From Thermodesulfobacteriota bacterium (GTDB lineage: Bacteria > Desulfobacterota_D > UBA1144 > Nemesobacterales > Mycalebacteriaceae): DNA of 64,000 nucleotides. Below, piece after piece: positions 1 through 64,000 of this stretch. The first letter of the stretch is position 1, and every line of letters starts with the position of its first letter. Where the stretch lies: NCBI GenBank assembly GCA_965198945.1, contig CBDAQI010000011.1, positions 45,364 to 109,363 on the forward strand. The letters run 5' to 3'. The notes beneath the pieces are model-generated. The model saw nothing but the letters and a program-made list of their open reading frames with translations. It made no database searches and had not been told where the DNA came from. Made by a program: the position numbers and the translations under genes.

Positions 1-883
1 CGAGAGCGCCGGAAAAGCACACTCCCGTGTTTTTCGCCGAGAGCTCCGCCTTGTCCACAATTCCGCCGTCCCTCTGGAAAAGAACCACAAACTCAAAATT
101 TTCTTCGTCCGCCGCCATCTCTATGATGTCTTTGTCCGTGAAACTTGAAGGGGAAATCTTTTCAAATCCGCCGTTTTCTCCGAGCGCTTCCAACTGGTCT
201 CTATAGTATGAGGCGTCTTCGTATCTCATTTCATCTGAGGCGTTTCTCATCTTTTCTTTAAGAAATTTTACGGCGTTTTTCCCGTCGCCTTTGAGAAACG
301 CTTCCGCTTTTACACACAGAGCGCGGTATTGCGTTTTGTCTATCATGCCGGCGCACGGGCCTGAGCAGAGACGCATATCATAGTTAAGGCACGGGCGGTT
401 TTTGTGTCGTTTGAACTTGTTGTTTGAGCAGTCTCTCACTGAAAAAAGTTTGTGGACGAGTTTCGCATTTTTTTTCAGCCCGCCGCCGCGTGAAAACGGT
501 CCGAAATAGGATGCGCCATCCGCATTTACACGCCGGGTTATTGAGAGCCGCGGGAATTCCTCGTTCATTGAGAGCCGCAGAGAGGCGTAGGTTTTATCGT
601 CTTTCAACTGTATGTTGAACTTCGGTTTGTGTTTTTTAATGAGTGAGTTTTCAAGTATGAGGGCTTCGTGTTCGTCGCCGGAAAGGATGTAATCAATATT
701 TGCCGTTTCACCCATGAGGTATGAAATCTGCGGCCTTGAGTCTTTTTTCCGGCTGAAATACGATCTTACGCGGCTTTTCAAATTTGCCGCTTTACCGATG
801 TAAATAACCCGCCCGCCCGAGTTTTTCATCATATAAACACCGCAGGAAGACGGCAGTGATTCATAATTCATATTCTCCGGCAT
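1..883 (-). CDS. uvrC: Excinuclease ABC subunit C, N-terminal part (runs off window)
   Basis: Hand translation from ATG 883: LPSSCGVYMMK..VIYIGKAANLKSRVRSYF..EALILENSLIKKHKPKFNIQLKDDKTY (GIY-YIG domain), then RPCLNYDMRLCSGPC; open to window edge. Confidence 0.95.
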   Translation of the reverse strand, partial: MPENMNYESLPSSCGVYMMKNSGGRVIYIGKAANLKSRVRSYFSRKKDSRPQISYLMGETANIDYILSGDEHEALILENSLIKKHKPKFNIQLKDDKTYASLRLSMNEEFPRLSITRRVNADGASYFGPFSRGGGLKKNAKLVHKLFSVRDCSNNKFKRHKNRPCLNYDMRLCSGPCAGMIDKTQYRALCVKAEAFLKGDGKNAVKFLKEKMRNASDEMRYEDASYYRDQLEALGENGGFEKISPSSFTDKDIIEMAADEENFEFVVLFQRDGGIVDKAELSAKNTGVCFSGAL

Positions 884-893
884 CACTGATTGT

Positions 894-923
894 ATTTTAA
901 CATTCGGTAAAATTCCGTTGCAA
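894..923 (-). promoter_or_regulatory. Putative sigma70 promoter of uvrC
   Basis: Minus strand TTGCAA-N18-TAAAAT with TG extension, just upstream of the ATG. Confidence 0.45.
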
Positions 924-1068
924 AAATACCCGGCGCATCGGCGCAGAAAAAAGGCAATGCTCCTGATTGGTCTGACTGGCGGCGAGTGGTGGATGCGGGT
1001 CTCAGGTTGTGTCACCCGCCGCGGCAAGAGGAATTAGCCCGGAAGGCTGTATCAGAAATCCCGGTTTT

Positions 1069-2490
1069 TCAAATTTTCCGTGCTGCGGCTATGAAAAACG
1101 CCGCAATTGAATTGAAAGACAGGAGCAGAAGATCCAGACGCAGCCCCGAAACAACATTCGGTACGAATCCGAAAAGCGACATCAAAAACAGAATTAAACT
1201 CACGGCGGTTAATGACGGAAGCGCGGTTCCGTATTTTTGCTTCCCGCTCATGATTGACAGGAGAATCATGGGCGCCATAAGAGCGGTTCCCATAAAGCCT
1301 TTCACCGCAAGTGTTATGAGGTCATCCGGGCTTTTGATTGCAAGAATGAAGGACGCCGCGCAGAAAACAAGAATTACAATTTTAACAAAAACAATCGGAG
1401 ACATTCTCAATTTTTCGCTTATTCTTCCGAGCGCATTGTTTATCTCAGAGCCAAGCGCAAAAAACTGTGAGTCTGAAGTTGACATTGCGGCGGCGAGTAT
1501 CCCTATAAGTGCTATTGCGCCTATTACGGCATTTTGTTCAAGGATAAGTTTTCCTATGAAGTCCGGCCCGCTTTCGGCGGTCATTGCAACCGCACCGTAA
1601 AGACCGATTATAAGTCCCGCAATTAAGAGAAGAAAAGTGAAAGAGGCGTGCAGAACCGGCACCTTGCGCCTTTCATTCATGCCTTTGAGAATTGAAAGTC
1701 TTGAAGTCAGCTGGGGCTGCGAAACCGGAAGTAGAACAATTGATATGAGGCCCGCAAGAAGCCACTGGGTTGACAGAAGACTCTTCGGGCCGGGTACGGA
1801 CAGAAGGGCGGGGTTTGTGATTTTTACGGTCTCAATGAGCTCTCCAAGTCCGCCGAATTTGGAAAGAACCACCGCCGCCATTATCCATATAACGGTAAAC
1901 AGCATTATTCCCTGAAGCGCGTCGCAATACATTATTCCCCTGAGTCCTCCGATGGAAGAGTAGAAAAACATGAGAGCGAGAATAAGAAGAGCCCACCCCC
2001 ATTGGGGAATGTGATAGGGGACAACAGCCGAAAGAAGGCCTGACGCCCCCTTTATCTGTATGGCTATGTAGGGAACAAGAAAAATTACAAGGCCCATTAC
2101 ATAAACCGTCACCCCGATTCCGCCGAAAGTTTTGCGCAGCAGGTCTGAAATGCTCCGGAAGTCTGACGAAGCCACCCTCTCTCTCAGTTTGAAAGCGAGC
2201 CAGAGTGTGAAGACCGCCAGAGCCATGTCCGTTACGCCGAGGAATATCCATGTTCCCACACCGTGAACCCTGAAGAAGTTGGGCATTCCTATCAGAATGA
2301 AAGTGCTGTAAAGGGTTGCGAAGAATGTGAGGAACCCTATTATCGTTCCGAGGTTTCCTCCCGCGAGGAAAAATTCGCGCTCATCCCCTTCCGTTCCGCT
2401 TTTATTCTTTCTGTTGCCGACTACGGCAAGAGTTATAAGAACCGCCAGATAGACGGCTCCGACCGCGATGAATGTTGCTCCCTTGCTCAC
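1069..2490 (-). CDS. Sodium:solute symporter (SSS) family transporter
   Basis: 473 aa polytopic membrane protein; EFFLAGGNLG, GGLRGIMYCDALQG and LAAAMSTSDSQ SSS motifs. Confidence 0.9.
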   Translation of the reverse strand: MSKGATFIAVGAVYLAVLITLAVVGNRKNKSGTEGDEREFFLAGGNLGTIIGFLTFFATLYSTFILIGMPNFFRVHGVGTWIFLGVTDMALAVFTLWLAFKLRERVASSDFRSISDLLRKTFGGIGVTVYVMGLVIFLVPYIAIQIKGASGLLSAVVPYHIPQWGWALLILALMFFYSSIGGLRGIMYCDALQGIMLFTVIWIMAAVVLSKFGGLGELIETVKITNPALLSVPGPKSLLSTQWLLAGLISIVLLPVSQPQLTSRLSILKGMNERRKVPVLHASFTFLLLIAGLIIGLYGAVAMTAESGPDFIGKLILEQNAVIGAIALIGILAAAMSTSDSQFFALGSEINNALGRISEKLRMSPIVFVKIVILVFCAASFILAIKSPDDLITLAVKGFMGTALMAPMILLSIMSGKQKYGTALPSLTAVSLILFLMSLFGFVPNVVSGLRLDLLLLSFNSIAAFFIAAARKI

Positions 2491-2498
2491 CTTACAGT

Positions 2499-2702
2499 TT
2501 ATTCTTCCCTTGAAGTCAGCATTGCAACCACAAGCACAATGTAGATTGCAAGAGAAATTCCCATGCTTACCCAGAGAGTTCTCGGCAGACCCAGCAGATA
2601 GGGTTCTGGGTTTCCTTGGGGAATCACCGCCGGAATAAAAGCCAGGGCTGTGAGAAAAATCGTGACGGGAATGAAAATTTTCCAGCGTTTTGAGTTCTTC
2701 AT
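2499..2702 (-). CDS. Small 2-TM accessory protein of the SSS transporter (DUF3311/YhdT-like)
   Basis: 67 aa, two hydrophobic helices, PYLLGLP motif, directly upstream of the SSS gene. Confidence 0.75.
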   Translation of the reverse strand: MKNSKRWKIFIPVTIFLTALAFIPAVIPQGNPEPYLLGLPRTLWVSMGISLAIYIVLVVAMLTSREE

Positions 2703-2775
2703 ATTAGCACTTTCCGCCGTCCGCTTTATAAGACTCTACATATTATGTAATAATGTTGCCGGGTTTTACAAACAA

Positions 2776-4110
2776 ATGAAACGGAAGAACGCCGGGAAAG
2801 AAACGCCTTTGCTTTACATTGAAACCTACGGGTGTCAGATGAATGAGTATGACTCCGACAGAATACGGGCGGCGCTTGGAGCCCGGAAAACACCCGACCC
2901 TTCTCTTGCCGATTACATAGTGGTGAACACCTGCGCCATCAGACAGAAAGCCGATCACAAAGCTTTCAGCAGCGTGGGAAAGTTCAAAAATCTGAAACAA
3001 AAAAATCCCGGAGTTGTAATAGGGATGGCGGGTTGCGTGGCTCAGTTATACGGGGATGCTCTGTTGAAAAAAAATCCGCATCTTGATTTTGTCATCGGTC
3101 CGCGTTCAATACCGAAACTCCCCGCTCTAATAGACGACATAGAGCGCTCAAGAGAAAATGAAAGCGCGGGCAGGTCGGAAACCTCTTTTGATGTTGAAGA
3201 GACTTTTGCAATCTCCCCGGCGCATGAAAAATCAAAAGTCGGCGCGTTTGTGTCCGTTCAGCAGGGCTGTAATAAGAAATGTGCCTACTGCATAGTGCCG
3301 ACCGTCAGAGGCGCGGAGATTAACAGGCCTCTGGAAGGAATAATGGAAGAAACACGGATGCTTGTGTCAAAAGGGGCGAAAGAAATAACTTTTGTCGGTC
3401 AAACGGTCAACTCCTGGAAGCATGACGGTAAAAGATTCGGAGACCTTCTGCATACGGCCGGGGAAATTGAAGGGCTTGAAAGGATTCGTTTTACAACCCC
3501 GTATCCGCGAGACATAACAAGGAAGATGGTTGAAGCGATGAGCGATGTTAAAAAGGTATGCCGCCACATCCACCTCCCGGTTCAGTCCGGTTCTGACAGG
3601 GTGTTGAAACAGATGAACCGCACTTATACCGTGAAATGGTATCTTGAGGCCGTTGACAGGCTCAGGGACTTTGTTCCCGACATAGCGGTTTCAACTGATG
3701 TGATAATCGGGTTTCCGGGAGAAACCGACGAGGATTTTGCCCGAACAATGAATTTGCTTGATAAAGTGCGTTTTGACAGCTCTTTTTCATTCAAGTTTTC
3801 CCCGCGTCCCGGAACTCCCGCCGCTGACTCCGCAGAGCGGGTCAGCCCTGATGTGGCGGAAAGCCGCCTCTCCGTTTTTCAGGAAAGGCAGAGAGAGATT
3901 ACTCTTGAAAGCAACCGTGAAAGAGAGGGCAGGGAAGAGGAAGTGCTTGTGTCCGGAGAGGGCAGGCACGGAAGCGGCTGGATGACGGGACGAACAACAC
4001 ACAACAGAATAGTTAATTTCATCGGAGCCCCAAGCTTGACCGGAACTCTTGCGAAAGTGCTTGTTAAAGACGGCCTTCCCAATTCCCTTCGCGGGGAGCT
4101 TGTTTCGTGA
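2776..4110 (+). CDS. miaB: tRNA-2-methylthio-N6-dimethylallyladenosine synthase
   Basis: ETYGCQMNEYDS, NTCAIR, GCVAQ, radical SAM CNKKCAYC, C-terminal TRAM domain; start placed at ATG 2776. Confidence 0.95.
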   Translation: MKRKNAGKETPLLYIETYGCQMNEYDSDRIRAALGARKTPDPSLADYIVVNTCAIRQKADHKAFSSVGKFKNLKQKNPGVVIGMAGCVAQLYGDALLKKNPHLDFVIGPRSIPKLPALIDDIERSRENESAGRSETSFDVEETFAISPAHEKSKVGAFVSVQQGCNKKCAYCIVPTVRGAEINRPLEGIMEETRMLVSKGAKEITFVGQTVNSWKHDGKRFGDLLHTAGEIEGLERIRFTTPYPRDITRKMVEAMSDVKKVCRHIHLPVQSGSDRVLKQMNRTYTVKWYLEAVDRLRDFVPDIAVSTDVIIGFPGETDEDFARTMNLLDKVRFDSSFSFKFSPRPGTPAADSAERVSPDVAESRLSVFQERQREITLESNREREGREEEVLVSGEGRHGSGWMTGRTTHNRIVNFIGAPSLTGTLAKVLVKDGLPNSLRGELVS

Positions 4111-5072
4111 AAAAGACGGAAAAAACCGTCGCCCTTATAAGTCCGCGCGGTTTCTGCGCCGGTGTGGAGAGGGCCATAGCGATTGTTGAAAAAGTTTTGG
4201 AGAAGCATGGGCCTCCAATCTACGTCAAACATGAGATAGTTCACAACAAAACGGTTGTTGAAGATTTCAAAAGACGGGGCGTGATTTTTATTGAGAATCC
4301 GGGCGAAGTTCCCTCCGGGATGCCCATAGTTTATTCCGCCCACGGAGTTTCGCGTGCGGTTAGGCGTGCGGCTGAAGAAAGGGGTCTGGAAATATATGAC
4401 GCCACATGTCCTCTCGTTTCAAGGATTCACGCCGAAGTCTCGCGTTTGCGCTCAAATGGTTACGAAATTGTGATGATAGGGCACAGGGGTCATCCCGAAG
4501 TGGAGGGAACCCTCGGCCAGTCTGACGGTGGGATCCACCTTGTTGAAAATGAAAGTGATATAGCCGCGCTCAAAGTTAAAGACCCTTTGAAACTTGGATA
4601 TGTTACGCAGACCACCCTTTCCGTGGACGACACGCGGGCTCTTGTCAGCCTGCTCCGCGAAAAATTTCCCCATATACGCCTGCCCAAAAAAGACGATATT
4701 TGTTATGCGACGCAAAACCGCCAGGACGCGGTGAAAAAATGGGCCTCGGATTGTGATGTTGTTTTTGTGGTGGGCTCTGAAACAAGCTCTAACTCAAACC
4801 GTCTGAAAGAAGTCGCCCAGCTGCTCGGAGCGAGGGCTTATCTTGTGGACAGCGCGGAGGATATAGACCCGGAATGGCTCCGGGGAGTTAAAAAAATAGG
4901 CCTTACGGCCGGGGCTTCGGCTCCGGAAAGAATAGTGGAAAATACTGCGTCCCGTTTGCGCGGATGGATGGACGGGGCGGTTGTAAAAGAGTTGGAAGTG
5001 GTCAAAGAAGACGTTCATTTCAGTGTGCCGAAAACTCTTCTCCGCGATTCGGAATCTCTTAATCGTCCCTGA
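4107..5072 (+). CDS. ispH: 4-hydroxy-3-methylbut-2-enyl diphosphate reductase
   Basis: PRGFCAGVERAI, HEIVHN, DATCPLV, DICYATQNRQ, SSNSNRL, TAGASAP. Confidence 0.97.
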   Translation: MKKTEKTVALISPRGFCAGVERAIAIVEKVLEKHGPPIYVKHEIVHNKTVVEDFKRRGVIFIENPGEVPSGMPIVYSAHGVSRAVRRAAEERGLEIYDATCPLVSRIHAEVSRLRSNGYEIVMIGHRGHPEVEGTLGQSDGGIHLVENESDIAALKVKDPLKLGYVTQTTLSVDDTRALVSLLREKFPHIRLPKKDDICYATQNRQDAVKKWASDCDVVFVVGSETSSNSNRLKEVAQLLGARAYLVDSAEDIDPEWLRGVKKIGLTAGASAPERIVENTASRLRGWMDGAVVKELEVVKEDVHFSVPKTLLRDSESLNRP

Positions 5073-5084
5073 TAAAAAGTCTTT

Positions 5085-5113
5085 TTGACAAGCAACCGGA
5101 TTTTATTTATATT
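5085..5113 (+). promoter_or_regulatory. sigma70 promoter unit 1 upstream of glnK
   Basis: TTGACA-N17-TATATT. Confidence 0.8.
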
Positions 5114-5215
5114 AACGGCCCTGCCGGAAAAATTTATTCAACTAATTATTCAATTAATTAAAAAATTTCCGAAAATATTTTCCCCGTTTTTTCTTCGCCT
5201 CCGCCCGTTTTTTCT

Positions 5216-5244
5216 TTGACAAATGGCGAAACGGCATTTATCTT
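5216..5244 (+). promoter_or_regulatory. sigma70 promoter unit 2 upstream of glnK
   Basis: TTGACA-N17-TATCTT. Confidence 0.8.
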
Positions 5245-5382
5245 AAACGTCCCGCCAAAAATAATTAGTCTCTGAACTCTCAAAACCGGTCTGCGGAAAA
5301 GCCATAAAACTTTTTCCTCAAATAAAATCAGGGTTTTTTCCGCTTTGGTTTCAAATTTTTCCGCCGATTAACTTATTTCCTT

Positions 5383-5411
5383 TTGACAAATCGGAAGATT
5401 GCATTTATTTT
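5383..5411 (+). promoter_or_regulatory. sigma70 promoter unit 3 upstream of glnK
   Basis: TTGACA-N17-TATTTT. Confidence 0.75.
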
Positions 5412-5515
5412 AACGGTCCCACCGGAAAAACCGGCCCCGAAAAACCCCTGATAAAACAAGCGATTTTTGCCGGAATTACTTTCCTGTTTTTCTGAAAAAT
5501 TCCCGATTTTTTTCT

Positions 5516-5544
5516 TTGACAAGGTTTGAGGCTGTGTTTAGAAT
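5516..5544 (+). promoter_or_regulatory. sigma70 promoter unit 4 upstream of glnK
   Basis: TTGACA-N17-TAGAAT. Confidence 0.8.
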
Positions 5545-5607
5545 CGCCCCCCGTGAAAATGATTTCCGGAAAAATCAATTCAAAAAAAATATGAGGTGAT
5601 TTCTTAA

Positions 5608-5949
<342 letters not shown>

Positions 5950-5977
5950 AATAAAAAACTTAAAGGAGAATTTTAAT

Positions 5978-7324
5978 ATGAACAAAAATCACGATTTGAT
6001 GAAAAATATCAAAATGGCGGTGAAAAAGGCGCCGAAAACTTTTTTGTTTTCTCTTGTAATTTTTGTCGCCGCGGCCGTTAACACATATGCCGCCCCGGAA
6101 ACCACGCCGGAAATGTTTACGGTTAACAACCTCTGGCTGCTTCTGGCCACAATTCTGGTCTTTATAATGCACCTTGGTTTTGCGGCTCTTGAAAGCGGCC
6201 TGACGAGATCAAAAAACACCGTCAACATACTTTTCAAAAATGTTTCGGTAATTACGATAGGTATCCTCACTTACGCTTTTTGCGGATTCAATCTTATGTA
6301 TCCGGGCTTTGCCGAAGGCGCTTCGGGCTTCTTAGGGTTTGCCGGATTTGGAATTTCCTCTCCCGACGGGGCGGCGGGTCTGATTGGATACGCGGACGGC
6401 AGTTATACTTATTTTGCGGACTTTATTTTTCAGGCCATGTTTGCCGCCACCGCAGCCACAATAGTTTCGGGAGCTGTTGCGGAAAGAATTAAACTGGGGA
6501 GTTTTCTTGTTTTTGCGGTTATTTATGTGGCTTTTGTATACCCGGTCGCAGGTTCATGGAAATGGGGCGGCGGATGGCTTGACGCAATGGGTTTTTACGA
6601 TTTTGCGGGTTCCACCATCGTCCACAGTGTCGGAGGATGGGGGGCACTTGTCGGCGCCTTAATGCTCGGGGCGAGGGTAGGAAAATATGTGGACGGAAAA
6701 GTCAGGGCTCTTCCCGGACACAGCCTGCCGCTTGCCACAATCGGGGTTTTTCTGCTCTGGTTCGGATGGTACGGGTTTAACGGCGGTTCGGTTCTTTCTG
6801 CTGATCCGGGTCTTGTTTCTCTTGTGTTTGTAACAACTTCACTCGCCGCGGCGGCGGGGGTTGTCGGAGCGATGGGCACAGCCTGGATCATAAACAAAAA
6901 ACCCGACCTTTCAATGATACTTAACGGCTCTCTCGCGGGCCTTGTGGGAATCACGGCCGGAGCCGATGTGATAAGTCCCGGAAACTCTTTTGTGGTGGGT
7001 TTAATTGCGGGAATTCTCGTTGTTCTGTCGGTAATTTTTATGGACAGAATCAAAATAGACGACCCGGTCGGGGCAATTTCGGTTCACTTGACATGCGGAA
7101 TCTGGGGAACTCTTGCCGTGGGAATTTTCAGCACAAACCCGGAACATACTTTCTTCAAGCAGATGGCGGGTGTGGTCGCATACGGGGTTTTCTGCACCGT
7201 CTTTGCGATACTGATTTTCTTCGCCGTCAAAACGGTAATGGGTCTGCGGGTTTCCAGAGAGGAAGAAATTACCGGACTTGATTTGGGTGAACATGGAATG
7301 GAAGCATATGATATTCAGAAATAA
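5978..7324 (+). CDS. amtB: Ammonium transporter
   Basis: FQAMFAATAATIVSGAVAER, DFAGSTIVH, WFGWYGFNGGS, DDPVGAISVH (both pore His present); RBS AAGGAG before ATG 5978. Confidence 0.96.
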   Translation: MNKNHDLMKNIKMAVKKAPKTFLFSLVIFVAAAVNTYAAPETTPEMFTVNNLWLLLATILVFIMHLGFAALESGLTRSKNTVNILFKNVSVITIGILTYAFCGFNLMYPGFAEGASGFLGFAGFGISSPDGAAGLIGYADGSYTYFADFIFQAMFAATAATIVSGAVAERIKLGSFLVFAVIYVAFVYPVAGSWKWGGGWLDAMGFYDFAGSTIVHSVGGWGALVGALMLGARVGKYVDGKVRALPGHSLPLATIGVFLLWFGWYGFNGGSVLSADPGLVSLVFVTTSLAAAAGVVGAMGTAWIINKKPDLSMILNGSLAGLVGITAGADVISPGNSFVVGLIAGILVVLSVIFMDRIKIDDPVGAISVHLTCGIWGTLAVGIFSTNPEHTFFKQMAGVVAYGVFCTVFAILIFFAVKTVMGLRVSREEEITGLDLGEHGMEAYDIQK

Positions 7325-7337
7325 TTTTAACTGAGTA

Positions 7338-7366
7338 TTAATTTCCCCGCCCGGGGAATTAAAAAA
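7338..7366 (+). terminator. Stem-loop between amtB and porin (possible terminator or mRNA stabiliser)
   Basis: ttaatttcccc-gccc-ggggaattaa followed by an A-run. Confidence 0.5.
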
Positions 7367-7397
7367 TAAGGGAATTACAAATAGGAGGTAATTAATT

Positions 7398-8756
7398 ATG
7401 AGAAAATTTCTCAACGGGCTTTTAATTGTTTTGAGTTTGCTGGTTGTTCCGCAGCTCGGCGCGCCGGCCGCAAAGGCGGATGTTCCAATGACTCAGTTTG
7501 TGGAGGGCGTTAATATTGGAGTGTCGCTTGACACCACATACCAGTATGTCTTCAATTGCGATAAGGAGAAGGTTTCGGAATGTCCGGCCGAAAGGGGTCT
7601 TTATGCCGAACACAACGACTTCTCAATAGACGCCTTCACACTCTCTCTTGAAAAAGAGGCAGATGGCGCCGGCGTATCTCCGATGGAGAAGATCGGTTTC
7701 AGGGCGGACATTCTTTTCGGAGAGCAGGCTGAGTATCTCGGTTTCGGGTTCAACTCTGACGGAGACGGTTCGGTCAGCCCCTATCAGGCATATGTAAGCG
7801 TTGCTCCTTCGGAGAATTTCGGTATCATCGCGGGGCAGTTCACAACGCTTGCGGGCTGGGAGCTTATAGAAGCCAAGAACAACACCAACATCACCAGAGG
7901 TCTTCTGTTCTACAGAATCCCGTTTGCCCACTCGGGAGTCCGCGCTTCATATAATGCGGGGGCGTTTGACCTGACCTTCGGCATAAGCAATGACTGGGAC
8001 GCGGTTGACGATGTGAATGACGGAAAGACTTTTGAGTTTCAAGCGGCTTATTCGCATTCGTCGGAAACCGGGTTTATAAACGATCTGTGGGCCGGAGCAA
8101 CCGTTTATGTGGGCAAGAGTGAATTTCTGGAGAATCGTTTTTTGGAAACCAGTGTGTTTGATGCGGAGGGGGACGGCGGTAATGCTATTGTGGAAAACAG
8201 GAAACCGGTTGTTAAAGAGAACGATGTGGCGGTGGAAGAGATTTTCAGGACGGGCGCTGATGTTGCAATACCCCATAAAAACAACACGCGTACTCTCTTA
8301 ACGCTTGTTACAAGCGTTACGTCCGGGAAATTCACATTTGTAGGAGATGCGGAGTTTACATGGGTGCAAGACGGAGTTGCAAAGGGGGTATACACAAAGT
8401 TTGACAGCGACAATCCGCGGACGACGACCGTTGAGACTTCGTTACTGACCGGATTGAAATACGAGAACTTCTTCCGCTGGGGAGTCGGAGGATACGCAAT
8501 TTATCAGCCGAACTCCGATATGACCCTTTCCCTCAGGGCGGAATACGTTGATGACTCCGATACGACGAATGCGGTGAAACTTTTTGAAATAACGCCGACC
8601 GTGGGATGGAAGCCTTTTGGCGAAACCGAAATGGGAACTCTGGAAACCCGTTTTGAATACCGTATGGACAGAGCCGATATCAAATACTTTCGGAGCGACA
8701 GCGGCCTGAAGAAAACACAGCACGCGCTGATTTTTCAGCTTCTGTATTTCATATAG
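7398..8756 (+). CDS. Putative outer-membrane beta-barrel porin (BBP2/DUF1597-like)
   Basis: Signal peptide; GFRADILFG, YQAYV, GQFTTLAGWELIE..NTNITR, PFAHSGVR, LRAEY, RFEYRMD motifs; aromatic C-terminus. Confidence 0.8.
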   Translation: MRKFLNGLLIVLSLLVVPQLGAPAAKADVPMTQFVEGVNIGVSLDTTYQYVFNCDKEKVSECPAERGLYAEHNDFSIDAFTLSLEKEADGAGVSPMEKIGFRADILFGEQAEYLGFGFNSDGDGSVSPYQAYVSVAPSENFGIIAGQFTTLAGWELIEAKNNTNITRGLLFYRIPFAHSGVRASYNAGAFDLTFGISNDWDAVDDVNDGKTFEFQAAYSHSSETGFINDLWAGATVYVGKSEFLENRFLETSVFDAEGDGGNAIVENRKPVVKENDVAVEEIFRTGADVAIPHKNNTRTLLTLVTSVTSGKFTFVGDAEFTWVQDGVAKGVYTKFDSDNPRTTTVETSLLTGLKYENFFRWGVGGYAIYQPNSDMTLSLRAEYVDDSDTTNAVKLFEITPTVGWKPFGETEMGTLETRFEYRMDRADIKYFRSDSGLKKTQHALIFQLLYFI

Positions 8757-8797
8757 AGACGGTCTGATTTACAAAACGGCTCGCGCCTGACTTTCAG

Positions 8798-8836
8798 GAA
8801 AAAGCCGACCCCGATTTATTTGCGGTCGGCTTTTTC
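8798..8836 (+). terminator. Rho-independent terminator (bidirectional)
   Basis: gaaaaagccgacc...ggtcggctttttc inverted repeat. Confidence 0.85.
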
Positions 8837-8858
8837 TATTGTAAAATGAAACTTTCGC

Positions 8859-8931
<73 letters not shown>

Positions 8932-8947
8932 GTTTTCCCTTAAAGTG

Positions 8948-8977
8948 TTGACAATAGCAGTCAATGTTGGGTAGATT
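8948..8977 (+). promoter_or_regulatory. Promoter with overlapping palindromic operator upstream of the XRE gene
   Basis: TTGACA-N18-TAGATT; inverted repeat TTGAC-N7-GTCAA at 8948-8964. Confidence 0.6.
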
Positions 8978-9023
8978 TGGAAAGTTAAGTTATTTTATTT
9001 AACAAAATTTGAGTGTTTTTGTT

Positions 9024-9437
9024 ATGACTTTTGGAGACTATCTGAGAGCAAAGCGCAAGCAGAGAGGCATAACCCAGGGCGCGCTCGCGCACTACCTGGA
9101 TGTTTCAAAGGTGTATATACACCAGCTTGAGACCGGCAAGGCCGACTCGCCTTCACGCGAAAGGTGCCACCAGATTGCGCAGTATCTGCGTGTAAGCGTT
9201 GAGGAAATATGGAATCTCTCCAGGCGTGAAAAGCTGCACAAGTTTATTGAAAAAGAGCTTATTGGTGAGAAAGATCTTGAGATACTCACCGATGAGGAGA
9301 GATATCTTGTCAAGTTATACAGGGTTCTTGATGACGAGGTAAAAAAGGACTTCAATGGGATGGTCTTTATGTTGTTCAAGCATTATGAGAACTCTGAGGC
9401 TAAAAAGATACTTGAAGAATTTCTTAAATGCGCCTGA
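9024..9437 (+). CDS. XRE-family helix-turn-helix transcriptional regulator
   Basis: FGDYLRAKRKQRGITQGALAHYLDVSKVYIHQLETG HTH_3 pattern; C-terminal LTDEERYLVKLYRVL. Confidence 0.88.
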   Translation: MTFGDYLRAKRKQRGITQGALAHYLDVSKVYIHQLETGKADSPSRERCHQIAQYLRVSVEEIWNLSRREKLHKFIEKELIGEKDLEILTDEERYLVKLYRVLDDEVKKDFNGMVFMLFKHYENSEAKKILEEFLKCA

Positions 9438-10210
9438 TTATAAGTTTTATTGACAGACTAAATCTTTTCTTCAAAATTCTCTTCATAGAAGCCGCCATTT
9501 TTTTCCTTATCGGCGCAGTTTTCTACAGCCAGTTCAGTAGCGCCAAATCCGATGTTATAAGCAAGACCGTTGCGGCTTCGGAGTTAATTGGCGATGAGGC
9601 GGCGGAGTTTGCCGTCCACCACCCGAACCCGACAAGTGAAGAATTCTACAATTTTCTCAGAAACAAGCACGGGGCCGCCGGAGTTTTCAAAACATTCAAT
9701 GTTGTTCCCTCTTCATTCGGGGTCGTATTCACAAAAGAAGCCTGGGAGGCAAGGCAGGCAAGAAGCATGTATTCCGACAGAGGCTACGGCGTCAGTGACA
9801 AGGGCGGGTTTTTCTCCGTTTCCGTTCCGTTTCTGGTGGGTGTGGATGGGAACCCATACGGAGTTGTTACGATCAACTCGTCAAAAACACTTATTATGAA
9901 ACAGGTCTTGAAAGACCACCTTCTTTTGTATCTGGCGCTTTTTGTTGTTTTGAACAACCAGGTCTTTATTTTGCATTACTTCGCCACAAGGAAACAGAAA
10001 AACATAATAGACAAGCACTATGCCAGGCCATACCTTAAGGTGCATTCCATCGGAGCGCTGAAGGTTATGCGTAAAATACTTGAGGAGATCATTGAAGATC
10101 ACCCCGGAGAACCGGCAAAGAAAGAGACGGCACATTCTCCGGAAGACGAAAAAAAAGCCGGATCAAAAAAAATAATTCCCCTTTCCCAATTCCTTTCGAG
10201 AAAAAACTGA
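9428..10210 (+). CDS. Hypothetical 2-TM membrane protein with extracytoplasmic sensor-like domain
   Basis: Two hydrophobic helices around a roughly 130 aa loop; overlaps the XRE stop codon; no kinase motifs in the tail. Confidence 0.7.
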   Translation: MRLIISFIDRLNLFFKILFIEAAIFFLIGAVFYSQFSSAKSDVISKTVAASELIGDEAAEFAVHHPNPTSEEFYNFLRNKHGAAGVFKTFNVVPSSFGVVFTKEAWEARQARSMYSDRGYGVSDKGGFFSVSVPFLVGVDGNPYGVVTINSSKTLIMKQVLKDHLLLYLALFVVLNNQVFILHYFATRKQKNIIDKHYARPYLKVHSIGALKVMRKILEEIIEDHPGEPAKKETAHSPEDEKKAGSKKIIPLSQFLSRKN

Positions 10211-10214
10211 ACAA

Positions 10215-11279
10215 ATGAATCTCTCCCGATTCATGGGAGTTGAGGGCCGTATCAGCGGATTGTTAAAGCCCGCCGCACCCGCGGTTGGAGTTGATATAGG
10301 CTCGCATTCAATCAAGATTGTTGTTTTGAAAAAAGCCTCCGGAGCCGAGGCGGATTTCTCCGCGACCGCCGGAGAGTTTTTTCTTGATTCCGGTCTGCCT
10401 GATTCTGTTGCTTCCGGTCTGTTGTTTTTGCGGGATGATTTCGGACTGAGTGGCAGAAAAGCGGCCGTTGCGGTTTCCGGCGGTTCGGTTTTTACAACCC
10501 CTTTGAAAGTTCCCGCCTCATGCGCGGGCTGTCCAAAAATGACGGAAGAGGCGGTTTGCTCTCATTTAAGCAAATTCTTCCCCGGTGGCATGGAAGCCTA
10601 CGGCTGCGGTTTTTATCAGTATCCGGAAAGTCCGGAAGATATTGTCGCTGCGGTTGTGAAAAAAGAAGCCGTTTCCGAACGTGCGACCGCTCTTTCAGAA
10701 TCGGGTATTATTCCCGCCGTTATTGACTATGAAGGATTTGCCGTTATTAACGCATACAACCACTCTTTTGAACGGGGTCCGGTCTGCGGCGATTCGGACG
10801 GTCTGACGGTTTTGCTCAATATCGGGCATTCGTTAATCAATTTCTCAGTTCTTGAAGACTCAAAAACCGTTTTTACAAGAGACATTTTCTACGGTTCCGG
10901 CAAACTGACTTCCGAAATTGCTCTTCTGTGCAATATGAAAGCGGATGAAGCGGAATCCGCAAAAACCTCTCTTTGCGAAACTGACGACACGGGACTTCTG
11001 GATGCCGCACGGAATTTCTCTCTAGAGGCGGCTCGGGAAGTGAGGTGCAATCTTGAGATGTTTGCCGATTTGGAAAATAAAAAAGTTGCAAAAGTGGTTC
11101 TTTCGGGCGGAGGCTCGCTTCTTCACGGTTTAAGTGACACTTTTTCCGAAATTCTCGGAGCGGATGTTGAATATGCGGATCCTCTAAAAGGTTTTTCCGC
11201 CGGGGATGAAGGCTATTTAAGCGGATTGTCACCGAAAACCGCCGTTGCGTTTGGTCTCGCGCTCAGAATGACGGATTGA
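10215..11279 (+). CDS. pilM: Type IV pilus assembly protein PilM
   Basis: VGVDIGSHSIKIV, LLNIGH, VVLSGGGS, AVAFGLALR actin-like motifs. Confidence 0.9.
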   Translation: MNLSRFMGVEGRISGLLKPAAPAVGVDIGSHSIKIVVLKKASGAEADFSATAGEFFLDSGLPDSVASGLLFLRDDFGLSGRKAAVAVSGGSVFTTPLKVPASCAGCPKMTEEAVCSHLSKFFPGGMEAYGCGFYQYPESPEDIVAAVVKKEAVSERATALSESGIIPAVIDYEGFAVINAYNHSFERGPVCGDSDGLTVLLNIGHSLINFSVLEDSKTVFTRDIFYGSGKLTSEIALLCNMKADEAESAKTSLCETDDTGLLDAARNFSLEAAREVRCNLEMFADLENKKVAKVVLSGGGSLLHGLSDTFSEILGADVEYADPLKGFSAGDEGYLSGLSPKTAVAFGLALRMTD

Positions 11280-11286
11280 GTGTGAA

Positions 11287-11697
11287 GTGATAAAAATTAA
11301 CTTTAATAAAAGAAAGATACGCAAAAGACGCCGGATGGCCTTTGCCATTGGTTGCGTCGCGCTTGCGGCCACTCCCTTTGCATATTTGAAAAGAGTGGAA
11401 ATTACGGGAGCCGTGCCCGCGCTCGGAAATCAAAAAAGTGTTGTCCGCAGCCGGACCTCTTCTCCGGAAAAATCCTCCGTGTCATACAAAAGAAAAACCC
11501 CCGCGGGAAAAAATTTCAGAGTGGCGGGTTTTGTCAGGTTCGGCGACAGAGACTTTGCAATGCTCATTTCCAAAGGCCGTACCCTATGGGTGGAGGAGGG
11601 GCATAGCGCGTTCGGATTCAAGATAGCAAAAATAGAGGAGGAGGGGGTTTTCACTGAAAGTGGTCCGGAGACGGATAAAAAGATTTTTTCCCGTTGA
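11287..11697 (+). CDS. Short bitopic pilus alignment protein with PilN-like N-terminus and PilP/GspC-like C-terminus
   Basis: MIKINF start (PilN INLLP-like), one TM, C-terminal FRVAGFV..FAML..LWVEEG..FKIAKIEEEGV; lies between pilM and pilQ. Confidence 0.6.
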   Translation: MIKINFNKRKIRKRRRMAFAIGCVALAATPFAYLKRVEITGAVPALGNQKSVVRSRTSSPEKSSVSYKRKTPAGKNFRVAGFVRFGDRDFAMLISKGRTLWVEEGHSAFGFKIAKIEEEGVFTESGPETDKKIFSR

Positions 11698-11701
11698 AAA
11701 A

Positions 11702-13094
11702 ATGAGAAGAATAAAAGTTTTATTTCCGTTTTTTTTGTTTCTTCTGCACGGTTTTTATGTTTTCCGGGCCAGCGCCTGCCAAAGACGGTCCCGTTTATGA
11801 AAAAGGGGCTCCCTGGGCTTTTGACTTCCGTAATTTATCTTTCGGCCCGGACGAGCCCGTCTACAGAGGCGAGAAGGGAACCTTCATATACAGGGGGGCA
11901 AATGTCCGCGAGGTCATAAGACAGATAGCAAAAATCGGCGGTTTCAACATTATCATCACCGGGGATGTGAGCGGAACGGTTGACATGAAACTCAGAGACG
12001 TTCCCTGGGATCAGGCGCTCTCCGTTGTGCTTGCCGAGAGCGGGCTCGGCGCTTTTGTGGAAGGCAGTATAGTTAAAATTTCATCCCTTGAGAGCATAGG
12101 AAAAAGGCGCAGGGAAAAATCGGACACGGCTTCGCTTGTTGAGAAAACCGAGAAGCTTGTTTCCAGGCAGTTTTTCGTAAACTACGCTGCGGCGCGCGAC
12201 ATGGCGGCCGGAGTCAAACCTCTTCTGACAAAGAGGGGTAGGTTTGCCGTTGATGAAAGAACAAACAGCCTGACAATTCTTGAGACGCCGCTCAATATGG
12301 CGAGAATCTCCGAAATCATAGAATCGCTTGACAAACCCACTCCGAAAATACTTATTGAGTCAAGAATAGTTCAGGCGGGCACTGATTTTTCGCGTGAACT
12401 CGGAATTCAGTGGGGAGTTCATTACACAAGCAAAAAAACCGGGGCGCGTTTCCCTTCAAACATACAGATTGGAGGGACAAGAATAACAACCCCCTTCGGC
12501 AGCGTCGGCGACGGTTTTATAGTTGATATGCCGGCTTCGGCGGGTTTCGGAAGCGGCGGAACCCTTGGGGTTGTTCTCGGAAATCTTGCCGGAACTTTTG
12601 ACCTTGATGTGCGGCTTTCCGCGCTTGAAGACAAGGGAAAGGTGAAAATACTTTCCTCGCCCAAGATCATAACGGTTGACAACTCGGTTGCGAGAATAGA
12701 ACAGGGAATCTCAATTCCTTTTTCAACCGTGTCGGAGCAGGGCACGCAAACGGAATTTGCGGATGCGACTTTGAACCTTGAGGTCAGACCCAAAATCACA
12801 AACGACGGCAATATATTCATGTATATTTATATTACTGACAACTCACCGGACGCCACTTTTTCGGTCGGCTCCCGGCCTTCAATCAGAAGAAACGAAGCGA
12901 AAACCAGGGTTCTCGCGGAAGACGGAGAGACTATAGTCCTTGGCGGAATAGTTACCACAACGGCAAGCAAAATCAGCACTAGAGTGCCTTTTCTTTCTTC
13001 AATTCCGCTTCTCGGCGCCGCTTTCAGGAGCTCAAAAAGGCAAACCGTGGAAAGAGAGCTTATTCTTTTTATAACGCCGCGGATAATTCTTTAG
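11702..13094 (+). CDS. pilQ: Type IV pilus secretin PilQ (+1 frameshift in signal peptide at T8, 11729-11736)
   Basis: LRDVPWDQAL, DERTNSL, ILIESRIV, RELGIQWG, ILSSPKI, GETIVLGG, VPFLSSIPLLG..ELILFITPRI; ATG 11702 with T7 restores MRRIKVLFPFFCFFCTVFMFSGPAPA-K signal peptide. Confidence 0.92.
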
Positions 13095-13102
13095 AGAAAA
13101 TT

Positions 13103-13300
13103 TTATGAGTCCGGACGGTCTTCCGAAGACGGCAGAAAACCCGTAATCAAAGCCACGGCGGCCGCCAGCCCGCCGACTCCGCCGATAATTTTGAAATACA
13201 GCTCCCAGTTTATGTGTGTGTTCAATGATATGCCGTATCCAACTACGAAAAAAATAAAGGCGACTACGGCTATGCTTCCGGGGATATTTCTTCTTAGCAT
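13103..13300 (-). CDS. Small hypothetical 2-TM membrane protein
   Basis: GGAGGT RBS upstream of ATG 13300; two hydrophobic helices; 65 aa. Confidence 0.65.
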   Translation of the reverse strand: MLRRNIPGSIAVVAFIFFVVGYGISLNTHINWELYFKIIGGVGGLAAAVALITGFLPSSEDRPDS

Positions 13301-13624
13301 TGTTTTTGAGACCTCCGAGCTGTTGTCCCGCAATTTATACAAACTGATTTTTATTTCAAGGGATTCCCAATACGCTTATTCCGTGTAGAATAAAAGACGA
13401 ATGCAAATTTTCTCAGATCCGTTCGGCATCTCAATTTTTCCAAGTCGTTCCTTAAGCAGCTTTCCGGTTTTTATCGCCCGTCTTTTTCTTCTTGAGGCCA
13501 TAGGGGTTTGTGCGCAGGGCGGGCGGGTTTCGGGGATTGCCGGCGGAGACGCCAAAATCTCCGCTCCCGGAAGTCTTTTGTCCGGGAGAAAGGGGTATCC
13601 CGGAATTTCCCCGCGGCGGATAAT

Positions 13625-15370
13625 ATGGCGGTGAAACGCACAAGACACCGTCCGGCGCCGGTCTCCGTGCGTGCGCCGAAAAAATCTCCCGGAAAAAAGC
13701 CTGCGGAACTCCCGGAACTTTTTCTCGCAAAAGCAGTAGCTTCGCCCGAAGGCATGGTTCTGGTTCCCAGAAGCCGTGATTTTTCATCTGTTGTCGTTGA
13801 AAAATCATCACAGAAACTCAGAAACGGTTTTCTTATTCTGGTCAGAAATGTCGGCAAACGGAAACAATACGGTAAAGAGCTTGTTCCCGTTGTGAAAGTG
13901 GAAAAAATCATAGGCAGAGCGGGGGAGTTTGAAGCCGAAAAAAAAGCCGTTGAATACAAGTATTCACTTCCCGGAGATTTTCCGGCCGCCGTTTTGAATA
14001 ATGCTGAAGAGGTTTGCCGGGTGCGTCCTTCGCAGGCGGCGTCCGGCAGGGTTGATTTAAGAAAAAAGACCATATTCACAATAGACGGTGATGACGCCAA
14101 AGACTATGACGACGCCGTCGGCATAAGAAAAAACGGTTCGGGGTTCACTTTGTGGGTTTGTATCGCCGATGTTTCACACTATGTCAAAAAAGGCGATCCT
14201 CTTGACAAAGAAGCGCTTCGGCGCGGCACAAGCGTTTATCTTGAGAATCGCGTCATACCGATGCTTCCCGAGACACTTTCAAACGATCTTTGCAGTCTTG
14301 TGCCCAATAAAGACCGTCTGACAAAAACCGTTGAGATGGAATTTTCCCGCAACGGCGTTCTTGGAGATTTTCACATTTATAACAGTGTAATAAAAAGTTC
14401 CGCGCGCCTCACCTATTCGCGTGTTACGGAATTTCTTAATCGGGGCAAGGCCGGAGACCTCCCGCCTGATATCAGAAACAGTCTCAAGATGATGAAAGAC
14501 CTTTACATCAAAATGAAAAAACTCAGCCTTGAAAACGGAGAGCTTGATTTTGAACTGCCGGAGCCGGAAATAATCAGAGGCGCGGACGGCAGTGTGAGTG
14601 AGGTGCGCAATGCGGAGAGGGGCGTTGCCAACATGATTATTGAGCAGTTTATGATAGCCGCCAACAGAGCGGTCGGCTCGCGTCTTTTTGAGAGCGACGG
14701 ATGCGGGGTTTACAGAATCCATGAACCTCCGACGGAGACTTCCGTTTCCGAACTTTTTTCAGAACTCCGCAGGCTCGGATACAAGGCTCATTTGCCCGAA
14801 AACGGCGAGGTCGGCAAATCAATTCAAAAACTGCTTTACGATTTCAGAGGCAGAAAACAGGAAAGCGCGGTCAAGATGCTGACGCTGAAATCCCTGCAGA
14901 GGGCGGTTTATTCAACGCGCGAAATCGGCCATTTCGGACTTGGTATTGAGAGATATTCGCATTTTACTTCTCCCATCAGAAGGTATCCGGATCTTATTGC
15001 TCACAGGATGGTTGAATGTCTGGTAAACTGCGGGAAAACCGGTTTTTCACGCGATGCTCTTGAGGGTATATGTGAAAAGACTTCGGTTCTTGAGAGAAAC
15101 GCGGAGAGGGCGGAGAGGGAGATAGTCGGGCTTGAGACCGCAAACTTTATGAAAACTCTCAAGGGCAGGGTTTTCACGGGAAAAGTTATCAGCATTCTGC
15201 CTTTCGGGATGTTTCTTGAGTTGGGTGAAATTTGCGCCGAGGGTTTTGTTCCGCGTGAGATGATGAAAAGGGGCGGTCGGAGAAAATGGTTCAATTTGGG
15301 TGATGAGGTGAATTTAAGGGTTGTGGGCGCTGATTTGGAAAAGAGAAGAACTATTATGGAGCCCGTATAA
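13625..15370 (+). CDS. rnr: Ribonuclease R (compact form)
   Basis: RVDLR..FTIDGDDAKDYDDA, IADVSHYV, YSHFTSPIRRYPDL, C-terminal S1 domain; start uncertain. Confidence 0.9.
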   Translation: MAVKRTRHRPAPVSVRAPKKSPGKKPAELPELFLAKAVASPEGMVLVPRSRDFSSVVVEKSSQKLRNGFLILVRNVGKRKQYGKELVPVVKVEKIIGRAGEFEAEKKAVEYKYSLPGDFPAAVLNNAEEVCRVRPSQAASGRVDLRKKTIFTIDGDDAKDYDDAVGIRKNGSGFTLWVCIADVSHYVKKGDPLDKEALRRGTSVYLENRVIPMLPETLSNDLCSLVPNKDRLTKTVEMEFSRNGVLGDFHIYNSVIKSSARLTYSRVTEFLNRGKAGDLPPDIRNSLKMMKDLYIKMKKLSLENGELDFELPEPEIIRGADGSVSEVRNAERGVANMIIEQFMIAANRAVGSRLFESDGCGVYRIHEPPTETSVSELFSELRRLGYKAHLPENGEVGKSIQKLLYDFRGRKQESAVKMLTLKSLQRAVYSTREIGHFGLGIERYSHFTSPIRRYPDLIAHRMVECLVNCGKTGFSRDALEGICEKTSVLERNAERAEREIVGLETANFMKTLKGRVFTGKVISILPFGMFLELGEICAEGFVPREMMKRGGRRKWFNLGDEVNLRVVGADLEKRRTIMEPV

Positions 15371-15377
15371 AGTCCGG

Positions 15378-15464
15378 CGGAGGGAAGGGGATTCGAACCC
15401 CTGAGAGCCCTGAGGCCCCACTGGTTTTCGAGACCAGCGCCTTCGTCCGCTCGGCCATCCCTCC
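15378..15464 (-). tRNA. tRNA-Ser (CGA)
   Basis: Reverse complement GGAGGGATGGCCGAGCGGACGAAGGCGCTGGTCT-CGA-AAACCAG, long variable arm, GGTTCGAATCC. Confidence 0.96.
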
Positions 15465-15590
15465 GGGGGTTAAGTTACACACGGCGGGCACTGCGGGCAA
15501 ATTGCCGTTAGTCTAAATGCCGGATTCCACCCCGTTTTGATATGAGACAGTTTTTTACATGGGGCACGTTTTTGCGTAAATGATTTTCTT

Positions 15591-15694
15591 TGTCATTCCC
15601 AAACTATTTGCCCGTCACTCCCGCAGAATCGGGAGTCCAGTAATTTAGCTGTATTTCAGCCGGAGTTTATACCCCGAAGGGTAAGGGAATGACA
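15591..15694. repeat. REP-like palindromic element (GTCATTCCC...GGGAATGAC family)
   Basis: tgtcattccc...gggaatgaca terminal inverted repeat enclosing cgtcactcccgcagaatcgggagtccag. Confidence 0.75.
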
Positions 15695-15731
15695 ACAGGT
15701 GATGACTCAAAGCCATATTGCATAATGGTTT

Positions 15732-16295
15732 TTAGCCGGATAACTCACGATAGCGAAAGCAATCAACCGTATGGTCATTGACCATACCCACCGCTTGCAT
15801 AAAAGCGTAACAAATTGTTGAACCCACAAAGGTAAAACCGCGTTTCTTTAAATCTTTAGACATTTTATCGGATACCTCGGTATTGGCCGGTATTTCTGAT
15901 AATGACCGCCATGCATTCTGGATCACTTTGCCGTCGGTAAACTGCCAGATGTAATTATTAAATGTGCCAAATTCCTCCCGCACCTTAATAAAAGCCTTTG
16001 CGTTTGTTACCGTGCCGTTTACTTTGAGTTTATTTCTAATAATACCGGGATTATTCATCAATGACTTTATCCTGGTTGCTTTATAGTTTGCGACTTTATT
16101 AAAATCAAACCGGTCAAACACCTCGCGGTAAACCGGGCGCTTGCGTAATACCGTGATCCAGCTCAAACCGGCCTGGGCAGCTTCCAGAACCAGAAATTCA
16201 AATAATTTCCGATCGGTATGGACCGGGACACCCCACTCCCTGTCGTGATACTTAATATTGAGTGTGTCATCCCCACACCATTCACACCTAATCAT
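15732..16295 (-). CDS. tag: DNA-3-methyladenine glycosylase I
   Basis: RCEWC..YHDREWGVP, LFEFLVLEAAQAGLSW, IIRNKLK, GFTFVGSTICYAFMQAVGMVNDH..C. Confidence 0.96.
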   Translation of the reverse strand: MIRCEWCGDDTLNIKYHDREWGVPVHTDRKLFEFLVLEAAQAGLSWITVLRKRPVYREVFDRFDFNKVANYKATRIKSLMNNPGIIRNKLKVNGTVTNAKAFIKVREEFGTFNNYIWQFTDGKVIQNAWRSLSEIPANTEVSDKMSKDLKKRGFTFVGSTICYAFMQAVGMVNDHTVDCFRYRELSG

Positions 16296-16472
16296 GGCAA
16301 GCTTCCTTCATTGTTATTCAAATCAAAAAATTATTGATGATACTTTAACATTATTTTGTACCTGTTTATGTGGCTGATAGATTTTGTCGTTTGGGTGGGT
16401 GGTGATAAAGGATTTGAAGGAGAGGGTTTTGGGTTTTCAGGGGGAAAAGGCGAAGATGGTTCAGCTTTCCTC

Positions 16473-17135
16473 CGTCATTCCCGCCCCGTTTTCACGGGGA
16501 CAAGTTTGCGCGGTAATCCAGAATAACACTGAGAATACCTTCAAGTCTTCTGATTTGATTTTTATTTTTATATGTGCAATTTTCCGCGAGGGGGGTGCCG
16601 GGTGTAATTTTTGCGATTATGAATACTGGATTCCCGTTTCTTTTCCGTCATTTCCGTTTTTTCTTTCGTCATTCCCGTGCAAGCGGGAATCTAGCATAAC
16701 GCTGAGAATGCCTTCAAGTCTTCTGATTTGATTTTATTTTTATATGTGCAATTTTCCGCGAGGGGTGCGGTGTGCAATTTTTGTGATTATGAATACTGGA
16801 TTCCCGTTTCCACGGGAATGACGACGGGGGTGTTTTTCTCGTCATTTCCGCGAACGCATGTCCCCATCCCCGTTTTCACAGGGACATGCGTTCATGAGGA
16901 CAATCTTCCACGGGAATGACGAAGGAGGTGTTTTTCTGTCATTCCTGCTTTTTCCCCATCATTTCCCGAAAGCGGGAATCCGGCATAACAATATGAATGC
17001 ATTTAACTTTTCGGATTTTCATTCTTGCTTCTGCGGTTACAATCTTTTCCATGAATAATACTATTGCTGATTCCTTTGCTTCCGGTATTGAAAGAACCGC
17101 TCGTGAAATTCCGGATTCCCGTTTCCCGGGGTGGC
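16473..17135. repeat. Array of REP-like palindrome doublets with spacers, including a tandem duplication of about 125 bp
   Basis: Repeated cgtcattcccg(n)gcgggaatc(c/t)ag and ctggattcccgtttccacgggaatgacg; 16515-16640 nearly identical to 16688-16810. Confidence 0.88.
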
Positions 17136-17176
17136 AAAACTCCGCCGGAATATAGTGGTAAACACACTGTCGCCAA

Positions 17177-19258
17177 ATGAAATACGACGCAAAAAATAAA
17201 AAAGACGTCCCGCCACCAGTGCCGGAGCCGGAAGAATTTTTCCCCGAAGCGGTCATTGTCGGAGAAAAAACTTTTATGAATCCCGATGATGTCGCGTCTT
17301 ATTTTCTCCCCGGAGGAAAAGTGGAAAAAACCTTTGGCGAGGGATACGAATTCAGAAAACATCAACAGTCCCTTGTGCGCGAAATCGCATCGGCTTTCAA
17401 CGGCGACCACTTCTCGCTTCTTGAAGCGCCCACGGGCATAGGAAAAACGCTTTCATATCTTCTGCCCGCAGCCAAATGGGCTGTTTTGAGCGGAGAGAAA
17501 GTCATTATTTCAACAAACACAATCAATCTTCAGGATCAAATTATCAGCAAGGGTATTCCTCTTCTTGGCGATGTTCTTGGACACAGGGTGGAATACGCTC
17601 TGGCAAAAGGGATGAGAAATTATCTGTGCCTGCTTCGTATGAATGAAGTGAAAAGCGAACTGCCGTTTGGACAGGGTTCCCGTCATTCCCGCGAAAGCGG
17701 GAATCCAGTATCGGGAGAGGCTACCGGAGAACTCCGGACTCCCGAAGTGGTTTCCAAAGAGACCGGTTTGCACGGAAATGAAGAAATAAACCGCACAGAC
17801 TTCGCGCGGGACGGGGAGGACGAGGCGCGGAGAATAATTGAATGGGGAGAGAAAACCCGCGACGGTTCGGTTCCTGATATGGGCTGGACTCCTTCTGAGC
17901 GCCAGTGGGACAGGTTTGCCGCGGAAAGCGAAAGCTGTGTGAGAAGAGACTGCCCGCACTACGGCGAATGTTTCTTTTTCAAGGCGAGAAGGAAAATTGC
18001 CAAAGCTGACCTGATAGTTGTCAATCACCATCTTCTTTTTGCTGATATTTCCATCAAACATTCGGCGGGAAAAGATGACGCGGGTGTTCTGCCCCCGGCG
18101 GGCAGGCTTGTGATAGACGAAGCGCATAACATCGCAGGCTCCGCCACGGTTCATTTCACATTGAAGACATCCAGCCTCGGTGTTGCGAAAACTCTGAACC
18201 GTCTCACGCGCGCGGCTTCCCGCTCAGTCCGTCTCGCCGCAATGAACGGGAGCGCCACGGACGGACGCGTGTTGGAAATCCTTTCCGCAATGCGCAAGGT
18301 TCTGCTGCCGAGGATAAAAAAAGTGGAAAAGTCTTCCGGGCGATTTTTTGAATCACTGCGCAAATCCTTTGAAAAGGTCTCCGGAAAGGGGGTTCGTCGT
18401 TTCAGTGTTCGCGTTATGGATAGTGATCTTGAACAAGGCGGCCGGTGGGAGCAAGCCGCTTCTCTGTGTCCGGAAATGAGCGCCGGCATGGCGGATCTGT
18501 CGGGCGAGGTGAGCAAAGCTCTCGCCGTTCTCGGCGAATCGGGGGGTGATGAAACTGTCGGTATTACGGCTGAGTTGAAAGCGGTTTTTGCGGGTCTTGT
18601 TCGTCACTGTGATGTGATACGCAGTTTTGCCGACACGGGAGTTTCCGCGGGATTTGTAAAAAGTGTTGAGGCGGGTGGGAAAAACGGAAGGAAGTTTGCG
18701 TCCGTCTCAGTTTCTCCGGTTGACATAGCCCCGTATTTGAAAGAGCAGCTTTATGACAGGTGTAAAACTCTGATACTGACTTCCGCTACACTGAGGGAAA
18801 AAAACGGTTTTGGGTTTCAGAAACGCTCTCTGGGGCTTGAAGAAAATGACAGGTTGGCTGAAATTGCGGTGTCTTCTCCTTTCAATCATAAGAGGCAGAC
18901 GCTTCTCGTCCTGCCGGATGACTTGCCCGGGGCGGAGTCCGGAGAGGCTCATTTGAAAGCTCTTTCAGAAGCGATTTTTGATTTGACTCGGATTTCGCGC
19001 GGCGGCGCGCTTGTTCTTTTCACTTCTTATCAGCTTCTGGAAAAGGTGAGCGCCGCCTTATCCCCTGAGATTGAGCGGCTCGGCCTGAAGGTTTTGACTC
19101 AAGGGGATGCGCCGAGGGAAAGACTGCTCGCGGATTTCAAAGAGGACGGAAACGCCGTGCTTTTCGGCACTGACAGTTTTCGCGAAGGCGTTGACATTGC
19201 CGGAGACGCGCTGCGGCTTGTCATCATCACGGCTCTGCCGTTCAATTTTTTCAAATAA
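17177..19258 (+). CDS. dinG: DinG/YoaA-family Fe-S helicase, C-terminally truncated (probable pseudogene or inactive variant)
   Basis: EAPTGIGKT, ISTNTINLQDQ, Fe-S Cys, VVNHHLL, IDEAH, LTSATL, LVLFTSY, FREGVDIAG; stops after ALPF with no QxxGRxIR motif VI. Confidence 0.85.
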   Translation: MKYDAKNKKDVPPPVPEPEEFFPEAVIVGEKTFMNPDDVASYFLPGGKVEKTFGEGYEFRKHQQSLVREIASAFNGDHFSLLEAPTGIGKTLSYLLPAAKWAVLSGEKVIISTNTINLQDQIISKGIPLLGDVLGHRVEYALAKGMRNYLCLLRMNEVKSELPFGQGSRHSRESGNPVSGEATGELRTPEVVSKETGLHGNEEINRTDFARDGEDEARRIIEWGEKTRDGSVPDMGWTPSERQWDRFAAESESCVRRDCPHYGECFFFKARRKIAKADLIVVNHHLLFADISIKHSAGKDDAGVLPPAGRLVIDEAHNIAGSATVHFTLKTSSLGVAKTLNRLTRAASRSVRLAAMNGSATDGRVLEILSAMRKVLLPRIKKVEKSSGRFFESLRKSFEKVSGKGVRRFSVRVMDSDLEQGGRWEQAASLCPEMSAGMADLSGEVSKALAVLGESGGDETVGITAELKAVFAGLVRHCDVIRSFADTGVSAGFVKSVEAGGKNGRKFASVSVSPVDIAPYLKEQLYDRCKTLILTSATLREKNGFGFQKRSLGLEENDRLAEIAVSSPFNHKRQTLLVLPDDLPGAESGEAHLKALSEAIFDLTRISRGGALVLFTSYQLLEKVSAALSPEIERLGLKVLTQGDAPRERLLADFKEDGNAVLFGTDSFREGVDIAGDALRLVIITALPFNFFK
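17681..17782. repeat. REP-like doublet inserted in frame within dinG
   Basis: cgtcattcccgcgaaagcgggaatccag (RHSRESGNP) and degenerate right arm ccggactcccg...tttgcacggaaatgaa. Confidence 0.8.
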
Positions 19259-19526
19259 CAGACCCCGGCGGACGGGTTCTTCATGAGGAGAGAAACGTTA
19301 TAGGCAAAAGCTTTGTAAACTGGTTCGGGTTCAGCGGGCTTCCGGCTCCGCATGGCGGCTGGCTGGGCGTTACGGGGCAAATTACACTCTTTTAAGAAAC
19401 GGACGCGCCGTTATTTATGAAAAAACTGATGTTTTTCTTGATAATCCCCGTATTCCTTGACAATAATGCCGTTACCGGATAGAAATAGCGCTCTGTTTTT
19501 CAGGAAACGGAAGCGGAAATAAAGTA

Positions 19527-19898
19527 ATGCCGAGCGTAAATCAACTCATAAGAAAAGGCAGGAAACGCATGGTCGTGAAAACCAGTTCGCCCGCCCTTCA
19601 GAACAACCCCCAGAAAAGAGGAGTTTGCGTGAGGGTTTACACCACGACTCCGAAAAAACCAAACTCGGCGATGAGAAAAGTGGCGAGAGTGAGGCTTACA
19701 AACGGCATTGAAGTGACGGCTTACATACCGGGGGAAGGGCACTCGCTGCAGGAGCACTCCGTTGTTCTCGTCCGCGGCGGCAGAGTGAAGGATCTTCCCG
19801 GCGTCCGCTACCATATCGTAAGGGGTTCGCTTGACTCAACAGGCGTTGAAAACAGACGCAGAGGGCGTTCAAAATACGGCAGCAAAAAACCCAAATAG
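19527..19898 (+). CDS. rpsL: 30S ribosomal protein S12
   Basis: [28 protein letters not shown]. Confidence 0.98.
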
Positions 19899-19909
19899 AG
19901 TGAAAGAAA

Positions 19910-20383
19910 ATGTCCAGAAAAAGTTCATCATCAAGGCCCAAAGCTGAGGCCGACCCGCGCTTCGGCGATGTTTTTATCGGGAAATTTATAAATTCTCTTA
20001 TGCTTGACGGGAAAAAAAGCAAAGCGGAGAAAATATTTTACGATGTTATTGATTTAATAGGGGAGAGGGCTAAAACCAAGGAGCCGATCAAGGTTTTCTT
20101 CTCGGCCATGGACAATGTCAAGCCGTCTCTGGAAGTAAGGTCAAGACGGGTCGGCGGAGCGACCTATCAGGTTCCGATGGATGTGAAGCCGGTTCGCAGA
20201 AACTACCTTGCAATACGTTGGCTTCTTGACGCGGCCCGTAAGAGAAAAGAACACGGAGTGCGTGAAAAACTGGTTGCGGAGATACTTGACGCTTCCCAAA
20301 ACCGCGGAACGGCGATCAAAAAGAGGGAAGACACCCATAAAATGGCCGAAGCCAACAGAGCTTTCGCCCATTACAGATGGTAA
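19910..20383 (+). CDS. rpsG: 30S ribosomal protein S7
   Basis: [26 protein letters not shown]. Confidence 0.98.
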
Positions 20384-20396
20384 GAGAGAGGGGCAA

Positions 20397-22481
20397 ATGG
20401 CGGAAGAAACTAAAGTCCCCATGGAGAGGGTGCGCAACATAGGGATTGTGGCGCACATAGACGCGGGAAAAACCACCACCACCGAACGCATTCTTTTCTA
20501 CACCGGGCTTACCTACAAAATAGGAGAGGTTCATGAAGGCACCGCCACCATGGACTGGATGGAGCAGGAAAGAGAGCGCGGCATAACAATTACCTCAGCC
20601 ACTACGACCTGTTTCTGGGACGACCACAGAATCAATATAGTTGACACCCCCGGACACGTTGATTTTACGATAGAAGTTGAGCGTTCGCTGAAAGTGCTTG
20701 ACGGCGCCGTCGTCGTGTTTGACTGTGTCGGCGGTGTTGAGCCTCAAACCGAAACGGTCTGGAGACAGGCTGACCGCTACGGGGTTCCGAGAATATGCTT
20801 TGTCAACAAGATGGACAGAACCGGAGCGGATTTTTTCAAGGTTGTCAAACAGGTTGAAGAACGGCTCAACGCGCGTCCTGTATATATGCACATACCTTGG
20901 TTTGAGGGAGAGGAGTTCAGGGGAATAATAGACCTTGTCTCATGCAATCTTGCAGTCTGGGACGGGGAATCTCTCGGAGCCAAATTTGAACTGAAAGACA
21001 TACCGGAAGACTGCCGCGAGCAGTTCCAGACCGGCCGCAAGCAGCTTCTTGAAGCCCTGTCTGATTTTGACGACTCCATAATGGAGGCATATCTGGGAGA
21101 TGAGGAATTGGACACTGCGTCCGTTAAAAAAGTCATAAGAGAGCAGACCATAGCGCTGAATATCATTCCGGTGTTTTGCGGTTCCGCTTTCAAAAACAAA
21201 GGGGTTCAGCTTCTGCTTGACGCCGTTGTTGACTATCTTCCCTCTCCGGTGGATCTTCCGCCGATTGGCGGCAAGAAGGAAGACGGCTCTGATGATGTCA
21301 GAGTGTCAGACCCTGATGCGCCTTTCTCAGCGCTCGCATTTAAGATCATGACCGACCCTTTTGTGGGGCAGCTTACATATATAAGGGTTTATTCCGGGAA
21401 GCTGATTTCAGGCAGCACGGTGCTTAACTCAACAAAAGGGAAAAAAGAGAAAATAGGGCGTCTGGTGAGGATGCACGCCAATAAAAGAGAGGAAATCAAA
21501 GAGACCGGCGCGGGCGGAATAGTGGCCGCGGTGGGTCTTAAAACTTCCGTAACGGGAGACACGCTCTGTGATCTGCAGAACCCGATTGTTCTTGAGAGTT
21601 TGAACATATCAGACCCGGTCATATCAATTGCGATTGAGCCCAAGTCAAAGGCCGATCAGGAAAAACTGGGAATGTCACTTTCAAGGCTTGCTCTTGAAGA
21701 TCCCTCTTTCAGGGTGAAGAGCGATGAGGAAACCGGCCAGACTGTCATATCGGGAATGGGTGAGCTTCACCTTGAGGTTATTGTTGACAGGCTTTCAAGG
21801 GAGTTCAATGTAGATGCTAATGTCGGAAGACCGCAGGTTGCCTACAGGGAAACCATAGTCGGCAATTCCGATGTTGACGCCAAATTTATAAGGCAGACCG
21901 GCGGCCGCGGTCAATACGGACATGTGAAAATCAAAATGGAGCCGCTTGAGAGAGGACAGGGTTTTGAGTTTGTTGACCAGATCAAGGGCGGTGTGATACC
22001 GAGAGAGTATATTCCGGCCGTTGAGAAGGGCATAAAAGAGGTTATGGAAACCGGTGTGGTTTCCGGTTACCCGGTTGTTGATGTGAAAGTTACGCTCTAC
22101 GACGGTTCATTCCATGAGGTGGATTCATCAGAAATCGCTTTCAAGATAGTGGGCTCAATGGCTTTCAAAGATGCGTTTACAAAGGCCTCTCCGTCCATCC
22201 TTGAGCCGGTGATGAGCCTGGAAGTGGTGACGCCTGAAGATTTTACCGGAAGTGTAATAGGAGATTTGAGTTCCAGAAGAGGGAAGATAGTGAGCACTGA
22301 GATGCGCGGGGCGATGCAGGCGGTTAAATCGGATGTTCCACTTGGTGAAGTGTTCGGATATGCTACGGAGTTGAGGTCAATGACCGAGGGAAGGGCTTCG
22401 TTTACAATGGAATTTGCCCGTTATGAGATTCTTCCGTCCGGCATGGCGGAGGAGCTCAAGGCTGCGGCGCAGTCAAATTGA
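20397..22481 (+). CDS. fusA: Elongation factor G
   Basis: [33 protein letters not shown]; start ATG 20397. Confidence 0.98.
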
Positions 22482-22529
22482 TTGGAGTGATGAGAATGAA
22501 TTTTTCTTTTTTCAGGAGGTGTTTGAGAT

Positions 22530-23705
22530 ATGTCTAAGGCGAAGTTTGAGAGGGGCAAGCCTCATTTGAACATAGGGACTATTGGTCATGTTGATCACGG
22601 CAAGACTACGCTTACGGCTGCGATAACGAAGGTTTTGGACATGGCGGAGTTTGTGGAGTTTGGGGACATAGACAAGTCTCCTGAGGAGAAGGACAGGGGG
22701 ATAACGATAAACATATCTCATGTTGAGTATGAGACTGAGGGGCGTCATTATGCTCATGTTGACTGTCCCGGTCATGCGGATTATGTGAAGAACATGATAA
22801 CGGGGGCGGCGCAGATGGACGGTGCGATACTGGTTGTGAGCGCTCCTGACGGTCCCATGCCACAGACGCGGGAGCACATCTTGCTTGCGCGTCAGGTTGG
22901 AGTTCCTTCAATAGTGGTTGCGTTGAACAAGGTGGACATGCTGGATGATCCTGAGCTTTTGGATTTGGTTGAGCTTGAGATACGGGAGTTGTTGAACGAG
23001 TATAAGTTTCCGGGCGATGATATACCGATAATGAAGGTGAGCGCTTTGAAGGCTCTTGAGGGAGACGGAGATGCTGCGGGTCAGATACGGGAGTTGATGT
23101 CTGCGGTGGACGGATATGTGCCTGAGCCTGTGCGCGAGGTTGACAAGCCTTTTATTATGGCTGTGGAGGATGTGTTTACGATATCGGGTCGCGGCACGGT
23201 TGTTACGGGCAGGGTTGAGCGCGGCAGGATAGAGGCTGGTGATGAGGTTGAGATAGTGGGGTTTAGTGAGACGGTGAAGACGGTTGCGACGAGTCTTGAG
23301 ATGTTCAGGAAGATACTGGATGATGCGGTTGCGGGGGACAATGTGGGTGTGCTGCTGCGTGGGATAGAGAAGGATTCTGTTGAGCGTGGTCAGGTTTTGT
23401 CTGCGGTGGGGAGCATTACGCCTCACAAGAAGTTTTCTGCGGAGGTGTATGTGTTGAAGAAGGAGGAGGGTGGTCGTCACACTCCTTTTTTCCCCGGGTA
23501 TCGTCCTCAGTTTTATTTGCGGACTACGGATGTGACGGGTTCTGTGAAGCTGCCCGATGGTGTGGAGATGGTGATGCCGGGCGATAATGTGAATATGGAA
23601 GTGGAGCTGATAGCTCCGGTGGCGATGGAAGAGCAGCTCCGTTTTGCAATCAGGGAAGGGGGCAGAACCGTGGGAGCCGGCGTCGTTACCGGAATTATTG
23701 AGTAG
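22530..23705 (+). CDS. tuf: Elongation factor Tu
   Basis: [42 protein letters not shown]. Confidence 0.99.
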
Positions 23706-23710
23706 CAAAT

Positions 23711-24025
23711 ATGAATATTGCTTCAAAAATAAGAATAAAACTCAAGTCTTTTGACCACCGTCTTATTGACAAGTCGGTTTTTGAGATAGCGGATACGGCG
23801 AAAAGAACCGGAGCAAAAATTTCCGGCCCTCTTCCCCTTCCCACAATGATACGCAGGTTTTGTGTCCTCAGGTCTCCGCATGTGAATAAAAATTCAAGGG
23901 AGCATTTTGAGGTCAGAACCCACAAAAGAATAGTCTACATACTTGAGCCCACCCATCAGACGGTTGATGAGCTTATGAAACTGGATTTGGCTTCGGGAGT
24001 TGATGTTGACATTAAACTCACATAA
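23711..24025 (+). CDS. rpsJ: 30S ribosomal protein S10
   Basis: [26 protein letters not shown]. Confidence 0.97.
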
Positions 24026-24036
24026 AAGGTGATGAA

Positions 24037-24678
24037 ATGATAGGCGGTCTCATAGGTAAAAAAGTGGCGATGACTCAGGTGTTTCAGGACGGTACCACCC
24101 TTGTTCCGGTTACCGTGCTTGAAGTCGGTCCCTGTTATGTGATTCAGAAAAAGACTCCTGAAAAAGACGGTTACTCCTCGGTTCAGATCGGATACGGGGA
24201 GGATTTTTCCGCAAACAAGGCGTCAACAGGCCACTGCGCCGCCGCAGGCCTTCCGGCAATGAAGAGAGTGGTTGAAGTCCGCTGTGGTGACGGAGAAATT
24301 AAGCCCGGAGACATTTTTACCGCGGATTTTTTCAAAGAGGGAGACAGGGTGGATGTAATTGGCACGGGGAAGGGTAAAGGTTTTACCGGTGTGATGAAAA
24401 GGCACGGATTTGCGGGTCAGCCCGCTTCACACGGCGGCAAAGCCCACCGCAGGCCGGGCTCAATAGGGCAGGCGTCTTATCCGGCTCGCGTCTGGAAGGG
24501 GATTAAAATGGCGGGAAGATCCGGCGGAAAAGGCATTACAACTCAAGGTTTGAGAGTTGTTTCCGTTGATATTGAGAAAAATCTTGTTAGTGTAAAGGGC
24601 GCGGTTCCGGGGCGGCGCGGTTCAGACGTATTTATAAGACATTCCGTAAAAGGAGGCGGTCAGGTTGCCGACGGTTGA
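24037..24678 (+). CDS. rplC: 50S ribosomal protein L3
   Basis: GKKVAMTQVF, KGKGFTGVMKRHGF, RRPGSIG. Confidence 0.97.
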   Translation: MIGGLIGKKVAMTQVFQDGTTLVPVTVLEVGPCYVIQKKTPEKDGYSSVQIGYGEDFSANKASTGHCAAAGLPAMKRVVEVRCGDGEIKPGDIFTADFFKEGDRVDVIGTGKGKGFTGVMKRHGFAGQPASHGGKAHRRPGSIGQASYPARVWKGIKMAGRSGGKGITTQGLRVVSVDIEKNLVSVKGAVPGRRGSDVFIRHSVKGGGQVADG

Positions 24679-25294
24679 AGTATATGACATGAGCAAAAAT
24701 CAGGTCGGGACTCTTGATTTGAACAATGAAGTTTTTGAGTCTCCGGTCAGAGAAGACCTGATACAGCTTGTCGTAAAATGGCAGCTTGCCGCGGCGAGAA
24801 GCGGTACCGCGTCCGCGAAAACGCGCGGCGAGGTAAGCGGCGGAGGCTCCAAGCCGTGGAAGCAGAAACACTCGGGCCGCGCAAGACACGGCTCCACAAG
24901 ATCTCCGATATGGAGGAAGGGCGGCGTTACTTTTGGTCCCAAGCCCAAAGACTGGTCTTTCAGTGTTCCCCGCAAAGTCAGGAAACAGGCTCTCAGGTCG
25001 GCTTTGTCGGCGAGGTTCCGTGACGGCGCAATCAAGGTCGTCAAAGACTTGAGCCTTTCTGAAATAAAAACAAAAACGGTTGCGGACATGCTAAAAAATT
25101 TTGGAGTCGCAAGCGCTCTCTTTGTTGATGTTCCGAACGGCGCCTCGGAAAACTTTGCCAAGTCGGCAAATAACATTCCCCGCGTCAAAATGCTGGCGGA
25201 CAAGGGAATCAACGTTTACGACACTTTGGGGTTTGACGGTTTGATAATGACAGTTGATGCGGTCAAATCAGTGCAGGAGGCTCTTTCACATTGA
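24665..25294 (+). CDS. rplD: 50S ribosomal protein L4
   Basis: KTRGEVSGGGSKPWKQK..RARHGS.RSP. Confidence 0.97.
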   Translation: MPTVEVYDMSKNQVGTLDLNNEVFESPVREDLIQLVVKWQLAAARSGTASAKTRGEVSGGGSKPWKQKHSGRARHGSTRSPIWRKGGVTFGPKPKDWSFSVPRKVRKQALRSALSARFRDGAIKVVKDLSLSEIKTKTVADMLKNFGVASALFVDVPNGASENFAKSANNIPRVKMLADKGINVYDTLGFDGLIMTVDAVKSVQEALSH

Positions 25295-25578
25295 AAAGCC
25301 CGCATCAGATTCTCAGAACACCTCTTGTGACCGAAAAGAGTTTTTCTCTGCGTGAGAAGGGCTGGTATGTTTTTTCGGTTGATGAGAAGAGCAAAAAGCA
25401 TCAGATAAAAGACTCCGTTGAAAAGTCTTTCGGGGTGAAAGTGGGTAGAGTTAGAACCTCAATCGTTCCCGGAAAAAAGGTAAAAAGGGGCGGGCGCCTG
25501 GCCGGGAGAAGGCCGGGATTTAAGAAGGCATATGTGAAGGTTGTTGAGGGAACGATAGAGATATTTGAGGGATTATAA
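25291..25578 (+). CDS. rplW: 50S ribosomal protein L23
   Basis: PLVTEKS, KKAYV; S10 operon position. Confidence 0.95.
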
Positions 25579-26420
25579 TGGGAATAAGAAAATTCAACCC
25601 GACAACTCCGGGAACACGTTTCAGAACCGGCGAGGACTTTACCGAAGTTACTTCTTCCGTTCCTCACAAGCCGCTGGTCTCTTCAATACCTAACAGGGCG
25701 GGAAGAGGAAGCGGGGGCAGAATCTCAAGCTACAACCGCGGCGGCGGACACAAAAGGCTTTACAGAAACGTGGATTTCAAGAGAAATAAAAGCGGAGTGC
25801 CGGCAAAGGTTGCTTCAATAGAGTATGATCCTTACAGGTCTGCGAGAATAGCTCTTCTCAATTATGCGGACGGTGAAAAAAGATATATTGTCGCATCCGA
25901 GGGGCTGTCCGTCGGAGACACGGTTGTGTCCGGCGCGGGCTCGGAAGTCGCCCCCGGTAACGCGCTGAAACTCAGAGAGATTCCCACCGGTGTTTTTGTT
26001 CATAATGTTGAGATTCGTCCCGGAGGCGGCGCCAAAATCGCACGCTCGGCGGGAAGCTCCGTTCAGATTACCGCCAAAGAGGGAGACCGCGCCCTGTTAA
26101 AACTTCCGTCGGGTGAGATAAGAATGGTCAGTCTTGAGTGCATGGCGACCTTGGGCAGAGTGGGAAACTCCGAGCACGAACTTGTCTCAATCGGAAAAGC
26201 CGGAAGAAACAGGCACAGACGCCGCAGACCCAAAGTGAGGGGTGTGGCGATGAATCCGGTTGACCATCCGCACGGCGGCGGAGAGGGAAAAGCCACAAAG
26301 GGAAATCCCCATCCCGTTTCTCCGTGGGGTTGGATAACAATCGGATACAAAACAAGGAAGAACAAAAGGACCGACAAATACATCGTCAGGCCCAGAAGGG
26401 TCGGATACGGGATGGATTAA
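25578..26420 (+). CDS. rplB: 50S ribosomal protein L2
   Basis: [29 protein letters not shown]. Confidence 0.98.
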
Positions 26421-26429
26421 GAGGGGATA

Positions 26430-26717
26430 ATGGCAGCGGAATCACAAAAAAAACCATATGTTCACGAGAAGCTTCTCAAGAAGGTCATGGCGGCAAAAGA
26501 TAAGAAAAAGGGCGATGTTTACATTAAAACATGGTCGCGGGCGTCAATGGTGATACCGGATATGATAGGTCTTACAATAGCGGTTTATAACGGAAGAAGG
26601 TTTATCCCCATTTCCATAAACGAACATATGATAGGACACAAACTCGGGGAATTTTCGCCGACAAGGACTTTTCAGTCACACGCGGGCGGTGACAAAAAAT
26701 CAAAGGTGGGCAGGTAG
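26430..26717 (+). CDS. rpsS: 30S ribosomal protein S19
   Basis: [20 protein letters not shown]. Confidence 0.97.
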
Positions 26718-26729
26718 GAATTAACATCC

Positions 26730-27068
26730 GTGGTTTCAAAATCAATTCTTAAATACTACAGAATGTCTCCGCAAAAGGTTCGTCTGGTTGTTTCTCTCAT
26801 AAGGGGCAAGAATGTGGAGGAAGCCTTTTCGACTCTCTATCTGACACGTAAGAGATGCGCTCCGGTTCTTGCCAATCTTCTGAAGTCCGCCGTTGCGAAC
26901 GCCTCGGAAAAGGGCTATTCGGAGCCGGAAGACTTATACATAAAGGAAATTTACGCAGATGAAGGGCCGACCCTTAAACGTTTCAAGGCGAGAGCCATGG
27001 GAAGGGCTTTTCAGAGAAAAAGAAGAACGAGCCACATAACAATAGTGCTTGAGAGGAAGGGACTGTAA
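26730..27068 (+). CDS. rplV: 50S ribosomal protein L22
   Basis: SPQKVRLV, LKSAVANA, RAMGRA..RTSHITI. Confidence 0.97.
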   Translation: MVSKSILKYYRMSPQKVRLVVSLIRGKNVEEAFSTLYLTRKRCAPVLANLLKSAVANASEKGYSEPEDLYIKEIYADEGPTLKRFKARAMGRAFQRKRRTSHITIVLERKGL

Positions 27069-27069
27069 T

Positions 27070-27714
27070 ATGGGTCAGAAAGTAAATCCGATAGGTTTGA
27101 GAATAGGAATAACAAAAACATGGGACTCCAAGTGGTATGCGGAAAAAGGGTCTTTTACCGACATGCTGAACGAAGACATACGAATAAGGAGATTCCTTAA
27201 AAAGAATTTCCACCAGTCGGGCATATCAAGAATTGAAATAGAGCGGGTTGTTCAGAAAAAGGTCAAGGTCATCATACATGTGCTCAGACCCGGAATTATC
27301 ATAGGAAGGAACGGTCAGGAAATAGAAAGGATAAGAAGAGAACTGCAGAAAAAAACCGGCAAGGAGATGGTTGTTGATATTAAAGAAGTGCGCAGGTCTG
27401 AAATAGACGCCCGTATGGTTTCTGAAAATGTGGCATTGCAGATAGAGCGCAGAGTGGCATACAAGAGGGCTATGAAACAGGCCATTTCATCCGCGATGAG
27501 AACCGGAGCTCTCGGGATTAAAATTATGGCGTCCGGAAGACTTGCCGGAGCTGAAATAGCAAGAAGAGAGTGGTATAAGGAAGGCAGCGTTCCGCTTGCA
27601 AAACTGAGAGCTGATATTGACTACGGCTTTGCCGAGGCAAAAACCAAATATGGAATTATCGGCATCAAAACCTGGATATTCAAAGGAGATGTCATAGAGA
27701 AAAAGACCTCCTGA
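27070..27714 (+). CDS. rpsC: 30S ribosomal protein S3
   Basis: MGQKVNPIGLRIG, GRLAGAEIAR, LRADIDY. Confidence 0.98.
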   Translation: MGQKVNPIGLRIGITKTWDSKWYAEKGSFTDMLNEDIRIRRFLKKNFHQSGISRIEIERVVQKKVKVIIHVLRPGIIIGRNGQEIERIRRELQKKTGKEMVVDIKEVRRSEIDARMVSENVALQIERRVAYKRAMKQAISSAMRTGALGIKIMASGRLAGAEIARREWYKEGSVPLAKLRADIDYGFAEAKTKYGIIGIKTWIFKGDVIEKKTS

Positions 27715-27727
27715 CGGGGAATAAATT

Positions 27728-28147
27728 ATGCTTCAGCCAAGAAAAACAAAATACCGCAAAGCGTTCAAGGGGCGCATAAGAGGAAAGGCGACCAGAGGCA
27801 CACAGATAGATTTTGGCCAGTTCGGTCTCCAGACCCTTGACAGCGGACGTCTCACTTCAAGGCAGATAGAGTCTGCAAGAATTGCCATAACCCGCCATGT
27901 AAAGAGAGGAGCCAAACTGTGGATAAGGGTTTTCCCCGACAAGCCGCTCACCAAAAAGCCAGCCGAGACAAGAATGGGCAAAGGCAAGGGCGACCTGTCG
28001 GAATACGTCGCTCCGATAAGGTGCGGGCAGATGCTTTACGAACTGAGCGGAGTTAGTCCCGAACTTGCGAAGGAGGCTTTCAGGCTTGCGTCTCATAAGC
28101 TTCCTGTAAAAACAAGGACGGTTGAAAGGACCGAAGAGGTTGTATAA
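27728..28147 (+). CDS. rplP: 50S ribosomal protein L16
   Basis: [23 protein letters not shown]. Confidence 0.98.
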
Positions 28148-28377
28148 TGGCTGAAAAACCCGGTAAATTAAGGGAACTCACGCTTGAAGACCTCAACAAA
28201 AAAGAGCGTGATCTGGCTTCTTCCCTTTTCAATCTACGAATGCAGGTTGCAACCAAGCAGACCGGCGCTTTTGCGCAGATAAAGTCATTGAGAAAGGATA
28301 TTGCCAGAGTGAGAACCGTGAAAACAGAGCTTGAGAGAAAGATAAGCGAGGAGAACCGAGAAAGGAAAAATGACTGA
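28147..28377 (+). CDS. rpmC: 50S ribosomal protein L29
   Basis: LFNLRMQ..RKDIARVRT; position. Confidence 0.94.
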   Translation: MAEKPGKLRELTLEDLNKKERDLASSLFNLRMQVATKQTGAFAQIKSLRKDIARVRTVKTELERKISEENRERKND

Positions 28378-28672
28378 AAAACGGGCAAAAAGAGGTCGGC
28401 TCACTTCAATTTTGGGGACTGTTGTCAGGAAAAGCGGTGACAAGACCGCCGTTGTGGATGTGGTAACGATAAAGAAGCATCTGGTCTACAACAGGTCAAT
28501 CAAACGGAGAGTGCGCTACGTTGTTAACGATGGCGGCAATCAGTGCGAAGTCGGTGACAAGGCTCTCATATACGAGTCAAAACCCGTAAGTAAGAGCAAA
28601 AGATGGCGGGTCGGCAAAATCGTTGAAAAGATTCGTTCCGACTCCGGGAACGAAGGGGGAACGAGTCAGTGA
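28370..28672 (+). CDS. rpsQ: 30S ribosomal protein S17
   Basis: [20 protein letters not shown]. Confidence 0.94.
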
Positions 28673-29037
28673 TTCAGTCAAGTTCATATATTGAATCGGC
28701 TGACAATACCGGAGCCAAAAGACTTTACTGCATAAAGGTTCTCGGCGGTTCCAGAAGAAGATTTGCCCGGCTCGGAGATGTGGTTGTCGTATCGGTCAAG
28801 GAAGCAATGCCAAACTCAAAAGTTTCCAAAGGAGAGGTCTGCAAAGCGGTTATTGTGCGCGTAAAAAAAGAGAGCAGAAGGGTGGACGGAACATATGTGA
28901 GATTTGACAACAATGCTGCGGTAATCATAGACAAAGACAGAGAGCCCGTGGGAACAAGGGTGTTCGGACCCATAGCAAGAGAGCTTAGATTCAAGGGATT
29001 TATGAAGATAATCTCACTCGCGCCGGAGGTTGTTTGA
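28669..29037 (+). CDS. rplN: 50S ribosomal protein L14
   Basis: [27 protein letters not shown]. Confidence 0.98.
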
Positions 29038-29360
29038 CTGTGGCGGAGAAATTCCACATCAGGAAAGGCGATAACGTTATAGTGCTTTCGGGAAAGGAGA
29101 AGGGGAAAACCGGCGTTGTGTCAGAGGTGATTGTCTCAAAAGGAAGAGCGATTGTTGAAAAGATCAATATGGTTAAACGCAATGTGCGCCCCACCCAGAA
29201 AAATCCTTCGGGCGGAATAATTGACAAGGAAGCGAGTTTGCATATTTCAAACCTGATGCTGTATGACACAAAAGAGTCTTCCCGTTTCAAAGCCGGTTAC
29301 TCCACAGGCAAAAACGGGGAAAAAATCAGAGTGAATCGTAAAACGGGGAAAAAGATATGA
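29034..29360 (+). CDS. rplX: 50S ribosomal protein L24
   Basis: [20 protein letters not shown] motif, EASLHISN. Confidence 0.96.
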
Positions 29361-29929
29361 CGGCTGCTGCTGAACCGAGAATGAAAAAGATCTTTAATGA
29401 TCATGTTGTTCCGCGCATTATGGAGAGGAATTCCTATTCAAATTCCATGAGGGTTCCGCGCCTTGAGCGTATAGTTTTGAACATGGGGCTCGGGCGACTG
29501 AGTGAAGCCGGACGCAACAAAGCCGTTGTGGACGAAGCGGTCTCAGAGCTTGCTCTGATTGCCGGTCAGAGGCCCGTGATAACCAGATCCAAAAAATCAA
29601 TAGCGGGATTCAAGCTTCGTGAAGGGCTGCCCATAGGTTGTGCAGTTACCCTAAGGCGGACCAGAATGTATGAATTTTTTGACCGTCTGGTGAATCTGGC
29701 TCTGCCGAGAGTGAGGGATTTCAGGGGTGTGAGCGTGAGCTCATTTGACGGCGGGGGAAATTACAACCTTGGAGTAAGAGAGCATATAATATTTCCTGAG
29801 ATTGACTACAGCAAGGTTTCGAGGGTCAAGGGGCTCAACATAACATTTGTGACAACTGCGGAAAAAGATGAAGAGGCGAAAATCCTTCTAGAAGAGATGG
29901 GAATGCCTTTTGCAAGGGAGGAGCGGTGA
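29357..29929 (+). CDS. rplE: 50S ribosomal protein L5
   Basis: [32 protein letters not shown]. Confidence 0.98.
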
Positions 29930-30114
29930 TGGCAAGAAAGGCGCTTTGGGAGAAATCCGAAAGAAAACCGAAATACAAGGTACGTAAAGTGAACCGCTGC
30001 TCTTTGTGCGGCAGACCGAGGGCGTTCATAAGACAGTTCGGAATATGCAGGCTGTGTTTCAGAGAGCTTGCGAGCCGCGGTGAAATTGTGGGAGTGAGAA
30101 AGGCAAGTTTTTAA
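29929..30114 (+). CDS. rpsN: 30S ribosomal protein S14, short zinc-binding type Z
   Basis: [18 protein letters not shown]. Confidence 0.96.
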
Positions 30115-30122
30115 ACTTTGAG

Positions 30123-30524
30123 GTGGAAAAAATGACAGACCCGATAGCGGACATGGTTGCGAGAATACGAAATGCGCAGATGGTAAAGCACAGCGAAGTT
30201 ACCCTTCCCTACTCCAATATCAAAAGTGAGATAGGCAGAGTATTAAAGGAAGAGGGTTATATTGAGGAGTGCGTTGTTTCGGGAGAAGGCGTGAAAAAAG
30301 AGATTAGAGTTCGGCTCAAATACTCGGGCCGGGGCGCTCCGGGAATAAGGTTCATCAAAAGGATAAGCAAGCCCAGCGGCAGGTTATACATCGGGAAAGA
30401 CGAAATTCCCCGTGTCGTTACGGGAATGGGAACCGCAGTAATCTCAACCTCAAAAGGCATAATGACCGGGCGCAATGCCAGAGAGATGGGTGTGGGCGGC
30501 GAAGTTATCTGCACCGTGATGTGA
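30123..30524 (+). CDS. rpsH: 30S ribosomal protein S8
   Basis: TDPIADM..RIRNA, STSKGIMT, GGEVIC. Confidence 0.97.
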   Translation: MEKMTDPIADMVARIRNAQMVKHSEVTLPYSNIKSEIGRVLKEEGYIEECVVSGEGVKKEIRVRLKYSGRGAPGIRFIKRISKPSGRLYIGKDEIPRVVTGMGTAVISTSKGIMTGRNAREMGVGGEVICTVM

Positions 30525-30531
30525 TTTTGGT

Positions 30532-31080
30532 ATGTCAAGAATAGGAAAAAAACCCGTGGCCATTCCGGAAAAAGTTGATGTCAGCATATCCGGAGATGTT
30601 GTCAGCATAAAAGGTCCCAAGGGAGAGCTTCCCGTCGCAATTCCGGACGGGCTGAGCGTTGAGGTCGGAGACGGAATGATAAATGTGAAAATAGATACGG
30701 AATCAAAAGGTATAAAGTCTCATCACGGTCTTGTGAGAATGCTCATAGCTAATTCCGTTCAGGGTGTTAACGAGGGGTTTACAAAAATTCTTGAAATAAT
30801 CGGAACCGGTTACAAGGCGGAGCTTTCGGGGAAAAACGCTTTGAAAATGTCTCTCGGTTACTCTCATCCGATTACTTTTTCCCTGCCTGAGGGAATTGCC
30901 GCGAAGGTGGAAGGGCGCGGAACGAGGCTGATTCTTGAAGGGGCTGACAAACAGGTTGTAGGCGAAGTGGCGGCAAAAATCAGAGAACTTCGGGAGCCCG
31001 ATGCCTACAAGGGCAAAGGCGTGAAGCTTTCGGATGAACATATCAAACTTAAGCCGGGGAAATCAGGTGCGAAAAAATAA
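30532..31080 (+). CDS. rplF: 50S ribosomal protein L6
   Basis: MSRIGKKP, LGYSHP, PDAYKGKG. Confidence 0.97.
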   Translation: MSRIGKKPVAIPEKVDVSISGDVVSIKGPKGELPVAIPDGLSVEVGDGMINVKIDTESKGIKSHHGLVRMLIANSVQGVNEGFTKILEIIGTGYKAELSGKNALKMSLGYSHPITFSLPEGIAAKVEGRGTRLILEGADKQVVGEVAAKIRELREPDAYKGKGVKLSDEHIKLKPGKSGAKK

Positions 31081-31445
31081 TGATTAAAGACAGAAAAGCT
31101 CTCAGAAACAGAAGGCACAAAAGAATAAGAAAAAAAATCTCCGGTACCGCGGACATCCCGAGGCTGTGCGTCTTTAAGTCCGCAAGGCACATATATGCTC
31201 AAATCATTGACGATGCCGCCGGCAGAACAATGTTCGCCGCTTCTTCTCTTACACCGGAGATCAGACAAGAGGTTGAGAAAAAAGATTCAAAAGCGGAGCG
31301 GGCAAAAGCCGTTGGTGAATATCTCGGACAGGTTTCAGTCGCCGGGGGGCTGAAGAAAGTGGTTTTTGACAGGGGCGGATACCCTTTTCACGGAAGGGTG
31401 AAGTTTCTTGCGGACGGACTGAAGGAGAAAGGCCTTGAATTCTAA
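31080..31445 (+). CDS. rplR: 50S ribosomal protein L18
   Basis: PRLCVFKS..HIYAQIIDD, FDRGGYPFHGRV. Confidence 0.97.
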   Translation: MIKDRKALRNRRHKRIRKKISGTADIPRLCVFKSARHIYAQIIDDAAGRTMFAASSLTPEIRQEVEKKDSKAERAKAVGEYLGQVSVAGGLKKVVFDRGGYPFHGRVKFLADGLKEKGLEF

Positions 31446-31989
31446 AGATATTGCAGATTCCCTTTCCACAAATTCATTTATTGACCCGGCCGGGCTTGAA
31501 CTTGAGGAAAAAGTTGTTGACATCAGGCGTGTCGCCAAGGTTACAAAGGGCGGTAAACGTTTTCATTTCACCGCCATGACCGTGGTGGGCAACGGAAACG
31601 GGATAGTGGGTTACGGTCTGGGCAAGTCAAACGAAGTTCCGGGCGCAATCAAAAAAGGCACGGATAAAGCGCGCAAGAGCCTCATAAAAATCCCTCTGCA
31701 CGGTTCAACAATACCGCACGAGGTTTCATGTGTGAGTTCATCAAGCCGTGTTGTGCTTCTGCCCGCGGCTCCGGGCACGGGTGTTATTTCAGGCGGCCCC
31801 GTCCGTGCGGTGGCCGATCTTGCGGGGATCCACGACATACTTTCCAAAGTTCTGGGCTCAAGAAACCCGATTAACGTTGTCGCCGCGACAATAAAGGCGC
31901 TTTCACAGCTGGTGCTTCCGGAACAGGTCGCTCTTGAGCGCCGAAAGGAGGTTTCCGATTTGGATCTTCCTCCGTATTATAAATTCTGA
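31435..31989 (+). CDS. rpsE: 30S ribosomal protein S5
   Basis: RVAKVTKGGKRF, PAAPGTGVI, GSRNPIN. Confidence 0.97.
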   Translation: MNSKDIADSLSTNSFIDPAGLELEEKVVDIRRVAKVTKGGKRFHFTAMTVVGNGNGIVGYGLGKSNEVPGAIKKGTDKARKSLIKIPLHGSTIPHEVSCVSSSSRVVLLPAAPGTGVISGGPVRAVADLAGIHDILSKVLGSRNPINVVAATIKALSQLVLPEQVALERRKEVSDLDLPPYYKF

Positions 31990-32009
31990 AATTCTGAGGT
32001 TTTATTGAA

Positions 32010-32441
32010 ATGCTTGACAGATTGCCGAAACCCGCCGGTTCAGTAAAGTCCCGCCAGAGAGTGGGAAGAGGGGCGGGCTCAAATGGGAAAACCTCCGGAC
32101 GCGGACACAAGGGGCAGGGCTCAAGGGCCGGCAGGGGCGTTTCTCTATGGTTTGAGGGAGGACAGACTCCTCTTAAAATGAGAATTCCCAAAAGGGGTTT
32201 CAAAAACATGTTCAAGACTCTCTACGACATAGTAAACGTAGGGGCGCTTGAGCGTTTTGAAGACGGGGCCACTGTGGATGCCGGGACGCTTCTGCAAAAT
32301 AATTTTATAAGCGGAAAACGCAAGATAAAACTTCTGGGGAACGGAAATATTGAAAAAAAACTGACCCTCAAAGTTAATGCCGCAAGCGGCGCTTCCATTC
32401 AGAAAATAGAGCGCTGTGGCGGCAAGGTAGAGATTTTATGA
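32010..32441 (+). CDS. rplO: 50S ribosomal protein L15
   Basis: GKTSGRGHKGQ, FEGGQTPL..PKRGF. Confidence 0.97.
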   Translation: MLDRLPKPAGSVKSRQRVGRGAGSNGKTSGRGHKGQGSRAGRGVSLWFEGGQTPLKMRIPKRGFKNMFKTLYDIVNVGALERFEDGATVDAGTLLQNNFISGKRKIKLLGNGNIEKKLTLKVNAASGASIQKIERCGGKVEIL

Positions 32442-33757
32442 GTTCGCCTTCCTCAGGAAATTCCCGTGTTTCCGAACTGAACAGAAGGCTGCTCATAACC
32501 CTGTTTATACTGCTCATCTACAGACTGGGAGTTTTTATCCCGGTTCCCGGAATATCACCGGCACAGATTTCACAGCTTTTTGAGAGGACAAGCGGAACGG
32601 TATTTGATCTGTTCAATATGTTTTCGGGAGGAGCTCTTGAGCAGGCGTCAATTTTTGCTCTCGGGGTAATTCCCTACATTACTTCCTCAATTCTTATGTC
32701 TCTTCTGGTCAAAGCCATCCCCAGACTTGAGGCGCTTCAAAAGGAGGAGGGGCAGGCGGGAAGGAGAAAAATCAACCAGTATTCGCGTTACGGAACGGTT
32801 CCCATATCAATTATTCAAGCCGCCGTTCTTACTCTCGCGCTTGAGGCCGGAGCGGCTGAAAACCCTAACCTGGGTTTTCGCCTGACCACGATACTGACCC
32901 TGACTTCCGGTTCAATGCTTGTTATGTGGCTCGGAGAGCAGATATCGGAAAGGGGCATAGGCAACGGTGTTTCTCTGATAATTACCATGTCAATTCTCGC
33001 CGGAATTCCGGGCGCTCTGTGGAATATGGTGAGGCTTGTGAGGGTCGGTGATATAACGGTGCTCGGCATGGTTCTTATATTTGTTTTTCTAATTTTTGTA
33101 ATGGGTGTGATAGTTTTTGTTGAAACCGCATACAGAAAAATCCCGATACAGCACCCGAGAAAAATGATGGGAAGAAAGATGGTTGAAGGCCAGTCCACTC
33201 ATCTTCCGCTGAAAATCAATCCCTCCGGCGTTATTCCGCCCATATTCGCCTCTTCGCTGCTTATCTTTCCGGCTACGATTCTCGCCATTACCGACACTCC
33301 TTTTGTCAGAATGATTTCAGATGCGGTGATACAGAATCCTTTTGTCTACAACATCGTATTTGCGGTTCTCATCGTGTTCTTTTCTTTTTTCTACACCGGA
33401 ATTGTGTATGACCCCGCAGACCTCTCGGACAATATAAAAAACAGCGGGGCGAATGTTCCCGGCATAAGACCCGGAGCGAAGACCTCGGAATACATCGGTT
33501 CAATTTTGAGCAGAATAACACTAATCGGTTCACTCTATCTTGTCGCGGTTTGTGTTCTTCCGAGTTTTCTCCAGCGCGACCCTTTTAACCTGCCTTTTTA
33601 TTTCGGAGGAACTTCACTGCTTATTATTATAGGAGTGGCGCTTGATTTTATGCAGCGGGTTCAGTCTTTCGTTATAACGCGCAACTACAACTCTTTTTCA
33701 GCGGCGGGCGGACGACGCGCAAAAAATCCCAACCAGCGCCGCAGAAGAGGTTTTTAG
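32438..33757 (+). CDS. secY: Preprotein translocase subunit SecY
   Basis: SIFALGVIPYITSSI, WLGEQI..GIGNGVSL, GVIPPIFA, PGIRPG, GGTSLLI. Confidence 0.98.
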   Translation: MSSPSSGNSRVSELNRRLLITLFILLIYRLGVFIPVPGISPAQISQLFERTSGTVFDLFNMFSGGALEQASIFALGVIPYITSSILMSLLVKAIPRLEALQKEEGQAGRRKINQYSRYGTVPISIIQAAVLTLALEAGAAENPNLGFRLTTILTLTSGSMLVMWLGEQISERGIGNGVSLIITMSILAGIPGALWNMVRLVRVGDITVLGMVLIFVFLIFVMGVIVFVETAYRKIPIQHPRKMMGRKMVEGQSTHLPLKINPSGVIPPIFASSLLIFPATILAITDTPFVRMISDAVIQNPFVYNIVFAVLIVFFSFFYTGIVYDPADLSDNIKNSGANVPGIRPGAKTSEYIGSILSRITLIGSLYLVAVCVLPSFLQRDPFNLPFYFGGTSLLIIIGVALDFMQRVQSFVITRNYNSFSAAGGRRAKNPNQRRRRGF

Positions 33758-33780
33758 AAAATTCCCGGAGGAAGTGATTG

Positions 33781-34344
33781 ATGAATTTGATAATATTCGG
33801 GCCGCCGGGCGCGGGAAAAGGCACACAGGCGGATTTTATAGTGAAGGTCTGCGGAACGGCTCACATCTCCACCGGTGATTTGCTCAGAGATGCGGTGAGG
33901 AGAGAAACCGAAACGGGCATTGTGGCAAAAAGCTATATGGACAAGGGGGAACTTGTTCCCGATGATGTTATGATAGCCATAATAGAGGAAAAAGTAAGCG
34001 TTTTGAACGGAGAGGGATTTCTTCTGGACGGATTTCCGAGGACAATTGCGCAGGCGCGCGCACTTGATGAAATGCTCGGAGGCCGCAATCTTGCGATTGA
34101 GGCCGTTTTGTCTCTCGGAGTAAACGAAGAGGAATTGGTAAGGAGGCTTCTCAAGAGGGCTGAGATTGAAGGCCGTGAAGACGATAATGAAATTGTGATA
34201 CTCAACAGGCTTAATGTTTACAGAAAACAGACCCTTCCCCTTGCCGATTACTACAAATCAAAAGGGGTTTTTCATGAAATAGACGGAACCGGGACCATTG
34301 ACGATGTGAAGGAGAGAATCAGTTCAATAGTTTCCGCACTTTAG
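33781..34344 (+). CDS. adk: Adenylate kinase (short-LID type)
   Basis: GPPGAGKGTQA, LLDGFPRT, GREDDN; no zinc LID. Confidence 0.96.
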   Translation: MNLIIFGPPGAGKGTQADFIVKVCGTAHISTGDLLRDAVRRETETGIVAKSYMDKGELVPDDVMIAIIEEKVSVLNGEGFLLDGFPRTIAQARALDEMLGGRNLAIEAVLSLGVNEEELVRRLLKRAEIEGREDDNEIVILNRLNVYRKQTLPLADYYKSKGVFHEIDGTGTIDDVKERISSIVSAL

Positions 34345-34353
34345 ATTAGAGTT

Positions 34354-35115
34354 ATGACTGCAGGTGAAATCAAAGAAAAAGTCAACGGAATGAAGAAAGC
34401 GGCTTCGGTTGTGTCCGAAGTTCTTGAAAAGCTCAGCGAAACCGCGCGAGAGGGAATTTCCACCTGGGAGTTGAACCGTGTCGCCGAGGGTGTCGCCGCA
34501 AAACGTTCGGCCAAACCGGCTTTCAAGGGCTATATGGGATTTCCATGTTCACTCTGTGTTTCCGTCAACGAAGAGGTTGTTCACGGAATACCTTCAAAAG
34601 ACAGAATACTCAAAGAGGGGGATATAGTGGGAATGGATTTCGGAGCCCTTGTGGGAGAATTCTATGGCGACTCGGCCATAACAGTTCCAATCGGATGCGT
34701 TTCTCCGCAAGCGGAACTGCTGCTTCAAATCACCAGAGATTCGCTTGAAAGGGGAATAGAGAAGGCGCGTCCTTCAAAACGGCTTTATGAAATTTCCGGA
34801 GCCATACAGAGCCATGTTGAGAACAAAGGGCTTTCCGTAGTCAAGTCTTTTGTCGGGCACGGCATAGGGAAAAAGCTGCATGAAGAGCCTCAAGTGCCCA
34901 ATTTTATTCCGCCCGGAGACACCCGGCACGGCGTGATGATGCGTCCCGGCATGGCTCTGGCCATAGAACCGATGGTGAATGAGGGCTCCGCCGAAATAAA
35001 AACTTTGCCTGATAATTGGACTGTTGTTACAAGTGATGGTAAACTGTCCGCTCATTTTGAGCACACTGTGGCAATAACTGAGAACGGCCCGGAAGTGCTT
35101 ACGAGATTTAACTGA
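34354..35115 (+). CDS. map: Methionine aminopeptidase type I
   Basis: SVNEEVVHGIP, GHGIG..HEEP, AIEPM, SAHFEHT. Confidence 0.97.
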   Translation: MTAGEIKEKVNGMKKAASVVSEVLEKLSETAREGISTWELNRVAEGVAAKRSAKPAFKGYMGFPCSLCVSVNEEVVHGIPSKDRILKEGDIVGMDFGALVGEFYGDSAITVPIGCVSPQAELLLQITRDSLERGIEKARPSKRLYEISGAIQSHVENKGLSVVKSFVGHGIGKKLHEEPQVPNFIPPGDTRHGVMMRPGMALAIEPMVNEGSAEIKTLPDNWTVVTSDGKLSAHFEHTVAITENGPEVLTRFN

Positions 35116-35140
35116 AGTATTTTAGAAAAATGGTGTTTTA

Positions 35141-35383
35141 ATGTCAAAGGGAGACGCGGTTGAGTTTGAAGGAACGGTTGTTGAGGCTTTGCCCAACGCC
35201 ATGTTCAGAGTTGAAATGCAGAACGGTTCAAAAGTTCTGGCATATGTTTCAGGTAAAATGAGAAGAGCGAGATCAAGGTTTGTGAGGATTGTCCCGGGAG
35301 ACAGGGTGAAGATTGAAATATCTCCATATGATTTGTCCAGAGGCAGAATCACTTACAGAATGAGGACGGACAGACCAAATTGA
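35141..35383 (+). CDS. infA: Translation initiation factor IF-1
   Basis: [28 protein letters not shown]. Confidence 0.97.
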
Positions 35384-35493
35384 AAGTAAGGTCGTCGGTA
35401 AAAAAAATCTGCAAAAAGTGCAGGGTTATAAAGCGCAGGGGAACCGTGAGGATTATCTGCGTAAATAAACGCTGCAAACAGAGGCAGGGATAG
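35380..35493 (+). CDS. rpmJ: 50S ribosomal protein L36 (absent from ORF track)
   Basis: TTG start; [37 protein letters not shown]. Confidence 0.95.
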
Positions 35494-35502
35494 GAGAGGG
35501 AT

Positions 35503-35886
35503 ATGCCCAGAATAGCCGGAGTGGACATTCCTCAGGACAAAAGAGTTGAGTTTGCCTTGACCTACATATACGGGATAGGCAGAGCCGCGGCATCTGATAT
35601 CGTGAATGCTCTAAAAATCAATCCGGCAAAAAGGTCCAAAGACCTGAATGAGAAAGAAGTGGCCGATATAAGGCGGTTTATAGAAGAAAACTGTATCGTT
35701 GAAGGTGATTTGCGCAAAGATGTGCAGATGAACATCAAACGCCTGGTTGAGATAGGATGTTACAGAGGAATAAGACATCGCAGCGGGCTTCCGGTGCGCG
35801 GGCAGAAAACAAAAGCGAACGCCAGAACCAGAAAGGGCCCCAGGGGCACGGCGATAGCAAAGAAAAAAAAGGCGGGTAAGAAATAG
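35503..35886 (+). CDS. rpsM: 30S ribosomal protein S13
   Basis: [28 protein letters not shown]. Confidence 0.98.
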
Positions 35887-35913
35887 TCAGGCGCCTCTGA
35901 AAGGAAAATAAAA

Positions 35914-36300
35914 ATGGCAAAGAAAACCGCAAAAAAGAAAGTCAAAAGGTCTGTCGCTGAAGGGGTGGTTAAAATACACGCCACTTTCAGCAATACGATT
36001 ATTACCGTCTCCGACCCTCAGGGCGACGTGATTGCCTGGTCAAGCGGCGGAGCCAGAGGTTTTAAGGGGACAAGGAAGGGGACTCCGTTTGCAGCCCAGG
36101 TGGCGGCGGAGGATGTGGCAAAAAAAACGATTAGTTCGGCAGGCATGAAGACGGCGCGCGTTTATGTAAAGGGTCCGGGGCCCGGAAGAGAATCAGCCAT
36201 AAGATCAATTCAGGCCGCCGGTATCAGGGTTGCGTCAATAAGAGACATTACTCCGATACCGCATAACGGATGCAGACCTCCCGGCAAGAGAAGGGTATAG
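35914..36300 (+). CDS. rpsK: 30S ribosomal protein S11
   Basis: [28 protein letters not shown]. Confidence 0.98.
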
Positions 36301-36316
36301 GGGGAAGATTTTGTAA

Positions 36317-36949
36317 ATGTCAAGATATACGGGACCAACTTGCAAACTGTGCAGAAGAGAAGGCGAACAGCTCTTTTTGAAGGGTGAGAGATGTATGAAG
36401 GGCAAATGCGCCCTTGAGAGAAAGCCTTATCCGCCGGGTATGCAGGGGAAAAGGATAAGGAGAAGGGTTACGGAATACGGTCTCAGGCTCAGAGAAAAGC
36501 AGAAAGCCAAAAGGATTTACGGAGTGACCGAGCGTCAGTTCAAAATTTATTTCAAAGAGGCGGCGGGAACAAAGGGGATAACCGGTTCGCTTCTTCTTTC
36601 AATTATTGAGACACGGCTTGACAATGTGGTTTACCGTCTCGGATTCGCTTCAACCCGCAATCAGGCGCGCCAGCTCGTAAATCTTGGTCATATAAATGTT
36701 GACGGCAGACGGGTGGATGTCTCTTCATACAGAGTCAGGCCTTCAAGCGTTGTTGAAGTCAGGGAAGGCAGCAGAAAGATGTCCAGCATAAATGAGTCTC
36801 TGGGGTTTTCTGAAAAGAAAGGCATTCCCGGGTGGCTGAGTCTGGACAAGATGAATTACAGGGGAACAATGAGCAGGACTCCCGAAAGAGAGGACGTTCA
36901 GGTTCCGATAAGTGAGAATTTGATTGTTGAGTTTTACTCAAGAGTATGA
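36317..36949 (+). CDS. rpsD: 30S ribosomal protein S4 (Cys-containing type)
   Basis: CKLCRREG, LREKQK, RLDNVVYRLG, IVEFYSR. Confidence 0.98.
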   Translation: MSRYTGPTCKLCRREGEQLFLKGERCMKGKCALERKPYPPGMQGKRIRRRVTEYGLRLREKQKAKRIYGVTERQFKIYFKEAAGTKGITGSLLLSIIETRLDNVVYRLGFASTRNQARQLVNLGHINVDGRRVDVSSYRVRPSSVVEVREGSRKMSSINESLGFSEKKGIPGWLSLDKMNYRGTMSRTPEREDVQVPISENLIVEFYSRV

Positions 36950-37005
36950 TGTTCCGGAGAGATGCATAAACTTATTTGCTTGAAGGATTAAACGGAGGAC
37001 GGAAT

Positions 37006-38034
37006 TTGAAAGATTTTCAAAACAACTGGACTACACTGGTCGTTCCGAAGAAGGTTGTCAAAGATGACAAAACCGCAACTTCTTCCTACGGAAAGTTCAG
37101 TTTTGAACCACTTGAGAGGGGTTACGCGATTACAATAGGAAACGCGCTCAGACGCGTTCTTCTTTCCTCTCTTCAGGGCCCGGCGGTCGTGGCCGTCAAA
37201 ATTGAGGGCGTGCTCCACGAGTTTTCTTCAATTCCCGGAGTTGTTGAAGACGTAACCGAGATACTTATGAACCTCAAGGGGATTAATTTCAAGGCGAACA
37301 CGTCGCAGACGCAGATTCTTGATTTGTCTTTTCAGGGCCCCGGAGAAGTCACGGCTTCTGATATCAAGTCAACAAACAACATTAAGGTTGAAAACGGAGA
37401 CCATTTTATAGCGACCGTGTCAAATGAAACCAAGCTGGAGATGAGTCTGGTTATTGAAACCGGCAGGGGTTATGAGCCTGTGGAGGAAAGGGAGAATCCC
37501 CGCTCCATGGGAGAGGAATATCTTCCCGTAGACGCCTTTTTCTCTCCGGTGAAAAAAGTGAACTACAACATAAAAAATGCCCGTGTCGGCAGAAGAACCG
37601 ATTATGAAAATCTTGTTATTGAAATATGGACAAACGGCTCGGTGTCTCCCGAAGACGCTCTCGCCTACGCGGCCAAGATAATCACTGAACAAATGAAAAG
37701 ATTCATCAATTTCAATGATCAGAAACTGGAACAGGAAGAGGCGGGAGAAGGTTCGGTTGTAATCAGGGGCGATGAAGAGTTTCTTTTTACCCCTCTTGAT
37801 GAGGTGGACTTCTCAGTAAGGTCTTTGAACTGCCTGACCGGCGCAAACATGGAATATGTAGGGGACTTGATTCAAAAAAATGAAAGCGAATTGCTAAGCC
37901 TTCCCAGTTTCGGGAAGAGTTCGCTTGAAGATGTGTACGACAAACTCAAAACTTTTTCGCCGTCAATGTCGCTTGATACGAAGATAAACCGGGAAGTTTA
38001 CGAAAAAATCAAGGAAAGCCGCGCCAAGTCATAG
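37006..38034 (+). CDS. rpoA: RNA polymerase alpha subunit
   Basis: EPLERGY..TIGNALRRVLLSS, HEFSSIPGV.ED, DAFFSPV, SVRSLNCL; TTG start after GGAGG. Confidence 0.97.
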   Translation: MKDFQNNWTTLVVPKKVVKDDKTATSSYGKFSFEPLERGYAITIGNALRRVLLSSLQGPAVVAVKIEGVLHEFSSIPGVVEDVTEILMNLKGINFKANTSQTQILDLSFQGPGEVTASDIKSTNNIKVENGDHFIATVSNETKLEMSLVIETGRGYEPVEERENPRSMGEEYLPVDAFFSPVKKVNYNIKNARVGRRTDYENLVIEIWTNGSVSPEDALAYAAKIITEQMKRFINFNDQKLEQEEAGEGSVVIRGDEEFLFTPLDEVDFSVRSLNCLTGANMEYVGDLIQKNESELLSLPSFGKSSLEDVYDKLKTFSPSMSLDTKINREVYEKIKESRAKS

Positions 38035-38062
38035 AAGACTTTGCGCTTTGGGATTTTGTGTC

Positions 38063-38560
38063 ATGAGAAACAGAAGACTGGGAAGAAAACTCGGGGTGAG
38101 AACCAAGCACAGAAAAGCGATGTTGCGCAACATGGCAACGGAGCTCTTCAGACATGAAAAAATCAGAACGACTGACACGAGAGCGAAAGAACTGAAACGT
38201 GTGGCGGATAAAATTATCACGCTTGCAAAAAACAGCGCCGGTGACGGCGGGCTTGTTTTCAAAAGACGTATTTTTGGCTACATAACAGACAAAGAAGTCG
38301 CCCGCAAAGTGTTCACCGAGATTGCCGACAGATATAAACAGCGTCCGGGCGGATATTCAAGAATAATAAGTCTTGGCTTCAGGGCGGGGGACCAAACGCC
38401 GATTTCGCAGATAGAACTCGTAACTGAAGAGTATAAACCCTCTTCCCGCACGAAAACTCCGCGCAAGTCAAACTTGCCGGCTCCTAAAAAGAAAAAAGAC
38501 GAAAAGCCCGCCGAAACACGGGACGCTTCGCCTGAAAAAGACGACGCCGGCAAAGCATAG
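38063..38560 (+). CDS. rplQ: 50S ribosomal protein L17 with charged C-terminal extension
   Basis: RKLG..HRKAMLRN, I.TT..RAKE, RPGGYSRI. Confidence 0.97.
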   Translation: MRNRRLGRKLGVRTKHRKAMLRNMATELFRHEKIRTTDTRAKELKRVADKIITLAKNSAGDGGLVFKRRIFGYITDKEVARKVFTEIADRYKQRPGGYSRIISLGFRAGDQTPISQIELVTEEYKPSSRTKTPRKSNLPAPKKKKDEKPAETRDASPEKDDAGKA

Positions 38561-38588
38561 TTATCGTCTCACGGCACGTTTTCCCCGA

Positions 38589-39614
38589 ATGAAAAAACTT
38601 CATCCCGGACTGATAGTTGATTCCCATTCCCTGAAGGAAATAGTGGAAATTTCCAAATACGCCGAAAGCGCGGGATTTCATTCCGTTTGGGCGACTGAGC
38701 TTTACAGAACGGCGTTTCAGCAGCTGGCAGCAATAGCCCCAAACACATCCACCATTAAACTCGGCACCGCGGTTGCGCTTGCATTTGTGAGAAGCCCTTT
38801 GATTACGGCGATAAGCGCAATGGATTTGGATGAATCTTCAGACGGAAGACTGATTCTGGGGCTTGGTTCGGGCGCCAGACGGACAAATGAGATGTGGCAC
38901 GGTCAGCCGTTTGGCAAACCCGTTGCCAGAATCAAAGAGTGTGTTGATGTTGTCCGGCGGGTTATTGCCGGTTCGCATATGGGCGGAGACGTTGTTTACG
39001 GCGGCCGGTATTACGATATAAATATCAGGGGATTCAAAAGGCCCTTTGAGCCCGTGCGCACAAATGTGCCGGTTTTTCTGGCCGCCGTGGGTGAGGGGAT
39101 GGCGCGAGCTTCGGCCCGCACGGCTGACGGTTACATAGGGCACATAGTGTGTTCAAAAAAGTATATTGAAAAAAAGGTTCTGCCCGCTTTGCGCACGGGT
39201 TTGTCAGAGTCGGGACGCACGCGTTCAGACTTCTGTGTTTCCTCAATTTTTACCTGCGCCGTTTGCGGGGAAAAAGATTTGCCGGAAACAAAAAGAGCGG
39301 CAAAGGCCACGGTCGCATTTTACGCCACGGTCAAAACCTACAGAAAACCGTTTGACCTTCAAGGTTTTACGGCGCGGACGGAAACAATCCGCGACTTTTA
39401 CTTCAAGGGCGATGTTGAAGGCATGATTGAAAATGTGACCGATGACATGCTTGATACTTTCGCAATTGTGGGAACTGCTGACCAGTGCAGAAAAAGAATT
39501 GACTCCTATTCGGACTATCTGGATCTGCCTATTTTGAGCGCCCCGCATTACTATCTTGAGCCCGGACAGGTCTCAATGTATCAGAAAAGAATTATTGAAT
39601 CCTTCGGCGCCTGA
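38589..39614 (+). CDS. LLM-class flavin/F420-dependent oxidoreductase
   Basis: AESAGFHSVWATE, TIKLGTAV, GRLILGLGSG, PVFLAAVG luciferase-like motifs. Confidence 0.88.
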   Translation: MKKLHPGLIVDSHSLKEIVEISKYAESAGFHSVWATELYRTAFQQLAAIAPNTSTIKLGTAVALAFVRSPLITAISAMDLDESSDGRLILGLGSGARRTNEMWHGQPFGKPVARIKECVDVVRRVIAGSHMGGDVVYGGRYYDINIRGFKRPFEPVRTNVPVFLAAVGEGMARASARTADGYIGHIVCSKKYIEKKVLPALRTGLSESGRTRSDFCVSSIFTCAVCGEKDLPETKRAAKATVAFYATVKTYRKPFDLQGFTARTETIRDFYFKGDVEGMIENVTDDMLDTFAIVGTADQCRKRIDSYSDYLDLPILSAPHYYLEPGQVSMYQKRIIESFGA

Positions 39615-39663
39615 GGATTTGTAATTGCTTTTTTCTCTTTTATAAAACACTATTTGAAAGACC

Positions 39664-40563
39664 GTGAAGATTTTCATATCCGGTTCAAGCGGCTTTATAG
39701 GTTCGGGCCTTGTGCGTTTTTTCAATGAAAGTGGGCACGAGGTAATAAGGGTTTTGAGAAAACCCCAACGGATTCAGTCCCCTGAAAAGCAGGTTTTCTA
39801 CGATCCGTATTCCGGCGTTTTGGACAAGCGGGATTTTGAGGGAGCGGATGCGTTCATACACCTCGCGGGACTGGGCATAATGCGCAGATGGAGCCCTTCG
39901 GTGAAAATGGAGATTGAGCGGAGCAGAGTTATAAGCACGGGTTTTCTGTCTTCCGTTTTCTCACGGCTTGAAAGACCTCCCGGGGTTTTTCTCTGCGCGT
40001 CCGCAACCGGTTTCTACGGAGACAGGGGTCAAGAGGTTTTAAATGAGCAAAGCGGGGCGGGAGAGGGATTTCTCGCGCGGGTCGCACGGGAATGGGAAGA
40101 TACGGCAAATTCCGCATCTCCCGTCACAAGGGTTGTGAATCTCCGGTTCGGGGTTGTTCTTGCAAAAGACGGCGGCGCTCTGGGTATGATGAGAATTCCC
40201 TTTATGCTGGGGCTGGGAGCAAAAGTAGGTGACGGGAAAGACTATTTGAGTTGGATATCACGCAACGACGCCGTAAGAGCGATTGAATTTATAATCGGAA
40301 ATAACGGCATTGCCGGACCGGTGAACATAGTGTCTCCGGCGCCCGTGCGCAATGGCGACTTTACAAAATGTGTTGCAAGCGCCCTGCGGCGCCCCGCGTT
40401 TGTGTCTCTTAACAAATCCGTTCTCAAACTCGTTCTTGGCGAAATGGGAGAGGAAGTTGTTATGAGCAGCGCGAGAGTTTTGCCGGACAGGCTTATAAAA
40501 ACCGGATTTCAGTTTGATGACTCAGACCTAAAGACCTTTCTTCGCTCGGAGCTTGAAAGATAA
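39664..40563 (+). CDS. TIGR01777-family epimerase/oxidoreductase
   Basis: GSSGFIG, IHLAG, SATGFYG, GFLA..WE, LRFGVVL, GPVN. Confidence 0.9.
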   Translation: MKIFISGSSGFIGSGLVRFFNESGHEVIRVLRKPQRIQSPEKQVFYDPYSGVLDKRDFEGADAFIHLAGLGIMRRWSPSVKMEIERSRVISTGFLSSVFSRLERPPGVFLCASATGFYGDRGQEVLNEQSGAGEGFLARVAREWEDTANSASPVTRVVNLRFGVVLAKDGGALGMMRIPFMLGLGAKVGDGKDYLSWISRNDAVRAIEFIIGNNGIAGPVNIVSPAPVRNGDFTKCVASALRRPAFVSLNKSVLKLVLGEMGEEVVMSSARVLPDRLIKTGFQFDDSDLKTFLRSELER

Positions 40564-40565
40564 TA

Positions 40566-41204
40566 ATGAAAAAAAAGGACAGACAGTATCTCCTTATGAG
40601 TCTTGATGAGTCAAAAATTGAGAGCGACCCTTTCAAACAGTTTTCTCTCTGGTACGAAGACGCATTGCAGTCCGGCATTGATCTGCCGAATGCTTTTATC
40701 CTTTCCACAGCTTCGCCGGACGGGGCGCCCTCATCAAGGGTGCTGCTTTTGAAGGGTTCCGAAGGCGGGGGTTACAGCTTCTACACAAACTCTCTAAGCA
40801 GAAAAGGAAAGGAGATGGACTCAAACCCGCGCGCCTCAATGTGTTTTTTCTGGAACTCTCTTGAGAGGCAGATAAGGATTGAGGGGCGCATTGAAATTGT
40901 GAAAGACGCCGAAGCCGATGATTATTTTGCTCAAAGGCCCCGAGGAAGCAGAATAGGAGCATGGGCTTCTCCTCAGGGGGAAGTTGTGAGCGGCAGAGAG
41001 GAACTTGAGCAGAAATTTGCCCTGTATGAAGAGAAATTTAAGAATTCCGCAACGGTTCTCCGCCCCCCTTTCTGGAAAGGTTACAGACTTGTTCCCTCGG
41101 TGTTTGAGTTCTGGCAGGGCAGAAAGAACCGCATGCATGACAGAATCAGATACGGAATGAAAGAAAAACCCGGCGGCTGGGTAATGGAAAGACTTGCTCC
41201 CTGA
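40566..41204 (+). CDS. pdxH: Pyridoxamine 5'-phosphate oxidase
   Basis: DPFKQF..W, RVLLLK, FYTN..SRKG, RQIRIEG, EFWQGR..R.HDR, RLAP. Confidence 0.96.
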   Translation: MKKKDRQYLLMSLDESKIESDPFKQFSLWYEDALQSGIDLPNAFILSTASPDGAPSSRVLLLKGSEGGGYSFYTNSLSRKGKEMDSNPRASMCFFWNSLERQIRIEGRIEIVKDAEADDYFAQRPRGSRIGAWASPQGEVVSGREELEQKFALYEEKFKNSATVLRPPFWKGYRLVPSVFEFWQGRKNRMHDRIRYGMKEKPGGWVMERLAP

Positions 41205-41212
41205 AGCGGATT

Positions 41213-42106
41213 TTACAGACCGAGTCTTTTGAAGATGGCTTTAATATGGGAAGACCTGTTCAGCAAATAAAAATGAATTCCGGGAACACCGGCGCTCAGA
41301 AGTTTTTCCGCCTGTTCCGCGCAGATTTCTATTCCGGAGTCTCCGCAGTCGCCGTTTTTCCTCTCGCTTTCCTCAAGCCTTTTCATTACATTTTCAGGTA
41401 TTGCGCTTCCGCACATTGAGGCTATTTTCAAAACCTGTTTTGTTGAAAGGATAGGCATAAGGCCCGGTATAACGAGGGCTTGTATCCCGCGCTCACGCAC
41501 TCTCGCCACATAATCAAAATAAAAATTGTTGTCATAAAACAACTGGGTGATTATTATGTCCGCCCCGGCGCGTGTTTTTTTCTCAAGGTTTGCTATGTCT
41601 TCATCCATTGAACCCGCTTCAATATGTTTTTCCGGATATCCGGCCACCGCAATACCGAAGCTGTCTGTTCCGGGGATTTGATTCTCAAAATTTCTTATGT
41701 GGCTTACAAGCTCGTTTGCATGCGAATATCCGTTCTCAAACGGTATGAACTGCCCCCGGTTTCCGGGCGGGTCTCCCCTCAGCGCGACTATGTTCCGGAT
41801 ACCGCGCGCCCGCAGGTCTTTCAAAATTAAATCTATGTCCGCGCTTGAGGATCCCACGCAGGTAAGGTGGCTTGCGGTCAGAATTCCCAGGTTGTCTTTT
41901 ATGTGGGAGGCTATTTCAAAACTGTTTGCTCTGGTTGTTCCCATCGCGCCATATGTGACCGATATGAATTGCGGAGACAAGCCGGCAAGTTCGTCCAGAC
42001 AGAACAGAAGATTTTTTTGCCCTTCCGGGGTTTTTGGAGGAAAAATTTCAAACGAAATAACCGGTTTTTTTTCTTTTTCATATAATTCTGGGAAGATTGC
42101 CATCAT
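41213..42106 (-). CDS. metF: 5,10-methylenetetrahydrofolate reductase
   Basis: SFEIFPPK, SVTYGA, HLTC, ALRGDPP, AGYPEKH, ITQLF, HFYLLN. Confidence 0.95.
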   Translation of the reverse strand: MMAIFPELYEKEKKPVISFEIFPPKTPEGQKNLLFCLDELAGLSPQFISVTYGAMGTTRANSFEIASHIKDNLGILTASHLTCVGSSSADIDLILKDLRARGIRNIVALRGDPPGNRGQFIPFENGYSHANELVSHIRNFENQIPGTDSFGIAVAGYPEKHIEAGSMDEDIANLEKKTRAGADIIITQLFYDNNFYFDYVARVRERGIQALVIPGLMPILSTKQVLKIASMCGSAIPENVMKRLEESERKNGDCGDSGIEICAEQAEKLLSAGVPGIHFYLLNRSSHIKAIFKRLGL

Positions 42107-42113
42107 ATCTCCT

Positions 42114-43271
42114 TTAGGCTTCACGACTTTCCGGAGGAGTCGGCACTCCGGCCGCAAGCAGGGCGATAATTAAAACCAGGGATACCGACAGAGTTATTCC
42201 CGCTCCCGTCGCATAAAAAAGACCCGCAAGCACGCTTCCGGTAAACGCTCCGAGAAAGCTTGCAAAGTTTAGCAGGCCGGAAAGTGTCCCCCTTGAGTTT
42301 ACGGGCACTATCTGGGTTAGAAAGGACGGAAGAATAGGCTGGAATATGGAATGTCCGAGGAAAAAAACGGTTCCCGCAACAATCAGGCCGGTTTTTCCGG
42401 AACTTGCCGCCGCCGCCAGAGTCCCGAGCGTGAGGAGAACCAGACCCGCCGCCACCGGGATGTTCATCTTCTTGCGTCTCTCCATAATTTTGAGAAACGG
42501 ATAAGTGAAAACCGCCGCCGGAAGAAGGACTATCAGATATGCCTTCCATATACGGGAAATTGTTTCCCCTGCGGCATTATCCCAACTGAGCGGGTAAACA
42601 AAAAGAAATATATTCAGTACGGAAGAAAGTATGAAAGAACTTATCAGTATCTTCTTTATATTGGCGTTGTATAGAATGCTCATTACCTTTTTTTCCGTGA
42701 TTTGTTCGGCGGTTTTTTTCTCACTCGGGAAAAACAGAAGGGTTATCAAAATTGCCGCGGCCCCAAGTCCGGCAAGAATATGGAAAAGAGTTTGAAAGCC
42801 CACCCACGATGCCAGAACCGGGCCCATGACAAGAGAAACCATAAAACTTGCCCCGATTATAATCCCCGTTATTGCGAAAGACTGCCCGCGCACTCCGGGT
42901 CTTGTGAAGTCTCCGAGAGCCGCGATTGCCACCGCGCCGACGGCGCCGCTTCCCTGTACCGTTCTCGCCGCTATGAGCTGCCAGATGTTTTCCGCAAATC
43001 CGCACCAGATGCTGCCGGCGCAGAAAAGGAGGAGGCCCGCAATAATAACGGGTTTTCTGCCGAGTTTGTCACTTGCTTTTCCGAACGGGATTTGAAGCGC
43101 CGCCTGAACCAGCGCATATATGCCGAAAGCAATGCCCGTGAGTAAGGGCGAAGATCCCGGATAGTCCAGCACATATAAACTGAAAACCGGCAGAATAAGG
43201 AAAATCCCGAGCAGCCTTGTGGCAAGTATTGCTCCTATAATTTTTGTCGCTTTCGCCTCGGTCCGGTTCAT
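42114..43271 (-). CDS. MFS transporter (YajR-like)
   Basis: QIPFGKASDKLGRKP motif A, RTVQGSGA; 12-TM pattern. Confidence 0.9.
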   Translation of the reverse strand: MNRTEAKATKIIGAILATRLLGIFLILPVFSLYVLDYPGSSPLLTGIAFGIYALVQAALQIPFGKASDKLGRKPVIIAGLLLFCAGSIWCGFAENIWQLIAARTVQGSGAVGAVAIAALGDFTRPGVRGQSFAITGIIIGASFMVSLVMGPVLASWVGFQTLFHILAGLGAAAILITLLFFPSEKKTAEQITEKKVMSILYNANIKKILISSFILSSVLNIFLFVYPLSWDNAAGETISRIWKAYLIVLLPAAVFTYPFLKIMERRKKMNIPVAAGLVLLTLGTLAAAASSGKTGLIVAGTVFFLGHSIFQPILPSFLTQIVPVNSRGTLSGLLNFASFLGAFTGSVLAGLFYATGAGITLSVSLVLIIALLAAGVPTPPESREA

Positions 43272-43357
43272 TGTTGCGGTTGTGCGCTGTTGCTTTCCGC
43301 GCGACGGTATTTTATCATAAAGGGAAGGTTTTATTCCCTTCTAAATCTTCTTGTTTG

Positions 43358-44479
43358 ATGGAACGTTTGCGGGCCGAAATTGACTTAGACGCATTGAGAA
43401 ACAATGTGGAACTGTCGGCGCGGAGGGTTGGAAGCGGCGTCGGAATCATTGCCGTTGTAAAAGCTGATGCCTACGGGCATGGCGCGGTTGAAGTTTCCCG
43501 CGGCCTTGCAAGCTTTCCCGCGGTTAAAATGCTCGGAGTTTCTTCCGTTGAAGAGGGCCTTGAATTAAGAGAGTCGGGAATTTTCGCTCCGATTCTTGTT
43601 ATGGGCGTTGCGACGGACTCCCGTGTTCCGGATGCGGTAAGCGCCGGCATAACACTGAGCGTTTTCACCGAAGAGTGTCTTGTTTCACTTTCCGAAGCGG
43701 CGAAAAAATGTGGCAGGGCCGCGTCTTACCACCTGAAAATAGACACCGGAATGGCGCGTCTCGGCCTTCCCGAAAAAGACTGTTTTTCTCTGATGGAGAA
43801 AGCCCGTAATATGGAAGAGTTGAAGTTTGAAGGCATTTTCACACATCTTGCTTACTCTTCATGTCCGCAGCCCGAGCCGACTTTTGAACAGATTTCCCGT
43901 TTTAATTCGGTGGTTTCCGAATTTGAAAAATCGTGTTTGCCGCGTCCCCGTCTCAGACATATGGCCAACAGCGCTGCGGTTCAGCGATTTTCCGAATCGT
44001 TCTGCAATATGGTAAGGCCCGGAATAATGCTTTACGGTTCGTCATTTGAGAAACAAGACCTTGTTTCTGTTATGAGAGTTAAAAGTTCGGTTGTCAGGTT
44101 GAGAAAGCTGGGCGCGGGGGAGCCGGTGGGTTATGGCGGCACTTTCACAACAAAAAAACCGTCAATCATCGCGGTAATACCGGTCGGATACAGAGACGGA
44201 TATTTCAGGAGGCTTTCCAATCGTTCAAGGGTTTCAATAAAGGGCGTTGCGGCTCCGGTTGTGGGAGAAGTGTGCATGGACTTTACGACCGTGGATGTTA
44301 CGGGAATTCAAGGGATTCAAGTCGGGGATGAGGCGGTTTTATTCGGGAGCGGAGGGGTCTCCGTTGAAGATGTGGCAAAATGGGCGGAAACCATACCATA
44401 TGAAATTATGACCGTTATGGGAGGCAAAATCAGCAGGAAAATATATAAAAGAGACACGGGAACAGAAGCGGAAAATTGA
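43358..44479 (+). CDS. alr: Alanine racemase
   Basis: AVVKADAYGHG, HLKIDTGM.RLG, H.ANSA, VRPGI.LYG, PVGYRDG, TIPYE. Confidence 0.97.
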   Translation: MERLRAEIDLDALRNNVELSARRVGSGVGIIAVVKADAYGHGAVEVSRGLASFPAVKMLGVSSVEEGLELRESGIFAPILVMGVATDSRVPDAVSAGITLSVFTEECLVSLSEAAKKCGRAASYHLKIDTGMARLGLPEKDCFSLMEKARNMEELKFEGIFTHLAYSSCPQPEPTFEQISRFNSVVSEFEKSCLPRPRLRHMANSAAVQRFSESFCNMVRPGIMLYGSSFEKQDLVSVMRVKSSVVRLRKLGAGEPVGYGGTFTTKKPSIIAVIPVGYRDGYFRRLSNRSRVSIKGVAAPVVGEVCMDFTTVDVTGIQGIQVGDEAVLFGSGGVSVEDVAKWAETIPYEIMTVMGGKISRKIYKRDTGTEAEN

Positions 44480-45868
44480 GCGCCCGGAAATTTTTGTGTC
44501 TGTGCCTTTTGGTAATGCCGATTTTTATTTCGTCAGTGTTGCGGGCACGCACTGCCGAGGCTTTTGTTCTCAAGGATGATCCGTTCGGTTTTTCCCGGGA
44601 AGACTCTTTTGTTTCAGCTTATTCTTTCGGTCCGTTTTTTGAAGGTTGAAGACAAAGAAAGCCCCGAGTTTGCTTTCAGGCCGCTTTTTTATCTCAAAAA
44701 AAACAGGCCGGCCGGGTCACTGAGTCTGGATATTCTTTATCCGTTTTTTCACTATAAACAAAACAATGACGGTTATCGTGCCGGGTTTTTATTTAATTTG
44801 CTCTCTTTTGGAAATAAAGTTCAGTCGGGAGCGCGTGAGAAAACTTTCAGACTGTATCCGCTGTTTTTTCATCGTTCCTCCGATATTCCGGAAAGGAGGC
44901 AGTTTGCGTTTGCGCCGTTTTACGGGAATTTCGGCGGCAAAACCAAATTTGTTCTTTTTCCTCTTTATTTGCGGACCAGTTCCGGCAAGGGCGTTACTCA
45001 CAATGTGCTCTGGCCGTTTTTCGCTTTTTATTCCGGAGAGCGCAAAGGATTCAGATTCTGGCCGTTTTTCGGCAGGGTTGAGCAGAAAAAATATCGGATG
45101 AAGTTTGTTATGTGGCCGCTCTATTTTGACCGAGAAGTTGGGGCCGGCGCATCATACAGTCGCTACAAGGCTTTTTTCCCTTTTTATTACAGATTTGACT
45201 ACAAAACCCAATCCAACAAAATTTATCTCTGGCCTCTTTTCCAGAAAAGCACCGACCCGGCAAATAATCTTGATTCACTTCATTTGCCCTGGCCGTTTGT
45301 CAATTTCAAAAAGAGTGATGATGGGACGCGGACGAGGTTTTTTCCCCTGTTTGAAAAATCTGAAATTCCGGGTGTGAAAAAGACCCGTTTTTTTCTCTGG
45401 CCTCTTTATACTTCCTCCCGAATCAAGCTCAGCAGTTACTACTATAAAAAGGACAGTGTTTTGATTATTTTCAAAATACGGCGTGAAAAGCCGTTTGACG
45501 GCCGGAGAGCTTCTTCACTGAAAGTTGATTTATGGCCGGTATTTTCATACAGGAAGGATGAAAAGGGGAGAAGTTATTTCCACATGCTTTCACTTTTTGA
45601 GCCGTTCATAGGGTCAAGCGAAAAACTCTACAGAAACTACGCATTTTTATGGAGAGTTCTTGAAGTCCGCAGGAAAAAAAATGTCGGAACCTCCGTTTCT
45701 CTTCTGTTCGGGATTTTGAATTTCAAAAAAACCTGTGAAGAAAAATCTTTTTATATAGCGGGCAAGGCGTTCGGTTATTACTCCGGCTCAGAAGGGCGCA
45801 AAATCAGATTTTTGTTTCTTCCTGTTAAAATAGGTTCTCCGCAAAGCGGGAGGAATTGCAGCGGATGA
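44476..45868 (+). CDS. Exported aromatic-Pro repeat protein of unknown function (frameshift at T6, 44635-44640)
   Basis: TTG 44476 gives a signal peptide and first GPFF repeat; the +1 frame continues with many (L/F)(W/F)P(L/F)(F/Y) repeats; overlaps alr and mlaE. Confidence 0.75.
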
Positions 45869-46638
45869 AAGAAGGAGCCATAAAAAGTTTTGCGACCTTC
45901 ACCGGAGGCGCTCTGAATCTTTTTCTTGTGTCGGTTTACTGGTGTAAAGACATAAGAAAAAATATGGACAAAGTTTTTTTTCAAATAGTTGTGATTGGCT
46001 CGGATACTCTTGTTGTCGCCTTGGTAATAGGGCTTTCAGGCGGAGCGGTTCTCGCGCTTCAAACGGGACCTCTGCTTGCTGATTTCGGAATTCAGGAAAC
46101 ACTCGGCGGGCTCATAGGGGTGGCGGTTTCAAGGGAAATCGGTCCGGTTATGTGCTCAATACTTGTTGCCGGCCGTCTGGGTTCGGCGATAACCGCCGAG
46201 ATAGCGTCAATGAGGGTTTACGATGAGATTGACGCCTTGAAAACAATGAGAATAGACCCGGTAAGGTTTCTTGTTATGCCGCGTCTTGTGGCTTTTATAG
46301 TTTCAATGCCGCTGCTTGTGCTTGTTGTGATTGTTATGGGTTGGCTCGGTGGCGCTCTTGTGGGCGCCACAAACCCGGCAATCTCTCTTCCCTCGGCGGT
46401 TTATTTTAACAACCTTGGAGACTTCGTAACTTTGAAGACAGTTTTGAACGGCGTTATCAAAGCTATGATTTTTGGTCTTTTCATTCTGATGATTTGTTCC
46501 AAAATCGGTCTTGAGACAACCGGGGGCCCCCGGCAGATAGGCGTTTCGGTCACACGCGCGGTTGTCGCGTCAATAGTGATGATACTCGTATGCGATTACT
46601 TTACTTCAAAAATTTTGTTCATTGTCGGAATAGTTTAA
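45865..46638 (+). CDS. mlaE: MlaE-family ABC permease
   Basis: REIGPV, AGRLGSAITAEIASM..EIDAL..DP..LV.PR, VTRAVV. Confidence 0.93.
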   Translation: MKEGAIKSFATFTGGALNLFLVSVYWCKDIRKNMDKVFFQIVVIGSDTLVVALVIGLSGGAVLALQTGPLLADFGIQETLGGLIGVAVSREIGPVMCSILVAGRLGSAITAEIASMRVYDEIDALKTMRIDPVRFLVMPRLVAFIVSMPLLVLVVIVMGWLGGALVGATNPAISLPSAVYFNNLGDFVTLKTVLNGVIKAMIFGLFILMICSKIGLETTGGPRQIGVSVTRAVVASIVMILVCDYFTSKILFIVGIV

Positions 46639-46657
46639 GGTCGGACTAAATACTGAA

Positions 46658-47443
46658 ATGAGCAAAACAAATCTTCAAATTCTCCTGTCCCACCTGACCG
46701 GAAAACCGGTTCCGGTTGAAGTTCGCGGTTTAAAAAAGTCTTTTGGCCGGAGGGAGGTGCTGAAAGGGGTGGATTTGAGTATCGCTCCCGGTGAAATAAT
46801 GGTTTTTCTGGGCAGGAGCGGTTCGGGCAAAACGGTTCTTTTAAGACACATATCCGGTCTTGAATCTCCGGATGAGGGAGAAGTCCTGATTGATTCCGAC
46901 CCGCCGCAGAGCACTCCCGCAACCGTTTCTCTTGTTTTTCAATCCTCCGCGCTCTTCAATTCAATGAATGTTGCGGAAAATGTGGAGCTGTTTATCAGAG
47001 AGCATCAACTTATTAAGGATGAAACCGAGATAAAGGAACTTTCTTTTGCGGTTATTTCCCTTGTGGGGCTTGCGGGAAGGGAAGAAGCCATGCCGTCTGA
47101 GCTCAGCGGCGGAATGCGCAGACGTGTTGCAATTGCCCGCGCCCTTGTGACAAATCCCAACCTGCTGTTGTTTGACGAGCCCACCACCGGGCTTGACCCC
47201 GCGACAAAAAAATCAATTCGGGATTTGATGCTTGTAATCAAACGGGAAGTGGGAATAACTCAGGTGGTTGTAACTCATGATATTCAACTTGCCTTTGTTC
47301 TCGCCGAAAGGTTATCTATAATGATAGATGGAAAAATAATTGAAAGCGGAACATGGAAAGAGTTGTCCGCAAGCAGAAATCCGATAGTGAGCGGTTTTTT
47401 GACCGGGTCGGAAGTTGAAGAAAAATTGGAAGAACAAAATTGA
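46658..47443 (+). CDS. mlaF: MlaF-family ABC ATPase
   Basis: GRSGSGKT, LSGGMRRRVAIARA, LFDEPTTGLDP, VTHD. Confidence 0.92.
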   Translation: MSKTNLQILLSHLTGKPVPVEVRGLKKSFGRREVLKGVDLSIAPGEIMVFLGRSGSGKTVLLRHISGLESPDEGEVLIDSDPPQSTPATVSLVFQSSALFNSMNVAENVELFIREHQLIKDETEIKELSFAVISLVGLAGREEAMPSELSGGMRRRVAIARALVTNPNLLLFDEPTTGLDPATKKSIRDLMLVIKREVGITQVVVTHDIQLAFVLAERLSIMIDGKIIESGTWKELSASRNPIVSGFLTGSEVEEKLEEQN

Positions 47444-48096
47444 AAGAGGCACGTAAAAGAGAATTAAAGATAGGCGCGTTTTTTCTCGCGGGGGTTTTTG
47501 CCGTTCTGATAGTGCTTGAGTTTGCCGGTTCAGTGCCTTTTATTTCCAACCAGAGGAGTTTGAATATTTATTTTGATTCCGTTTCGGGGCTTGAAGAGGG
47601 CGCTTTTGTGAAAATGGAAGGCGTCAGGGTGGGAAATATAAAAAACATTGACTTTGCCGAAGACGGAAAGAGAATTAAAGTCACGGTCGCGGTTCGCACC
47701 GATGTTGCGTTAAGAAAAGACACTGTTGCATCGGTGCGGCTCAGCAGCCTTCTTGGAACAAGCTACATAAACCTTTCAATCGGTTCTCCTGATTCACCCC
47801 TTCTTCCGCCCGGATATGCGATAGAAGGTGAGTCTTCATATGATGTTGACAAAATCATTCAGGACGCCGGGATGCTTATGAGCGAGGCGTCTCAGGCGGC
47901 CGTGCGCCTCAATTCCATCCTTACAAAAATTGATGACGGAAAAGGCTCGGTCGGTAAAATTGTCAACGAAGATGACCTTTATTTTGCCGCAAAAGATGTG
48001 GTTGCGAAAGCTGACAAAAGTCTGGACACCATTGAAGACCTTGCCCCGGTCAGTTTTATAGTCTCGGTTTTCGGGATTGCGGCAACATTCTACTGA
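47440..48096 (+). CDS. mlaD: MlaD/MCE-domain protein
   Basis: N-terminal TM, FDSVSGL..G..V...GV.VG, SLLG..YI, short helical tail GKGSVGKIVNE. Confidence 0.92.
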   Translation: MKEARKRELKIGAFFLAGVFAVLIVLEFAGSVPFISNQRSLNIYFDSVSGLEEGAFVKMEGVRVGNIKNIDFAEDGKRIKVTVAVRTDVALRKDTVASVRLSSLLGTSYINLSIGSPDSPLLPPGYAIEGESSYDVDKIIQDAGMLMSEASQAAVRLNSILTKIDDGKGSVGKIVNEDDLYFAAKDVVAKADKSLDTIEDLAPVSFIVSVFGIAATFY

Positions 48097-48183
48097 TTTC
48101 AGTATTCTGATTTGTTACCGTATAGGTTTTATTATAAGGAGCGGTTCGCGTGCGCCCAAGCTGCGGACTTGCGGGTGATTCCA

Positions 48184-48639
48184 ATGAAACGGGTATGCAA
48201 ACATCCCACGGTTCACAGAGACTACCATATAGAGGAAAAGTTTGAGGCCGGCCTTGTCTTGACGGGTTCTGAAGTCAAATCTCTCAGAAACGGCAAGGCG
48301 AGCATAAAAGAGAGTTATGCCATTGTGCGCACCGGTGAAGTTGAGCTTGTCGGCAGCTACATAGCCCCATATCAGGCTGCCGGGGTTTTTGACCATGACC
48401 CCAACCGTTCAAGAAAACTGCTTTTGAAAAAGCGAGAAATAAACAGACTTATCGGCAAAACACAGATGAAGGGTTACACGCTTGTGCCTACCGCCATTTA
48501 TTTTCGCGGCGGCTTTGCCAAGGTGGAGATTGCCGTTGCCAAAGGCAAAAAACTTTATGACAAACGTTCCGACATTAAAAAACGTGAAGCGGACAGGGAG
48601 ATGGAAAGAGCTATGAAAAGGGCGTTGAAGAGAAGATGA
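48184..48639 (+). CDS. smpB: SsrA-binding protein
   Basis: EAGLVLTGSEVKSLR, RKLLL, GKKLYDKR. Confidence 0.97.
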   Translation: MKRVCKHPTVHRDYHIEEKFEAGLVLTGSEVKSLRNGKASIKESYAIVRTGEVELVGSYIAPYQAAGVFDHDPNRSRKLLLKKREINRLIGKTQMKGYTLVPTAIYFRGGFAKVEIAVAKGKKLYDKRSDIKKREADREMERAMKRALKRR

Positions 48640-49325
48640 CGGGGCTGAGGGAAAAACTAAAATTGTGTGCGCCGCTTTTTACCGCTTTGTTTTTCTCGGT
48701 CTGCCTTTTTGCCAACGGTTTATATGCTCAGGATTTGGAGACCCGGCGCGAGTCCTGTATTTCCCGCGCTGAAAAAGGATTTTACAATGAAGCGGAAAAA
48801 CTGTGTCTTGAGGTGTTGCGCTCAAACCCTTATGATGCGGAGATTTGGGGCGTCATGGGTTTTATCCATGAAGAGACGGGCCGTTACGAAAGAGCGTCCG
48901 AGTCATATCAACAATATCTCAAAATCAACCCCGAAGACGCTCGGATTCTTTACTTTGCGGGCTTGTCATATGAGATGCGGGGGCTCAACGCCAAAGCGAT
49001 TGAATTTTACGAAAAAGCGTTGGATGTAAACCCCGATTTTGCCGAAGCGTGGAATGATCTCGGTTTTCTTTACGAATTGACGGGGCGGCACGAAAAGGCG
49101 ATGGAGTGTTTCAGTGAAGCCCTGCGGGCTGACCCCGAATACACGGAAGCATGGGAGAATATGGCTCGCTCCCATATCAAGCAGTCAAGCAAAAGAGCAC
49201 CTCGCCCTAAAAAGAAACAGCGGAGCCAGAATAGCCAGAAACCATATAACAAATATCAGAAAAACGCCGATTTCCTCCGCATGTTCAGCAGACCGATTGA
49301 AAAGAATCCCTATCCGTGGCGTTAG
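48636..49325 (+). CDS. Exported tetratricopeptide repeat protein
   Basis: Signal peptide plus about 4 TPRs (e.g. NPDFAEAWNDLG). Confidence 0.85.
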   Translation: MTGLREKLKLCAPLFTALFFSVCLFANGLYAQDLETRRESCISRAEKGFYNEAEKLCLEVLRSNPYDAEIWGVMGFIHEETGRYERASESYQQYLKINPEDARILYFAGLSYEMRGLNAKAIEFYEKALDVNPDFAEAWNDLGFLYELTGRHEKAMECFSEALRADPEYTEAWENMARSHIKQSSKRAPRPKKKQRSQNSQKPYNKYQKNADFLRMFSRPIEKNPYPWR

Positions 49326-49330
49326 GGCAA

Positions 49331-49382
49331 TGTAAAAAAACCTGACTTTATTGTTGACAACATTTTTGACATTTCCTATATT
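49331..49382 (+). promoter_or_regulatory. TA promoter with two imperfect palindromic operators
   Basis: TTGACA(49354)-N17-TATATT; tgtaaa-N5-ctgact and tgacaa-N5-ttgaca. Confidence 0.65.
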
Positions 49383-49402
49383 CATTGAGGGAGAAAGGAG
49401 AA

Positions 49403-50182
49403 ATGATTGGAGATTTTGTTAAGAAGCAACGTCTGAAAAGAGATATAACCCAGGCTGAAGTTGCTTTGAGGCTTGGGATTTCAAGACCGACGTATATACA
49501 GATTGAACTCGGTGGGCGTGATATAACAGTTCCAGAAGTGAAAAAACTTGCGGAGTTGTTTGATATGTCTCCAGAAGATTTTATCAATGAGACCGAACCT
49601 GCGGTTCCCAAAGTCATTCTTGAGAAAGGGGATTTGATGGAAAAAGCCGTTGAAGAGAACAGTCTTGAAATTCGTGTTCCGCGGCAGGATTTGGAAAAAT
49701 TAGAACAGGTTCTTTTGTATGTTCTCACAAAAGTTGGCGGAAAGCCAAATGTTGGTGAGACGGTTTTGCACAAACTTCTTTACTTCATTGATTTTGACTA
49801 CTACGAGAAGTTTGAAGAAAACCTTATGGGATTGACTTACATCAAGAATCACCACGGTCCCACATCAGTTGAGTTGGGCGAAGTCATTAAAAAAATGATA
49901 AAAGACGAGGAAGTTCAGTCCTTAAAAGTAAAACGTTTCAATTATGTGCAGAAAAAATATCTTGCTATCAACGAACCCGACTTAAAACTTCTTTCAGCTC
50001 AGGAACTTTTGCATATTGACGATGTGTTGAATCGCCTTTCGGATAAGAGCGCCGGTGAGATTGAAGAGTATTCGCACGGCGATATACCGTGGATAGTTGC
50101 AAAAGAGGGGAAGCAGATTTCATATGAGGCGGTTTTTTACCGGGAAGACCCTTACTCGGTTAGGGCCTACGATGAACTTTGA
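49403..50182 (+). CDS. XRE-HTH + DUF4065 (Panacea/SocA-like) antitoxin
   Basis: N-terminal HTH; KLLYFIDF..Y, Y....HGP, SH.D.PW DUF4065 motifs. Confidence 0.85.
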   Translation: MIGDFVKKQRLKRDITQAEVALRLGISRPTYIQIELGGRDITVPEVKKLAELFDMSPEDFINETEPAVPKVILEKGDLMEKAVEENSLEIRVPRQDLEKLEQVLLYVLTKVGGKPNVGETVLHKLLYFIDFDYYEKFEENLMGLTYIKNHHGPTSVELGEVIKKMIKDEEVQSLKVKRFNYVQKKYLAINEPDLKLLSAQELLHIDDVLNRLSDKSAGEIEEYSHGDIPWIVAKEGKQISYEAVFYREDPYSVRAYDEL

Positions 50183-50546
50183 GGAGTTGCCGGAGTTTCA
50201 AAGGGATTTCAGAAACCTTGTAAACAAATACAAAACACTACCGGAAGATATGGAGCAGTTTCGTGAGATTGTTTTAGAATTTCCGCTTGGCGGCAAAAAA
50301 CATTCCGGCATCCTTACCGGTTCAGACCGTTTCAGCATAATCAAAGCCCGTCTGTCTTGCCGATACCTCAAGGGCTCGTCTCTGCGTATTATCTACGCTT
50401 ACTGTAAAACAAAAAATCGCATTGATTTTATTGAGATATATTTCAAGGGTAATAAGCAAAGGGAAGATAAAAGAAGAATAGGGAGTTATCTGGGTCAATG
50501 TTCCCGTTTTGCCGCGGCGGGTTGCAAATCCTTCAAAGGTAAATAA
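50172..50546 (+). CDS. RelE/HigB-like toxin
   Basis: EFQRDFRNL.NKY.TL..D, LRIIY, FIEIYFKG; overlaps the antitoxin stop codon. Confidence 0.75.
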   Translation: MNFEELPEFQRDFRNLVNKYKTLPEDMEQFREIVLEFPLGGKKHSGILTGSDRFSIIKARLSCRYLKGSSLRIIYAYCKTKNRIDFIEIYFKGNKQREDKRRIGSYLGQCSRFAAAGCKSFKGK

Positions 50547-50551
50547 CACTG

Positions 50552-51732
50552 ATGAGACTCAAAACAGTTTTTCTGTCACTGGCTGTATTTTTTACGCTTG
50601 CTTCCTTCGCCTCCGCCGAAGATGCTTCAGATGTTTTTGAGAAGGCGTCCCGTTCGGTTGTGGTTGTCTATGTTTACGACGAAAACGGCGAAAACACCGC
50701 GCACGGCAGTGGGGTTATTATTGGGAAAGGGGAAATTGTTACAAACTGTCATGTTATAGAAAACAGCGAACAGATAACCGTCAACACCGAAGAAGGCGAC
50801 CCGAAAACTGCAACTGTTTTCCGTACGGATTGGGAAAAAGATGTTTGTTTGCTGAAAGTTCCCGCATTGAAAGGCAAAAAGGCGAAAATCCGTCCAGCTA
50901 ATTCGCTGAAAATCGGCGAATCCGTTTACGCAATCGGCTCTCCCGAAGGAATGGATTAAAGTTTAAGCGCGGGACTGGTCTCTCAACTGCGCAGAGATAA
51001 AAAAGACGCTCCGCCGATTCGATTATTCAGACTGATGCTTCGGTATCGTCCGGTTCTTCGGGCGGCGGGCTTTTTGACAGAAAGGGAAATCTTGTTGGAA
51101 TTACATCTTTTGTTTTGAAAGAAGCGCAGAATATAGCGTTTGCGTCTCCGTCCGAATGGATAGAGGAAACCCGTGCTAGTGGAATTGAGACGGATTTAAC
51201 AACAAGCCAGGAGACACTGATTGCCGGTTTTCGTTCTTTGTTGATATTGATAGAGTCGTATCGTAAGGTTTTGCGAATCAATCCTGAAGATGCGGAAGCT
51301 TGGAGTATTCTTGGAGCTGTTTATTCAGAGCAGGACAGATATGAGGAAGCGGTAGATTCATATCGTAAGGCTTTACGAATCGATCCTGATTTAGATGAAG
51401 CATGGAATGGCCTTGGTGTTGTTTATTGGGAGCAAGGCAAGCATGAGGAGGCGATAGATTCTTACCGTGAGGCATTGCGAATCAATCCTGAGTATGCGAA
51501 AGTGTGGTATAACCTTGGGGTTACTTATGCGGATCAAGGCAAGTCTGAGGAAGCGATAGACTCATTTCGTAAGGCATTGCGAATCAACCCTGAATATGCA
51601 AGAGCATGGGGCGGTTTGGCTATTGCTTATAAGGCAAATCGTCAGGATGCTTATGCAAAAGAGGCATTTGAGCGGTTGCAAAAGCTAAACTCCTCTTTGG
51701 CGCTTAAAATTAGAAGTTTTATTTTTGATTAG
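50552..51732 (+). pseudogene. Exported trypsin-like serine protease-TPR fusion, disrupted
   Basis: TNCHV, DVCLL and SGSSGG triad; in-frame TAA at 50957 and a 5-bp duplication CGATT at 51015-51024; about 4 TPRs downstream. Confidence 0.88.
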
Positions 51733-51761
51733 TTCTCTGTCGTTGAATCTTCTTATGAAGG

Positions 51762-51833
51762 ATGAAATACTTCTTTAGTTCATTACCTCTACTGTTACGA
51801 TAGGGGTAAGCTGGCTTCGACGTGCCTGCAAAA
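51762..51833 (+). repeat. Degenerate copy of tmRNA promoter and 5' end
   Basis: tgaaata..ttcattac..atagggg..ctggcttcgacgt matches 52489-52562 (13 bp exact core). Confidence 0.75.
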
Positions 51834-51865
51834 GGAGTATTCTTGATTTTGTTTAGAGGATGTAA

Positions 51866-52421
51866 ATGGTAGAAAAAAAGAAGTCTATATCAGCAAGGGA
51901 AAGTTTGTTGAGGTCTATTGCTATGGTGTCATCTATGGCAATAGGAATTTATATACTTCATGCATTCTTGGCTCTTGTCTACTACACTCTTTTCTATGTG
52001 GATGGATTATCTGCAACTAACAACTCTAACATTGGGACTGAACAAAATAAGTATCTTTTCTATGTGGATGGATTATCTGCAACTAACAACCCCTTTTTAC
52101 CAAATACTCTTGGTCCACAAAACTTTCCTTGGGTTCGTCTTCTAACTTTGAGTTGTGGACTTTGGTTTGGTTGGCGTTATGTTGGTATGCCAATTAGAGG
52201 TGATGCCTATCACAACACTGTGTTCTATCTCTTGGGCGTTACGCTTGGTGTGGTAACTGCTGTATTGTTGTTTAGTTTACTTTCCACAGTTCATAGGAAT
52301 AGGGTTTCTTACTTTAGTTGCTACTTTACTTGGCGAAGCAATTTTTGTTCTCTTGGTTTACAAGTTGGTTGTTTTTATAAAAGGTAGAACAAAGGATCCG
52401 ATGACCATGGGGATGCAATAG
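51866..52421 (+). pseudogene. AT-rich hypothetical membrane protein with internal duplication and probable frameshift
   Basis: ORF 51866-52387 with LFYVDGLSATNN twice; the hydrophobic C-terminus continues in the +1 frame to TAG 52421. Confidence 0.55.
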
Positions 52422-52488
52422 TTGTTGATAAGAAAGATTGGTAGGAAGAGATTAAAAAGCAGAACTAATGAACAGAGACCACTCCTTC

Positions 52489-52517
52489 TTGAAATAACCC
52501 TTTCAATTCATTACTAT
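52489..52517 (+). promoter_or_regulatory. tmRNA promoter
   Basis: TTGAAA-N17-TACTAT, 13 nt upstream of the mature 5' end. Confidence 0.65.
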
Positions 52518-52530
52518 TCCTATCCCAATA

Positions 52531-52880
52531 GGGGGCGAACTGGCTTCGACGTATCTGAAGACAGCTCATGCCGCATGCCGAGCTTGGCTAACTCGTTAAA
52601 CTGACCTCTCGCTATAACTGGCAAACCAATTAACGCACTCGCGGCCTAATTAACGCTGCGACGCTTCACGGGGCAATGCCTGCGGGCTTTGTGAAGCGGC
52701 ATCCAGCAGGCTGGTCTGTTTGCGACGCCCGATGCGCAAGCGGATGAGAAACCCATCGGGACAGCGGAAAAAGCGCCCGCCCGCCGGCAACTTTTTCCGT
52801 CAAAAATCGGCGGGATAAGCATGTAGAAGCTGAGTGATTCTCTTTTGCGGACGCGGGTTCAATTCCCGCCGCCTCCACCA
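52531..52880 (+). ncRNA. ssrA: tmRNA; tag peptide (A)GKPINALAA
   Basis: 5' GGGGGCG..TTCGAC, resume context ATAACT-GGC, tag ORF 52620-52649 ending LAA-TAA, 3' GGTTCAATTCCCGCCGCCTCCACCA. Confidence 0.97.
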
Positions 52881-52894
52881 TTTGGTAGTATCAC

Positions 52895-53506
52895 TTGAAC
52901 CTTGATGAAATCATTATAGCAACCGGCAATGAAGACAAAGCGCGGGAATTTGACCGGTTGCTGAACGGGATTTTCAAAAAGGTTTCTTTCCTGAAAGACT
53001 TCCCCTCGGTTGTGATGCCCGAGGAAACGGGTGCGACTTTTGAAGAAAACTCACTTATTAAAGCGTGTGCGGTTTTTGAAACCGTTTGCCGTGAATCTCA
53101 CTGCCGCGCCGTTCTAGCTGACGACTCGGGAATTGAAGTGTCCGCGCTCGGCGGCAGTCCCGGGGTTTACTCCGCACGCTATGCGGGTGAAAACTCCACC
53201 GATGATGAAAATTTGGATAAACTAATGTCCGAACTCAAAGGCAAGACAGACAGAAGAGCCCGCTATGTGTGCGTTTTGACTCTTATTCTTTCCGGTGGCG
53301 AAAAAATTACCGCAACCGAATTTTGCGAAGGTGAAATATCTGAAATAAAAAAAGGCGAGGGCGGATTTGGTTATGATCCCGTGTTTTTCCTTCCGTCTTA
53401 CGGAAAAACGATGGCGGAACTTGACCCCGATGAAAAAAACCGCATAAGCCACAGAGGCAAAGCCTCAAGGAAAATTGCGCTGCAAATGCGCGAGATGTCA
53501 AAATGA
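52895..53506 (+). CDS. rdgB: Non-canonical purine NTP pyrophosphatase
   Basis: [30 protein letters not shown]. Confidence 0.96.
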
Positions 53507-55140
53507 ACAAAAAAAACGGAACCCACAAAATCAAGCCCGCCAAATATGTGTTCGTAACGGGAGGGGTAATGTCATCCCTCGGCAAGGGAATCGTGGTGGG
53601 CTCTCTCGGTCTTCTGCTTGAAAGCAGGGGTCTCACGATAGCGGTTCAGAAACTTGACCCGTATATCAATGTTGACCCCGGAACAATGAACCCGCATGAG
53701 CACGGTGAGGTTTTTGTGACCGATGACGGAGCTGAAACCGACCTTGACCTCGGACACTATCAGAGATTCACAAAAGCCGAACTTACACGCTCAAGCAACT
53801 TTACTTCCGGAAAGGTCTATAACTCCGTCATAACAAAAGAAAGGGAAGGCAGATTTCTCGGCAAAACCGTTCAGGTGATTCCCCATGTAACGGATGAAAT
53901 AAAATCCAGAATAACGGCGCTTGGTGAAAAAGGTGACAGAGATGTTGTGATTGTTGAGATAGGAGGCACTGTGGGAGACATTGAAAGTCTGCCTTTTCTT
54001 GAAGCTGTGAGACAGCTCAGGTCGGAGCTCGGAAGACAGAATACAATTTTTATCCACCTTACATATGTTCCATTTGTGGTTCCTTCCGGTGAGTTTAAGA
54101 CAAAACCAACTCAGCACAGTGTGAAGGAAATGCTCAAAATCGGAATACAGCCCGATGTTCTTGTATGCCGCACTGAAGAGCAAATTCCTGAAAGAATCAA
54201 AAGAAAAATCGCCCTTTTCTGCAATGTTGATTTGAATTCCGTCATATCGGACAGAGATGTTAAATCCATATATGAAGTGCCTCTTGTGTTGAACGAAGAA
54301 GGTTTTGACGAGACGGTCACTTCACATTTGAACATCTGGACAAGAGCCCCCGGCCTGGCAAACTGGCGGAAAATATTTGATAACAGGGACAAAATTTCAA
54401 AGAGTGTAAAAATAGCGGTTGTCGGCAAATACGTGGGACACCGCGACACTTATAAAAGTCTTCACGAAGCTCTTGCACATGCGGGAATGGCAAACCAATG
54501 CAAAATGGATGTCCAATACATAGATTCGGAAGATATTAAGAGTAAGGATTCTTCTCTTCTCAAAGATGCGGATGGAATTCTGGTTCCGGGCGGCTTCGGT
54601 GAAAGAGGATACGAGGGGAAAATCAGGTCCATAGCCCGTGCCAGAAAATATAAAATCCCGTTTTTTGGAATATGTCTCGGAATGCAAATGGCGGTTGTTG
54701 AAATTGCGAGGAATGTGTGCGGCATGAAAGACGCAAACTCAAGCGAGATAGACCCGCACTCTCCGCATCCGGTGATTGATTTCATGGAAGGGCAGGAAAA
54801 TATAAGGGAAATGGGCGGCACAATGAGGCTTGGAGCTTATCCGTGTGTACTTGAGCGCGGAACTCTGGCACGCAAAGCATATGGGAAAAAACACATATCC
54901 GAGAGGCACAGACACAGGCTTGAGTTCAACAACAATTACAAGAAAAAATTTCAGTCCGCCGGTATAACCGTAAGCGGCCAATCTCCGGACTCATCCCTTG
55001 TGGAGATTGTTGAACTGCAGGGCCATCCGTGGTTCATAGGATGCCAGTTTCATCCTGAATTTCTTTCAACGCCTCTGCATCCGCACCCTCTTTTCCGTGA
55101 CTTTATCGCCGCCGCGCTTAAGCATAAAAAATCCAGATGA
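53503..55140 (+). CDS. pyrG: CTP synthase
   Basis: [44 protein letters not shown]. Confidence 0.98.
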
Positions 55141-55141
55141 G

Positions 55142-57132
55142 ATGACACCGGGCGAAATTGTAATTTTTAGAAAAAGGAAGGAGCCGTGCTGCGGAATCTT
55201 TCTTTCCGCAGGCGAAGGGGTCATGACCGTTCTTTCAGAAGAAGGCAAAACAATGCCGATCACCGGCGAAAAAATTGCGTTCCTCACCGGAATAAAATCC
55301 GCACATTCAACCAACGACGAGAGAAAAATGGATATGAGGCGGCTCAGAAAAGAGCTTGAAGAGGCGAAGGATTCTTTTGACCTTCAGGCTCTGTGGGAGA
55401 ATCTTGCCCATTCGGAAAAAATTGTTTCCTTCGGAGATATTTTGTCCGTTTATTCACGAGAAACTGAAACACCGCCCGATGAAGCGCTCAGACTTTTCTG
55501 GGCGATTGACAAAAACACCGTTTATTTCAAAAGGGAAAAAGGCGGCTATATGCCTCTTGCGGCGGGGCATGTTGAAAAGACTCTCGCCCGCCGGAAAAAG
55601 CAAGTTGAAAATGAAAGACAGGAGGCTTTTTCCATAAAGTGGATAAAGTCCGTTCTGAACGGTTCAGAGCATGAGCCGGACGGTTTTGACAGAGAGGCGT
55701 GCGTAAAAACCGTTATGGCCTACGTTCAAAACACCGAAGACAGTCCCGCTTTCAAAAATGCGTGCAGGTTTTTACCGAAAGCCGGAATAAAAGACCCCGA
55801 AGCGGCCGTTGAGTTTCTGATACGAACCGGTGATTTGCCCGAAGGGTCCGACCCGGAAATGATCAGGTATGGAATCGGTGAGGGCTTTTCACCCGAAGCG
55901 CTTGAAGAATCGTCGCGATTGGTTTCCGGCTTTGCCCCGCCGGATTTTTTGGAAGATTTGACGGGACTTGAGACTTTTTCAATTGACAGCAAAACCACCG
56001 AAGACATTGACGACGCAATTTCGCTTGAATTGACTCAAACCGAAGCGCGCGTGGGCATCCACATCGCCAATGTTGCAGTTTGCATTAAGCCCGGCGGCGC
56101 TCTTGACCGCGGCGCTTTGTCTTCGGCGGAGACAATGTATCTCCCCGAGCGTAGAGTGGACATATTCCCGGCTGATTTGGTGAAAGCCCGGCTCAGTTTG
56201 CTTGAAGGAGCACCCCGCGCCGCGCTTTCGCTTCTGATAACTTTTGATCTTGAGAGTTTTCAAATAAAAAATTTTCGTTTTGCTCCCTCCAGAATTTCCG
56301 TGAGAAAAAACATGAGTTACGAAACCGCGGATGTTCTTTTTCAGTCATCCGCTGAATGGAAAAAGCTTTGGCAAATATGCGCACACCTGAAACAAAAAAA
56401 GGATTGAGAGAGGAGCCTTCATTGTTCAGATTCCCGAACTTGTGATAAAAGTCAGTCCGAAAGGAGAAATTGAAATTGCGGCCGCGCCCGCCGGAGGAGT
56501 CTCACAGGAAGTTGTTTCTGAGTTGATGATAACGGCGAACCATCTTTCCGCGGTTTTTCTGAAAGACAGGGGAATTCCCGCTGTTTTCAGGTCTCAGACC
56601 GAGAAAATTTCCGAAGAAGCGAGGGAACTTGACGACAAAGATCCGCTTTTCCCAGTGCGAATTGTAAGAATGCTCAAACCCTCCAGAATAATGACTTATC
56701 CGGAGCCCCACGGTTCTCTGGGGGTTGACTGCTATGCGCAGGCGACTTCGCCGATTAGAAGATATACGGATTTGATTGTTCAAAGGCAGATTTATGTCTG
56801 AGGTTTCAGACCTTCCGGCTCTTGATGAGGGAGAAATTTTGCGGATTCTGTCAGATGTGGAACCGGTGGTTCATTTGAGAAGAACTGCACAGAAAAGCAG
56901 GAAGAGGTTTTGGCTGTGTGAATATTTCAGGCGGATGGGAAAAAGCACTAGGCACAAGGCAATTGTTTCGCGTGTTACAAGCGGCAGGGTTTTTGTCTGG
57001 CTTCCCGAATATCTTTCAGAATTTCCACTGCACGGAGCCGATGCGGCCGTTTTCAAAGAGGGGCAAACCATAACAGTCACCCTCAAAGACTCTGACCCCA
57101 TCAGACGGAGACTCAGATTGCTTGCCGCTTAA
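55142..57132 (+). pseudogene. rnb: RNase II/RNB-family exoribonuclease with two +1 frameshifts
   Basis: SIDSKTTEDIDDA, ELMITAN, TSPIRRYTDL; removing one A (56394-56400) and one T (56791-56793) joins three ORFs. Confidence 0.85.
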
Positions 57133-58518
57133 GAGTCTTTAATCGCTTTCATTATGTCTTCAATGTTTGTGTATTTTACCCTGGGCCTGCCGGTTTTTGC
57201 CCCGCGTTCAGATTCCCGCTTGTCCAGCAGCGACCATTTTCTGTAACTTACATAGTCCGCCTTTTTTTTTCTCAAGCAGCTCCTCAATCGGACTTGCCGT
57301 CAATTCTTTGTTGAGGCTTGCGGTTTTGGAAAAATCTTCAATCATAATGTCCACCGTTTCCGTGGAATCCGCTTTGTTTGTTCCTATAATCCCGGTCGCT
57401 CCTCTTTTTATCCAGCCCGCCGTGTAGAGGCCCTCAACCGGTTTCCCGCCGGGCTTGTCAAGAACTCTGCCGTTTTCATTGGGGATTACACCAGCTTTTT
57501 CATCAAACGGAACGTCTTTGAGCGCTATGCCCCTGTAGCCGATTGAGCGGAATATGAGCCCCGCATCTATTTTTTCAGTCTCATCCGACCCGACTGCCGT
57601 GATGCTCCCGTCTTCCCTTTTCACGAGCTTGTTTCCGGTGAAGGTTACGCTTGAAGCCCGGTTGTTTTCATCCCCGTTAATGCTCACGGGCGAAAGCAGA
57701 AATCTCAGGTGAAGTTTTTTCTTTTTGTTTCTCACCCCCACAGAAAAGCCTCTTAAAATTTCAAGTTTTTTTTGAGTCGCCGTGTTGGGATTTTTTTCAA
57801 GAAAATCGCGTGTCAGAGGGTCAATTTCCATTTCCTCCGGGCACGTTACCACATCCGCATCTTCAAGGTTGCAGAGCTCTTTCAGTTCGGGATTTGTGAA
57901 AGCCGCCTGCGCGGGCCCTCTCCTTCCCACTATAAAAATTTCTTTTATACTGCTTGAAGCAAGTTTTTCCAGAGCGTAGTCGGCTATGTCTGTTTTCAAC
58001 AGTTCCGCCCGGCTTTGACACAAAATTCTGGCCACATCAACCGCAACATTGCCCACGCCTATTATCACTGCACGTTCGCATGACATATCAAAATCAAGGT
58101 CTGATGCGTAGGGATGCCCGTTATACCATGCGACAAAATCAGTCGCCGTGCAGCTTCCCGGCAGGTTTTCACCGGGGATTTTCATCTTTTTGTCAGTCTG
58201 TGCTCCGGTTGCAAAAATTATTTGGTGATAGCGTTTTTTCAGGTCGTCAAGAAATATGTCTTTTCCGAATTCCACAAGACCGAAAAAACGGAAGTCCGGG
58301 TGGGACGCGATTTTGTCATAAACTTTTGAGACGCTTTTGATTCTCTGGTGGTCCGGGGCGACTCCCTGACGCACAAGTCCGTGAGGGGTCGGCAGAAAGT
58401 CGAACATGTCAATTGCCGCCGGAACGGGGCTTTTTTTGAAAATTCTGTCCGCACTGTAGAAACCGGCCGGCCCCGACCCTATAATTGCAACAAGCATTTT
58501 TTCAGCCGCTTTTTTCAT
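57129..58518 (-). CDS. fprA: Ferredoxin-NADP+ reductase (FprA/adrenodoxin reductase type), +1 frameshift near C-terminus
   Basis: GSGPAG, GVAPDH, GVGNVAVDVAR, GWIKRG..G.IG; A9 to A8 at 57262-57270 restores W..LD..E..RG...RPRVK tail. Confidence 0.88.
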
Positions 58519-58583
58519 TTTGTCTCCAATTTATCTTCAGACCGGCCGCCACTTTTATCGGTATAATGAGAGTGGGTCTCAAT

Positions 58584-60878
58584 ATGTCTCTAACCATTGT
58601 GGACAAAGAGCATCTTCATCTGAAGATAGTTCAGGATATAAGTGATTTCGTCAATAAATCCACGGATCTTGACACCATCCTCAAAGGGGTGGTCAGCAAA
58701 ATAAGCGAATCGCTTCATTTTGAACTTGTGTCAGTATACATAACTGAAAGTGAGGGTGACAGTCTCCGCCTGATGGCGAATACGGTTTTTGACAATGAAA
58801 CCGGAGCCCGCGAGCTTTCAACTGTTGAAGACATAGCCGCAATGATATCTGAGACCATGTTTCCGTTTGTAACGATGAACGTGTCTCAGCACCCGAAATA
58901 TAAAACGGCCCCCGGCGATCCTGAAGAGAAATATGACTGTTACCTTGGTGTCCCCATAGTTTTGAATAACCGCTGTGTAGGCGTTCTCGTGGGTCAGACA
59001 AGCGGCAGGCGCCACATAACCCCCGCCGAGCAAACCCTGTTTGAGATAATAGCTTCCCGTCTTGCGGGTCTTCTGGAAGTTGCGGATACCCTTGACCGTC
59101 TGAATACGCCGTCAATTATTCAGCACAAAACCAGAACCTATCAGGGCAAAGGGGCCTCTCCCGGAATCGGAGTGGGGCGTGTTTTTCTTATCAGGGGGCT
59201 TTTCGGAAGCATTGGCTCCGCTTCTTCCTCCCCTCAGTCCGCCGAGGAAGAAAAAAACCGTCTTCTTGAAGCGCTTTCAAGGGTTGAGAGAGATATGAAA
59301 GACCTGATAGAGGTTTTGAAAAAAGACAATGTTCTTTCCGAAAGCGAACTGGAGATTTTTGAAGCGCATCTGATGCTTCTTTCCAGCGAAAGCCCGGATT
59401 CTGTCAGAGGCGAGATGCTTTCACACATTGAAGGGGGCGGGGTGTCGGCGGAAACTGCGGTTGTTCAGGGCATTGAGTCAATTGCCGGAAGGTTTGAACA
59501 TCATTCCGACAGATATGTAAGGGAGAAAGCGCAGGACTTCAGAGACATTGGTGAAAAACTGCTCCATGAACTTACGGGTCTCAAAGCCGGCCGTGGAGCG
59601 GAAACCAACGACTCTTTAATTCTGGCTGCGCGGGAAATAGGTCCGTCTTTTGTTTCAATGATCAGGAAAAACAAAATAGCGGGAGTCATAACGGAAACCG
59701 GAGGTGAAACTTCACACGCGGTCATCATAGCAAGATCGCTCGGAATTCCGGTTGTCATAGGGGTGGAAAACATCTGTGAATTTATCAGTTCGGGAAACCT
59801 CGCCATTGTTGACGGAAAGACGGGCTTTGTTTTCATCAATCCGGATGAAACTCTAATAAATGAGTATGAAAAAAGCGGCAAAAGAATTGAGGAGATTCGC
59901 AATTTTTTTGAATCCGGAGGCGCACCGAAAACCGGAGTTGCCAGGGAAATATCCATTACCGCCAACATAGGTTTCCCGGTTGATGTTGACGTGGCTCTGC
60001 GTCAGAAGGTCGGGGACGTCGGTCTGTTCAGAACCGAGTTCGCCTTCGCCCGTTTTGAAAAACCTCCGGGGGTTGAAGAGCAGACAAAAATATACGGTGA
60101 TATCGCGGGCAGATTCAGCGGCCGTGTAACAGTCAGAACGCTTGACATAGGGGCGGATAAAGTTCTTCCGTATTTCAACATTCCCGAGGAGGAAAATCCG
60201 CTTCTGGGCTTGAGGGCAATCCGGTTTTCAATGGAGTATCTTGACCTGTTCAGAGAGCAGATAAAGTCCATACTGCTTGCCGCATCGGCCGGAGCACGGC
60301 TGAGGATTCTGCTTCCGATGGTTTCAAACATCTGGGAGGTTGAGACCGCGAAACAGATTATGGACGATATTGCGTCAGAAGTGCGGCTCTGCCCCGCGGA
60401 CATTCCCCCGCTCGGTGTGATGCTTGAGGTTCCGGCGCTCGTGCCGCTCATTGACGAATATGCGGGGATTGTTGACTTTATCTCAGTCGGAACAAATGAC
60501 CTTGTTCAATATCTGCTGGCGGTTGACAGGAATTCAAATGCCGTGGGCCATCTCTACACTTCATTCCACCCCGCAGTTTTACGGTTTCTTGATTCCATCA
60601 GAGAAAGCGCGGACAAAAACAAAATTGAAGTTTCAATCTGCGGAGAGATGGCGGGGTCTTCAAAAGGCGCACTACTAATCCTTGCTCTCGGGTATAAAAA
60701 CCTGAGTGTTTCTCCCTATAGAATTCCCGTCGTCAGGTTTATAGCCAACCATGTGAGTCCCGTATTTCTTTCCGGACTGAGAAAGAAACTTATGCGCGGG
60801 AAAAGAGAAATGGACATTGAGAGACTGCTCGCGGGCTGTCTTGAAAAAATTGAACCCGCGCTTGTTGAGTTTGATTAG
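58584..60878 (+). CDS. ptsP: GAF-domain PEP-protein phosphotransferase (EI-Ntr)
   Basis: N-terminal GAF (YLGVPI), TSHAVIIAR, GLFRTEF, RTLDIGADK, SVGTNDL.QY, CGEMAG. Confidence 0.93.
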   Translation: MSLTIVDKEHLHLKIVQDISDFVNKSTDLDTILKGVVSKISESLHFELVSVYITESEGDSLRLMANTVFDNETGARELSTVEDIAAMISETMFPFVTMNVSQHPKYKTAPGDPEEKYDCYLGVPIVLNNRCVGVLVGQTSGRRHITPAEQTLFEIIASRLAGLLEVADTLDRLNTPSIIQHKTRTYQGKGASPGIGVGRVFLIRGLFGSIGSASSSPQSAEEEKNRLLEALSRVERDMKDLIEVLKKDNVLSESELEIFEAHLMLLSSESPDSVRGEMLSHIEGGGVSAETAVVQGIESIAGRFEHHSDRYVREKAQDFRDIGEKLLHELTGLKAGRGAETNDSLILAAREIGPSFVSMIRKNKIAGVITETGGETSHAVIIARSLGIPVVIGVENICEFISSGNLAIVDGKTGFVFINPDETLINEYEKSGKRIEEIRNFFESGGAPKTGVAREISITANIGFPVDVDVALRQKVGDVGLFRTEFAFARFEKPPGVEEQTKIYGDIAGRFSGRVTVRTLDIGADKVLPYFNIPEEENPLLGLRAIRFSMEYLDLFREQIKSILLAASAGARLRILLPMVSNIWEVETAKQIMDDIASEVRLCPADIPPLGVMLEVPALVPLIDEYAGIVDFISVGTNDLVQYLLAVDRNSNAVGHLYTSFHPAVLRFLDSIRESADKNKIEVSICGEMAGSSKGALLILALGYKNLSVSPYRIPVVRFIANHVSPVFLSGLRKKLMRGKREMDIERLLAGCLEKIEPALVEFD

Positions 60879-60995
60879 GCCCTTTCAGTTTGATAAGACA
60901 CCGTGTTGCTGTTACAATGAGCAAGGGCGTCTTACATGCCTTTATCAAAAGGGTTCGTCCGTGTTTCGCGTTGTGCAAGGAGGAGAGATAAACAA

Positions 60996-62291
60996 ATGCC
61001 TAAAGACACACTCACAATTAAGGATAACAGAACGGGAAAAGAATATGAGATTCCCGTTGAACAAGACACCATAAAAGCCTCTGATTTGAGGCAGATTAAG
61101 ATCAAAAAGAGCGATTTCGGGATGATGAGTTATGACCCGGCGTTTACAAATACGGCATCTTGCAGAAGCGCCGTAACCTACATAGACGGCGAAAAGGGAA
61201 TTCTCAGATACAGAGGGTATCCGATTGAGCAACTCGCAAAAAAAAGCAGTTTCCTTGAGGTGGCATATCTCCTTCTCCACGGAGACCTGCCTTCAAAAAA
61301 ACAGCATGAAAAGTGGGTCTACGACGTAACGCATCACACTTTTCTGCATGAGAACATAAAAAAATTCATGGACGGATTCCGCTATGACGCCCATCCCATG
61401 GGGATGATGATGAGCACCGTGGGGGCTCTTTCAACCTTCTATCCCGAAGCCAAGGATGTTCAGAATGCGGAAAACCGCATGATTCAAATTCACAGACTCA
61501 TAGCCAAAATGCCGACGATTGCGGCATTCTCCTACAGACACGCGATGGGTTTGCCATATGTATATCCCGACAATGACCTCAGTTATACGGGCAATTTCCT
61601 GAAAATGATGTTCAGGATGAGCGAGAAGGTCTACAAGCCCGACCCTGTTGTTGAAAACGCCATAGATGTGCTTTTCATACTTCACGCCGATCATGAGCAG
61701 AACTGCAGCACGAGCATTATGAGAGACGCGGGAAGCAGCCTGCCCGACCCCTATTCCGCGACATCCGCGGCCGTGAGCGCCCTCTACGGTCCTCTGCACG
61801 GAGGCGCTAACGAGGCCGTTTTGAAGATGCTTGAGGAAATCGGTGACAAGAAAAGAATTCCCGAATACATAAAAAGGGTGAAAAGCGGAGAGTTCCGCCT
61901 CATGGGTTTCGGACACAGGGTCTACAAGGCTTATGACCCGCGTGCGGCAATAATCAAAGACATAGCCCACAAAGTTTTTTCAAAAATGGGCAGGAACCCC
62001 CTTCTTGACATAGCACTTGAGCTTGAAAAAATTGCGCTTGAGGACGAATACTTCATAAACAGAAAGCTCTATCCGAATGTGGATTTTTATTCCGGCCTCA
62101 TATACCAGAGCCTGGGGCTTCCGGTTAGCATGTTTACGGTTCTTTTTGCGATAGCGCGAACCGCCGGATGGCTTGCCCAGTGGGAAGAGATGATAACAAA
62201 CCCGGAAACCAAAATCGCGCGTCCGCGTCAGGTCTATGTCGGGAAAAACAAAAGAAATTTTGTCCCGTTTTCTTCCAGAAAAGCCCGTTAG
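60996..62291 (+). CDS. gltA: Citrate synthase
   Basis: LHADHEQNCST, GPLHGGANE, GFGHRVYK, YPNVDFYSG. Confidence 0.97.
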   Translation: MPKDTLTIKDNRTGKEYEIPVEQDTIKASDLRQIKIKKSDFGMMSYDPAFTNTASCRSAVTYIDGEKGILRYRGYPIEQLAKKSSFLEVAYLLLHGDLPSKKQHEKWVYDVTHHTFLHENIKKFMDGFRYDAHPMGMMMSTVGALSTFYPEAKDVQNAENRMIQIHRLIAKMPTIAAFSYRHAMGLPYVYPDNDLSYTGNFLKMMFRMSEKVYKPDPVVENAIDVLFILHADHEQNCSTSIMRDAGSSLPDPYSATSAAVSALYGPLHGGANEAVLKMLEEIGDKKRIPEYIKRVKSGEFRLMGFGHRVYKAYDPRAAIIKDIAHKVFSKMGRNPLLDIALELEKIALEDEYFINRKLYPNVDFYSGLIYQSLGLPVSMFTVLFAIARTAGWLAQWEEMITNPETKIARPRQVYVGKNKRNFVPFSSRKAR

Positions 62292-62325
62292 GGCAATCAC
62301 GGGGCGGCAAAATTCTCTTTAGCCA

Positions 62326-62952
62326 ATGACGAAGGTTAAGGTTTGCGGAATAACGAACAAAGATGACGCCCTGATGGCGGTTGACATGGGAGCGGCGGCG
62401 GTGGGATTTATTTTTTATCCGGCAAGCGGAAGGCATATTGAACCTGAAGCGGCGGCTGGTATAACTTCTCTTCTGCCGCCCGGTGTTATAAAAGCCGGTG
62501 TTTTTGTGAACCAGGAGATTGATTTTATAGGAGATGTTGTGAAATCGGCCGGTTTGGACATAGCTCAAATCCACGGGGACGAAACACCACAGTTCTGTAA
62601 AAAGATTCCGGGAGATTACATGAAGGCGGTCAGAGTCAAAGATTCCGGCAGTTTGAAAGAAATAGATGAATATGACTCGGACTTTATTCTGCTTGACACT
62701 TTTGCCGACAGGCAGTTCGGAGGAACCGGCAGGAAATTTGATTGGGGTTTGCTTCAGGGGATTGATCTGAAAGGAAAAAAACTGTTTCTGTCCGGCGGGC
62801 TTAATTCCGGCAATGTTGCCCGCGCCGTTTGTGCGGTGCGTCCATATGCGGTTGATGTCTGCTCCGGGGTTGAAAAGAAAACCGGAATAAAAGACCCGGC
62901 AAAGCTTAAACTGTTTATGGAGGAAGTGAAGATTGCGGACAGCACCGGGTAG
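62326..62952 (+). CDS. trpF: Phosphoribosylanthranilate isomerase
   Basis: [32 protein letters not shown]. Confidence 0.96.
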
Positions 62953-64000
62953 AGAGGGATTTTTCGGTGATTTTGGCGGGCGTTTTGTTTCTGAAACCCT
63001 TATGCCCCCGCTTTTTGAACTTGAGGAGGCGTATTCCAAAGCCCGCGCCGACAACGGTTTCAGAGAGGCGGTTGAAAAATGCCTTAAGGATTATGTGGGA
63101 AGACCCACGCCTCTTTATTTCGCCGAAAAAATGACCGCAAGGCTCGGCGGAGCCCGTATATATCTCAAACGCGAAGATCTCGCGCATACCGGAGCGCATA
63201 AAATCAATAACACGGTCGGGCAGGTTATGCTCGCCGAAAGAATGGGTAAAGACAGGATTATCGCGGAAACCGGAGCCGGCCAGCACGGGGTTGCCACGGC
63301 CACTGTTTGTGCGCTGTTGGGAAAAAAGTGTGAGATATATATGGGGCGCAAAGATACCGAGAGGCAAAGGGCGAATCTTTTGCGAATGAAAGCGCTGGGC
63401 GCCGTTGTTCATCCGGTTGACACGGGTACGGCCACTTTGAAAGACGCTTTGAATGAAGCTATGAGAGACTGGATAACAAATGTCTCAAACACATTCTATG
63501 TTATAGGGAGCGTGGCGGGCCCCCATCCTTATCCGACAATGGTAAGAGATTTTCAATCCGTGATAGGAACTGAAGTAAAAGAGCAGGTGAAACTATTCAA
63601 GAGCGGCAAACCCGATCTTCTTGTTGCTTGTGTCGGCGGGGGTTCAAACGCGGCCGGTCTGTTTCACAGTTTTATGGATGACCCGGAAGTTTCAAAAGTG
63701 GGTGTTGAAGCGGGCGGCACCGGGACGGAAGCGGGTCGTCACTCCGCCACAATAACGCTGGGGTCTGAGGGTGTTTTACACGGAAGCAGAACGTTTGTTC
63801 TTCAGAATAAAGACGGGCAGATAAGTGAGGCTCATTCAGTCGCACCCGGTCTTGACTATCCGGGAGTGGGTCCTGAACATTCATTTTTCAGCAGTGAGGG
63901 GCTCGCCTCATACACCTCAGTGTCCGATGACGAGGCTGTTGACGCTTTCTATTTTCTTTCTGAAACCGAAGGAATAATTCCGGCCCTTGAAAGCTCTCAT
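62933..64000 (+). CDS. trpB: Tryptophan synthase beta chain (runs off window)
   Basis: TTG start after [64 protein letters not shown]. Confidence 0.96.

What the first reader, a model, noticed from the sequence alone, without database searches (positions are those of the whole stretch)
5080..5570. Four tandem consensus sigma70 promoter units driving glnK-amtB-porin
Seen: perfect TTGACA at 5085, 5216, 5383 and 5516 (spacing 131, 167, 133 bp). Each has exactly 17 bp to a TAnnnT box (TATATT, TATCTT, TATTTT, TAGAAT), a T-rich upstream tract, and a similar GC-rich downstream motif (aacggccctgccggaaaaa, aaacgtcccgccaaaaa, aacggtcccaccggaaaaa, cgccccccgtgaaaa). The spacers have diverged while the boxes are kept, which suggests selection on every copy. 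Known: glnK-amtB is usually under sigma54/NtrC or a dedicated N regulator, while tandem promoters with GC-rich discriminators are typical of rRNA operons. Inference: a promoter-multiplication amplifier, possibly ppGpp-sensitive, for ammonium uptake, or an array of short promoter-led RNAs.
Basis: partly seen in the sequence, partly recalled or inferred. Interest (0 to 1): 0.8.

Follow-up and report, generated by a model that had tools for sequence, protein, structure and literature searches.

The report
Four stacked promoters before ammonium-uptake genes
In one small-genome Dadabacteria species with no detectable sigma-54 nitrogen switch, four textbook housekeeping-promoter sequences, three of them clear copies of each other, sit in a row before the ammonium-transporter genes and likely keep those genes strongly switched on, a variant of the promoter stacking known from ribosomal RNA operons.

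Summary
TTGACA-17-TAnnnT occurs at 5085, 5216, 5383 and 5516. These are 4 of only 26 such sites in the 1.39-Mb genome and the only cluster of more than two perfect sites (P about 4e-5). Units 1-3 are diverged copies of one promoter whose boxes stayed invariant. Unit 4 differs downstream and is the only one with a fully GC discriminator. The array is species-specific: relatives with ispH next to glnK have a 77-159-bp gap, against 535 bp here. The genus lacks rpoN and sigma-54 activators (0 of 6 genomes; 53 and 54 of 55 elsewhere in the order), while outgroup amtB genes carry sigma-54 boxes (26 of 26). GlnD and GlnE remain. Best reading (inferred; no RNA data): duplicated sigma-70 promoters give high constitutive glnK-amtB-porin transcription, with control left to P-II. 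ppGpp control and a small-RNA array are poorly supported. The kind is known (mycobacterial rrnA has up to five promoters), and the scan noted a similar stack before 23S rRNA in another genome (e1-1115427). The setting is new.

The parts
5085..5133 (+). Promoter unit 1: -35 TTGACA (5085-5090), 17 bp, -10 TATATT (5108-5113), shared downstream motif (5114-5133)
5216..5264 (+). Promoter unit 2: -35 TTGACA (5216-5221), -10 TATCTT (5239-5244), more diverged downstream motif
5383..5431 (+). Promoter unit 3: -35 TTGACA (5383-5388), -10 TATTTT (5406-5411), downstream motif 80% identical to unit 1
5516..5560 (+). Promoter unit 4 (gene-proximal): -35 TTGACA, -10 TAGAAT (5539-5544), all-GC discriminator. 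Only loosely related to units 1-3; inferred to be the oldest copy or the original promoter
5592..5599 (+). Shine-Dalgarno-like sequence before glnK (one of only two SD-like 4-mers in the gap)
5603..5942 (+). 340-bp stretch identical to the second P-II gene on contig C6 (divergent rnc-like gene upstream, glnA downstream)
5608..5949 (+). glnK/glnB P-II protein, 113 aa
5933..7324 (+). amtB ammonium transporter (longest ORF; a start at 5978 after a GGAG is also possible)
7398..8756 (+). Outer-membrane beta-barrel porin, BBP2/OmpL-like (PF07642)
8811..8839 (+). Terminator-like hairpin and T-run after the porin; likely end of the operon
4107..5072 (+). ispH, upstream neighbour (after miaB 2650-4110); no terminator-like site found between it and unit 1

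Best explanation
This is a stack of four sigma-70 consensus promoter sequences, three of them diverged copies of one roughly 130-bp unit, which likely arose by old tandem duplication in this species and likely give high, largely constitutive transcription of glnK-amtB-porin in a genus with no detectable sigma-54 or activator. Shown: the four boxes, the homology of units 1-3, the absence of the array in relatives, the absence of rpoN and NtrC-type activators in the genomes searched, sigma-54-type boxes at outgroup amtB and glnB-glnA, and retained GlnD and GlnE. Inferred: (1) the ancestor lost sigma-54/NtrC and a single sigma-70 promoter took over; (2) in this lineage the promoter segment was duplicated more than once; (3) selection kept the polymerase-contact core (-35 to about +14) and let the spacers drift; (4) the four starts add up less than additively, because polymerases from upstream units pass through downstream ones; (5) nitrogen-responsive control now acts mainly on the proteins (GlnD uridylylates P-II, which gates AmtB; established for proteobacteria, recalled).
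For: Cluster statistics. Homology: mean anchored identity outside the boxes is 0.53 for units 1-3 (0 of 1,540 trios of the other 22 promoters reach it) and 0.45 for all four (0 of 7,315 quartets); background 0.27. Box invariance: 9 of 9 against 20 of 55 other positions. All four face glnK; a relaxed scan (-35 at 4 of 6 or better) finds no other site on either strand of the gap, and there is no terminator between them. Synteny ispH-glnK in G001, G002 and G003 has gaps of 82, 159 and 77 bp; G003 has one TTGACA-16-TACATT there. rpoN 0 of 6 in the genus against 53 of 55 in other families; activators at E<=1e-30 0 of 6 against 54 of 55. A -24/-12-type box precedes 26 of 26 outgroup amtB loci and 22 of 24 outgroup glnB-glnA loci, and is absent from this gap. 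GlnD 6 of 6 and GlnE 6 of 6 in the genus. Synthetic tandem tac promoters increase output up to five copies (PMC3293061, abstract).
Against: No expression data were available, so promoter use is untested. Non-overlapping tandem promoters can attenuate each other through polymerase collisions (PMC11339919, abstract and introduction), so four copies need not mean more mRNA. The leader is C-rich over G (92:53) and Rho is present, so upstream transcripts could be terminated early. Four sister species keep amtB without a comparable array and one has no amtB match, so the array is not needed to replace sigma-54. The box-invariance test is biased because the region was found through its boxes. The link from the array to amtB crosses a 340-bp repeat at which contigs of two runs break; it rests on synteny and on two low-depth contigs.
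Confidence: 0.6

Rival explanations
1. Buffer or attenuator rather than amplifier: all units fire, but collisions and Rho-dependent termination in the long untranslated C-rich leader cap the output, so unit 4 supplies most of the mRNA and units 1-3 add little.
For: Leader C:G is 92:53; rho is present in 5 of 5 genomes. There is no convincing leader ORF with a ribosome-binding site. Attenuation is documented for synthetic tandem promoters (PMC11339919), and unequal use for mycobacterial P1/PCL1 (PMC10218544, passages).
Against: It does not explain why three upstream copies would keep perfect -35 boxes. I ran no control for C/G skew against other intergenic regions.
Confidence: 0.14
2. Neutral relic: a chance tandem duplication whose copies are decaying, with intact boxes noticed only because the search looked for them.
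For: Present in 1 of 6 genus genomes and not matched in the other 100 genomes of the order at 124-154-bp spacing. No strain variation was available to test selection (one search shows no variants).
Against: The spacers are down to 25-40% identity while no box position differs in four copies (9 of 9 against 8 of 55 invariant). No decayed unit is visible in the gap.
Confidence: 0.1
3. Array of short promoter-led RNAs, like NsiR1: each unit makes its own roughly 100-nt RNA with a shared 5' end.
For: The 20 nt after the -10 box are the best conserved non-box part of units 1-3 (60-80% pairwise; 11 of 20 invariant). Units 1-3 end in T-runs before the next -35. NsiR1 shows that such arrays exist in nitrogen biology (PMC4030482, passages).
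Against: No terminator hairpins; fold z-scores +0.4, -1.45, -1.07 and -0.16; no Rfam match near a gathering score; positions 21-60 after the -10 box are only 25-40% alike; no conservation in relatives.
Confidence: 0.07
4. Stringent-response dial: the units differ in discriminator so that ppGpp/DksA or NTP levels shift use among them, replacing NtrC as the nitrogen signal.
For: A long RelA/SpoT (717-aa frame), a DksA-like protein with a DxxDxA tip, and omega beginning MAR (the importance of these motifs is recalled from E. coli) are present. Discriminator GC content is graded 6, 4, 5, 8 of 8.
Against: The DksA match is below the family cut-off. Stable-RNA promoters of this genome lack GC-rich discriminators. 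GC-rich discriminators predict repression under starvation (PMC8422995).
Confidence: 0.06
5. Mis-phasing or real promoter swapping: the array belongs, at least in some cells, to glnK-glnA, through the identical 340-bp glnK copies.
For: The two P-II genes are identical over 340 bp, and the assembly graph forks on both sides of the repeat in X2 and X4.
Against: Relatives show ispH-glnK-amtB (G002, G003) and rnc-like gene/glnK-glnA (G004, G005), matching the present assembly. An X1 contig (4300-6900) and an X3 contig (5161-6860) run through the repeat into amtB (depth about 2).
Confidence: 0.04

Closest known systems
Mycobacterial rrnA hypervariable multiple promoter region (2 promoters in M. tuberculosis, 5 in M. 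chelonae; PMC10218544, passages)
   Same: Several tandem housekeeping promoters, attributed to promoter duplication, whose number varies between related species, in front of one operon
   Different: Here the operon encodes proteins for ammonium uptake, not rRNA. This genome's rRNA operon has one perfect promoter. Starts are not mapped here.
Synthetic tandem core-tac promoter clusters (PMC3293061, abstract) and non-overlapping tandem promoters (PMC11339919, abstract and introduction)
   Same: Head-to-tail sigma-70 promoters driving one gene; they give the two possible outcomes, stepwise gain up to five copies or attenuation by collisions
   Different: Engineered, with identical or unrelated units; this one is natural and old, with diverged spacers
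NsiR1 tandem array of heterocyst-forming cyanobacteria (12 copies, each with its own promoter; PMC4030482, passages)
   Same: Tandem units, each with its own promoter, in a nitrogen context
   Different: NsiR1 is a 60-nt RNA found across heterocystous genomes with a HetR-dependent promoter. Here the conserved part is the sigma-70 core, the RNA body is not conserved, and the array is in one species.
sigma-54/NtrC-controlled glnK-amtB (enterobacterial model, recalled) and the outgroup Dadabacteria loci
   Same: Same genes, with GlnD and GlnE retained
   Different: No rpoN, no activator, no -24/-12 box and no NtrC-like palindrome in this gap
Poribacteria tandem promoter stack before 23S rRNA (earlier scan note e1-1115427, unchecked)
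   Same: Repeat-borne stack of consensus sigma-70 promoters within about 430 bp
   Different: It precedes rRNA and has more units, with decayed copies

Membership tests
Duplicated tandem sigma-70 promoter array (rrnA HMPR-like) | Several consensus -35/-10 pairs at correct spacing, same strand, before one operon | tested here: met
Duplicated tandem sigma-70 promoter array (rrnA HMPR-like) | Units homologous beyond the boxes (origin by duplication) | tested here: met
   Units 1-3 clearly; unit 4 only loosely
Duplicated tandem sigma-70 promoter array (rrnA HMPR-like) | Promoter number differs among related species | tested here: met
   77-159-bp gaps without an array in G001-G003
Duplicated tandem sigma-70 promoter array (rrnA HMPR-like) | Each promoter has a mapped start and reads into the operon | not testable with these tools
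   Needs TSS mapping
rRNA-operon promoters | Drives rRNA or tRNA | tested here: not met
   Downstream genes are glnK, amtB and a porin; no tRNA or Rfam family in the gap
Stringently controlled (ppGpp/DksA-repressed) promoters | GC-rich discriminator at each promoter | tested here: inconclusive
   Met by unit 4 (8 of 8); units 1-3 are within the range of other promoters
Stringently controlled (ppGpp/DksA-repressed) promoters | RSH, DksA and omega binding determinants present | tested here: met
   (below cut-off); motif significance recalled
Stringently controlled (ppGpp/DksA-repressed) promoters | Measured response to ppGpp | not testable with these tools
   Needs in vitro transcription
NsiR1-like tandem sRNA array | Conserved RNA body in each unit | tested here: not met
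   25-40% identity beyond 20 nt after the -10 box
NsiR1-like tandem sRNA array | Terminator or stable structure per unit | tested here: not met
sigma-54/NtrC regulon | rpoN, an activator and a -24/-12 box | tested here: not met
NrpR-repressed nitrogen promoters | NrpR gene and operator enrichment | tested here: not met
   PF01995 0 of 5 with controls ringing; 2 near-matches to the recalled operator, p=0.16 against dinucleotide shuffles
ANTAR antitermination leaders | ANTAR protein in the genome | tested here: inconclusive
   0 of 6, but no control genome rang
ANTAR antitermination leaders | Paired hexaloop hairpins overlapping a terminator | tested here: not met
   One weak candidate inside the unit-4 promoter, upstream of its start; no terminator

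The most novel reading that the evidence does not exclude
Promoter dosage has replaced an enhancer: after losing sigma-54/NtrC, this streamlined bacterium rebuilt high-level, tunable nitrogen-uptake expression with no transcription factor. It did so by stacking sigma-70 promoters with different start regions (units 1-3 against unit 4) that respond differently to ppGpp or NTP pools, and the stack can be swapped between amtB and glnA through two identical glnK genes.
Probability: 0.1. Interest if true: 0.72.

Novelty: new variant of a known kind. Interest (0 to 1): 0.42.

Why it matters
If the four units are active, this is a natural case of expression raised by promoter copy number at a protein-coding nutrient-uptake operon. 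It sits in a genus where the loss of sigma-54/NtrC can be traced against about 55 relatives that kept it. That makes a small, synthesizable 535-bp test of two open points: whether natural tandem promoters add up or interfere, and how streamlined genomes re-wire nitrogen genes after losing their regulators. The limits are that promoter stacking itself is known, the array is in one uncultured species, and nothing is yet measured.

Tried and rejected
Run search: 4 holders, no RNA holder listed, so nothing can be said on expression. Dispersed repeat or mobile element: the 535-bp gap has no real second copy in its genome (best other hit 31 bp, E 6e-4), and the motif profile's other hits lack promoter boxes. 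Phage origin: a degenerate pattern for units 1 and 3 found 0 matches in viral contigs (exact match only, so a weak test). Decayed promoter-tRNA cassettes: considered because the other close promoter pairs in the genus flank tRNA genes, but ARAGORN and Rfam find nothing in the gap. Leader peptides: the short ORFs in the gap differ between units and lack SD sites. NrpR operators: p=0.007 with mononucleotide shuffles fell to 0.16 with dinucleotide shuffles, and there is no NrpR gene. ANTAR: not supported. Closer strains with intermediate copy number: the metagenome scan gave 4 loci and the genome scan 24; of these 28, only L056 and L060 have the genus layout, and neither has an array. The strict sigma-54 pattern matched only 2 of 26 outgroup amtB loci; a relaxed pattern chosen after inspecting sequences matched 26 of 26, and neither it nor the NtrC-like pattern had a chance control. 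Literature searches for this locus or arrangement listed no paper describing it; the library lacks most subscription journals, and no supplements were read. Contig support for the pairing of flanks at the second glnK locus remains open.

Full report
OBSERVATION. The window is part of a 1.387-Mb, 95%-complete genome. Records that carry relatives of its porin are titled Candidatus Dadabacteria or Thermodesulfobacteriota MAGs, which places the lineage. The gene order is miaB, ispH, a 535-bp gap, glnK, amtB, a BBP2 porin, tRNA-Phe and an HTH gene. The gap holds four TTGACA-17-TAnnnT sites, at 5085, 5216, 5383 and 5516. A relaxed scan finds no other site on either strand of the gap.

IS IT MORE THAN CHANCE? 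The genome has 26 such sites. Off-spacer controls give 6-16 and the reversed pattern gives 11, so perhaps 15 are real promoters. Among 67 perfect -35 sites with 16-18-bp spacers, cluster sizes are 59 singles, 2 pairs and this one set of four. With one -35 mismatch allowed, one other loose set of four appears around a tRNA-Ile gene. None of 20,000 dinucleotide shuffles gave three full patterns, and random placement gave four within 460 bp in 8 of 200,000 trials. Contigs from 4 runs (2 samples, 1 study, possibly the source) reproduce the array with no differences; one X2 contig spans 4300-5632 at depth 13.7.

ANATOMY. Outside the nine fixed box positions, the units share on average 45% identity from -15 to +20, against 27% among the other 22 sites; none of 7,315 quartets reaches this. 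Units 1-3 share 53%, and none of 1,540 trios reaches this. Conservation peaks in the 20 nt after the -10 box (60-80% among units 1-3) and falls to 25-40% beyond. The long spacers align only weakly (shuffle p 0.004-0.05). A profile from two of units 1-3 ranks the third 8th, 696th or 3rd of 2.77 million positions, whereas unit 4 ranks 582,876th; it aligns only with a 3-nt shift. So units 1-3 are clear paralogues and unit 4 is older or separate. In units 1-3, 9 of 9 box positions are invariant against 20 of 55 others (Fisher 4e-4); over all four units the figures are 9 of 9 against 8 of 55. This suggests selection, with the caveat that the region was found through its boxes.

COMPARATIVE CONTEXT. 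The family sampled has one genus with five other genomes. G001, G002 and G003 keep ispH-glnK with gaps of 82, 159 and 77 bp. G004 joins ispH directly to amtB. G005 has glnK-amtB-porin away from ispH. G001 has no amtB match. G003 has one TTGACA promoter there. By eye, G004 and G005 each have one near-consensus promoter and G002 possibly two. A search of 101 genomes of the order for two perfect promoters 124-154 bp apart gave 9 matches in 7 genomes: two are this array, one is the tRNA-Gly pair of this genome, five others show tRNA-like starts in the printed text, and one (G053) was not examined. The array is therefore private to this species among those searched.

THE REGULATORY BACKGROUND. rpoN was found in 0 of 6 genus genomes (94-98% complete, three of them single contigs) and in 53 of 55 others in the order. 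Sigma-54 activators were found in 0 of 6 against 54 of 55; the weak hits (E 6e-10 or weaker, partial) look like cross-matches to other AAA ATPases (not examined). Outgroup amtB loci have a -24/-12-type box in 26 of 26 (relaxed pattern; L056 and L060 were left out as genus-type loci) and an NtrC-like palindrome 150-240 bp upstream in 25 of 26. Outgroup glnB-glnA loci have a sigma-54 box in 22 of 24. These patterns are recalled, loose and uncontrolled, and the loci are kin. NrpR was not found and the ANTAR search was inconclusive. GlnD and GlnE are kept in 6 of 6. The genus has thus moved its nitrogen genes from sigma-54 to sigma-70 promoters (inference) while keeping post-translational control.

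MECHANISM. Most likely (0.6), the single replacement promoter region was duplicated in this species and the copies were kept because they raise constitutive transcription of the P-II, transporter and porin genes, up to a terminator-like site at 8811. Synthetic tandem promoters gain strength up to five copies (PMC3293061, abstract), but can also attenuate by collisions (PMC11339919, abstract and introduction), so a sub-additive gain is expected. Against this reading: no expression data, sister species manage without an array, and the C-rich untranslated leader with Rho present could waste upstream starts. For ppGpp control, the parts exist. However, the perfect-consensus promoters before the rRNA operon and tRNA-Ile/Gly genes have only 3-4 GC of 8 in the discriminator, and GC-rich discriminators go with repression by ppGpp (PMC8422995, passages). 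A small-RNA array lacks terminators, structure, Rfam matches and a conserved body.

A CAVEAT ON LINKAGE. A second P-II gene, before glnA on contig C6, is identical to this one over 340 bp. Contigs of X2 and X4 fork at exactly 5603 and 5942, while low-depth X1 and X3 contigs pass through into amtB. Synteny in relatives supports the assembled pairing, but it is not proven by spanning reads.

COMPARISON WITH WHAT IS KNOWN. It works like the mycobacterial rrnA multiple-promoter region, where duplication has given two to five tandem promoters (PMC10218544, passages). It meets the sequence features of a duplicated tandem promoter array, but is not an rRNA promoter and has no mapped starts. It resembles NsiR1 (PMC4030482, passages) only in layout. 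A Dadabacteria genomics paper has no occurrence of 'ammonium', 'promoter' or 'amt' in its main text (PMC8115339, term search and passages). Four searches listed no description of this arrangement; subscription journals and supplements were not covered. The scan noted a similar stack before 23S rRNA in Poribacteria (e1-1115427, unchecked).

VERDICT. A real, old, species-specific tandem promoter array: a new variant of a known kind, made more interesting by the genus-wide loss of sigma-54. Interest 0.42.

Noticed in passing
window 5603-5942 and G000:C6:18958-19297: The two P-II genes (before amtB and before glnA) are identical over 340 bp. In G005 its own two copies are 330 of 336 alike, while orthologues between species are 233-274 of 336 alike. 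This points to concerted evolution by gene conversion, or to independent recent duplications, in two species.
   Followed up: partly
G001-G005 glnK, amtB and glnA loci (L039-L044, L084-L088): The single ancestral glnB-glnA P-II gene appears to have been copied in front of amtB in this genus and then lost differentially: beside ispH/amtB only (G002, G003; G001 without amtB), beside glnA only (G004), or both (G000, G005). Outgroup amtB loci have no adjacent P-II gene.
   Followed up: partly
whole genus g1; also G007: No rpoN and no sigma-54 activator were found in any of 6 genus genomes. G007 (another family, 99% complete) also lacks both, suggesting an independent loss. Family f8 genomes of genus g8 keep exactly one activator.
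   Followed up: partly
window 7335-7370: Strong GC hairpin between amtB and the porin gene, followed by A's rather than T's; it may stabilise the upstream mRNA or act as a pause (seen in the printout, not tested).
   Followed up: no
G000:C4:88754-88930 (minus strand): Two tRNA-Gly genes, each with its own perfect sigma-70 promoter 148 bp apart; a matching pair appears in 4 of 5 sister genomes.
   Followed up: partly
window 9009-9437: XRE-type HTH gene ahead of a pilM/pilQ-like cluster, about 90% identical in three sister genomes and 54-64% in outgroup loci, which is unusually conserved for a regulator (the pil names are my labels, not tested).
   Followed up: no
L061 and L078: One outgroup record carries two separate amtB-porin loci about 40 kb apart, each with a sigma-54-type box.
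   Followed up: no

Follow-up and report, generated by a model that had tools for sequence, protein, structure and literature searches.

The SXT/R391 elements, which encode an integrase and excise, insert at prfC by replacing the 5′ end of the gene. The same plan is followed by the dusA-specific islands with their DAI integrases, for which the available part of the report describes replacement of the 5′ end of the gene, the old start becoming the island's outer limit (PMC4482086). In the Islander collection, 159 of 3919 tDNA islands are recorded with a displaced 5′ fragment, and the accessible portion of that source gives an integrase and a size of 2 kb as requirements for an island to be called (PMC4383910). 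At ssrA, the islands of Dehalococcoides are described, in the excerpted text of the study, as targeting the 3′ end of the gene, with a 20-bp direct repeat of that end downstream, and as recurring in arrays across strains (PMC3146451). Insertions of another kind are left by the CRISPR adaptation machinery: off-target (‘neo-CRISPR’) spacer integration was demonstrated in E. coli, alongside natural examples of a circumstantial kind (Nivala, Shipman and Church 2018, as relayed in passages of 10.1101/148544 and PMC6698737), and a ruler fixes the repeat length at 36 bp in a type II system, according to the portion of that report at hand (PMC6895254).

Here we analysed a window of 64,000 nucleotides (the whole stretch of DNA under study) from a Thermodesulfobacteriota genome, referred to as G000, in which the tmRNA gene ssrA is preceded by a second, decayed copy of its promoter and 5′ end. 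The locus is a real, old, decayed and single scar of known kinds, with the following features.

51115 to 51732, + strand: the 3′ portion, with the TPR region, of a disrupted trypsin-protease/TPR gene that was the upstream neighbour of ssrA in the ancestral arrangement (Pfam TPR matches; synteny with congener G003)
51762 to 51828, + strand: the upstream copy, in decay, of the promoter and the first 27 nt of ssrA, at the ancestral junction (alignment); its parts are the −35 remnant (51762-51767), the −10 remnant (51784-51789), the 5′ fragment (51802-51828) and a 13-nt core (51811-51823)
51829 to 52488, + strand: inserted segment of 660 bp, 37% G+C, missing at this site in five congeners
51855 to 51860, + strand: Shine-Dalgarno-like AGAGGA, 5 nt ahead of the cargo ATG (sequence)
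51866 to 52387, + strand: cargo ORF, annotated at 173 aa, an orphan membrane protein and probably a pseudogene
51989 to 52024, + strand: the first of two copies of a duplicated 36-nt target (37 nt repeat exactly, from 51988), seen as a 37-nt unitig of about double depth
52025 to 52054, + strand: 30-nt spacer-like insert
52055 to 52090, + strand: the other copy of the 36-nt target, which at its far end agrees with the end of the CRISPR repeat in 9 of 11 bases
52263 to 52421, + strand: hydrophobic tail of 52 codons in another frame, which is likely to have been the last membrane helix originally (translation and hydropathy)
52489 to 52530, + strand: working ssrA promoter of genus-native type, TTGAAA-17-TACTAT (motif elements at 52489-52517)
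52531 to 52880, + strand: intact tmRNA gene (ssrA) with the tag GKPINALAA (ARAGORN, Rfam)

The two promoter-bearing segments lie where a sequence-only reading had placed them, and their likeness is significant. The homology proved slightly shorter than the limits of 51762-51833 and 52489-52562 given there: in a gapped alignment of 51762-51828 with 52489-52557, 48 of 69 columns were identical. The promoter and 5′ end of ssrA scored 57 in local alignment with the upstream copy, whereas the 2 kb upstream, put through 1000 dinucleotide shuffles, gave a mean of 25.8 and a maximum of 42, with no shuffle reaching 57, and the next-best place for the same query in the 1.39-Mb genome scored 47. The 13-mer CTGGCTTCGACGT occurs exactly twice genome-wide, at 51811 and 52540. 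The copies are spaced by approximately 730 bp on the same strand with one small gene between them, and this gene had rightly been called AT-rich, the intervening DNA having a G+C content of 37% against approximately 48% for the genome. A mere chance likeness would be in keeping with an alignment of this modest identity that needs gaps, but it is exceedingly improbable given the complete failure of the shuffles, the 10-point margin over the best other genomic place, and the shared strand, close spacing and syntenic position of the pair.

An assembly artefact is an unlikely source of the duplicate, since both copies and the 37-nt repeat are present in public contigs, perhaps of the source sample. 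Specifically, in the contigs of runs X1 and X3, which may represent that sample, each copy was recovered through overlapping pieces, with no piece spanning both. Upstream of the −35 element, no significant extension of homology between the two copies was detected. Two further candidate traces were set aside. A possible remnant of the ssrA 3′ end at 50501-50531 was not accepted: 6 of 200 shuffles equalled its score, and the window was only one among many tested. Complementarity between the 3′ strand of the tmRNA and the bases that follow the upstream copy was rejected (p = 0.62).

The comparison set for the family consisted of five other genomes, all of the same genus (G001 to G005), and each of the five carries the 13-mer in a single copy. 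The stop codon of the protease-TPR gene lies 25 bp before the −35 element of ssrA in G003, and the stop of the same gene in G000 lies 29 bp before the upstream copy. In both G003 and G005, the end of the TPR gene, or its remnant in G005, leads directly into the ssrA promoter. The position of the upstream copy at this ancestral junction, together with the single copy in the congeners, indicates that the 660-bp stretch is an insertion and that the upstream copy marks the former promoter position. The relatives thus show an empty site, with a single copy in all five and synteny of the junction in two of them; no larger or alternative fill of the ssrA-start site was found among these relatives. 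The upstream neighbours of ssrA differ within the genus, being smpB directly in G002 and G004, a TPR remnant in G005, TPR and protease-TPR genes in G003, and a 2863-codon frame on the opposite strand in G001. The interval between smpB and ssrA also gains and loses genes without repeats of the kind described here, an example being a toxin-antitoxin-like pair that is missing in G003.

Several other observations were made around ssrA in this genus. The trypsin-like protease/TPR gene of G000 (50552-51732) is broken by a stop at 50957-50959 and by further frame changes, and its counterpart in G003 is also in two frames. At 49385-50546, between genes that are adjacent in G003, lies a segment of 41% G+C with an HTH and Panacea/SocA antitoxin gene and a small downstream gene (phrog_5869); no flanking repeats were seen around this insertion. 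A 151-nt contig of run X4 matches the end of the TPR gene (51696-51730) at 30 of 35 positions and then diverges, perhaps representing a different junction in a relative and perhaps by chance. Just past ssrA in G005 (L035:4470-4945), where the gene has no encoded terminal CCA, there are approximately 3.5 copies of a unit of approximately 105 nt that is absent from the other congeners. The 2863-codon frame of G001 (L031:3649-12240) has a signal-peptide-like start and is divergent from ssrA, and smpB does not occur there within 12 kb upstream.

We compared the two promoter copies with the promoters of the congeners. All six working promoters contain TTGAAAT and TAnnnT separated by 16–17 bp. The working promoter of G000 was nearest to the native promoter of G003, with 34 of 42 positions in common, the top pair among the seven. 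At the columns where the working copy differs from a given congener, the upstream copy sided with the working copy by 16:2, 7:0, 5:1, 12:1 and 5:2 for the five congeners, although the splits against G003 (5:1, p = 0.11) and G005 (5:2, p = 0.23) are not significant alone. Two private columns are common to both G000 copies, and the upstream copy also shares two with G001 and one with G005. Since the upstream copy sides with the working copy against every congener, the most likely ancestor of both is the promoter of this lineage itself. The proposal that the incoming DNA supplied a foreign replacement promoter finds no support in this pattern, in which the working promoter is closest to the native one of G003 and both copies are of the lineage type. 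An element could have captured its promoter and start from this lineage.

The upstream copy is altered at 8 of the 37 columns that are invariant in the six working copies, and T1 of the −35 and T6 of the −10 element, both invariant in those copies, are lost from it. The ssrA part carries 6 changes in 27 bases, all of them transitions. The divergence of this fragment is approximately 0.29 substitutions per site, while fourfold sites of G000 and G003, which two branches separate, give 0.74. This clock, a rough one from 27 bases, argues for an old event; the changes in the upstream copy read as neutral decay over a long time. Because the conserved −35 and −10 bases are lost, the upstream copy probably does not drive the cargo. 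It was also absent from the list produced by a promoter scan, and the suggestion that the cargo is now expressed from the old tmRNA promoter is thus disfavoured on both counts.

The cargo encodes membrane-like segments and has a GC3 of 0.32. Its hydrophobic tail, of 52 codons with a hydropathy of up to 2.2, continues in another frame, suggesting a frameshift near 52260-52300, and the gene is probably a pseudogene. No relatives of the cargo were found in protein collections, the only other match in one search being a 43-residue stretch of a 2155-aa protein; 118 of the 119 other genomes of the phylum gave no match and one gave a weak match of 27 residues; and Pfam and PHROGs gave none. The only family matched was TrgA (NCBIfam NF033773), and weakly so: the scores were 19.9 to 21.8 bits where the cut-off is 40, with a best E of 1.6e-4. 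The residues after the repeat aligned to positions 28-88 of the 145 in this profile, to which the alternative-frame tail gave no match. The cargo resembles TrgA family proteins in having several membrane helices, but differs from them in falling below the family cut-off and in having no homologue by sequence search.

Inside the cargo, an exact 37-nt repeat recurs with a period of 66 around 29 unique nt, an arrangement that can equally be read as 36-30-36. The CRISPR locus of G000 (C12:98057-102835) contains five 36-nt repeats and 30-nt spacers beside cas1, which scored above the cut-off at C12:98931-99620, a likely cas2, which is an adjoining 112-codon frame read as such from its position and sequence, and cas9. 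From the gene set and the repeat, we take this system to be type II-C. Its array holds only two distinct spacers, each present twice and alternating; cas9 is split over three frames in G000 and is one 1065-codon frame in G003. One of the array spacers (C12:98159-98188) ends in a G-run motif resembling the first bases of ssrA, probably by chance, and has no genomic match within 9 mismatches.

A scan of G000 for repeat-unique-repeat arrangements at periods of 50–89 (40 tested) gave hits only at period 66, three in total: the array, the cargo and an ATP-dependent DNA ligase gene. The ligase gene (C6:9209-9310) carries a 36-30-36 in-frame insertion in the OB domain, and its insert matches a chromosomal protospacer at C1:54057 at 30 of 30 positions. 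The target is single in the three congener ligases listed, of five loci, and the gene also has an in-frame stop upstream of the insertion. The cargo target matched the end of the CRISPR repeat at 9 of 11 bases, a level found in 0.05% of random 36-mers, and the repeat overall at 16 of 36; the ligase target was a weaker match. As to the source of the cargo spacer, no match within 9 mismatches was found elsewhere in the genome and no exact match in viral contigs, and the best phage match was 25 of 28 (E 0.05).

Ordinary slippage or a duplication-deletion event unrelated to CRISPR would accord with the lack of a protospacer for the cargo spacer, with an overall identity to the CRISPR repeat that 1.9% of random 36-mers reach, and with G003, which has cas1 and yet shows no such scar outside its array in 1.16 Mb. 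Such an origin is nevertheless very improbable, as the only period of the 40 to give hits is that of the array, the agreement at the repeat end is rare, and the ligase gene provides a twin event with a perfect self-derived spacer. The cargo repeat very probably arose through off-target integration by Cas1-Cas2. Spacer integration leaves the ssrA duplicate unaccounted for: at 67–69 bp, not 36, that duplicate has twice the length of the repeat, and Cas1-Cas2 was rejected as its maker. Both spacer events are in genes that look broken for other reasons, suggesting that 66-bp in-frame insertions persist mainly under relaxed selection.

We then searched for an agent of integration. No integrase or other element gene was found in or near the insert. 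PF00589 was matched twice in G000, twice in four of the five congeners and three times in G002, the two shared tyrosine-recombinase matches being presumably XerC and XerD. The comparison of the locus to an attL/attR scar therefore holds for the insertion at the ssrA start and for the displaced promoter and 5′ fragment, but not for an integrase origin, there being none nearby and the PF00589 count being that of the congeners. Exact-match scans, in which diverged ends would be missed, gave six matches to the 5′ end in viral contigs, none within a tmRNA gene, and one locus with this 5′ end, in single copy, in metagenome contigs. Genome contigs, scanned without flanks, gave three. The larger integrase-bearing elements with the same ends that the sequence-only reading had envisaged were found neither in the viral and metagenome contigs nor as an alternative fill among the relatives.

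In a pattern search for 5′ duplicates across 120 genomes of the phylum (114 matched; ten multi-hit genomes were re-run), which would miss a more decayed copy, no other close same-strand pair was present among the matches listed, with 78 matches outside these. When the promoter and 5′ end were aligned to the upstream flanks (251 to 12,371 bp) of 46 loci, two of them from G000, the maximum outside G000 was 46. This match was gappy, lay approximately 1.1 kb upstream in a G+C-rich locus and was not accepted as a second case. Multiple tmRNA genes were observed in a few genomes: the three matches of G083 are three whole ssrA genes on three contigs (L050, L051 and L052) with flanks 89–98% identical, probably a strain mixture in the assembly, and G017 (L036) and G025 (L037) each have a second, divergent tmRNA-like gene, which may be contamination or a mobile copy. 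Among the low-depth public contigs listed, there was no joint skipping the insert that would indicate an excised circle. A literature search returned no description of an ssrA 5′ duplicate that includes the promoter; such a search cannot express 5′ and most subscription papers fall outside it, so novelty is not shown.

Taken together, there is in our judgement an even chance that the locus is the scar of a single old insertion, by which DNA with a small membrane-protein gene and a lineage-type ssrA promoter and start recombined into the start of ssrA. The incoming DNA would have carried that one gene and a copy of this lineage's ssrA promoter and start, and recombination would have taken place in the first ~27 bases of ssrA. 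A complete promoter and gene would thereby have been rebuilt downstream, and the displaced upstream copy would then have decayed. A single crossover within the sequence common to both, in an attB/attP-like geometry, is the likely route; its agent has not been preserved, and what came in was possibly larger and has shrunk since. Later, the cargo would have lost its function and the host type II-C Cas1-Cas2 would likely have inserted the 30-nt spacer, duplicating 36 bp in frame, an order and an agent that we infer. Only with the promoter and 5′ end restored would an insertion at the start of ssrA persist, and hence the layout alone is no proof of site-specific machinery. The locus behaves like a 5′-end integration scar; the status of an integrase island is not established for it. 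A more far-reaching version, which we consider unlikely, is that the locus is the shrunken remnant of an undescribed family of integrative elements. These would target the ssrA start just past the conserved GGCTTCGAC motif and bring with them a promoter and 5′ end captured from the host; the cargo, as neutral ground for insertion, would afterwards have kept the record of a natural off-target integration of a type II-C spacer. Such elements would be the mirror image of the usual 3′-end ssrA islands.

An origin with neither a circle nor targeting is a credible, if tentative, alternative. A template switch near ssrA +27 would have copied foreign DNA and returned approximately 70 bp upstream, or a short local duplication would later have been split by gene gain, and selection for an intact ssrA would have kept the product. 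Such an origin would agree with two copies of this lineage's promoter type, with the lack of an integrase, with a single case among the loci examined and with the turnover of genes without such repeats between smpB and ssrA, and a local duplication without a circle predicts identical sequence. It leaves less well accounted for that the match ends just past the conserved GGCTTCGAC motif, in a class of RNA genes favoured by integrases according to the available text of PMC4383910, and that the cargo comes with its own ribosome-binding site and fits neatly into the interval. As only one genome is concerned and selection for a working ssrA forces the layout, a crossover and a local template switch or duplication are not separable. 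It is improbable that the upstream copy was kept on purpose, with the old promoter transcribing the cargo and the 13-nt core being a maintained recombination or regulatory site. The core is exact in both copies, and the cargo is co-oriented, starts 37 bp after the copy and has a ribosome-binding site, all of which would suit such a role; but when 6 changes are placed at random in 27 bases, 7% of the placements leave an unchanged run of at least 13, the invariant −35 and −10 bases are lost, and the cargo is probably frameshifted.

An old insertion into the start of ssrA, the reading we prefer, would make this locus an example of how the gene can survive insertion at its start through duplication of its promoter and 5′ end. 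Intact elements with this end, if they exist, would represent a new integrase target site, and a class that is missed by island finders which insist on an integrase, a size of 2 kb or a 3′ fragment. The spacer scar in the cargo would be the second natural type II-C off-target event in this genome.

With respect to the described systems, the arrangement had been considered atypical beside the 3′-end targeting of ssrA, and a 5′-fragment layout is indeed rare but known, as in the 159 Islander cases given in the accessible portion of that source (PMC4383910). As in those islands, the inserted DNA separates the intact gene from a 5′ fragment that stands upstream of it on the same strand; compared with the islands as described in that text, the present locus has no integrase, measures 0.66 kb and is thus below the 2-kb limit, has a decayed fragment, and includes the whole promoter in the duplicate. 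With the Dehalococcoides islands it shares the ssrA target, and some of those islands also have no integration module in the excerpted account; unlike them, it has the duplicate of the 5′ end, upstream of the gene (PMC3146451). The dusA and prfC elements encode an integrase and excise, whereas here we find a near-native promoter copy, an RNA gene as target and no excision machinery; the insertion in the 5′ end of a gene, with the old start as the outer limit and a new start and promoter restoring that gene, is common to those elements and to this locus. Finally, the scar in the cargo differs from the E. coli neo-CRISPR events, as these are outlined in the available passages, in being natural, of type II-C and in frame in dispensable genes of a genome with cas9 in three pieces, and it agrees with them in having a spacer-sized insert between two repeat-length copies of ordinary DNA, with partial likeness to the repeat end.
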